In this document: piece after piece, positions 1-64,000 of the stretch
Position numbering within the stretch: the stretch's first letter is position 1
How the letters are laid out: each line of letters opens with the position of its first letter
Source of the DNA: Salpingoeca rosetta
Taxonomy: Eukaryota > Protista > Choanoflagellata
Assembly (NCBI GenBank): GCA_033442325.1
Contig: JAWQFM010000001.1
Coordinates: 265,376-329,375 of the forward strand
Direction of reading: 5' to 3'
Length of the DNA stretch: 64,000 nucleotides
Made by a program: the position numbers and the translations under genes
The notes under the pieces: model-generated
What the model saw: only the letters and a program-made list of their open reading frames with translations
Told to the model about the DNA's origin: nothing
The model's database searches: none

Positions 1-318
1 ATGGCGGTAATCTTGATCGCCTCAGCCTCCGGCAACGTGTGCCAGGACCCTTGCTCATCATCGTCTTTTTCTCCTCCTTCCTCTTGGTCGTCACCCTCCT
101 CATCCTCCACCAGCGTCAACACGTCTGTCCCGCTCACTACCAGCTCCTCGTCACCTTCGCCTTCGTCTTCACTTGGCGACGAGCTTTCCTGCTCCTCCTC
201 CTCCTCCTCGTCCAGGTCACCAACGCTCTCGTCATCCTCCATCACAAAACCGCCATCTTCCATGGTGATTGTGTGTGCGAAATGCGCTTGTGCCAGTCCT
301 TCCAGTGAAAGATGGACC
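1..318 (-). CDS. Partial gene running off the left edge; acidic N-terminal region of an unknown protein
   Basis: Open minus-strand frame after an AG acceptor near 319 reads VHLSLEGLAQAHFAHTITMEDGGFVMEDDESVGDLDEEEEEEQESS...WHTLPEAEAIKITA, with coding-like composition. No family recognised. Confidence 0.45.
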
Positions 319-330
319 TATCCCATGCAC

Positions 331-390
<60 letters not shown>

Positions 391-1337
391 TGTGTGTTTG
401 CGTCGCCTTCCAGTCTCTCCACTCCCCCCCCCGACTCCTCGTCTCGCGCACGACTTGGCGAATCCATGATCGCGTGTATGGACTGGACTGGACTGGACTG
501 GACTGGACTGATGCAAGGGCACGCATGCCTCACACACACACATACAACCAGACAAGCAAGCAAAGAAGCAGGCACAAGCAAGCAGGCAACTACAAGCGAG
601 CGAAGGAACATGTGCATACGCACACGCACGAGCGTGTGAAGCAGCACAGCAACGACGACAACGACGACAACGACGACAACACAACAACAGAGGGACGTGG
701 AAGCAGGAGAAGACGACGACGATGACAAGGGAAGGTGCAGAGCACGGCCGGTACCCACATAAGGATAACAGCGGGGAGAGAGAGAGAAACAACATCGCAC
801 AAAGAGAGGACAGCCAGCGCTCATTGCACACACACACACACACATCAAGCAAGGTGTGGAAAACAAGGAAGGGGCAGCAGAGATATGAATGGCACGCTAC
901 AAAAAGACAACAAGGTCAAGCCATCATCATCATCATCATCATCATCACTGAACGCCAGCACCGTGTCTGTGTCAGTAACACGAAAGGGAGGCCGGCCAAC
1001 AAGACACACGATGGCGACCAGAAGAACAGGTGGGAAGCGGAAAAGCACAAAAGAGTCAAATAGGTGACAAGCGACACAGGCAGGGGAGTGGGGAGGGGGG
1101 AAGTTGAACTTGACTTTCTGATGTGTGACGGGACAACAACGTAACATAAAACAAAAAGGCAAAACGGAAGGAGACTATTGGTGGCTCCTGTCGAGAATGG
1201 AAGAAGAAACTGGCAGTGCGTGAAGCAGGCAGGCAGGCAGGCAGGCAACCAACCGGCCTACCAGCTGACCAGCCAACTCGACCGACAAACCAACAAAGAT
1301 ATTGGACAGAGAGGGATGTGGCTGTGGTGGTGAGTGA

Positions 1338-4925
<3,588 letters not shown>

Positions 4926-5764
4926 TGTGACTGCCGAGACAATACGAAAACCGGAGATGGGCCAGGGGGGGGGGGAATGCAAACAGCAGGCGTGGCGAGG
5001 GCGAAGGGACATGGGGCATAGGGAGACGGGATGTCGTGAGATGGGAAGGGTCTGACAGCAGTTTAAGACGATTGTGCACACAGACACACACACGCACACA
5101 CACACACACACACGCACAGAGAGAGAGAGACACACACACACACACAGACACACACACACACAGACACACACGCACACGCAAGGCGCAGCAACAGCGAAAG
5201 CAAAACGTACAGGGTTTGTGTGTGTGTGTGTGGGGGGGGGGGGGGCTGGCTGGATGGGCGGAGATGGGGAAAAGTTGGAGGGGGTTTGACACAGCGTGTG
5301 AAAAAATCAAACGGAGACAACAAAAACCCAACACCAACAATAACTGCTACACCAACAAACAGAGGCAGCTGCGCGAGTCTGCTGCTGTGATGTGAGGCTA
5401 GAGAGGAAGGAAGGAGGCTGGGGGGGGTTGTCTGCTTTGGGCCCAAAACTGTAGTGATGTGATGTTGTGACGTCCGGTCAAGCACGCAAACACAAGACAC
5501 AGAGACGATGTCGCAGCTGGCTCGCTCAGCGATGATGATCCGGCGCGGTTTTGTTTGTGTGTGTGTGTGTGTGTGGATGGGAGGAGGGGGTCAGGCTTGT
5601 CTGTTGTGCTGCCGTGCGTGCTGCCGTGCTGTGCTGTTCTTTTGGTTGGCTGTCGTTCCGTTGAAGGCCAATGGTCAAGGGACTGAAAACAGGTACCCGG
5701 TACTCCAACACAACTATTTTTTATTGTTGGTATTAAAATACTTTTTATCCTGTCTGTAATCTGG

Positions 5765-5906
<142 letters not shown>

Positions 5907-6062
5907 AGGTGTGTGTGTGGGTGGCTGTCTCTCAGTGTCTGCTTGTGTGTGTTTGTGTGCGTGCGTTTGTGTGTGACTGTGTGTGGCTGTCTCTCGGTGA
6001 CTGCCTTGTCTGCCTGTGTGTGTTTGTTTGTGTGGCTGTCTCTCAGTGTCTGTATGCGTAGG

Positions 6063-7219
6063 CTACCGCGGCGTCGTTGAACGCGGTGCATACGAGTGGT
6101 GGCCACGGCCTTGCTCTCGTGGTCGCGACAGTGACCGTGGCCGCCGCGTGGGTGAGTACCCGTCCCTGCTGCTGCTTCTGCTGCTGCTGCGCTCACGATG
6201 CTGATGGTGCTGGTAGTAGTGGTAGTGTTGGTCACTGTCATGGTTGCGCTGGCGAAGGTTGTGGTGGTAGTGGCTGTCGGACGAGGAGCGCCGCGTCGGT
6301 GAACGGGCAGCTGCGTCGTCGGGGCCGTGAGAGCGAGCACTGCCTCTGTCGCTCCTGTTGCTGCTGCTGATCCTGCTGCTGCCCCTGCTGTGGCTGAAAC
6401 TGCTGCTGCTGCTGCTGCTGCTGCTGAGATTGCCGTGTGTGGTATGCTGCTGGCTGTGCTGTCCGTGGTGGTACTGGTAGCGGTGGTCATGTTCATGGCG
6501 AGGGGCCTCATGGCCGCGAGCGGCTGGCGATGGATACGAGTGCGACTGGCCCTCGCGCACCATGGAACCACTGCGAGCACCGCGCCCATGAGCACGCCCG
6601 CGTCCCCGCCCTCGTCCCCGTCCTCCTTCTCCTTGCGCGCCCAGCCCAGCACTGCTTCGGCCTTGCGCATTCGCCCGATCAAGCTCGCCAAGCTGCAGTC
6701 TGCGGTAGTCGTCCACATGCATGGACGGCGCACGCGAGCTCGCTCTGGTCGACGCCTCCCCGCGACCCGGGCGACGTGTTGCTGCTACTGCTGCTGCTGC
6801 TGCTGCTGCTGATGCTGCTGCTGCTGCTGCCGATGGCGGGCGGCGGGTGGATCGTGAAGACGGTGGTGGTGCACCTGGCTTGGTCACTGAAGACGATGAT
6901 GGCGATGGCGATGGCGACGATGACGATGGCCTCAGGTGTGTTGTGTCGCGGAACTTGAACCGCTGGGGGCCGCCTATGCCTTCCAGCCGCAGCGCTTCCC
7001 CGCTCGCCGTCCTGTCAGATAATGGGTGAGAGAAACATGTCAGAATTGTTTTGGCACAGTGACAACAAATGCAGCAGGGAAGATGGGGGAGAGGGAGAGG
7101 CAGGGACGGAGAGACAGAGAGACAGAGGTATGTATACATGTTTACAGGAGGCCCAGAGAGGAGGCGAAGAATCACGGCACAGTAATTAATATGCACACAC
7201 ACACACACGCACACACATG

Positions 7220-7251
<32 letters not shown>

Positions 7252-10200
7252 CACACACACACACGAGCGCACCGTGTTGGTGGGGCAGAGTCTGCGCTTG
7301 ATGAGAGCCTTTGGTTTCGGCGCGCTGCGTCTTGGCGTTCCTTCACTGCACGAAGTTCAATATCATAACGATCGTTCACAAACCGCGCTGTGGCCTCCAT
7401 GTCAATACACGCCGTCAGCGACTTAACCTTTTCTGGGCTGTTGTCGCCCGGCCAGTGTACGCTCTTGTACACGTACAGGGGAAACTGGTCTTCCATGCCA
7501 AGCAGCAACGGCTGCCGGTCCGCAATCACGTAACAAGCAGCAGGGCGCAGGCGTTCCAGCGCAGCACTGGTTGGTGTTGTACGGCCGTGTTCCAGGGAAG
7601 CATGGGTGGTGTATGCGTGAGTCCAACATGAAAACAACAACACGTGTTTGCGCTACACCTGGGCATATATATGCACGTGTGGGTGTTGTTGTGCGTGCGT
7701 GGCTAATGTCAAGGCTGATGACCAGCAGCATGACGCGCGTGCATGCATGCTCACCGAATGCGGGGATATGTGCACGCATTGGGGTCTTGAAACGGTCGGC
7801 CCTTTGCCCTCAGGCATGTCAGCGCGTTGTACGCCTGCAAACATCAACACAACAGATGCACACGCACTTATGGTGAGCAACACCAGCCGTAAATTCACAC
7901 ACAACACGCTCACACACACGCTCACAAACACGCTCACACATACACAACAAACAGCAAAACCAGCCAACCAAAACAAAACAAATAAAACGAAATAATGTAA
8001 ACACGAGAAGCAATCACAAGCAACACATTTCACAAAGCAACCCACCTGCTCCAGTTGGGCGCGGTCCTGCGTGACGTCGGTGGCGGCATCAGAGAGCAAG
8101 AGCAGTGCACTCTCCAGCACCTCGTCGTAGTCGTCATCGTCTGAATCTGTCGCGTGTAGCATCAGCCGCAAGCCTGTTCCAACCACCATCTCCACTGCAC
8201 TGCTCAGTGCGTGGTTGCCTGAGACGCCCAGGGCGTTGGTCGGGGCGTTAGTAGTGGCAGTGGTGGTGGTGGCGGCGGTGGTGGCGTGAATGGGTCCAAT
8301 CAGCCCGCACAGTGCAATCGCTCGCACGAGCAGCGGATGCGGGGTGGTCAGCGTGTCTTGTAGGCGATCAAGAAGACGTGTGCTCCAGCTGTGCATGCAT
8401 GCTTCGATTGCATTCGAGTCCGGCAGAAAGCTGGCTGACGCCGATGCTTCCAGTGACGCTGCTGGTGGTGGTGGTGGTGGTGCTCTCGCGTGAAGCAGTA
8501 GGAGGCAGTGCAGGTACGCAGCCGCCACCCGCGCGTTCTCGGCTGCACTACTTTCGTCCCCTTCACTGTCCTCTAACGCACCCGTGCCTGGAGTGCCTGT
8601 AACAGTGCCAACAGCAGCTTCACCAGCGCCCCCAGTTGCATTCAGAGAGGATGACACGGTGTCTCCACTGTGTTGTGCCCGCGTACCAAAGGCGGCACAC
8701 AGCACGGCCTGCAGCACGAGGCCCAGTGGCACGCTCGTGCCGTTCTCACAGGGTATCTCAGGAGCAAACATGTTCACCAGCGAAGCAGGTACTGGATGAC
8801 GCAGAAACGCGGACACGTGTGCTGGGGGAAGCGCAAGCACGATTCCCGACAGCAAATCAAGCGTCGCTGCCGCTGCCGCAGACTGTGGGTTGCGAAGCGA
8901 CAACGCCAACATGCACAGCACCAAGCACATGTTGTCCTGGGACACCACCACCGCCACCACCACGTCCTCCACGTCCTCCGCCTCCTCCTCTTGCTCCTGT
9001 TGCTGCTGCTGTTGCTGTTGCTGTTGTTGTTGGTGGTACGCGACAACAGGCGCGATGGCGCTCAACCAGGGGAGTTGGTGCAGCATATCCTCCTTGGACA
9101 CCATCAGATTGCCGTCTCCGCCCCACACGTCAAAGCCAAAACATTGAGGCAGTAGCTGGTGGCCACCACGCTTCTCCTCCGTGCAGGCACCTTGCTCATC
9201 ATGCTGCTTGTCACAGTTGTACATGGAATGCACAACACCTTCGTCATCATCGTCATCATCATCTTCATCTTCACCATCATCATCATCATCATCAGTAGCT
9301 GCACTGTCACTGCCACTGCTGTCGTCCCTGTCCTCGCTGTCATCATCGGTGTGGTCACTACCAATTTCACCACCACCAACATCACCAGCACCACCAGCAC
9401 CATCACTATCATCATCACCCTCTTCCATCTTCACGCCGCCCTGCTGCTGATGATGCTGCTGACTTTGTTGTCGTCGTTCTTGCTGGCGCTTGTGTGGTGC
9501 GCGCAGCCTTTCGAGTTTGAGAATGGTTGCATTGGAGAGGGATGGCGTCAGGGTGAACACAGCGCGGAGAAGAGCGTGCATGCAAACGCCTTCTGCACAC
9601 GCCGGCATCACCAGCTCCTGCACAGCGCATCTGTACGCATGCTCAACCTCGCGTTGAAGGAGCCGCACAGCCGCTGATGTGAGTGCACACGCGCACGGAG
9701 TCTCTTTTGTATCTGGGCGCGCGGCAGAAGAGGCCTGCAGGTGTGATTCTGCACGCACGCGAGAGGTGAACATGGACGTGGATGTGGAGGGGATGGAGGC
9801 GGAGGCAGATGGCAAGGTTGATGGCATGCTGGACGTAACAGTGGCAGTGGACGTGGAGGATGCGAGGAACAGCATCGTGCGTCGAAATAATACGAGCGCG
9901 GTGGATGACGTGGACTGCGTTGCCTTCATCAGCCGTCCAAGCAGCTGGAGCACATGGACATGGGGCTGAGCGTGCACCGCCAGAAGATGCTGCACTGCAA
10001 TGGCAGCAGCGGCCATATGTGCGCTGGCACGTGTCAACGCCCTCTGCTGCAGCTGCTGCAACATGTTCGACTCATGATCGGAGCAGGAGAATGTGGCGGG
10101 CGGAAGGTGGTTTCGCACAAGCGCGCACGCAGATGCATACAGCTGACGAAGGTGTGCCGTGCGCAGCGTCACGGGGTGCACGCCCGATTGCGCAAGCAAG

Positions 10201-13200
10201 CTCAGTGGCTGTTCCGTGCACACAAGCTCATTCAAGTGCAGGAAGAACACGGCGAGGTTGCGTGCATCCACGTGATGGCGGCTGTTCGGGTGGAGGCGGC
10301 TCAGCAGCAGCGCCAGCACATCACACGCCTGCTGGGAAATGGCAATCAACACACACTGGTCGAGCTCTCGCTGTTCCAAGCAGCGGCCAGCACTGCCGCC
10401 GCTGTTATCGCCACCACCTTCTCTGCTGCTACGTCTTTCCTCTCTCCTCCTGTCTTCAGCCCCGCTTCCAGTAGATGCATCAAGATCACTCCAGCTTCTG
10501 CGGCCTTTGTCGTCTCTGGAACCGGGGCGGTGCCGTGGTGGCGACTGCCGCTGGTGTCGTTGGTCGTGGTGGCGATCGCGACGGTGGCGCGGGTTGTGCT
10601 GGTGGCTACGGTGACCACTACCATCGCCACCCCCTCTCTCATCATCGTCCGCACGGCGACCACTTGCCCGCCTGCCATCACGACCGGTGTTCCGCTCATT
10701 GCCGCGTTCATCGCCATCGTCATCATCGTTCTCTGCTCTGTCGTTGACGTGCACAGCCAGCGCCTGCATTCCGTATGCAAGGGCGGCGCAAATGTCGTGT
10801 GGCGCGCGCTCAACCACGAGCCCCAGTCGCGTGTCGGGCGGGAATGATGATGGCGCAGCGCTCTGCAGCCATGCGCGCACACGTCGCAGGCGATACAGCA
10901 GTGCCAGGTGCTGGCTGTCGGATGCGTGCCTGCTGTGTGCACCACGTGACGCCTGGCTGCGGCACCCGTGTTCGCGCGCGCGGTGCCGGCTGTGCTCGTG
11001 GTGGTGATACTGCTGGTACTGGTGCGACGATGCACCTGAAGGGTCGTTGTCGAGGGCTGACGGGGACAACTCATTGACGAGGGAGCCAATGGACCGAATG
11101 GTGCGCAGTAGATCGCCGGGTGTTGATGGCGTGGGGACAGCCCACTCAAGCAGCTCCTTCACAACATCATCGCTTCGTCGCGACTGCTTGAGAATAACAG
11201 CGAGCGACGCGGCATGGGCAGACGCCGCCGTGCCTGCCGGCAGCTCACGCGCACACATGAGCACAATCTTCTCGCACAGCAGGCCAAACACAGCCAGCGT
11301 CCCAACGTACGCCTCTTCCTCACTCGCACTGTCCTGAGCGTTGGCATTGTGGGCTGGCTCGTGACTGCCGTGGTTGTGGTTGTGGTTGTGGTCGCGGTGG
11401 TGGTGATTGCGGTGGGAGCCAAGCTCCTCCTGCCAAAACGCCTCCGCTGAACGCCACGGGCTGCGGGCATTGCCACTCGATGTAGAGTCAGCACGAGGGC
11501 GCCCGAGCTGCCTGCTGTGAGGTTGTGAGGTGGGGGAGGCGTGTTGTGCATGTTGATCGCGGGGGTTACGGCGTGTGTCACCACTACTGGCGTGCCCGTT
11601 GCCCCCAGCGTGACGGCGGTGGCGTGTGCTGTCTGTGGCAACAGCATCATCATCGTGATTGCGGTTGCTGCTGCGCAGTTGCTCAGCGTGGAAACCCTCC
11701 ATGCGCCGGAAACAAGCCATGTACGCGCACAGCAGCCAGTCCACTGCACCGAGGTAATGCAGTACTGTCGCCAGCGTGTGCTGGTGCGCGTCCGTCTCCA
11801 CAAATGCGTATGTGTTGCGCAGGGCGAGCAGGAGCGCGTGTGTGGACACGGCGTCGCTGCCAATGTCAAACACGGCGTGCACGGGGCGGTGGGCCATGAG
11901 CGTGTCAGCCAGCATCACGCAGTGCAAGTGCTGCGAGATGAGCATGGCCAGCGCGGTTGGCGGGCATGCGATTGGTGGCGGTGGCGACGGCTCTCGTGAG
12001 AGCGCATGTGGCGGTAACGTGGGCAAGGACGGTGCAGCAGCAGTCGGGGCTGGAGCATGGCTGCTGCCACTGGTGGTGGTGGTGGTGGTTCCGTGTGTGC
12101 GGTGAGATGAGGTCGTGTTGCTGGTGCTGCTTCCGCTACCGCTGCCATTGTGGGTTGAGTTGGCGGTGTCAGCGAATGGTTGTGGCGCACCCTTCCACAG
12201 GCACCAGCCAGCTGCCGCATGTGCATCACGCATGCACACGTCACGGGCGCCAAGCAGATACGCGTGCGGCGGCAGCAGCGTGGTGATGTCGTTGTCGCCT
12301 CCTTCAAAGTGCAGCTGGTCGCCAAGGGCCCTCAGCTGCACCACAAGCACGCGGACCACGGGCAGATGGCGTGCAAGATAGAGCAACCCTTGCCGTGAGC
12401 GCAGCAGCAGCAGCAACAGTGTCTTCATGCGGTTGTAGGCATTGGCAGCGGCCACATATGGCACGTCCTGCACACGCCACGCCCCGCCGATGCACGAGTC
12501 CGTCGTTTGAGAACGCGAGCCATTACTTGCACTGCAACTCCTCCTGTATGCATTGCAGCCACTGTTTGGATCACGACTGCTGTTGTTACTGCCACCGCTG
12601 TTGCTGCCACTGGTGCTGTCGCTGTCGCTGTCGTGAGGAACGCTGCCACTCGCCAGATCTTCCTGCTCGTGCTCGAGCACGCTGTCGTCGTTGCTGTCCT
12701 CCGCCTCCTCAAGAAACGCGGCCAGCGAGCTCGTGAACTGTGTCAGCTTCGCAAGCAGGCCCGTGCTGTGCATGAACAAAACGCACTCGTCGCTAATTGC
12801 AGGCACACCTGCTGGCAGAGATAGCGATGGTGATGCTGGTGCTGGCGGTGGTATTTGCGGTGCTGGTGGTGGTGGTATTGGTGGTGTTGGCAGGGGTGCT
12901 GCTGCCGTGCGTATCCTCGTGTGTTCGCCGTAAAGGTGCTGGCACAGCTCATGCAACGTAGTATACCCAGAGCTGGGGCTGTCGAGCTTCCTCTCCATCA
13001 GCACAAGCAAGCGTGCAAGCCTCAGTGCTGCTTCAACGTCCCGCGTCCACTCCTGCTGTCCAGCATCGTCCGTGGTGATGATCGTTGGTGCTTGTGTGCA
13101 CAAGTGCTGCAAGAGGGACAGCCATGTTTCGCTATACTCGGTCGGTGGCGTTGCTGCTGTTTGTGGCGGCGTTGCTGCTGTTTGTGGCACCGCTGCTGAT

Positions 13201-14327
13201 TGTGCTGACTGTACGGTTGGTGTTGATAGCGTGGCTGCAGCATGGGTGGGAGAGACGGCGGTGGTGGGAGTTGCGTGTGTCAACTTGGCTCGCTTCGCTG
13301 TTGGCGGGCCATCCTCGTCGTCGTGGCCGTCATCGTGGCCGTGGCCGTCGCCCTGCTGAACGGCTTGCTCGGCCGCGGATAGATGCTGTGCATGCACCCG
13401 ACTGCTGCTGCTTCTAGTGCCGGGCGACATGAGCTGTGCCGAGCGTGAGTCAATGGGCAGTAGCAGGGTGCGGGCACCAGAGATGGTGCGTGCTGCTTCG
13501 TGCAGGATTTTGGCGCCAATTCGACGGAAGCTGGTCGCCTCGCCCTGGATGAGTGCAACGGCACACGCGAGGGCGCCGTGGTTGATGAGCGTGCCGGCAA
13601 CGGACAGGCCAGAGCTCAACAAAGCTGTGGCGAGAGCTAGTCCCATGGTGATGCCGTTGCTGAGGATGGCGGGTCCCAGGTGTGCATATGAAGCTGGCCG
13701 AAGGCTTGCCAAGCACGCAGTGCACAGGATGGTCTCCGCGCGCTGCAAGAATTGGGGTATCGCAGCTGCAGACGTGCTGGCAGTGCTGGCAGTGCTTGTT
13801 GTGGGGTGGCCTGCATTTGAGTCGGGAGGCTGAGCGCGGATGTGCTGAGCTGCTGCTGGAGATGGTGGTGCTGCTGCCAGTACACCGGGAACGTACAGCC
13901 ACGGCAGCCCAGGGTCGATGGTCTGGGAGACGGTGCGAATGAGCTGCAGCTGGTGCTTTGTGAGGTGATCCGGGAGGCTGCGAGCATCGATGGCTGGCTG
14001 CATGCATGCTTCCAGGGCTTGCAGTGCAGCGTAGAGCTTTTGTCCCGCTTTGATTGTCTCGGTGATTGTCGTCTGGCTGATGTTGGTGGCAGCCACGCGC
14101 CGAGGGACACCTGCATCCACGGCGCCCTCACTGCCAGCGTAGTGAGCCGTTAGGGCATCGATGAGCGGCTGGCAAGGGCCGTCGCCGACAAAATAGAAGG
14201 AACTTGGCGTCCTCAGATCTGCTGGCTGTGCTGGGTTTGAGTCTCGCAGCACGCTGTCGAACACCTGGCCCGTTGCCGGTCGCGCCGCAGCTGTTGGCGC
14301 CAAACTGGCAGCATGGCGCTCATCCAT
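6063..14327 (-). CDS. Large virilizer/VIRMA (KIAA1429)-like protein, putative m6A writer-complex scaffold; first exon about 6.3 kb, then 3 or more smaller exons
   Basis: A 2224-codon ORF with helical/ARM-like stretches interspersed with low-complexity inserts. The last exon contains STRASSRAPSMHVDDY, matching the virilizer C-terminal motif (SRPPSMHVDDF), followed by RG-rich and RS-rich tails. The start codon is uncertain. Confidence 0.65.
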
Positions 14328-14712
14328 TCCTCTGCTGCAAACAGTGTCAGCAGTGCAAGGGTGGGACTACCAGCCAACTTGTTTCCCCTTTGTGTGTCAT
14401 ACGTGACAAAGGAGCGTACTGCAAAAGGACGGGTGCTGTGTGTCGCGGGTGTTGCCAGGTGTGTGTGTGTGTGTGTGTGTGCATGGACTGCGTGGGCCAA
14501 GTCCGTCACGTGCTGCCAATGCTGGAGCGCGTATTGTTGGTGTGCTGTTGTGGTTGTGTTCATCAAAAGTCAAATTTGCCTTGCCTGCAACGGATACAAA
14601 CAGAGGAAGCAAGCAAGCAAGCAAGCAAGAAGCAAAGGAGGACACCAGCTCGCACCAAGCACAAGCCAGAGCAAGCCAGAGCAAGCGAGAGCAAGCAAAA
14701 GAAGGTCACACC

Positions 14713-14865
14713 ATGGCCCGCTGCGCGCTGCCTGTGCTGTTGCTGAATCTCAACTGCGAGATGCTGTATGTGATTGAGGAACGACTTGTTGCACAGGGTG
14801 TGGATGCAGAGAAATCAGCCAGAGGTGCGTTGCTGTTTGATGTGCGGTGGTGTATGTATTTGTTG

Positions 14866-14900
<35 letters not shown>

Positions 14901-17822
14901 TGCCTGTTTGTGTGTGTGTGTGAGTGTGAGTGCCTGTTTGTGTGTGTGTGTGAGTGTGAGTGCCTGTTTGTGTGTGTGCGTGTGAGTGCGTGTGTGTATC
15001 TGTTCGCATGATGCTTTGTGGAGTTGTGGTTGGTTGTTGGTCACAGGTGACTGCCTCGCTTTCAACCCACATGTGCATGCGCACAACTACCCTTTCACAC
15101 ACACACACACGCGCGCACGCACGTTAACAAACACCAACACAAAACATCGCTGGCATGCAGTCCGAAGTGATCTTGTGACGGCCATGTTTGATCGTGAGTT
15201 CATCGAGACGCTGTTCAAGCCACAGCCAATGTACGACCAAGCACAGCTCATGTCCATGCTGGACCACTTTTCCCAAGCAAGCATCATTCGCCTCAATGCC
15301 AAGAGCTTGTCCAAGGTGCTAGACTGGAGTCTCGAACGCTCATGTCATGTGTGCGAGATTCCGGATGCCATTATTTGAACCAGTGCATTTGTGTGCATTT
15401 GTGTTCCTCGCTGATTGCTAGTTTGTGTGCGTTGCTTGGTGCTTTGTTGGCCCTGTGATGTGACAATATGACATTTGACATTGCCCTGTGATGTGACAAT
15501 ATGGCATATGCCATTGACTGACCGCCGTCGCCCCCTGCACCTATCCATCCTTGATCGCTTGCAGCTGTTTGACTTGATGATCATGACAGTCAAGTATCAA
15601 TTCTCCTTATGCAAGTGCGCAAAGGAGATGCTTGCAGTGACCCTGACCCATCTGGAAGTGGTGCATGACACACTGCACCTCTCCCAGTCGTGCCAGCAGC
15701 TTGTTGAACACACCATCAACCTGGTCAAGGAGGTGCGCCCCATGCATGCGTCTGTGTGCATGCGTGTATGTGTTGTGTGCGTGTCAGAGGTTGTACATGT
15801 GCGCGTGAGAGGTTTTGTGTGCGTGTGAGAGTTTGTGTGTGTGTGTGTGTGTTTGTGTGCATGTGCAAATGCTTGTCCTCATGTTCATCCTGTTATTCCA
15901 TGTGTTACATCCTCGCATGCTTCCATCCAATCCATTTGTGGACTGGGCAACCGCCAGCGGTACGGCAGCTTGAGCACGGGCACGTGGCAGAGGATTCGGC
16001 ACGTCATCGGCTGCGTTCTTCAGGACAAGCACACACGCGTACGCTCTTGTCGTTTATCTCATTTCATTTAGCAGGCGGTGCAAAGAAAGTACGGAAACTG
16101 ACAGGTGTGACTGCACATTCCTTTCCTCACAGCTTGCACATGCGCGCATTGTATTGTGTTTCTGTGCGGGGGGTGTGTGTGTGTGTGTGTGTGTGTGCGG
16201 GGTACTACGCTGTGGAGAAAAAAAAATAAACAATTAAAATCCCCATGGGGGGGTTAAAAAAAAAAANNNNNNNNNNNNNNNNNNNNNNNNNNNNNNNNNN
16301 NNNNNNNNNNNNNNNNNNNNNNNNNNNNNNNNNNNNNNNNNNNNNNNNNNNNNNNNNNNNNNNNNNNNNNNNNNNNNNNNNNNNNNNNNNNNNNNNNNNN
16401 NNNNNNNNNNNNNNNNNNNNNNNNNNNNNNNNNNNNNNNNNNNNNNNNNNNNNNNNNNNNNNNNNNNNNNNNNNNNNNNNNNNNNNNNNNNNNNNNNNNN
16501 NNNNNNNNNNNNNNNNNNNNNNNNNNNNNNNNNNNNNNNNNNNNNNNNNNNNNNNNNNNNNNNNNNNNNNNNNNNNNNNNNNNNNNNNNNNNNNNNNNNN
16601 NNNNNNNNNNNNNNNNNNNNNNNNNNNNNNNNNNNNNNNNNNNNNNNNNNNNNNNNNNNNNNNNNNNNNNNNNNNNNNNNNNNNNNNNNNNNNNNNNNNN
16701 NNNNNNNNNNNNNNNNNNNNCAGTTTACATGCACATGCGTGGCATGTGTTCCCGCACACACACAGGCACATATACACACACGCGCCCACCAACACACACA
16801 CACACAGGCACATATACACACATACACGCCCGCCAACACACGCGCAGACGATGCGTGATTATCTTCCTGTCAGTTTGGCTCACATGGCGTGCGCGTGTGC
16901 AGACTGCGCTGCAAGGGCTCAACTTGCTGGCGCGACTGGTGGGCGGCAAGAAGGAGGCCAAGCTCTTCCCGCTGCTGCTGTTCTCCGCACACGGCGGTGG
17001 CGATGATGAGGATGACGACGACGATGTGCTGGACGTCGACGATGTCGACGCAAACGCCAGCTCAGATGCACTCACGTGGGTGGGCTAGCTTTTCCCTTTT
17101 GCGCGCGTGTGTGTCTGTGTCTGCGTCTGTGTCTGTGTCTGTGTGTAAGTTGAAGGGCTACCACTGCTGCATTGTCTGACCTGTTTTGAACTTGGTTTTG
17201 TTGGAATGCATGGTAGGCTTGGCGGGACACACTCTGTGCTTCACGTCGAAGCATCAACGGGGCGCCAAGGTGCGTATATCGCTTGCGCGCGCGCATGTGT
17301 GTGTGTGTGTGTGTGTCTAGCTAGCTCCCTCGCTCAACGCCAAACTTCTTGCTGCTGCACTTTGCCTGAACACTGGCATTTTATATATACAAAAAAAAAA
17401 CACCCCTGCATGTAAGCTCGCACTGACGAACCCACACATACACCCCGNNNNNNNNNNNNNNNNNNNNNNNNNNNNNNNNNNNNNNNNNNNNNNNNNNNNN
17501 NNNNNNNNNNNNNNNNNNNNNNNNNNNNNNNNNNNNNNNNNNNNNNNGCGCCAATGCCCGCTAGCAACCCATGCATGACCACAACCACAACCACAACCAC
17601 AACCACGACCACGACCGCAACTCCAAACACGACAACGACGGCATCCACCATGTCAATGGATTCCTACATTTGGCACAGGGACCCCGTCTTCGTCTTCTAC
17701 GTGAGTAATGGTCATGGTGCGGTGGTGGTGGTGGTGGTGATGATGGTGGTGGTGGTGGTGATGATGATGGTGCTGCTTCTTTTCCTGTGTCATCATCGGC
17801 GTCATCATCATCACCAGCACCA

Positions 17823-17915
<93 letters not shown>

Positions 17916-18078
17916 CACATACACACACGCACGCACACGCACAGAACTGCGCGATATGATGAAGGACTTTGATGATGCCGATGATGATGACGACACGAGC
18001 GGGAGCAGGAGGAGGCCGCGTCACGCAAGCGACACGGGTGCAGGGGATGACTTGCTTGCCATGATGGATGCCCTTTGA
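14713..18078 (+). CDS. OSCP1: Organic solute carrier partner 1 (OSCP1/NOR1) homologue; multi-exon, spans two assembly gaps
   Basis: Spliced MARCALPVLLLNLNCEMLYVIEERL..., ETLFKPQPMY, SQASIIRLNAKSLSK/LFDLMIMTVKYQ, GLNLLARLVGG and C-terminal GDDLLAMMDAL are all typical OSCP1 motifs. Confidence 0.9.
16267..16720. other. Assembly gap (N run); probably hides OSCP1 exon(s)
   Basis: N run, preceded by low-quality-looking homopolymer sequence. Confidence 0.99.
17448..17547. other. Assembly gap (100 N)
   Basis: N run. Confidence 0.99.
17548..17772 (+). repeat. About 225-bp exact direct copy of 20851-21075 (a TMEM175-like exon end plus intron start)
   Basis: Identical sequence gcgccaatgcccgctagcaacc...ttctacgtgagtaatggtcatgg... 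at both positions. Confidence 0.93.
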
Positions 18079-18591
18079 CGAGCCACAACAATGGCACAAC
18101 AAACAGCTGGCTCATTCTGGTGATGTTTCTCCTCTTGGTTGGTTTCTTTGAAATGTGGGTCTTCAATACACCGTCACCAGTGGGAGGTTTAAGCAAGCAA
18201 GCAAGCAGGCGGGCAGAGAATTGCTTCAGTTGAGAGCTTCTACAAGTGCTACGACAAACAAACAAACAAGCAGTTGGATGTACTTGGTGTTCGTTGATGG
18301 ATAACCAAGATGAGATGCAACCAAAGCATGGAAGAAGGAGAGAACGTGAATGGAACGCGCTGAAGACCTTGCTTGGCGCAAGTCCACTCGTAGACTTGTT
18401 TCGAGTGTACGAGGTCGGCTCATTGCTGAATTCCATGTGTATCTTCCACAAATGTTCAGAACCGAATTGGCGTCGCTCTGCCTGCCGCATTTTCCCCTCG
18501 CTGCTGTTGGTGCTTTTGTGACACGCATCACATCACCACACCCCAACACCATCCCCACGCACGCGTCCGCTTCTGGACCTGAGGACCTGGC

Positions 18592-18705
18592 ATGGATTGG
18601 CGGTCGGAAGGCGTCGCCTATGGCGACTCCGGCTACTGCAGCTCCCCAGCCTCGCTCATGAACTTTTGCGTGCGTTTTTTCCACAAGCAAAGTTCTCGCT
18701 TCTCG

Positions 18706-18773
<68 letters not shown>

Positions 18774-18778
18774 CTTGG

Positions 18779-18861
<83 letters not shown>

Positions 18862-20454
18862 GGTGGTGGTGTGCGCGAGAATGAACGAATGAAACCACAC
18901 GTGGTGTGAAGGCTGCTGCGTGGCCCACTTGCTCCTTTGCCTTGTCTGTTCTTCCCTGTATTGACGTGTTTTGTCCTGTGCACCCGCGCCTTCCCATCTC
19001 AACCGCACCTTCCCATCTCAATGTGTGGTACAGGAGGGAGCATTGGCCATTGCGGCCACGATTGATCTCCCAACGTTGACCAGCTTGCCGCTCGTCACCA
19101 CTCAAGGACTCATTGTTCCAGAAGAATGGAGGAAGTACTACCCAACGCTGCTGTCCGCGTTTCTCAGCTTCCAGTTCGTTTGTAAGTACGCCAACTCCAC
19201 TAGGAAACAGCCTGCATATCCGCCACAAGCAAGCCCTCCACACACGCCGTACCGTTGCTGATTTTTGTCTTCCTTGGTGACCCCTCCCTCCTGCCTTTCT
19301 CATCGTCCCCGTGTCTGCGCTGCAGGCCGTGCGCGCGGTCGCCACGTGAAGGTATACGACTGCATTGAGCGCGTGGACGACTCCCTCACGCTCCTCAGCG
19401 CCATCTATCTCCTGTTGACGGCGCTCATCCCCTTTGCCGTCAAGGCTGCGCTCACTTGGGGGTACGTGTTCCATCGGTGCTTGTGCTTGTGTGTGTGTGT
19501 GTGTGCGTATGTGAACGCGTGCATGCGTGCACGTGCATGTGACACGTATGCGTGTCTTCTTGAGCAGGCTGCTCACTCGCTGTCGCCGCCTTTGTCTTGC
19601 GAGACTTCCTCTGCGTCATGTTTCTGCCTCCCCTCACACAACAACCAACAACAACAACAACCAACAACCAACAACAACAACAACAACAACAACAACAACC
19701 AACAACCAACAACCAACAATGGGCAGTGAGACAAAGTACTTGGATGGTGCATATGCCATCATCATGTTTCAGGTCCTCTTCATTATCCTCGATGGCGTGT
19801 CTATTGGGACCCTGCACTACGCCAAGCGCTCCAACCTGTTCTATCCAACCTACCTCCCACCGCGCGAGGATGGCGTGCGTGTGTTCCAGGAGGGCGATGC
19901 CATTGCCCGCCTCCACTCCCAGTCCAAGGAGGCGCAGGAACAGCGGCAGGGCCACTACAACGCGCTCATCGCACAGTTCTGCCTCACCATCTGCATGAAC
20001 CTGCTCATCATGCCGCTGGGGCTTGTGCACCACTTGCTGGCCATTGCCGTCGTGCTCCTTTTCTCCAACTTGGCCATGAAGAGCTTGCTTCGTTTCATTC
20101 CCTGGTTTCGCGCCATCATGAACAAGGAGCTCAGGCAGCCCCTCAACAAGGTCGGCTGTGCTTGCCTGTGCGTGTGTATGTAGCCTTTTGCTGTACGTGT
20201 CTCGGGCACATGTCCTGCATGCTGATCACGTCACATGCGGCATACTCATGTGCGCTTGTATCCACGACACAGGCGCGTCTCATTTCGTTCCAGGACAACG
20301 TGTTCTCCATCCTCGCCACGCTGCTTGTGCTGGACGTGGCCTTGCCGCGCGGCTTGGACTCGTCGGACACTTTATTCAAATTCCTTCGACAAAACTCTTT
20401 CCTCATCATTGGCTTTGGCGTTGCCTTTCTCTTCACACTCAGTACGCGTTCGTG

Positions 20455-20529
<75 letters not shown>

Positions 20530-22346
20530 GTCTGCGTGCGCTTGTTATGTTGTTCCACTGTGGCGGACACCACATTCGCTCCGGATGCACTCACGCAATT
20601 ACCACTATCCATTCCACCACCACCATCCCACCCCACATCACGACACTCCACACCACCAGCGTACTGGGTGATCCACAAGCAGATATTTGTGCACATCTGC
20701 GGCCTGTCGACGGCGTGGCGGCAGGTCAACCAGACGGTACTTGCCTTTACCTGCTACGTCCCCTTTGCCAGCATCCAAGCCTCCAAAGCACTCGTCCCAA
20801 ACAAGTTCCACCCTGCTCTGTACGATTGCGAGCGACGATTTGCGACGGTGGCGCCAATGCCCGCTAGCAACCCATGCATGACCACAACCACAACCACAAC
20901 CACAACCACGACCACGACCGCAACTCCAAACACGACAACGACGGCATCCACCATGTCAATGGATTCCTACATTTGGCACAGGGACCCCGTCTTCGTCTTC
21001 TACGTGAGTAATGGTCATGGTGCGGTGGTGGTGGTGGTGGTGATGATGGTGGTGGTGGTGGTGATGATGATGGTGGTGGTGATGATGATGGTGGTGGTGG
21101 TGGTGGTGGTCGTCGTCGTCGTCGTCGTCGTGGGGATGATGTAAGTTGTTGTTATTTCTCAAGTTTGTGTAGGTGCTGGCTCCTTCATACCCTCCGTCCG
21201 CCCCTTGACTTAGTTTCTCACACGCTGCATTGTAAATCGTGATTGCACAGGTGATGAACTTTGTTGTTGGTCTGATTTACATCGCATATTGGCTCTCTCT
21301 CCTCAAGTTCTTCCCAAAGTTCCTCAGCCAGGTGTGCATCCTTATCTCGTGCATGCCCTGCCTCCATGCATGTGTCTGTGTGTCTGGGTCTGGGTCTGGG
21401 CCTGGATCTGTAACTGTGTGGGCATGCCCTTCGACTGAATGCCCATGTCCTGGCACACTTCTCCCCGCCATGTCCACCCTACTCGCCGTTGCACTCCCAA
21501 CCGTCTCACACACCACCACCGCAACCACCGCCATCACCACCACACCTCTCCACTTCTGCCCGCTGCCGTTTCCAGGACCCCACCCTGGTTGCGTGGCGCC
21601 CGCTTGTGCTTGCCAAGTGTCTTGTGATGCCGCTTGTGTCTGTCATCGGCGTCTTCCTCGTGCTCGTCACACCCCCTGAGGTACTGCTCGTCTGCTCGCC
21701 TGTTCGCCTCCTGTTTGCCTTGCTTGTGCGCTCGCGACGTTGTATCCGTGGACTCAGTGCATGGTGGTGGTGGTGGTGGTGTGCTTACCGTTGTGTCGCT
21801 GTATATGGTGTTGTGTTATCGTCGCGTCCATGGCCTTTGCCATGTTGCGTCATCTCACTGCGTGTGCTCTGTTGTTGTTGCTGATGTGTGTGCGTGTGCG
21901 TGTGTGAACAGGGCTGGGCGATGATGGCTGTCACTGCCATCCCGCTGCTCTGGGTGATGGTGGGCCGCATTGCCGGCGTGCGCATCCAGAAGAACACACG
22001 CACACGCGTGGACCGAAAGGTGACCATGACCCACGTGCTCGTCGCGTCCGCCACATTCAAATCGCTGCTGGAGAGGCGACGCCGCGGAACGGGCGGTGAT
22101 CCGTTGCGAGCGCCGCTGCTCGATGGCGATGGTGATGACGACGGCGGCGGTGTTGGTGCTGTTGCGCTCGACACGCTGGCAGAGGCGACCGAGGAGGAGG
22201 AGGAGGAGGAGGGACGGGATGGGTATGATGCCCAGCCTCCTCCAGACTACACGGAGAGTGCGAACAATGACGACGGCAACAACGCTGCTCGTGGTGGAAT
22301 TGGGAGTGTGAATGGTGGAAACACGATGGGTGAATCCCCATTGTAG
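18592..22346 (+). CDS. TMEM175: TMEM175-like endolysosomal K+/H+ channel (two DUF1211 repeats), multi-exon
   Basis: Repeat 2 signature RLISFQDNVFSILATLLVLDVALP. Repeat 1 reconstructed across an intron as RMKPHV|EGALAIAAT. Multiple TM exons, YWVIHKQIF motif, acidic C-tail. The start codon is tentative. Confidence 0.8.
18705..18861. repeat. (GTT)n trinucleotide microsatellite (another at about 20456-20528), intronic
   Basis: Directly visible. Confidence 0.95.
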
Positions 22347-22572
22347 TCTCTGTCTCTCTGTCGCTCTTTCTTGTTTCTCTCCCTCCCTCGCTCTCCTTTA
22401 CATTTTGATTCGTGTGCTTCTTTTGCGACACGTGCCCCCCATGCTTGTTGATAGGGTTGTTTGATGTGTGTCTTGCGTTAGCTTTTTGCTTCATGCCTGT
22501 GTCTCTTTGCTGATGGTTGAACGTGTGCGTGCTGTAATGCGTGTTGGATGTGTGCGCAACTCGATGCGTTTC

Positions 22573-22605
<33 letters not shown>

Positions 22606-22776
22606 AATTCCTTGTCTTTTCGTTTCTCCCCTGCCCTTCTTTCTTAAATCACACCTTGCACTGCCCGTCGCTTCCAATTTACTTGACTGCTTCCCCTTCC
22701 CTTCCCCCTCTGCCTTGCTTCCCCCGCCCTTTCCTTTCCTGCTCTCTGCTCGACTGCTGCTTCGTGTGTACCCCAT

Positions 22777-25256
<2,480 letters not shown>

Positions 25257-25624
25257 AACCGTTGATGTCCTTGCTGCTTGCTTCTTTTTTCTTCCTTGTT
25301 GTTGAAATTCAATTTTCGCGCCAACCGGGTCGTACACGCAGACACTTGACATGACCAAGTTCAAGTGCGCACACCCACACACACACACACACCCACACAC
25401 ACCCACACACCCACTCCCCACATGCTGCACACGCGCACATGCACGTGTGGCACAGATGTACCGACGTCTCTATTGAAAATGAAACCGGGGTATCCGTGTA
25501 ACAGCAAGAAGCCAGCAGCAACCGCAACAGTCATACAATGCAAACATGATGCGAAACAGAAAAGCCAGCAAGCAAGGCGCAAGCAAGCACCCACACATGC
25601 ATGTGTCGCACATCACACGGGTGC

Positions 25625-25974
25625 TCAGATGGCAGCTGGAAGCTGCGCGTCCTTCAACAGCGTGGCATTGAGGCGGCCAATCTCTTGCAGCGTCTTCACG
25701 TACTCGACAGCGGAGAGCGCATCCCACCTGATACAAACGCAAAGTGCGTCGTGTGATGAGTGGCACACACAGGCATACCTGCAACAACCACATTAACAGT
25801 AACAAACACCAACGCAACAGCGGCGGCAGCAGCAACAAGCACAGGCAACTGACTTGATGCTGTTCTCGTCCGCATGGTAGCCGGCCTGCATCAGCTGCTG
25901 CAGTGTCGCCGTCAGCTCTTGAAACCGATTCTGTGCATCGTCCAGCTCCCTGTTCACGTGCGCGTAGGTTTGTT

Positions 25975-26036
<62 letters not shown>

Positions 26037-26806
26037 TTTTCGTGTGTGCGTGTGCGTGTGTGTGTGTGTGTGTTTGTTTGTTTTCGTGTGTGCGTGCGCG
26101 TGCGTGCGTGTGCGAGTGAGTAAGTGAGTGTGCGTGTATACGTGTGTGTAAAAATTGCGAGGATACATTCGCGACACCACCATCCTCAGCCACACAACCC
26201 AGGTCCACTCGTGTGACATGATACTGCACACTCACCGCTGGAAATCTTGATCCAGCTTGGACTTGTTGTCATCCAACTTCTTCCTGAACGTGTCCTGCCA
26301 GCAAGGAATAACCGTACGCATTCCATCAGCGCAAGCCGATCCACATCCACGCCCAAACACTAGTCACACAGCACCAGAACAACAGAACAATAGCCACAAG
26401 CTATTGCCGCGAATTACCATGTCTTGTTGGATGAGGTGCTTGAGGACTTGCGTCTGCTGCACTGCCGCCTGCAACCAGCACGCAAGCAGAGGGAGAGCAA
26501 GCACAGTTTCGATGCTCAGATGTTAGCTACAAAGCAGACAAAGAGCAAGAAACAAGCTGGTGTACAACGGGTCATTCATTGCACATGTACACGCAACGAA
26601 CATACGCGTTCCATGCGCTTCTCGTGCTCCTCTCGCATGTCCTTATCACCCTACATGCGAGTGAGTAAGTGTAAGCGAGTGAGTGAGTGAGTGGGTGGGG
26701 GCATGTGCGTGTGTGTGTGTGTGTAATCGTGAGTGGAAGCTCGCGCGTGCATGAGATAGTGCTTGCGGGCTCTCGAGGGGTTGTGGAGCATTACTACCAT
26801 CTACTC

Positions 26807-26888
<82 letters not shown>

Positions 26889-29674
26889 TACCTCCCTTCT
26901 CTCTTTCTCTTTTGCGAACTGCAGCGCAGCCCCTACCTTCTTCAGGTGGGAGTCGGAGTGGCTCCACTTCGCATGCAGCGTCTTCTTGAAGGCCTTTTCT
27001 TCCTCCGCGTGATATTTGGCCAACACCTTTGTCATCACAGCCGCCACAGAGTCCTAGTATCACAGACACACAGACACACAGACACGCAAACACAGAAACG
27101 CACACACGCACACACGCACACACACGCACACACGCAGACAGACAGACACACACACACGGTGTGAGGACAACAGGAAGCGATGGGCATGCACAGTGTCAAA
27201 GTCGTCATCGCAATGGCCAACAGACACGATGATGCCAAGATTTCACACACACACACACAATGCATCATACGTGGTGCTTGCTGGAGAGGGCGTAGCAACA
27301 CGTCTTCAGGTGGTGCACGTGGAGATCGTGCACGCCTTGGTGGAACTCCAGCTCAAGTTGCAGCAGCTGCTTGAACCCATCCTCCAGCAGCTAACAGAGC
27401 ACAGCGTAGCGAAGAGCAAACACAACGTCAGCAAGTCAATGTGGGTGCGCGGTGCGTGCCTTGTTGTACGGTTGGAAGTTGTGAATTCAATGAGGTTGAA
27501 GCCGCACAACAAGTGTCTCACATCAAGGCAATGGCGGGTGCAGGGGAGAAGGTCACGAACCTTCTTGAACTCTGGCGTTTGCTCGCCATCCTTGTTGGCC
27601 TTGCGCAAGGCCTTCAGCTGCTTGCACAACTGCTTGTGCGTCTTCTGCACGCGCGCTTTCGCGTTTCTGATATGGGAGAAAGGGGCATGGGGAACAGGGT
27701 TACACACAGGGACGCGCATCACACACAATCAAAACTGTAGAAACCACGAAGGCAGACAGGCGCAACGGCAGATAAACAAAGAAGAAGGCTACTGCCAGGA
27801 ACACACCCACATACACAGAGGAAGACAGACAGACATACACACACAGGCACACACACAGAGACATGCAGAGCAGCAGCAGAAGCAATGCAATGGAGCACTG
27901 ACTTTTCAACGTCTGCGCATTTCTTCCCGCGCTCTTTCTGCCGCTTGGCGACGGCCTTCTCATATGACGCTGGATGAAGTGATGACAAAGCCGACCGCAG
28001 AATGAGGGCGCAGTCGCGGAACAATTCACGTACCAACACGCACACAGACTCCAAACGCGTTCAGCACCGCGCACATTACAACAGGCACGATTGCACACGC
28101 GATCCTTATGATCACACAGCACACACACACACACACACGCACACGCACACACACATACATACACACACATATACATACACACACACACACACACACACGT
28201 ACGCACCTTTCAGCTGAAGGACTTGCTTGTGCTGCGCCAGCTGTGCTGTTCGCTCTTGCAACGACTTGTGCATGTCGCGAATGTGCTCAGCAAGATCCCG
28301 CTCAAACCTGAAAGCGGTAAGGGGGTGAAATATTTTTGGGTACAGTCGAGTGCGTGAGTGGTCGCACCGCTGCTGTGCGTGACTGAACAGTGAGAACGTT
28401 CCGCGATCGAAGAAAAGGAAGACAAAGGGCAAGGGACAAAGCGAGCTTTTTAAGGTGCGCGGGACGGGGTTGGAACAGAAGTGCAAACGTACGAGTCGGC
28501 GAGCTCTTGAATCCTCAGCCTTGTGGTGCTACCGCCCTCTGTTATCAACAAACAAAACGAAAGGCAGTGCAATTTGGTGCCAGGACATGAGCCGTGGTAC
28601 GGCAGCACACACAAGCACAGAGACAGCCAGACGAACGCGCAAGCAGAGACAGCCAGACGCACACACACAACCGCATGGACAGGCGTAGGCGTACGTGGCA
28701 TGACGGTGGACTTTCGGAGAATGGCTGGGGACTTGTCACCGCCGTTTGTGGCGGCACTGATGCTGAGTGACCCGAGCACATCGTTGTTTTCCTCTTCCTC
28801 GCCCTCATCTGCAGCGAGAAGCTCAGACATCTCCATCAGGTTCCGCTCAGAGGGCTTGCATGCATCCTGGGCGAGGCGTGTTGGTGTGAGAGGTGTGTGC
28901 AGTGAGTGAGTGAATGAGAGAGTGTGTATGGGTGAGTGAGTGAGCAAGTGCGTGCGTAAATGAGTGCGTATGTGTGTGGATGCGAAGCCTCACGGACAGA
29001 GCGCACAGCAAAGCAAGACAGCAAGAACACCCGTGAGGATCGACTTGGTGGGATTATTAACACACGTACAAGCGGGTTGACGAGGATATCCGCAAAGTCT
29101 GCGTGCTCTGAGAGCGCAAAGATGCTGATGTCAATCTTGGTGAAGATGGACGTGAGACGTGTCACTCCGTTCTATCAGTGTCAAGCATTGGCGGTTTGCT
29201 CGTGAGCGACACAAATACAACAAAACAAGAGGTGTGAAGTAACAATAACTGAACACACAGGCATACAGACAGGAACAAAGAGGCAGAGAGACAGACACTC
29301 GCAGACACAGACAGCCAGACAGACAGACACAGATACACACAGACACAGACACACAGACACACACAGACTTCACACGCACACACTCGCAGACAGGCAGACA
29401 CATAGACACATACACACACACCCGCAGAGGAATGTAGCGGAATCCTGAGCGGAGGGAGGTGAGGGGAATGACGTCCCAGCCAATGCAGTCGCCGTCACGG
29501 CTGTCAAAGACAGCGAAGCGCACAAGCACGAGACTCGGCAGCACGAGGCGCTGTGCACTGATGGTGCAGAGAGATCACGAGCGAGAAGTAGGGACGGGGT
29601 TGTTTGTGGAGTCAGAGGAAAGGGTGTAAACGGCAAGCAAATACACATACACCCACAGACACAGACAGATAGAC

Positions 29675-29713
<39 letters not shown>

Positions 29714-30354
29714 TACGCACGTGAATTCGTTGTCTGCGCGCCACCGCGGGTTGAAGCCGCGACCGCGACAGGCGCGTGTCTTGAACTGCAACTTCTTGCT
29801 GTCTGCAGGAATGCCGAAGAACTGGACCTGCAGTGGTGGCGGAAGTAGAAGGACAGCGACAGCGCAGCGTGAGAGGAGCGTAAGTGACAGGTAGTGAAGA
29901 GGGAGAGAGAAATGTGTGTACGTGTGTGAGTGTGAGTGACAAACGGGTTGGGTTGTTGTACGTGTACAGCAGGACTGCTATGGAGCAGCACTGCCATTGC
30001 CTCGTGCACAGTGCCATGCAGTGAGCATGTGGCACGCGCGTTGACGCACCTCCACATATGGGCTGCCGCTCTTTCTGGCAACGCCGTAAACAGAGAGAAC
30101 CTTCACGCTGACGTTGAGGGGCACAACATCGTCGATGGGGAGCCGGTTGAACGGGTTGTACGTCTTGGACGGCTCAGTGTACAGCGCTGGCTTCAGCAGA
30201 AACCCGGTGCGAGCATTGTCCTCAAACTTGCCAAAATTCAGCTGGGGGTTGGTTGAAAGGGGTGGTGACATCGCTGCGTGAGTTTCTGTTGAGTGGGCGT
30301 GAGGGCATACGCGAGACAGAGGGCGCACATGTGTGTGCAAAGGACACCGGCAAG

Positions 30355-30432
<78 letters not shown>

Positions 30433-32911
30433 CTGCATGGGCATGTCGTTTGTTTGCCAATTGAGAGCGACGAGCTGGCAGCCAACATTCCAGAACGCCT
30501 TTCGTGTTCACGCAAATACACAACACAGCACGCACAGTGGTTCGATTAGACGCACGAACACACCACGGAAGCGGAGGCATTGCGCATGTATGTCGGTGTT
30601 CGTCTGTTGTCGTGGGTGTGTGCTTGCGTGCTGAAAGAAGAGCAACATTGGGGCAATGGCCCGCCGTTTCTTGCCTGGGGGTTGAAGTTGGTGGAGTTGA
30701 TGCGGGTGCCCTGAGGATAGATGCGTGACAGCTGCATCTTGTTGTAGTCAACAAACTCCTGTTGGCCGGGAAGGCCAGGCACGCAGGCGCAAGCAGACGG
30801 GGAGGGGATGAATAAACTGATACGTGCGCGTAGCACTTCGGGGAGCAGTGAGAAGAGGTGTCCAACAAAACAGCGTAGCACGCAGCTGGCGTATGTATAC
30901 ATGTGTCTGTGTGCATGCGTGTCTGTGTGCATGCGTGTCTGTGTGCATGCGTGTCTGTGTGCATGCGGCACTCACCTCTGGTTTACCGGTGACGAGGCGA
31001 AGCGCTTTCTTCTCGGAGAAGGACGAGATGTGGTAGCAGTTGTTGTTGGCCCGCGCCACGTCAAAGTTCTGGACGACCAGCAACACAGATGGCGGGAAGG
31101 AAATGTCCCAACACGCGCGGTGAGCCATGAAGTGCGCATGCAAGAGACACGGCAGCATCAACACACATAAACAAACAGGCACACACACACACACAAAACA
31201 AGCAAACAACAATCAATCAAACAGGCACACACAAAAACAAACAAACAAACACACACACACACACACAAACAAACAAACAAACAAACAAACAAACAAACAA
31301 ACAAACAAACAAACAAACAAACAATCAAACAAACAATCAAACAAACAATCAAACAGACACAGACACACACACACACACACACACGGATCCACACACGGAT
31401 CCACCGGACCGCACCGAGAAGTGATATGGGGTGCAGTAGTTGACGAGGTCTGACAGCTCCTTTGCAATCTCCCCGGAGCGTTCCTTGATACGTTTGATTT
31501 CTTCCTCGTCGTCCTCAATCACTTCGCCGTCAATGATGAGCTGGACACACCGTGCAGTGCACACATGCAAACGCGTGTGAGCAGATATGAGCGAGCATGG
31601 TTAAGTTCAATTGAGCGCGCACGGATTGGCGTGAGCACAGGTGTGTGGACGAGGGAATGGAATGTGGGCGTGGGCCCAGTTTGTAGTCAGCACCTGACAT
31701 CACAGCCTGCGATGTACAGGCGTGAGCGCGTACCTCGCGGTTGTACGCCTTCGCTGTCTCGGCCTCGTTGGGGTGCATGTCCGCTTCATCTGAAAAACAC
31801 AACAGGGAATAAATCAACACACAGAACCACCCATGCGTGGACCGTGAGTGAATCAGCAGGGTTGCACGCTCTTGTGCATTTGCAAACGCAACACAACATG
31901 TAAACAACAACAACAACAACAACTTAAACAACAACAACAACAACAAAAACAACAACTTAAACAACTTAAACAACAACAACAACAACCACAACAACAACCA
32001 CAACAACAACAATACTGACGTGAGCCGTCATCTCGCTGCTTGCGCTTCTTGTTCTTGATGATGATCTTGTACTTGAGCGCCTCGGGGCTCGGCAGCTGGT
32101 TTGGAAGTGTTTCATACCCATCGCCCTCCATAAACTCCCTGCATATATACGCACGTGTGCGTGTGCAAGTTTGCAAGAAGGCGTGAACAGGGAAGGCCAG
32201 GAAGAGGGGGAGGGGAGAGCAAGGCACAAAGGGTGGATACAAACAAGCGACAAGTTGCGTGTAGCAGTTGTTCTGAGCGCACTTTTGAAGGAGATCTCCG
32301 AAAGTTGCTTTGCAATATGCAGCCATCTTTCGCATCTGTGGAGGACTGTAGAGGAAGAGCAGGAGTGTGTGTGTTGTGTGCGTTGGCATGTGTGAGATCA
32401 GGAATCACAGCAGCCGCTTGTGTGAGTTGCGTAGACGCCATTAAATGTGCAAATATTTGTGTGTATGTGCAGGTATTGTATACGTGTGTGTGTGAGTTGG
32501 TAGCGGACCTGCAATGGTTTTCGAAGCTGAGGATGACGGGGAAGGGGTTGTTGACAAAGGCAAAGTCAGCAATGGCCTGGATCACACCCTTGAATGGCAC
32601 GCGCGTGCACATGGTGTGGCCGTGCGTCACCTCCGGCTCGCCGTCCTGCCCGTCCCAGATGTCGACTTCAACGCACCTAACAGCGGCGTCAGGGGCGTCG
32701 GGGAGTGAGGTGTGGAGGCAAAGTGGAAGCACAGATTGCAACACACACACACACACACACCATACGCACACATCACACACACACACACACACAACACACA
32801 CAGGTACACACACACACACACCATACACGCACATCACACGCACACACACACAGGTACACACACACACACACCATACGCACACATCACACACACACACACC
32901 ATACGCACACA

Positions 32912-32963
<52 letters not shown>

Positions 32964-35408
32964 ACCATACACGCACATCACACGCACACACACACACAGG
33001 TACACACACACACACGCACAGACCTGCATCCTGCAAGGAGGCACTGGCGGTAGACTTCGAAGGTCGACTTGGACTGCCACTGCCCACCAGTGAGGTAGGT
33101 GTTGTGGGAGGAGTTGATAAAGTAGTGGGCAAGCGGGCGCGTCATGTCGTGATACACAGACGCGTGGCGTGACTCACGCGCCCAGCCATATTGCAGGTTG
33201 TCCATCAGGAAGTCGTTGAGAGCACGCAGTGAGATGACCTCATTTGCACTGCAACACGAGCACGTTGGGGTTGTTTTGCAAAGAGGGAGGAGGTTTGAAG
33301 CATGGGTTAGGTGCAAGCCGTGTATAGTTCACGAACGTGCACACGTGCGCGCAACTAACACCCAGGCAATCCTCCACGCAAGGCAAACACGAACCACCAC
33401 ACATAACGTCCCACGCCACAGCAGGGCATCAACCCACTCCTCCTCCTCCTGCTCTTCCTCTGTCGCGCCCACAGACCGGTTCTCCTGGCTGGGCTCGTAT
33501 TCGTCGATAATCTCGATGCAGTCCTCGCGCGTCGGCAGCGGCGACAGCACCTCGTTCAGGCGCGGGTCGCGCTGGTCCTGGTGGTGGTGATGGTGGTAAT
33601 GGTGATGGTGGTGATGGTTGGTCGTGGCGGTAGTGCGCATATTGTATGAGGTGTAGAACACCAGGCAAACACCCAGCATGGCAAAGCAAAACGGCCAAGT
33701 ACACAGATGTACTAGTGCACCGTGCAGGGACAACAGAGTGCGTGCATGCACGAGCGCTGCGTACTTGTGAGAGGAACGACTGAAGCTTCTGCAGGGGCAT
33801 GGTCGCATCAAGATCAACGGTATCACCGTCGTCGGAATCGGCGAGGTCGCACAGCGCATACTTGAGATCCTCCCGCACATACACGCGGCCAAGGAAGTCC
33901 TGAGCGAACGTGTGCGTGACGGGTGGTGGGTGATGGGTGGTGGTTGGTTGACCATGCGAGGGAGAGAGTGTATGTGTGTATGTGTGTGTGTGCGTGTGTG
34001 TGTGTGTGAAGTTGGAACAATGTGAACTGAGCGTGCGTACATCGCATCTGTGTGCGCTCGCAAAGCGTGAGCTGAAGCACGTGCATGGGGTACAACGAAA
34101 CGTCGTGCACTGCACTGCACGGCACAGGTTAGCGCAGGAGACAACGATGTGGGCGCACCTGGTAGCGCTGGAAGGTGAGCTCCGCTGCATCGAAACGACC
34201 GTCGCCATCCACGTCAACACCGTTGGCCTCCAACATCGCCATCGCCTGCTGCTTCGTGTCCTTGGACACGGAGTTCACCAGGCTGTGCATGGGGAGCAGC
34301 GGTGGGTGCATCGTGGGTGTCACGATCAAGAGTTAGTGCGTGTTTATATTCGCGTTTGTGCGTGCATGAAGAGGCATTCTGCCTGTGTGGATCTGTGCAA
34401 GGCAGTCTTGTCGTGTTGTCGTGTTGAGTCTGTGTGAGAGAGAGTGTGTGTGGTGTGGTGCGGTGTGTGTGTGTGTGTGTGTTGTATGTGTATGTATGTG
34501 TATGTGTGTGCGTGTGTGCGTGTGTCTTTGAAGATGGACAAATGGCAGGAACGGACTTACTCTGATACGGCAAGGCGGCCCTTTCGCGCCTGGGCAGCGC
34601 ACTCCGCATACATCCACCGCTGTTGGTCCTGCAGGCAGCACAATCATCATCATCATTGTCACGGTGTTGGTGGTGGCACTGTTGAGGCTACGCGACAGAC
34701 ATGCAGTGACACGCCATGCAGTCATACACAGGAGTCTGCTCGCGCACACATGTGCACGTGAGGGCAGAAGCATTTGTATATGGGGAAGGTGGCAGCAAAC
34801 CTTGATGGTGACGGGACGCGGTGAGTTCCAAGTGTTCTGCGACACCAAGCGATGCAGGCCAACGCGCCAGATCTTGGGATGGTGGTGGTCGTTGTCGTGG
34901 TGAGGAGTGTGATTGAACACAAGCAGGGGGGGGATGGAAGCGGGAGCGCAAAGAAGGTGTGAGGCGTGAAGACCTGCACACAAAAAGAGAGGCACAGACA
35001 CATGTACACTCACGCACACACAAACAGACAGATACAGACACAGACACAGACACAGACACAGACACAGACACAGACACAGACACACAGACACACACGCACG
35101 CACGCACACACACAGACATAATAGACACACACACACACACCAACCTGGGCTGTCTTCTCGCTCTTGGCGATGAGGCTGAGGTAGTGGACATTGACAAGAT
35201 CACGCGTTCCCTTGTAGAAGGCGATGCACAGGAAGAGGGGCAGCTCCTCATCCTTGACCGTGCCCGTCTGCCCACAACAGAGAGCAGTATGTGCGTACGT
35301 GAGTGTGGCTGTTGGAGGTGCGTGTCGGCATGTCCAACGGAGGTGCGCTGAGGGTCGATCGCACACACAAGCAAGGACATGCATGGACACGAACACGAAC
35401 ACGCGCGA

Positions 35409-35443
<35 letters not shown>

Positions 35444-36025
35444 GGCACACACACACACACACCACAACACACCAACACACACAAACTCACAGCCTCGTCG
35501 GTGAACGGGTTGCTGCGGATGTCCGAGATCTGCTCGATTGGCAGGTACCGCTGTAAACGACGACGCATCATGTGTCAGGTATTGTGACGATCAACATGCG
35601 GGGAACGATAGGACAGATGGAGCGAGCAATGGCTGGCACATGGGGACAGTGAGGCGTCACCGTGGTTCATACACTCAGGCACACACACACACACACACAC
35701 TCTCTCTCTCTCACACACACACACACGCACTTTTTCCTCTGTTGAGTAGTCTGTGAGAATGAGGCCGCACTCGGACTGGTCCAGTTTGATCTGGTGCTTC
35801 ACGCGGTACTTGGGCGGCTTCCAGGATATGCAGGCCTGCTCGGCGTCAGCCAGCACGCAGAGGGTGGTGAGCCAGGGCAGTGCGGACCTTGTGCAACAAG
35901 CACCACACAGTGCGACGAACGGGCGGAGGCAAGGAAGGGCACGTAAAGGAGTTCAACATAGACACCCACACACAGACACACAGATACAGACACACAGAGA
36001 CACACAGAGACACAGACACACAGAG

Positions 36026-36057
<32 letters not shown>

Positions 36058-36665
36058 AGACACAGACACACACACAGACACAGACACACACAGACACAGA
36101 CACACATACACACACACACCCACGAATTGTAGTCCAACTGAACCTAGGCATGTAGCGAGTTGATAAACAGAGAAGAGCGGAGTGGGGGATTTCTGGTCAC
36201 CTTTGACTCTGCACTTCGGACTAGACCCTACCCGCGTCATTCCATCAAATTGGTAGCATCTGTGTTGTGGCGCATTACACAACTCTTACACATTTTCTGT
36301 CATCTCGTATTAGCAAGGGAACATGAACCCTTCCGTAGTAACTCTCCCCCTAGAGAGTCGTGACATTACGAGCGTCTAGAGGCGCTGTTTCGCACTCCTG
36401 ACGAGTGGCTGTAGTCTGCACCACCAGAGACACAGACACACAGAGACACAGACACACACACACAGACACAGACACACACACACACAGACACACAGAGACA
36501 CAGACACACACACACATACACACACAGACACACACACACACACAACACCTCTTCAAAGACGAAGAAGAGGTCATCCTTCTTGATGGTGTCCACACACTCC
36601 TCTGGAGTGAGAGGGGCAGCAAAGTGTTTCGAGTGCATCTTACAGCCCCACTGCAAGTTGGACAT
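25625..36665 (-). CDS. PLCB: Phospholipase C beta (PH, EF-hand, X, Y, C2 and C-terminal coiled-coil domains); more than 25 small exons
   Basis: [126 protein letters not shown]; C2 ending [10 protein letters not shown]; helical K/E/Q-rich C-terminal exons. Catalytic His/Glu/Asp appear intact. Confidence 0.95.
32741..33017. repeat. Compound minisatellite (ccatacgcacacatcaca/caggta units embedded in CA runs) in a PLC intron
   Basis: Repeated ccatac(a)gcacacatcacac and caggtacaca units. Confidence 0.8.
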
Positions 36666-37111
36666 GCTGCGATCACACACGCACACAGCGAAGCCCAGCC
36701 AGCCCCCGCAGGCGTCGTCTGCTCAAGGTCAGCAAAGCAAGGCAACTGGAAGAGGTGTGTGAGGGTGAGGGTGGGTGTGGCAGTGTTCGTTGTGAAGTGC
36801 GTGGATGGAGGAGCGAATTTCAGCGCCGTTGTTGTTGTGCTCTCCTTTTTTTTTTTTGTTGCCTTGACCTGACATGCATGCTGCATGCAACAATCACACA
36901 CCGTGCTTGCTTGCTTGCTTGTCAGCACGTGTGTGCGTGTATTCGTCAACTATGAGATCAACGACACTCCCCGACGATGTACACCACAGACACACACACA
37001 GACACACACACACACAGACACACAGAGTCTATTAACGTAAATTAACACTTGTTGCGCAGAAACCGCCACATCCCACGTCACATCCCGTGACAGGCACGTC
37101 ATGTCAACACA

Positions 37112-37797
37112 TCACAGCGCCTGCAAGACACGTTCTGCGGTGCCGCTGGCGTCTAACAGCACAACGTGCTCGTCTAGCGCAGCCTCCTCCATCGCTACAG
37201 CAGCGTCAACATCATCAGCAGGAGCGTGTGTTGTTGTTGTCCTCATGCCTTGCGTCGCCGCAGTCTCGTCGACGTGGTGTGATCCGTCTTGCAGGTGCCA
37301 CCCGAACATGCGCGCCACAGCCTCCAGGTCGAGGTCTTGTTCGTCGTCGTTGTCCTGTGAGCGCGATGACAATGGCAGCGGCGTTATTGTGGTTCACACA
37401 GCAGCGCATACGCTCGGTAGTAGTACATAACAAAAAGAAACACACACACACACACAGTGGGGCACGCGCATCATTGAAAGCATATAGACACACGCACACA
37501 CGCACACACACACACACACCATCATTGAAAGCATAGTCACACGCACACACACACAAGCATCAACCTGCGAGGAAGTGTCTCCATCAGCGCCAATGATGGT
37601 GTCGTAACCGGGGCGGTACTCAACACCATACACAACCGTGGACCTGTGGGTTGCGTGCACATGCAGTTAGTTGTAGCGGGCGAAAAACTGAGCTGACCAA
37701 TATCCATTGAAAACCCAGTGTCACACGTGGCAAGACAGAGAACACACACACAAAACAGAGAGACAGGCGGACGCAATACGAAACCCCCACCTCCCCC

Positions 37798-37864
<67 letters not shown>

Positions 37865-38810
37865 CCCGACCAACACGCGACACAACACATGTACGTACGT
37901 GCGGCGCTCTGGGCGTGCGAGCCGGCGTGTTCGTACCCGGCCCGTGTTTGTCATCATGACAACAGCGGCCGGGGTGGGTTCAGTGGTTGGTGGGGGCTCG
38001 TCCACCTCCTGCTCAATCTCAAACACATCCAGTGCATCCTCATCTTCGCTCAAGGCATCGCCCTCCACCACTTCCTCCTCCAATCCAGATTGCGGGTGCA
38101 TAGCACCAGGGGCATCAGCATCTGTGCTGTCCTCGCTGCGGGTTGCTGCGCGTCTCTGTCGCACCGCAGCAGACGAACGAATCTGTGGTCGCCAAGGCGG
38201 TCCTGCATCGTGCTTGTCGCTGTTGTCAATTGGTGTGGTGGTGGCCATGACTGTCTCCTGGCTTGTGCTCCGCCTGTACTCTGCTCCTTCTGCTGTCCCG
38301 CGCAACACCGCTCTTCGCTCAGGTGTTGTCGCTTGCACGTGTTGGGGACGCTGCCATGGTGCCACTGGCGATGCAGTTGTCACATCACTATGGCCACCAC
38401 CACGACTGCTACCTCGGCCATCAGCACGGCTATCCACACCACCGCGACCACCGCGACCACCGCCGCTACTAATACCGTCGTCGCCTTCTTCATCGTCATC
38501 ATCGTCCTCGTCATCATCGCTATCATCGCGCACGGCTGCGTGTGTGCTCGCCTCGTCCTCCTGTATCTTGCGAACGCCGGCTGCTGTCACCCGGAAGTAC
38601 TCTTTCCTCTTCGGCCTGATCGTGGGTGACACGGAAACACAGACGGGAGGCGCGGTTGGGAATGAATGTTTGCGGGTGCGGGTGCGAGTGGGTGTGGGTG
38701 CATGCATTGCATGGGAGAGCATTTGGTGATTACAGGTTCAAGGCGCAAACGCACACAGAACGTTACCGACAAACCGCACATGCAGCGCACTCAGGCCCAT
38801 GTGCGAATGT

Positions 38811-38866
<56 letters not shown>

Positions 38867-39788
38867 ACCTGTTGATGAGGACATCGACTGAATCGATCAG
38901 GAAGGCGAAGAATACGTTGAGGATGAGGAGATATGACACGAGCAGCCACGCCATAAAATAAAGCACAGACCTGTTTGTGTGTAGGCGTGTGTGCGGCGTG
39001 AGCCAAGGTGTATATGTGTATGTGTGTATGTGTGTGTATGTGTGTGTATGTGTATGTGTGTGTATGTGTGTACATGTGCGCTTGTGGTTGTGCGTGTGTG
39101 TTTCTGTGTCGTGTGTTTGGTGGCCAGGAGGAGTAGTTTGGAGCAAGGAAGGCAATTCAAGAAGCGCTGAGGAGACGCGAACGCACCACGGCGACGTGAC
39201 TTGCATGCAGGCATCGATGAGATCTTGTATCTCTAGCTGCAGCTGCACCACCCACAGCGAGATGCACGCCTGCCCAAACCTGCCATCCAGTGCATGCGCA
39301 CGTGTGACATGATAAAACAATCGATTGCCGTGAAAATACTGCAGGGTCAACACTTGATGGTGGTTCTTGATCAGATGCGTTCACAGCACGTCACAGAGGG
39401 CGTGCGCGATCCAATGTACACACCAAGCGCAAATACACGTGACCGCACACACACACACACAAACAAACACAAACACAAACACAAACGCACACACACACAG
39501 ATAAACGTCAACAGAACAGCCAACAGAACAGCAGCAAGCAGCCACGCACGTGTCAAAGTTGAAGACCTGGAGACCACCCTCTGCGTATGTGCTGTTTGCC
39601 AGTGCGGGATTGAAGCCAAGGCGGTCCTGGTACCGCAGTGGTGGTGGTGATGATGATGATGGTGGTGGTGATGATGATGATGGTGGTGGTGATGGGACAG
39701 GCGTGAGCGATACCGTGATTCATAGCAGAGTTGAGTGGCGTGCCCAAGGGGCAGTTACATACACAAATACAATGGCTACAGGCACACA

Positions 39789-39829
<41 letters not shown>

Positions 39830-40938
39830 CACATGCACATACATACGCAGACGCACACGCACAGTGGGTGTACCTTGAAGAGCGCGATGCCAAGGAGGGC
39901 GAATATGTAGTAGGTGGCGAGCAGAACACCCAGCAGGCCAGGGAGCTGACTCAGCACGCGCGCCACAGACGTGAACATCAACCTGTGCACACAACGCAGG
40001 CCAAACGTGTTTCAGGTGGACATGAAGATACGCATGAAAAAGGTGAGCTGACAGCATGGCATGTGCAGCAGAACCAAGCGTGTGCTGGCGGCAACAGGGC
40101 ACCACCACGATGGCACAGATGTAATGTGAATGTCATGTGTGCTTGTGCTTGTGTGCTTGTGCTTGTGTGCGTGTGTGCGTGTGTGCTTGTGTGTGTGTGT
40201 GACAAGAGAAGGGAATGTGACCTGAAGAGGGCGACGCGTGCGAGCATTCTTCCAAGTCGCATGATGCGACAGATGAGGAGCGCGCGCGCAAACGCCAGTG
40301 GTATCAGCTGTTTGCAAACACGTCCAACGCGCATTCGATAGTGTGGTTTGGAAGTGGAAAAGAGAGGAGAAGACAAGGTGTGGTGTAACGCACAGCGGTG
40401 AGCACCGGGGGAGAGGCATAACCCTGAGCGTGTGTGTGTGTGTGCAGACGTGTGTGTGTATGTTTTGATTCTCTGTGTTCGCGTTGCTCGTGCTGCTTGC
40501 ACCATCATCCCGGCAGCAGTGCGAGGGACAATACAATGCAACACGCCATTAATATTCAGCTCGTAGTCCCAGCGTACCTGTGACGTGCCGTTGAAGGCGT
40601 CGACCTGCCCGATGAAGATGGCAACCACAAGTAGCATGTCCACAAGCGCTGTGGCAGAGGCAAGACGTGCATTGCGAGGGTGACGTTAAGGACAGAGAGA
40701 GGGAGAGAGGAGGAGGGGGGTAGCAGCGAGCTACACACCCGTCAACACAGAAATGGAGGCAACATGCAGATACAGAGTCAGGTGCACGCACAACCACACA
40801 CGCACTTGTGACTGCATGCACACATGAAATGCACGCACACAGACACAGACACAGACACAGACACACGCGCACGCACGCACACACACACAACTAAACAGAC
40901 ACACAGACGCACACACACACAACTAAACAGACACACAG

Positions 40939-40994
<56 letters not shown>

Positions 40995-42124
40995 CTTATC
41001 GCACCGAGCGGGTTGCGGAGAATGCGCCGCCAGCCGAGGGCGGTGGTGGTGATGAGGAGTTCCAGCAGATAGACGATGGCACACGCGAGATACACGCCGC
41101 AATATGGCGCACACACGACCGCCTTCTCCGGCGGCGATGCTGTGAGGTCGACAGCCAGCACAATGAGATTCACCACTAGCACAGCGTCTGCGGTGGCAGC
41201 GAGCCACCCGAGGTCGCACATGCGATACAGCCAGGGGAGGTGTGTGCGCACCCACGTGCGTGTGGGTCGCACGCGCTCTACTTTCAGCAGCATGAGCTCG
41301 AACATGTATGTAAACTCGTGCACGTTGATGGTGCCCGTGTTGTTCTTGTCGAGCAGCGACAGCAGGACGCCAATCAGCCTGTCGTCAACGTGCCACACGG
41401 ACTTGAGGAGGGCACGCATCGTGGCCTGCACGTTGATGTGGTGGCGGTTTTGATGGTGGTGATGGCGATGGTGGCGGTGGTGAGCGGTGGAGAAGGTACA
41501 TGGGTACTTACGCACACGCACGCACACACACACACACACACACTAGAAAACGAACGAGTCAGCAGTCAACCAACAGCTCGTACAAAGTCGATGAGGCCGC
41601 TTGCGACATTCTGCGAGACGCGATCGAGGCAGAGGAACGCCAGGCGAAACGCTGTTCGGCGCTGCGCAAACCGGTGACGTGACACCTGATGCGCATTTGC
41701 AATCACATGGGTGGTGAGGCGTGTACTCGTTCGTATACTTTCTTTGGTTGGTTGGTTGTTTGTTTGTTTGTTTGTTTGTTTGTTTGTTTGTTTGTTTGTT
41801 TGTTTGTTTGTTTGTTTGTTTGTTTGTTTGTTTGTTTGTTTGTTTGTTTGTTTGTTTGTGTGTGTTTATGTGTGTTTGTGTGTGTATGTGTGCGCATGTC
41901 TGAACACGTGGGTATGTGCGTGTGTGCGTACTTGGTTCATGTAGACGACGCTGCGGTTGTAGATGGTGGCGAGGACAATGCCCAAGATGAGGACCGTGCT
42001 GAGGATCGACAGCGCGAAGAAAAATATTACAGACAGCGACCTGGAGATTGATGAAAAAGACAACCGCAAGAGCACAGGATGGCTCGTGGTGTGAGACGCA
42101 AGCATTCATATGAAGCCCCGATTC

Positions 42125-42209
<85 letters not shown>

Positions 42210-43693
42210 CACGCGCATACGTCTGGTTGAGGGACGGCAGCATGACATCTGGGCTGTTGGATCCGGAGGTGAACACGAGCAGCGCTTCAAGCGCATCGGA
42301 GAAGGTGGAGAAGTTGGGCTGTCGCGAACACATGTGGGTGATGATGCTGGTGAGGGTGAGTGTGGGGATAATTCGTGTCGCCAAGCAGCCACTGACTGGC
42401 AGCACTTTTGCAAACACAGACACGCAGACACACAGACATACACGGGCACAGGCACACATGCACACATGCACACACACATCACACATCACACATCACACAT
42501 ACACACAAACAAACAACCAATGCAGATGCACACACCACAGCCAAGCGCGTACGTCTGAAGGGAAGATGATCATGGCCATGAGGGCGGCGGCGGCATTGAG
42601 GATGGTGAGCAGGACGATGTGGGGCACAACATCGCGCAGACTCCACGCCAGCGTGGTGGCAATGAGGGTCATATCTGGCCAGCGTATGCTGAGGTAGACA
42701 GGGCGCAGCAGCCTGTGCCATGCTGGGGCTGCCGCTATCGCCATATTAAGGACACAGCCAATTAGCCCCGCTGTTGTTGCGCCGGCATACACGAGCTCAA
42801 GCGGTTGCATCTGTAATACAAGCAGGCGAAATCAGAAGGAGGAAGGAGGAGAAGAAGGGTGGTGTGCGGGAAACACCCGTTCAATCGCATTGGTGCATAC
42901 CCGGGCACCAACACACAGAGATGGAGACAGACAGACAGACACACACACACACACACAAAGACACACACACGCACACACACGCACACACACAGACATGCGC
43001 CCACCTTGTAGAACATCCACCCTGTCATGCTGTAGCGGAGATACGCGTCAACCCCCAGCACAAGCAGCGACACGACCTCGATGGCAGTAGGCACAATGTC
43101 GCGGCGGCGCAGCGTGCTTGGCGAGAAGAACGCCTGCGGGTTCTCGTAGAACACCAACGTGGCGTTGACGAGCGTGATGAGCAGCAGCACAGCCTGCACC
43201 CCGCGTGAGAAGTACCATCGCCGCAAGTTGAGGGCTTTGGTATCCTGCCTGTTGGGAATGAATGTGTATACACACAGACACACACAGACACACACACACA
43301 CACACAGACACAGACACACACACACGTGTACCACAGTTGTGCCCACATGTCACGTGCCAAGTTGAGTTGGTTGGGCGACGCAGCGTGCAGCAGCAAGGTA
43401 CGTTACCAACTGGCAGTGCGTGCAAGGGGTCCAAGTAGGCCTCGTCATTGGGGCAGGCCGATCAAAGCGCACCTGTGGGCCATGGGTCGAAGAGCACAGG
43501 CATCCTCCACAAAGACGGTTGCGCGAAGCAGCATCAGGTGGAACGAGTGGACGTCATCCGTGTCGGAAGTGAGCATTCGGCCATGCCGATGCTGTCTGCC
43601 GGCAAACGTGGGGTGTTCTTCGTCATGGCGTTGGGGATCGCTGCCGAGTAAAGGTGCACGTTCAGTGCTGCCATTGTCGTGGTGCGCCGGCAT
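37112..43693 (-). CDS. TPC: Two-pore channel (TPC) family protein with divergent pore loops, a linker EF-hand and a long acidic C-tail
   Basis: N-terminal ERAPLL dileucine motif; ATVFVEDA; S1 LVNATLVFYENP; S4 HRLLRPVYL and RALLICRIMRLGRML; pore 1 FSTFSDALEALLVFTSGSNSPDVMLPS; S6 segments LILGIVLATIYN and LILNVFFAFLIDS; two 6-TM units. The C-terminal exons are tentative. Confidence 0.88.
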
Positions 43694-43925
43694 TGTGTTC
43701 ACTCCTGATGACATCAAGATCATACTGGAGGCGTGAATGATGTGCCACCACCGTCGACAACTGCACCACACCCAAGCACGTCTTGATGCACTGACATCAT
43801 CCGATCCGCACACAACACTGCTTCTCTGTGTTTGTTCACCTGCGTGTATGTGTCAACGAGGGCGCGCTGCATGCGTGTTGCGTTGAGCCAAGGGATGAGG
43901 CCTGGCAAGCGCAGCACGCGCACAC

Positions 43926-43967
<42 letters not shown>

Positions 43968-44143
43968 CTCCACCTCCACCAGCGGCACAAGCTACGCCAG
44001 CGCCAACACTGCCTGTGCAGACAGCAGTTGCAGCAGTTGCAGCAGCGCGAAGCAGAGCAACACTTGTCTTCCTCATCGCCCACACACAAACAAGACAGCA
44101 GCGGCAAAAACTGATTTCAGTGTTGCGGGTGACAAGGGCAGAT

Positions 44144-45022
44144 ATGCAGGCAACAACAGCAGCAGCAGCTGGTGGCGGGAGTGGGAGAGCAGAAGGGAGT
44201 GGTGGTGGACAAGAGGCAGCAGGGGAGCAACAAGGAGGGGTGGCAACAGGTGCTGGCAGCGATATCAGTGACACCAGCACTGACAGCAATGAGGCACAAC
44301 AACAGCAACAACAACACAATGGAAATGAAGAAGACGACAATGAGTGGGAGGTTCGTTTGATTGATTGATTGTGTGCGTGTGTGTGCATGAGTTTGGGTGT
44401 GCGCGTGTGTGCATGTGTGTGTGTGTGATGGTCACATCACGTGTGGATCTTGCTTGACAATCGCATTCTGTCACACATGCCAGAGTCACATCACATTTCA
44501 CACATGCACATGACTGCTCGCCTCCGCATCCCCGTCACCACTCGATGTACCATTTAGACGGAGTACGTGGTTGCCACGGTGCACAATTCAAAGTATGCTG
44601 GCCTGAATCTTCGACCAGAGACCTTCAAAGTCGTGGTATGTTGCGCACACCTGCAGGTTTTCATCTGGTGCCACCTTCCTTCTCGTGCTTGCATGTGTTG
44701 TTCTTGTTGCGTGTGCTGCAACGTATTCGGTGTTGTTGGAAAGGTGCTCAACACACGACAACACGGGCACTGCCCTACAGCCAGTCTCGTTCATGTGTGA
44801 GAGTGTACATGCTCACCACCATTGCTGATTCCTTTCTCTGTGTGCTTGGTTCATGCACAATTCCCTTGTTGGTGGGATTTTGTGTTGACAGGGTGCGCAC
44901 ACAGCGCAGCCCGTGTTTCGCATGGGATCAGACGTGTTTGTTGGACAGTACTCAGGTACAGGGAAACATGAAGTTGTGTGTGTAGCTGTGCGTGTAGCTG
45001 TGCGTGTAGCTGTGCGTGTAGC

Positions 45023-45065
<43 letters not shown>

Positions 45066-45357
45066 CTGTGTGTGTAGCTGTGTGTGCGGTCTTCATGCGT
45101 CGTTCGTGTGCCCTTCTCACTGACATGTCTCTCCGCACCGCTACGTTCCCTCATCTTCTCACCCACCGGGCAGAGGCGTTTGGGACCAACCTCATCTTGC
45201 AAGCAACACAAGCAGGTTGACGGCGCGCGCGAGTGTGTGTGTGTGTGTGTTTGTTTGTTTGTTTGTTTGCAAACCCGTGTGCGAGCTGCACGCTTGGAAC
45301 TGAACGGCTGTGATGCTCAGCAGTGCACGCCTTGCCCCGATGTCTCTCCAGCCTCTC

Positions 45358-45436
<79 letters not shown>

Positions 45437-45602
45437 ACATTCACACAACACAAACGCAGAGGCAACTGGGCGGACAGAGTGGAAGTATCTTGGGCGAGGC
45501 ATCGAGACCATGACGCTACTGAGGGCAGAGCTGCACGAGGTGGAGGAAGAGGAAGAGGAAGAGGAAGAGGAGGGCAGCGATGAACCAGCGCAATCGGAAT
45601 GA
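44144..45602 (+). CDS. GTF3C6: General transcription factor IIIC subunit 6 (TFIIIC35/Tfc7)-like
   Basis: Spliced DDNEWE|TEYVVATV..FK..GAHTAQPVFRMGSDVFVGQYS|EAFGTNLILQ..WKYLGRG matches the TFIIIC_sub6 triple-barrel pattern (GLDTxxPxLxIGxxxFxGxYxDxxGTxLxF); acidic C-tail. Confidence 0.7.
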
Positions 45603-45713
45603 TACAGCCGATAGGACACAGCAGCCTTCTCACTTTCCCTCCACCATCTTTATCATCTCTTTGCCTCTTCAGCAACAACCTGCCTTTGCTCGTGTCATCT
45701 CAACATCATCTGT

Positions 45714-45745
<32 letters not shown>

Positions 45746-46118
45746 ACACTCTCGCTCTCTCTTTTGACTGTCTTCCCTTCCTTTTCTGAGTTATGCTGGC
45801 CCGCCGTTACACCCCTCACTTGGCGCCTTGCTTCGATGCTACCAAGCCCATTGCAACTTGTCGCTCGTACACACACACACACACGCACACACACACACGC
45901 ACACACACACACACGCACACACACATCGGGGCACCTGCGATACTTGACGTTCGCCCACGAATGAACGCAGAACACAAGTCGAAGATGGAAGAACAAGTCG
46001 CTTGCGTCATCTTCGTTGTTTGTGCGCATTTCGTTGATGAAAATGATGACGACGACGAACACAATTCACACAGGCTCCTCAAATCACACACACCACAAAC
46101 AAAAACAAACAGTGCGCC

Positions 46119-47752
<1,634 letters not shown>

Positions 47753-47967
47753 CCACAGCACAGAGATTGAGTGTGTGAGTGTGTATGTCTTATGTGTGTG
47801 GGTGTGTGTGTGCTGCGAGGCACCACAGTACAGCAGCAGAACCAAATGTCTCGTCTTGCTTCTTGCTTGCTTGCCTTTGTTTGTTTTGATTTCCCTCCTG
47901 TCATCATCATCATTTCATGGTTGCGCAAGAAGCAAGAAAGCGACAAGCAAGCAATCGTGGGGAGGGG

Positions 47968-49453
47968 ATGGCTCGGGGAGGGTTATGGCACATGTTCCGT
48001 CGCTTCCGCGACCCGTGGCAAGGCAAGGCCGTCAGCTTTGGCCAGCTCTCAAGAGGGCTGACGCTGCCCTGGTCCTTCCAGCCGCCACCAACGAAGGCGG
48101 CAGCTGCAACGAGCACGCACAACAACGATGCCACACACACTGCTGTTGCTTATGATGGGGACGAGAGTGCTGCTGTTGGGGACGAGAGTGCTGCTGCTGG
48201 ACGAAGCGCAGGGGATGAGCGGCCTCGCACTGATGCTGAACTCATGGAAGCCGTTGAGAAGCAAGGCAACTTGAAGCTCAACGTCAACCTCCACCAGTTG
48301 CGCACAGGCTTCCTCACCGCCTTCAAAACGCTCGTCACTGCACTCAACACCCACGGTGCGACACAGTGTGAGTGTGTGTGTGTGAGTGTGTGTGTGTGTG
48401 TGTGTGTTGATGTCATTCTACGCGCGCCTGCTTCTGTTGCACACTTACCGTACTTGCTTACTTGCTGCCTTTTCGCTTGTCTTCCTGCGCTTCACGCCAG
48501 CCCTCGTCGACGATCCCATGGTTTCCCCCAGGCTGGGACGATTCCTGGACGACTGGCGCCGTGCGTACATCATGCACGGTGTCTTGCCAACGATCAAGGT
48601 GAGCATATGTGTATGTTGAGCCAGCAATCGTCCCACGTCTGTGAGTGTGTGCGAGTGTGTGTGTGTGTGTGTGCGCATGTGTCTGTGCGTGCATGATCTG
48701 AAGCCCACTCACACCGTCGGTTGACTGACGATGTAGGTGCTGGAAGATCCTGAGCCACAACTTCTGCGCCTTCGGGTCCGCCGTGGGTCTTGTGATAGGC
48801 GGAATAAGGTCTTCTTTGGCCTGTTCTCCCCGGAGGAAGTCAGGTAAGCAAGCCATCACCGCGTGCCTGCGCCACTGTGATGCGACATGACCAAGCGACC
48901 GCCACAACTCCCCTGCACATCTGAACATAAGCACACACACACTCTCTTTCTTTCTCCCTCAAAAGCACACACACACACACACACACACACATGCACACGC
49001 ATGCACATTCCTGTGTGTCTTTGCCCAACGTTCAGACACCACTTGATGGAAGGGGCATTGGGTCCTGAGTATCAGCTGGCCAGCCGGTTACACCAGCACG
49101 GCCCACAGCGGCTGGTTGCACGCGTTGCCTTCCAGCACACTTACTCGTGGTCGTACACGCCGCTGAAGGAGTCCGTGGCACTGGTGCGCGAACTCACGGG
49201 CGAGCAGCCGCCGCTCGACGCACACGACACACAGACCGGTGCCATCAGTCGCCCGCGAGCAAAGGGATGGGAGAGGCAACGCGGCAAGAATGGCGAGGCA
49301 CAGAAGCCGTCAGCCCACAAGGCCAGCGCGGCGGCAAAGTCGCACGCGCCGTCGCTCATCGCCAAGGTCTGGTCGTGGCTCATGGCCAGACCAAGCAAGC
49401 CAGCCTCAGCAACCAAGTCTTCAACTGCCCTATCTCCACGTCAACAACACCAA

Positions 49454-49488
<35 letters not shown>

Positions 49489-49651
49489 GCAGCAGCAACA
49501 ACAGCGCGGCAGCGAGGTGTTGCAGGCACTGCCGCCAGAGACGACATCAAGTTGCATCGTGCACGAGTGGGAGTTTGAGGGCGACATTGTGGGAGATGAG
49601 GTCGTGGGCTGGCAGATACGCAACATCAACAACGTCATATTCGCAGTGTAG
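47968..49651 (+). CDS. Uncharacterised protein, possibly a mitochondrial Tim44/MAIP1-like domain
   Basis: Arg-rich, acid-poor N-terminus; [17 protein letters not shown] helix; C-terminal [14 protein letters not shown] resembling Tim44-like ends; 4 exons with GT-AG boundaries. Confidence 0.45.
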
Positions 49652-49793
49652 TCTGCGTGCATGGCCGTTGTGTGTGTGTCTGTGTGTGTGTGCGTGCGTG
49701 TGTGTGGGCGCGCGCGTGTGTGTGTGTGTTCGTGTGTGTGTCTGTGTGTGTGTGTGCGTGCGTGTGTGTGGGCGCGCGCGTGTGTGTGTGTGT

Positions 49794-49830
<37 letters not shown>

Positions 49831-50049
49831 TGAGTGTGTGTGTGTGTTTTCCCCCTCTGTCTTCCATGAAGCATGAAAGGTTCTTGTGAGTTAGATAGAT
49901 TCGTGTATGTATGGGCTGTTACAGCATGGTGTAAGGCAGGTGTTACAAGTCCCCACGAATAAAGGAAAGAGCAACAGAGGGCATGCAGGGAACAAGCAGC
50001 ATCTGTTGCAGCACAACCTCGCAGTCGGATCCCAGCACGCCACCTCCAA

Positions 50050-50692
50050 TCACTCGCTGTGTTGGCTGTGGTTCTTTGCAACGTGCACGATCCATGAAGG
50101 ATAGCCACCCCGCACGCACTCCACATCACAATCTCCACGGCGTGCATCGCCACTCTTGGCGTCAACATCAGCACCAGCGTCAACATCAGCATCGTCACCG
50201 TCATCGCCAGCGGGACGGAGAGATGTGGGCGCACTGTCAAGCAGCAATGTGGCCAGGGGTTCGAGATCATGTGCAACCGCCTGCAACGCAGCTCTGCTGC
50301 CGCTCTCAAAGCACACGGAGTGCCATTGCTGGACTGGTGCTTGTGGGTCAGGCGATGAGATCTTGGTTGCATCTGCACTCAACACAGCATCTAGCTGAGC
50401 AAGCCAGCTGTCTAAGTCGCGCACTGCTTCCAGTGCCATGGCAGGAATAGTCTGTGGCAGCACATTGATGACAGCATGCTCCACATGCACGTCTGCCGCA
50501 TGAGGATGACGTGAAGAGACGCGAGCCTTTGCAGTCGTGACAAACGACGACCAGTCAGCGCGCACGCCCGGGTGGCCTTTCTTTCTCAACTTCTTTGTCT
50601 TCACCTTCGTCTTTGACCACAGCTCTGACCCGGTTGCATCGTCCACGTCGAGTCGTTCCTTCACTTCTACTCGATCCATGCGCCCGCCACGC
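50050..50692 (-). CDS. 3' exon of a small uncharacterised protein with CYTH/triphosphate-tunnel-like motifs; 5' part in or beyond the gap
   Basis: RGG..RVEVK..ELWSK..V..KAR..VEHAVI..WHSVCFE..GYPSWI pattern in a clean coding exon. Confidence 0.5.
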
Positions 50693-50708
50693 TGCGCATT
50701 GTGTTTGA

Positions 50709-50778
<70 letters not shown>

Positions 50779-50799
50779 CGTGCGTGTGTGTGTGTGTGC

Positions 50800-50899
50800 N
50801 NNNNNNNNNNNNNNNNNNNNNNNNNNNNNNNNNNNNNNNNNNNNNNNNNNNNNNNNNNNNNNNNNNNNNNNNNNNNNNNNNNNNNNNNNNNNNNNNNNN
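50800..50899. other. Assembly gap (100 N)
   Basis: N run. Confidence 0.99.
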
Positions 50900-51442
50900 C
50901 CACGGATCCCACCCACAATCAATCAAATCACCGCCATGTGACCGCCATCCCACCGCCACACACACCTCCTCCCAGCACATCGTGCCGGGTTGTCACTGGA
51001 CCGAGACGTGTTGGCTGTGGCTGCCCAACCAACCAACCAACCAACCAACCAACAAGCCATTCTCTGCACCACTCTCATCTCAACTTCAAGGTCAACTTCA
51101 CGCCAACAAGCAAGCAAGAAGGCAAGAGAGAGCGAGACTCCACACCACATGTCCTGGTCCGTTGTTGCGTCCGGGCCCCCCGCTGTTGTCCCTGTTGGTG
51201 ACATTTCGTTTCGACACCCACGCTGCTCACACTGCCATCATTCTCCTTTGCCTTTGCCTTGCTTGCTTGCTTGGATCGATCGTGTTCTGTTGTCTGTAGT
51301 TTGTTCAAGTCGTGTTGTGTCGTGGTTGCTGTCATCGACGTCGTCGCTTACCCCTCTCCCTACATCTCTCCTTCTCCCTTCCCTCTTCCTCCCCTCCCTC
51401 TTCCTCCCCCTTCTTCCTCTCCCTCTCCCTTCAACAACAGCC

Positions 51443-54273
<2,831 letters not shown>

Positions 54274-54670
54274 GCCCGCAGTATGCGGATGATGGGCGAT
54301 GGATGCTGGATGTGGCATGACTCTTGCTCATTGTGTGTTTTCCTGTGATCATATTGTCAAGCAAAACAAGTGAAGCAAGCAAGTATGCAAATGGGGCAAA
54401 CCGCACAAGACGTGCCTGCAGGCAAGGCGAAGCAGAAGTGCTTCAAGGAAATGAAGAGGAGGAGAGAAGTCACAGGCAAGAGGTGGGCGATGAAATGTAA
54501 CAATGAAGGCAGGTGTGGTTGGTGATGTGAATCGCATCCATCCATCCAGTACAGAGCAGCACGCATCCACCCAGCGCATGCACAACCCCACCAACAAAAA
54601 GAGAGGGGCAAGGGCCAGATGGTCAAGAGAGAAGAATCCATGACTGCTGATGGTGTTGTCACGACTGCTG

Positions 54671-56569
54671 TCACGACTGCTGCTGCTGATGGTGGTGGTG
54701 GTGGTGGTGTGCGACGGCTCGCAGGGTGGAGGCCATGTGCGCTGCTGCTGTGCGCATGTCCTCGGACTTCAGGCCAGTGGCGCTCAGAGTGATGGTCATG
54801 GCGCCCTTGTACGTCGTCACCGCAACATACACGCCGCGCACAAACTGGTGGAACGTGGCTGAGAGCGTGTCGAGAGAACAGCCGAGAGAAGGCAGCGCCT
54901 CCACGCGCCCGACATTGCCCGTGGTGATGGGGCACGGCGCACTGGTGACAGCGGCCTCCACAGCCTTGGCCACGGTGAACGCCGGCATGCGCTCAAAGAT
55001 CCACGCCGCGCTGGCGTATGCCTTGTCTTGCAGGGCGGCGTGCACGCCGTCCATGAACACGCGCGCGCCAGTCCAGAAGTCGGCGCACACAAGCGGCCGG
55101 CCGGCAGCAAGCACCATGGGGTGGGTGGTGGCCACGGCAACAGAGAGGTTGCCAACCATGTCCAGCGGCAGCGACCGGCCCGTGTGGGGCGTGTGCGCGC
55201 GTGCGTCGATGGTGGTGGTGACGGGAACACGGACGGTGCCGTTGGCCTGCATGACTTTGCTGGCGCGTGCAAGTGTGTCTGCGCTGTGCACGACGTGCTC
55301 CCGGTGGGCCATCAGCGCAGCCATGGTGATGGCGCCCGTCACCGTCGTGCCGTGTGCGCGGGCAGCAGCACGCAGGGCGGACACCACGTCTTTTTCCAGC
55401 TGACAGCGGGCGACAACGCACCGGCTGGTCTGCGATGGTGGTGGTGCCACCGCATCCTCTGCCCACTGCAGCGCCTTGTTGTCCTTGTCGTGAGCAAGGA
55501 GGTCTCGCATGGCCCCGAGGCCGCCACCAAAGAGGAAGTTGAGCCAGCCCTTCTTCTCCTCAGGCAGGAGGTCCACCAGTCGCGGTGGCGGCAGCCTGGC
55601 CAGCTCTGCATCCAGCGGCAGGGTTGTGCGGGTCAGGTCGTCGTCTTCCTTGCGGACAGAGCTGAGCTGATCGCTGCGCATGCTGTCATCGGCGGCGGTG
55701 TCGGTTGGTGCGGCTATGGCGGATGCGACGGCGCCGAGGTGGAACACCAGCTCCTTGAGCACCTGCACGACACCGCGAAGATCGGCGACAATGTGGGGTG
55801 CGGCAACAGCTATGCGGTATGTGCCATCCTCCTTGGAGCGCACGAGGGCAACGGCGAACAGGGCGCGGTGCGAGGCGTGGAAGTCGAAGGACATGTGCAG
55901 GAAGTCTGCCTCGACATCCTGCAGCGCAGCGTCGGCCGCCTCGCTTGTGGGCGCAGTCTGCATGACCACGGCCTGCGGTGGGATGTAGGGGGAGGGCCAT
56001 GTGTGCACGAGGAACGGCTCATCGAGATCGGCGTCCTTGGCAAGGACGTGCGCGCGCAGGCGGCAGTGCCGCTGCTGCACCCGGTACACGGCTGCGGCGA
56101 TGTGGTCCTTTGTGATGTGCTGGTCCAGTGGAATGCGATCGGGATCCACGCGCACCACACCAGATGCAACGAGGTTGGCTGCGCCGTTTCGCGGCAGGTG
56201 CAAGAACACGCTCTCTCCCTGGCTCACTGCTTGCCTGTGCTCCTCATACTGGTGTCTGAGCTGCTGCTGCTGCTGCTGTTGTTCTTGTTGTTGGTGCTGC
56301 TGCTGCTGTGGTGGCGGTGGTGGTAGTGGTGGTGATGACGATGGTGATGGTTGTGAGTTGGACGAGTGCCCTTGCCCTTGTTGCTGCTGCTGTTGTTGCT
56401 GGTGGTGTTTGAGAGTGCCAGTGGCGCCATCACTGTCAGCGCCGCTACCATCATCATTGTCGTCACTGTGCCTCTCTGCGTCCCCTTCCTCCTCGTCCAG
56501 TGGCACCTTCTCTTCTTGCACCTCTGGGCTGCTGCTGGCTGTTGCCACCTCTTCTGCCGCTTCGCTCAT
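54671..56569 (-). CDS. Intronless CoA-dependent acyltransferase (condensation/AATase/PapA5-like fold)
   Basis: VQQRHCRLRAHV, active-site-like PHIVADLRG (HxxxD), LRAAARAHGTTVTGAITMAA, TTIDAR, ITTGNVG, VAVTTYKGAMTIT; acidic, Q-rich N-terminal extension. Confidence 0.82.
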   Translation of the reverse strand: MSEAAEEVATASSSPEVQEEKVPLDEEEGDAERHSDDNDDGSGADSDGATGTLKHHQQQQQQQQGQGHSSNSQPSPSSSPPLPPPPPQQQQHQQQEQQQQQQQLRHQYEEHRQAVSQGESVFLHLPRNGAANLVASGVVRVDPDRIPLDQHITKDHIAAAVYRVQQRHCRLRAHVLAKDADLDEPFLVHTWPSPYIPPQAVVMQTAPTSEAADAALQDVEADFLHMSFDFHASHRALFAVALVRSKEDGTYRIAVAAPHIVADLRGVVQVLKELVFHLGAVASAIAAPTDTAADDSMRSDQLSSVRKEDDDLTRTTLPLDAELARLPPPRLVDLLPEEKKGWLNFLFGGGLGAMRDLLAHDKDNKALQWAEDAVAPPPSQTSRCVVARCQLEKDVVSALRAAARAHGTTVTGAITMAALMAHREHVVHSADTLARASKVMQANGTVRVPVTTTIDARAHTPHTGRSLPLDMVGNLSVAVATTHPMVLAAGRPLVCADFWTGARVFMDGVHAALQDKAYASAAWIFERMPAFTVAKAVEAAVTSAPCPITTGNVGRVEALPSLGCSLDTLSATFHQFVRGVYVAVTTYKGAMTITLSATGLKSEDMRTAAAHMASTLRAVAHHHHHHHQQQQS

Positions 56570-56702
56570 CTTGGTCGTTGATGACTCATCAACCAATCAC
56601 AGAAGAAGAAGAAGAACAAAAAAAAAAGAAGAAGTGCGCGAACGACCAAGAAGCAAGCGAACGAGCAACCAAGCAGCGAGCAAGACAGACAGAGAAGACG
56701 GG

Positions 56703-57181
56703 ATGGAGGATGGGTCGTGTCCGTACGAGGTGCTGGGTGTGCCCACCACCGCAACAGAGGCAGAGGTATATGCAGTCGCACACGGGGGTATTGCGGTGTG
56801 TGGTTGAGTGAGAGAATGAACGTGAGGTACACACGTTTGTTTGTGGTCGTCGGGTGGAGTGGGAACAACCATTGCACTCATCGATTGCAACACGTTGTCT
56901 GCCACTCATCACAAATGCTGTGCTGTGCAGATTCGCAAGGCATACAAGAAGCTGGCCCTCAAGTACCACCCCGACAAGAATCCAGATGACCCAGAGACAG
57001 GTGTGTGTGTGTGTGTGTGTCGAAATGAAAGGTGGATGATGGGAGAAGTGCTCATGTTGTTGGTGCTGTTGTTGGGGTGGGTGAAGTGATATGGTACGAT
57101 ACGTGAAGAAGACGACCAACAACAAAGGAAGCAAATGAAAGAAGTGACACGTGCAGATGCATCTGATCTCACCTCTCATAC

Positions 57182-57242
<61 letters not shown>

Positions 57243-57882
57243 ACACACACACTCGCACATCCCATGGGGTGTCAGCGGAGAAGATGTTCCGGCGAGCTGT
57301 CATGGCATCAGAGATGCTGCTGGATGCCACAGCAAAGGTGAGACACACACACACACACAGAGCGAACAAGAGGAGGCTTGTACGTCGTTCACCAGTCTTC
57401 AAGACGTCTTTGTGGACGTCGTGCTGGACGAGGTGTTGGAGTGGTTGCCGTTCTTTCTGGTGGTCTTTACTCACACAACACACACCACACGCACACAACT
57501 GCTGTAGGCTGCATATGACAAGGTGTTGAAGGCGAGGCAGGCTGCACGCGTGCGTTCGGAGAAGATGGATGCAGAGCACCGCAAAGCAAGAGAAGGTGTG
57601 TCTCGCTGTGCTGTTGGTTGTGGAAGCGTGCCTTTGTGCGCGTGTGACTGGGTTGTGTTGCATCTTATGTGTGTCCCTGTGGTCTTGTTGCCATCGTGGA
57701 TGCATTCACACTCACCCACACACACACGCGCACATTCAATTGCGTGCATGCCGTTGACTGGCAGACCTTGAGGCGAGGGAACAGGCACACAAGCGCAGCA
57801 AGACTGCAGCAGAGACATTGCAACGTGACTTGGAAGCACAGGTGTGCTCCTGCGCTGCGCTTTGCTGATGTCTTGCACTTGT

Positions 57883-57977
<95 letters not shown>

Positions 57978-58691
57978 CCCCTGCCCAGTATGAGCAGCCA
58001 CCATCATCATTACTCACCACGTTGCTGCCTGTCGCCTTGATGACAGATTCGCAGATTACGGGCTGAGGGCGCACGCAAGCTACAGGTGTGTGTGCGCGCG
58101 TGTGTGCGTGTGTTGGTCTATGCCACTGCTCCCGTGCGTTGATCCCTGTCTTATCACTGCCACCACCACCACCATCACCATCGTCACCGTCTCCACACTT
58201 CTGCTGCGCAATCCCTTGCAGGAGGAAGAGGACAGGTTCAGGGAAATGCTGAGGACAGCGAATCGAGGAGATCAGGTGGTGAGTGTGTGCGAGTGTGTGC
58301 GAGTGTGAGTGAGTGTGCATTCGTGCGAGTGTATGTACCCACAATATCAACCTTTGTGGATTGCTGCTGGGGTTTGCGCAGCGCTGGCAATGCGTCCTGT
58401 GTTGGTCACACACACACACACATACACACACACGCTGTTGCATCCTGTGATTTGTGACATGCCCTCTCACAACCTCAATGTACGAACACCACTTTGCTGA
58501 CGATACCATGTGTGTGTATGTGTTCCTTTGTGGTTTGTGTCATTGCTGATTGGTTGATTGCACAGGATGCGACGGTGGTGAAGAGCGACTTCTCCGAGGA
58601 CTTTGAAGCAAAAGTGCTGGCACGCATGCGTGCTCATGGCCACGCACGAAGAGAACACATGCAGCAGCAACAGCAGCAACAGGCTGCGTAG
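56703..58691 (+). CDS. DNAJC17: DnaJ protein, DNAJC17/Cwc23-like (J domain + coiled coil + C-terminal helix)
   Basis: [70 protein letters not shown]. Confidence 0.8.
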
Positions 58692-59301
58692 CTGTTGGTG
58701 GTGGGTGAGAACGTGCTGTGGGAGAAGAGGAGGCCGAGAACTGAGTTCGCACGCAGGCACTTGACATCAACGGCCTTGTTGTTGCTGTGGCTGCTGTTGG
58801 TGATGGCGAGCTTCCTTTTGCAACTGTTTGGTTAGATTGGATGATATGACACGCAATGTACACAGAGATGCGTCGCAATAAACAATCCTTCATGTCAAAC
58901 ACCACACATCCTCACGCTCTGACAACAACAGCACGCATCGACACTAGTGTTCTTGCACGCAAAACGCCCAGCAAGCAAGCAACAAACCCAAAATCAGGGT
59001 GGTGGCCACGCCCCTTTTGTGGTTGTCAGTGGTTTGTGTGTTTTGCGTGCGGTCCCAACACCCTCGCACGCGATCGACACTTTCACGCCCAGCCACTCAA
59101 GCACACCAAACGTTGTTTTGGGTGGAATCGGCTTACTACTTACTTTGACTGCTTCTCACGCAAGCGCAGGCGGTCTGACCAGTCAATCGCTGTGGTGTTC
59201 CTGATCACCACCCAGACAGACAGGCACCTGACCTTCTTCACCAGCACCGGCACCAGTGCAACAAGCAAGCAGCCGCCACCGAGACCGGCACCACCGGCGA
59301 G

Positions 59302-62300
59302 ATGGCTCTGTTTGGTGGCGCCAGCCAGGGTGCTGGGCGCACTGCGCTGTGCAACGGCGACTTTGTGTCGCTGTTTGTGGAGGAGCTCAAGGGCTTCGCC
59401 AGCGTGGACATTCTGTCGACGCGCGAGGTCACCGTGTACCAGGGCGACACGGACTCCGCGTTTGATGGCAGCACAAGCACCAAGTCATCCTCGGAGACCG
59501 CGACCGCGCCCAACTTTGAGCAGTCGTGCGTCTTCCAGATCAAGGCGGTCACCGATCTGCCGGAGGGCGCCAGCCTCAAGTACGGTGATGTCGTGCGCAT
59601 CATCCACCGCAGCACCCAGCGCAGCATGACGCGCCAGAACCGCGCCGTCAACGGCAAGCACGCCGTGGCGCTGGAGAACACGGACCGTGCCGCCGCGCAC
59701 TTCCGCCTCCTCCCGCGCTTCAAGATCCGCTCCGTCGGCGAGCCCGTGCTGCTCAACGACCAGGTCATCTTCCAGAACGAGGTGGTCATCGAGGGCAACC
59801 GCACGTACCTGATGACGGACCGGCCAGAGGACTCGCCCAAGGTCCTCATGGAGTGCGGCTCAAGCAAGACCACGGGCATCCGCGTGCGCCTGTTTGCGGC
59901 CTACAACGTCTCCAGCAAGGCCTTTGTCCACGTCCTCAAGGGCGGCGACTTTGTGCGCCTGTTCCACCACGAGGCCAACGGGTTCCTTGTCGTTGCGCGC
60001 CACATTGGCACGGGCGATGCGCACGACTTCCTCGGCCGCGACAACACCGTGTGCCTGCGCACCTTGGCCGTCGGCCGCAGCCCGGACGAGTACCACGACG
60101 CAAGCTCCATCTGGCAGGTGGAGCTCGAGGACACCCAGCGCCGCGGCGGCAGGCCCGTGCTGTGGACGGACCGCGTGCGCCTGAAGAACGTCCTCACCAA
60201 CGAGTTCCTGGATGTGCGCACCACGTCGTCCACGGGGGCCATGGCGCCCACGGCAGACAAGGGCAGCTCCAACCTCTTCTCCTTTGTGCAGTCGACGCAC
60301 TCCGCGCAGGAGGGCGACGCGCCCGCCACGGCGCTGCTGTCGCGCCAGGAGGACCTGCGCATCCCCTACCACACGTTCTTCTTCCTGCGCGGCAGCGGCA
60401 ACCCGGAGGTGACGGACCAGTTCCTGCACGTGGACTCGGAGCACTACGCCGTGGAGGAGGACGAGGAAGGCGACGACACCGGGCAGAGCAGCACGTTTGC
60501 GCAGACGGTGCTCATTGCCACGCACGACGAGGACGCCTTCTCGCTGCAGTCCGTGCACCAGCAGGACATTCGCGACTTCTACTACGCGCTCGGCCACGTC
60601 AAGGTGCTCACGCGCCTGGCAGCAGACGACGTGCTGACAGACGTCACCAACCCCGTGCACGCGGACCTGTACAAGCGCGCGCGCCGCAGCATCCACGCGC
60701 TCATCCAGTTCTGCTCGGAGGACAAGATTGAGGATGATGAGGACGTGGTGGGCCGCGCCAACACCCTGCACCAGAACATCCTCTTTGACCTGCAGGTGCA
60801 GGTGCCGCTCATGAAGGTGGTCAGCCTTCCCTTCCACGGCGCACACTGCGCAGAGTGGGGCAAGGGGTGGCGGGAGCGCCTGACACAGACACAGTACCGC
60901 CACTACAACAAGCTCGCCCGCGACGTGTACCGCCTCATCAGCTACCTGTGCCGGGAGAACGTGCACATTGGGCTCATGTTTGCCAACGCGCACCTGACGG
61001 CCATGATCAACCAGTGCCGGCTGATTGGCTACCTGGACGGCATCAACTGGGACATTGCCGACGCCATTGACGAGATGTTTAAGGACAACACCATCCTGCT
61101 CAACCGCGTCACGAAGCAGTCGATTGAGACATACCTCTCCCTCATCCACGAGGCGCACACCACCACCGCTCTCGAGCAGTACCTGCGCCTCCTCGCCGCC
61201 CTGTGCTCTGTCGACGGTGAGGCCATCACCTCCACCCAAGCCAGCATCCGCGACCTCATGCTTGTTCCTGGCGCGCCGTCAGCGGACGTTCTGCCCTCCA
61301 TCGCCAACGGTCCCAGCGGCATGCGCATCACCGCGCGTGTGCTCACCCCTGGCAAGCCCTTCCGCGCATGGAGCACCGTGACCCTCCCCTTACAGGAGTA
61401 CCTGAAGGACCACGACAACCTCGAGTACTTTGACGCCACGCTGGAGCTGTTTGCCCAGCTGTGCCTGGAGGGCAACTGCCAGGGCGAGCTGCGCGCGGCG
61501 GCCCGCACGCCCTTCCCCATGATCATGGGCGCCCTCAAGTCGCAGCTGCCGCCGCACGTCAAGGCGCGCTTCTGCACGCTCCTCGTCAACCTGTACATCG
61601 ACGGCGACGACCTGCCGGACGTGGACCACTCCAACCGGCGCTGGCAGGACCTGGCCAACCACAAGTCGCACGCAAAGCTCAAGACTGCGGCGGTGCAGCT
61701 GTTTGACGTGGACGAGGTGGTGAACTGGGTGGAGGCGTACCTGTCGCAGAACGGCCTGCTCACCTACAACCACGAGTACCACAGCGCAGCCAACAGCAAG
61801 AAGCCCGAGATGATCGCCCTCAAGCAGGACGAGCTGCACCGCAACATGCTCACGGAGCAGGTGGTGCACGTTGCGCTTGCCCTGGTGAACAAGGGCCTGT
61901 ACTGGGACGCCGGCAGCAGGAAGCGGCTGGTGCGGCTGCTGCTCACGCTGCTCGTGCGTACGCACCCGGGCGAGAACGATGACCTGAGCGCAACATCGTC
62001 GCTGGACGTGGTCATGCAGGCCAAGACGCTGGTGTGCCGCGCCCTCGGCGCGTGCATGGACGCGAACCTGGACGAGGTGGTGACGGAGCTGCTCACGGCG
62101 TTCAAGAAGGAGTATTTGGCGCACAAGCACAAGCACATTGAGGCGCACGCGGACGACCGTGCCCTGCACGAGGTCAGCCTCATCCAGCACAACGGCGATC
62201 ACCGCCACTTCTTCGAGACGGACGGCCTGTCGCAGCAGCAGATTGTGCACCTGCTGCTGGCGCTGACAACCTACCCGAGCGACGGGCTGCGGGTCGCGGC

Positions 62301-64000
62301 GCTCAATCTCCTGCTGCGCTGCTTCAACGTCAAGGGCTCCGTGCTGGCCCGCCTGTCGGATGTCGTCGTCATTGCAGACAGCAAGGACGAGGCTGCCCTG
62401 GAGAAGCTGGAGCAGCTGCTGCTGACGCTCAAGCACGAGGACCATGACGACCTGCACACTGCGGCCGCGCACATGACTGAAGAGATTGAGTGGATGTGCT
62501 CGCAGTGCATCACCGTCAACGGCACGCTGGCAGCCGACCTGCTGGCCCCCGGGGACAGCAGCAGCAGCAGCAGTAAGGCGGGGAGGAGGAAGCGGAAGGG
62601 CGTGAGTGGCCCACGTCTGCCGTGGCGCAAGCCCGGTGTGAGTATTGAGCCGCACCATGCGCACCAGGAGATGATGCGCAACGCCAACGCGCACAAGGCC
62701 GTACTGCACATCCTTCACCACCACCTCTCTGGCGCCGACCTCAAGACGGCGCTCAAGGACGACCGAGCGCGGGATCTGTTTGCCGCGTGTTTTGAATTCC
62801 TCGCCTTCTTCTGCCTGCACAACAAGCACAACCAGGAGCTGCTTGGGCACGCGCACGACATCTCGTTCTTCGTGCACGCGTGCTCGTACGGCATCCACGC
62901 AGAGAAGGTGCTGCACCGTATTCTGGAGGGCGAGCCCGACCTGGTGCAGGAGCACGTGGTGGACGAAGGCAAGGTGGACCGCCTCATTGCAGACCTGATC
63001 AAGGAGCCGCGCTGTCGCAACGTCGACTTCCTCAAGCTGATGGAGGTGATTGTTGCGCCCACGGGCACGCCCTCGCGGGAGCTACAGGACCTGGTGGGCG
63101 AACATTTCCTGCAGGCAGAGGAGAAGAGCCATCTCTTTGAGCACGAGCTTGGTTCCTCCCACTTCATCTCGTTCATCGTGTCCACCTACACCAAGACCGG
63201 TGGTCGTGGTGATGACGAAGATGATAATGGCACCAGCGCACAGCCGCTCTCCGCCCGCGAGCATGATCTCCGCGATTTCTTTGAGCAGCTGCTGTCATTC
63301 TATGCGGTGACAGCGCACGGGAACCAGGGCACCGCAGCCCATGTTGCCAAGCACGTGCCGCTCGCTGAACTTGCACAGCCCTTCATTGACGGCGTCACAC
63401 TCCCAACCGCCACAAAGGTGCTTATGTGTGTGTATTTCGTGTATTTCGTGTGTGTGTGTGTGTGCGTGTGTTTGTGGTGAGGATTTGTGTCTTATGTGTG
63501 TATTTCGTGTGCATCTGTGATAATGCCCTGTTCTGAAATGTTGCAGCTCCGTTCATGTTCACTTTGACACTGTGTGCTCGCCGTGTTTCATTCTTGCATG
63601 TGTATGCCTTCACTCTCAGACTCACATTTCTTTCCTTCCACGCACACGCACAAACACACGCACACATGCACGCACAAATACACATACACACATACACGCA
63701 CGCACGCACGCACGCACAAACACATACACACGCACGCACGCACAAACACACATACACACACATGCACGCACAAATACACATGCACACACACCGCCAGTCT
63801 CGCCTGCTGACGCTGATCCGAGATGTGTACCTGCTGCACGGCACGGACGAGGATGGCGATGGTGTTGTCGACGATGTTGATGCTGAGGATTTTGGATTCG
63901 TGTCTGCCGCAGCCAAGCAGGAGACGTGCGTGAGACTCTGTGGACCCCTGGCCAACGAGCTGCGGGCCATCGACAAGGGGTGGAAGCACAAGCCAAGCAA
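59302..64000 (+). CDS. ITPR: Inositol 1,4,5-trisphosphate receptor-like channel (suppressor, MIR and RIH domains), 5' part only; first exon about 4.1 kb
   Basis: LCNGDFVSLF, LKYGDVVRIIH, FRLLPRFKIRSVGEPV, LKGGDFVRLFH, SSIWQVE, RVRLKNVLTNEFL, HDEDAFSL, KARFCTLLVNLYID, HQEMMRNANAHKAVL, FLAFFCLHNKHNQELL. The gene continues past the window end. Confidence 0.92.

Follow-up and report, generated by a model that had tools for sequence, protein, structure and literature searches.

Canonical IP3 receptors (IP3Rs; ITPR1-3) are proteins of ~2600-2900 aa in which a β-trefoil, a second β-trefoil of the MIR type, two RIH domains and an RIH_assoc domain precede six transmembrane (TM) helices and a C-terminal Zn finger. 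Two families, IP3R-A and IP3R-B, were reportedly defined by Alzayady et al. in 2015, and the IP3R-B of Capsaspora is said not to have bound IP3. The clade that we call B-like is equated with that IP3R-B family by taxon range only, and not through a published IP3R-B reference sequence; besides Salpingoeca rosetta, its members come from the sponge Corticium, the hemichordates Saccoglossus and Glandiceps, molluscs, and an annelid. RyRs (~5000 aa) have no IP3-coordinating residues, and their N-terminal three-domain module forms an allosteric ring. Many divergent protist homologues (trypanosomatids, oomycetes, ciliates) in our family survey of 1.8 billion proteins likewise lack IP3-coordinating residues, and most retain a GGGxGD-type filter (PMC3194816; survey). 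Absence of the IP3-binding residues is widespread in the superfamily (PMC3194816; PMC4820453), and numerous members in the survey share it; as it is so common, the absence of the site is less surprising than first thought, and alone it would not surprise specialists.

The gene considered here, from the choanoflagellate S. rosetta, is a member of the IP3R/RyR channel superfamily that begins near the end of the window, the whole stretch of 64,000 nucleotides that was analysed, and continues beyond it (Table 1). Its first exon encodes residues 1-1372 of the database's own model, P0001 (2637 aa), with 100% identity; we used this model as the spliced gene, and after K1372 it reads SRLLTL, from exon 2. 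The remainder, at C1:329376-333600, supplies ARM2/3, six TM helices, the pore loop and the Zn finger. In Pfam searches, exon 1 scored 25.8 bits for PF08709 (Ins145_P3_rec; cut-off 23), 36.5 bits for PF02815 (MIR; cut-off 25.6) and, over two stretches, 108.9 bits (E=3e-31) for PF01365 (RIH). The Ion_trans match at residues 2360-2509 of P0001 falls just under its cut-off (24.0 bits against 25), and S5, S6 and the C2H2 Zn finger after S6 align in P0001 and its clade relatives. RIH_assoc is absent from P0001, whose gene has a 100-N assembly gap at that place (C1:331023-331122), and is present in the S. rosetta paralogues C18, C34 and C10 (Pfam). The protein thus resembles canonical IP3Rs in size and domain order, and it differs from them at most ligand positions, in the suppressor domain, in the pore loop and in its place in the tree. 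Neither P0001 nor C10 yielded a SPRY (PF00622), RyR-repeat (PF02026) or EF-hand domain (Pfam, E<=0.01), and lengths of 2637-2906 aa are about half those of RyRs. An ESM Atlas look-up returned generic IP3R/MIR/RIH clusters only.

Table 1. Features of the S. rosetta gene in window coordinates (residue numbers are those of P0001)
Feature	Position	Strand	Remarks
Exon 1 of IP3R/RyR-superfamily gene	59302-63417	+	1372 codons, ATG to K1372; uninterrupted 4.1-kb ORF
First β-trefoil, suppressor-domain-like, ~residues 15-225	59344-59976	+	PF08709 at 65-159; AlphaFold model strands
Second β-trefoil, MIR / IBC-β equivalent, ~residues 211-417	59932-60552	+	PF02815 at 211-334; model strands 217-417; Foldseek to IP3R3/IP3R1
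β-side ligand loop C251-R259 (CLRTLAVGR)	60052-60078	+	IP3R1 F262...R265-T266-T267-G268-R269; HMMER, MAFFT, hmmalign; CLRTLAV (C251-V257) at 60052-60072
First RIH / ARM1 helical domain, IBC-α equivalent, ~residues 420-654	60559-61263	+	PF01365 at 463-654; model helices 420-653; six-frame match at C1:326063-326641
α-side ligand helix N487-Q500 (NTLHQNILFDLQVQ)	60760-60801	+	HMMER, MAFFT, hmmalign
Third ligand segment C550-H564	60949-60993	+	IP3R1 D566-Y567-R568-K569; clade-specific 8-residue insertion; CRENVHIG (C550-G557) at 60949-60972
Second RIH domain	62644-63114	+	Six-frame PF01365 match at C1:328019-328489, 55.7 bits
Intron 1	63418-63797	+	380 nt, GT...AG, CA/GT-microsatellite rich; read in the sequence; K1372|S1373 junction confirmed by P0001
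Exon 2 start	63798-64000	+	Runs past window end

The original prediction described the suppressor, MIR and RIH scaffold as well conserved, which proved true of the fold, as seen with Pfam and with AlphaFold and Foldseek, but not of the sequence. The AlphaFold model of residues 1-720 (pLDDT 78) finds its best Foldseek matches in IP3R3 and IP3R1 (E 1e-29 to 1e-24, TMq 0.64-0.70; IP3R3 E=7e-29), RyRs matching it less well (TMq 0.52-0.56). Identity to animal IP3Rs over these 720 N-terminal residues is low, at 22%, and the ~45-aa arm that canonical IP3Rs carry as an insertion is missing from the first β-trefoil, where the MAFFT alignment has a gap opposite it.

The IP3-ligand positions were read from phmmer alignments to mouse and rat IP3R1 chains (5xa0, 3jav), from MAFFT and from an hmmalign profile alignment. 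Three ligand motifs had been predicted to be substituted, at places that turn out to be right: MAFFT and hmmalign concur with phmmer on the first two, and the third has no Y-R-K in any register. In the β-side loop, R265 and T266 are kept as R253 and T254, T267 has become L255 and G268 has become A256; phmmer pairs R269 with G258 after a one-residue insertion, which makes R259 the neighbouring residue. In the α-side helix, T488, H490, N492 and F495 stand in place of R504, R506, K508 and R511, Q507 and E512 correspond to Q491 and D496, and the segment as a whole passes from net positive in IP3R1 to net negative. An 8-residue insertion in the clade leaves the register of the third motif ambiguous, so that Y567/R568/K569 is read as N/V/H without gaps, as V/H/I by HMMER and as A/N/A by MAFFT and hmmalign; Y-R-K at 567-569 appears in no register of these four alignments. 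Only R253 and T254 are kept among the 12 ligand positions scored (R265, T266, T267, G268, R269, R504, R506, K508, R511, Y567, R568 and K569), a background level given the overall identity of 22%; by the same count, canonical IP3Rs reach 10-12 (sponge, choanoflagellate, Corallochytrium). Mutagenesis of IP3R1 reportedly points to ten basic residues, and two of them survive in the window protein (R241=R219, R265=R253). The same count of ten is given in PMC3194816.

With somewhat better than even confidence, we explain the locus as a whole as encoding an IP3R-fold channel subunit whose cleft is devoid of a phosphate-binding surface and which is not gated by IP3. Exon 1 would code for the N-terminal half of the subunit, and four subunits would assemble into an endomembrane channel of the superfamily; the β-trefoil, β-trefoil, ARM/RIH module is retained in an IP3R-like fold. 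With two of ten basic residues left and the four of the α-side helix turned into T/H/N/F, the cleft would have no surface for phosphates, and the module would work, as it does in RyRs, as a gating ring with structural and allosteric roles rather than as a sensor of a small ligand. IP3 signalling in S. rosetta would then be carried by the canonical paralogue on contig C20, in which the site is intact (FLRNTTR, KDRQKLMREQ and DYRKNQ kept). Since the pocket is without nearly all phosphate-coordinating residues, the window protein is most likely IP3-insensitive, as originally proposed, as far as its sequence can tell. A RyR-like mode of working fits the C-terminal channel domain of C10, which scores nearer RyRs (91 bits) than IP3Rs (70 bits). 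It weighs against this explanation that R253 is invariant, with R259 only one or two residues away from where R269 would lie, and that the clade conserves H490, Q491, N492, D496, N553 and G557, which could mean a rebuilt site.

The latter observation leads to an alternative that we judge unlikely, in which the cleft has been rebuilt for another small ligand (a metabolite, a messenger derived from a nucleotide, or an inositol phosphate other than IP3) and the channel remains ligand-gated with a new specificity. The clam fold is kept in the AlphaFold model and its Foldseek matches, and in a 10-sequence clade alignment R253, N553 and G557 are invariant, as are Q491, D496 and L497 within a helix signature, (T/I/S)xHQNxLxDL, whose H490 occurs in 9/10 sequences. 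Yet Q491 and D496 are the counterparts of Q507 and E512, conserved in IP3Rs too, and look structural rather than newly acquired; the residues that took the place of the helix basics vary within the clade (T/I/V/Y at 488, N/T/V/I/R at 492, F/G/L/A/V at 495); a new conserved charged cluster was not seen in the clade alignment. RyRs, moreover, employ the same N-terminal module without a ligand. The originally proposed gating by a different ligand, taken to act in this pocket, found no support, the replacements amounting to a conserved helix signature (H490, Q491, D496, L497) and not to a new charged pocket.

It is rather improbable that the protein still responds to IP3, with lower affinity and through non-canonical contacts, in the manner of the divergent trypanosomatid receptors. 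R253 and T254 do preserve R265 and T266, and R259 lies close to the R269 position, but R259 is unconserved among the orthologues, none of the four basic residues of the α-side helix is left, the Y-R-K triplet is gone and the helix segment has reversed its net charge. K508 and R511, each reportedly essential by itself in IP3R1 mutagenesis, are both replaced, and a canonical IP3R is present in the same genome. Euglenozoan relatives with a similar P-H-Q-F pattern speak for a residual response; seen in a neighbouring clade, the pattern was also considered as a derived state shared with the window clade, a reading that was rejected, as those proteins are Euglenozoan and fall apart from the window clade in the tree. 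Trypanosomatid homologues are without many of the same basic residues (PMC3194816) and are taken in the literature as working IP3 receptors (PMC9799330), so sequence by itself cannot prove insensitivity.

Where, then, does the gene belong? S. rosetta has nine IP3R/RyR family loci, and in this one genome the window clade, with four of them (C1, the window locus, C18, C10 and C34), coexists with the canonical C20, with three B-like genes (C3, C12 and C11) and with a separate RyR-type gene, C16, which has a RyR-like pore and is the only locus in the genome with RyR repeats. The clade comprises proteins of six named choanoflagellate species (S. rosetta, S. kvevrii, S. urceolata, S. helianthica, Choanoeca perplexa and Mylnosiga fluctuans) and metagenome proteins; its named members, in contrast to the divergent protist homologues, are only close relatives of animals. 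In an IQ-TREE phylogeny (LG+C20) it has 100% SH-aLRT support on a stem of 1.02 substitutions per site, and the IP3R-A and B-like clades, each likewise at 100%, exclude it. Our first expectation, that the gene would be an ordinary IP3R-B member, was ruled out by this tree together with AU tests against the B-like clade. Under constrained IQ-TREE searches (LG+F+G4, site-homogeneous, on a tree limited by long branches and one RyR), nesting within the choanoflagellate B-like genes (p=2e-5), sisterhood to the B-like clade (p=0.009) and sisterhood to IP3R-A (p=0.003; 0.0033) were all rejected. A grouping with the RyR was not (p=0.27), with a single RyR sequence in the set and long-branch attraction possible. 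The B-like proteins share with the window clade an IP3R-like architecture without SPRY or RyR repeats and non-canonical β-side ligand residues and Y567; they differ in keeping the R-E-R-Q-K-L-x-R helix motif and R-K at 568/569, neither of which the window clade has, and, in most members, in a GGGLGE pore that is absent from the window clade. The window clade, recognised in this analysis, is well supported and is distinct from canonical IP3Rs, from the IP3R-B-like clade and from proteins of RyR architecture. Because the gene falls outside the IP3R-A and B-like clades, it is informative for IP3R/RyR evolution, as the original prediction had anticipated; its wording that the channel 'has lost' the residues, however, presumes an IP3-binding ancestor, and an affinity to RyRs stands unrejected.

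The transmembrane region is strongly diverged from both the IP3R-A and the B-like clades. The pore region downstream of the window retains S5, S6 and the Zn finger, and its filter is replaced: P0001 carries G-F-Y-S-S-P-V-F where IP3Rs have G-x-R-x-G-G-G-(I/V)-G-D, the GGGIGD pore of RyRs was not found in the window protein, and, in contrast to most divergent protist homologues, the clade has no GGGxGD-type filter. The same alternative loop accompanies the remodelled ligand site in all full-length clade members. The Ca2+ sensor shared by IP3Rs and RyRs consists of two ARM3 Glu (E1978 and E2042 of rat IP3R1) and a backbone contact in the linker (PMC9522344). In the window copy the sensor region falls in the 100-N gap. 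At the first site, C10 and S. kvevrii have Asp; at the second, S. kvevrii, S. urceolata, P0005 and P0031 have Glu, the S. rosetta paralogues C18 and C10 have Ala, P0015 has Ser and S. helianthica has Gly. With no GGGxGD in the pore loop and Ala at one sensor Glu in the readable S. rosetta paralogues, the predicted role as a Ca2+-release channel is not secured. The non-canonical filter, and the nine S. rosetta loci available to mix, would suit a subunit that conducts no ions itself or is modulatory, as also proposed originally, and that joins IP3R-A, B-like or RyR proteins in a channel and tunes them. We give this a slim chance, as the divergence of the transmembrane region from the IP3R-A and B-like clades speaks against it, and the clade-wide conservation of S5, S6 (GIIIDSF) and the C-terminal Zn finger, together with four paralogues of the same type, suggests self-assembly.

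The window gene is intact and under purifying selection. Its closest paralogue, C18, differs from it at 35 synonymous and 9 non-synonymous sites (dN/dS 0.078), and against C10, a paralogue without introns, the ratio is 0.42; C1 and C18 were considered as haplotigs, but their flanks are unrelated and they are therefore two loci. Transcriptome assemblies of five other species contain orthologues as complete ORFs. A decaying, non-functional copy that shed its residues through relaxed constraint, as the background-level conservation of the ligand residues and the assembly gap in the gene model might suggest, is barely credible against an unbroken 4.1-kb reading frame, the low dN/dS against C18, full-length orthologues in six species (five as complete transcripts), clade-wide conserved motifs and the presence of 72-84% of the exon's sampled words in contigs from 11 presumed RNA runs, and the pseudogene reading was rejected on the dN/dS and the orthologues.

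No living group is closer to animals than the choanoflagellates, whose Ca2+-signalling genes serve to reconstruct the inheritance of the first animals. Beside a canonical IP3R, B-like genes and a RyR, S. rosetta has a four-copy family with the scaffold of these proteins and neither the IP3 pocket nor the classical filter. Tentatively, and with less than even confidence, we suggest from these sequences that the clade may represent a fourth family of giant release-channel-like proteins in Holozoa, additional to IP3R-A, IP3R-B and RyR and so far known only from choanoflagellates, which has given up both the IP3 site and the GGGxGD filter and, in S. rosetta, one Ca2+-sensor Glu as well. Were this so, it would be an intracellular channel whose gating signal and ion selectivity are unlike those of any characterised member of the superfamily. 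If the clade does form a working channel, it would offer a natural experiment on what a 'ligand-binding' module does without its ligand, and on how changeable the pore can be.

First, the predicted loss of IP3-coordinating residues in this IP3R/RyR-superfamily gene withstands formal alignment in most of its particulars, and all three ligand motifs lie where the original prediction had placed them. Aligned by phmmer to solved IP3R1 chains, with the IP3R1 numbering checked by counting in the alignment, the protein keeps R265 (its own R253) and T266 (T254), replaces T267 with L255 and G268 with A256, and after a one-residue insertion sets G258 opposite R269, with R259 adjoining. On the alpha side, R504, R506, K508 and R511 are replaced by T488, H490, N492 and F495. 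The substitutions in the first two motifs are the same in phmmer, in MAFFT (with three animal IP3Rs and one sponge IP3R) and in a profile-based alignment covering 136 members of the family. At Y567/R568/K569, three registers are possible owing to an 8-residue insertion in the window clade (this gene type and its relatives), giving N/V/H, V/H/I or A/N/A; a check for basic residues at the ligand positions returned T/H/N/F on the alpha side and Y-R-K in none of the three registers, so that the predicted change stands, but its N/V/H reading is just one of three. Among ten basic residues that we take to be important in IP3R1, two remain, R241 (R219) and R265 (R253), and K249 corresponds to G227. 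A count of ten such IP3R1 residues is cited in PMC3194816. Residues 1-720 share 22% identity with animal IP3Rs, so that conservation at the ligand positions does not exceed background; 10-12 of the 12 positions are kept in the canonical receptors from Oscarella, Hartaetosiga and Corallochytrium. Q491 and D496 correspond to Q507 and E512 of IP3Rs, positions 488, 492 and 495 vary within the clade, and the residues replacing ligands are structural or clade-variable, with no new conserved charged pocket seen in the window-clade alignment.

Second, the module around this altered site appears intact and is, to judge from its codons, kept under constraint. Exon 1 has no stop codon over 4.1 kb. The paralogue on contig C18, 97.8% identical in nucleotides, is a separate locus because its flanks are unrelated, and the pair differs by 35 synonymous and 9 non-synonymous changes (dN/dS 0.078), while the C10 paralogue shares 57% amino-acid identity with the window gene (dN/dS 0.42). 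Complete orthologue ORFs occur in transcriptome assemblies of five other choanoflagellates, and 72-84% of the exon's sampled words turn up in contigs from eleven runs presumed to be RNA. The scaffold, originally described as well conserved, does retain its fold in an AlphaFold model (10-sequence alignment; pLDDT 78, pTM 0.68), which Foldseek matches most closely to IP3R3 and IP3R1 (E down to 7e-29, TMq 0.64-0.70), with RyRs behind (TMq 0.52-0.56); however, a helix-turn-helix arm of ~45 residues in the suppressor domain, present in canonical IP3Rs, is missing from the whole window clade, and residues 49-69 of the S. rosetta copies form instead a Ser/Thr-rich insert of low confidence.

For the protein, the window gene's own database model, P0001 (2637 aa), was used; exon 1 matches its residues 1-1372 exactly, and the model crosses the exon junction between K1372 and S. 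Its Pfam domains are Ins145_P3_rec, MIR, two RIH stretches and Ion_trans. RIH_assoc, found in the paralogues, is absent because the assembly (55.4 Mb, 68 contigs; the window is C1:265376-329375) has a run of 100 N at C1:331023-331122, inside the gene and about 1.6 kb past the window end. This gap shortens P0001 by about 270 aa, and ~320 residues of the C10 paralogue, covering ARM3/RIH_assoc with the Ca2+-sensor glutamates, are unassembled in the window copy. Microsatellites of (CA)n/(GT)n type dominate the intron as well as the intergenic DNA upstream of the gene (window 56600-58500), and G+C falls sharply to 0.39 at window 16001-18000, compared with 0.53-0.65 in the rest of the window.

Features of the window gene and of its relatives in the S. 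rosetta genome
Feature	Position	Strand	Remark
Exon 1, open frame	59302-63417	+	4116 nt
Intron, GT...AG	63418-63797	+	many CA repeats; coding sequence resumes directly 3' of it, inside the window, and continues past window end
Site of missing arm	59494-59560 (residues ~65-87)	+	comparison with canonical IP3Rs
Second Ca2+-sensor site	P0002 residue ~1845; C10 protein residue ~2050		C18 and C10 paralogues
Window-type genes	C1, C18, C10, C34		four loci
C18 window-type locus	C18:1212900-1221500		
C10 window-type locus	C10:118923-127640		intron-less single ORF, 2906 codons
C34 window-type locus	C34:45100-53600		matches NCBI protein PTSG_13018 of Salpingoeca rosetta
Canonical multi-exon IP3R	C20		keeps FLRNTTR, KDRQKLMREQ, DYRKNQ
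RyR-type gene	C16		three RyR repeats and RyR-like pore
Three genes keeping the basic helix motif	C3, C12, C11		B-like type

Third, the pore is altered as well. In the window clade a loop G-(F/Y)-x-(S/G/A)-(S/P/A)-P-x-F replaces the GGGxGD filter. With the acidic Ca2+-sensor sites defined after PMC9522344, the first is Asp (read in C10 and S. kvevrii). At the second, the glutamate of T-L-T-E-Y-x-Q-G-P-C, four clade members have Glu (S. kvevrii, S. urceolata and the metagenome proteins P0005 and P0031), two further ones have Ser or Gly, and C18 and C10, the two S. rosetta copies with readable sequence there, have Ala. The sensor shared by IP3Rs and RyRs is thus apparently kept just in part. P0005 (ENA, 2943 aa) further carries ankyrin repeats and a DEP domain C-terminal to its channel domain (precomputed Pfam hits), an extension confined to it among window-clade members.

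The S. rosetta genome holds nine superfamily loci. C34 and C10 are 100% identical over their first 315 residues and later divergent; the similarity pattern of C18, C10 and C34 suggests that the family has recently seen duplication or gene conversion among its members. The pore domain of C20 is 40% identical to a RyR query. A GGGLGE pore is found in C3 and C12; their B-like paralogue on C11 reads E-G-F-G-G-V-L-V-P-E instead of G-G-G-L-G-E (C11:1789300-1790100, minus strand), despite which it keeps the basic R-E-R-Q-K-L-L-R helix motif. Besides other choanoflagellates, the clade of the C3/C12 type takes in a sponge, hemichordates, molluscs and an annelid but no vertebrates; by taxon range, we presume it to be Alzayady's IP3R-B.

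A profile of the window-clade N-terminus, run against 1.84 billion representative proteins, matched 1649 relatives with E<=0.001, 145 of them with E<=1e-30. The named close matches are all choanoflagellates (S. kvevrii, S. urceolata, S. helianthica, Choanoeca perplexa and Mylnosiga fluctuans), the others unnamed metagenome proteins. When ligand and pore residues of these relatives are tabulated, the canonical set R-T-R / RRKR / YRK with GGGxGD marks one clade and ligand residues are missing in many lineages; the window clade joins the signature R-x-L / (T/I/S)-H-N-hydrophobic to its altered pore loop. In an IQ-TREE analysis (LG+C20+F+G4, 47 sequences, 1042 columns), the IP3R-A (canonical), B-like and window clades each receive 100% SH-aLRT, with deep nodes lacking resolution. 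Grouping the window clade with the single RyR in the set is not rejected by the AU test (p=0.27, under site-homogeneous LG+F+G4 and with long branches), and the C10 channel domain scores 91 bits against RyRs and 70 against IP3Rs. A sister relationship to the B-like clade (p=0.009) or to IP3R-A (p=0.003) is rejected under the same model, as is nesting among choanoflagellate B-like genes (p=2e-5).

Finally, family members without IP3-binding residues are already well known, RyRs among them and, reportedly, Capsaspora IP3R-B. Parasite (PMC3194816) and Phytophthora (PMC4820453) homologues lack these residues too, so that their absence from the window gene, taken alone, is no surprise. Apparently new, as far as the literature searched goes, is a distinct clade, its named members choanoflagellates only, that stands outside IP3R-A, the B-like clade and proteins of RyR architecture and is remodelled at both ligand site and pore. 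The most economical reading is that the window protein is a putative IP3-insensitive channel subunit, with the caveat that trypanosomatid homologues without many of the same basic residues (PMC3194816) have been described as functional IP3 receptors (PMC9799330). Its N-terminal ring may work allosterically, as proposed by analogy with that of RyRs, and IP3 signalling in S. rosetta would be left to the canonical receptor on C20.
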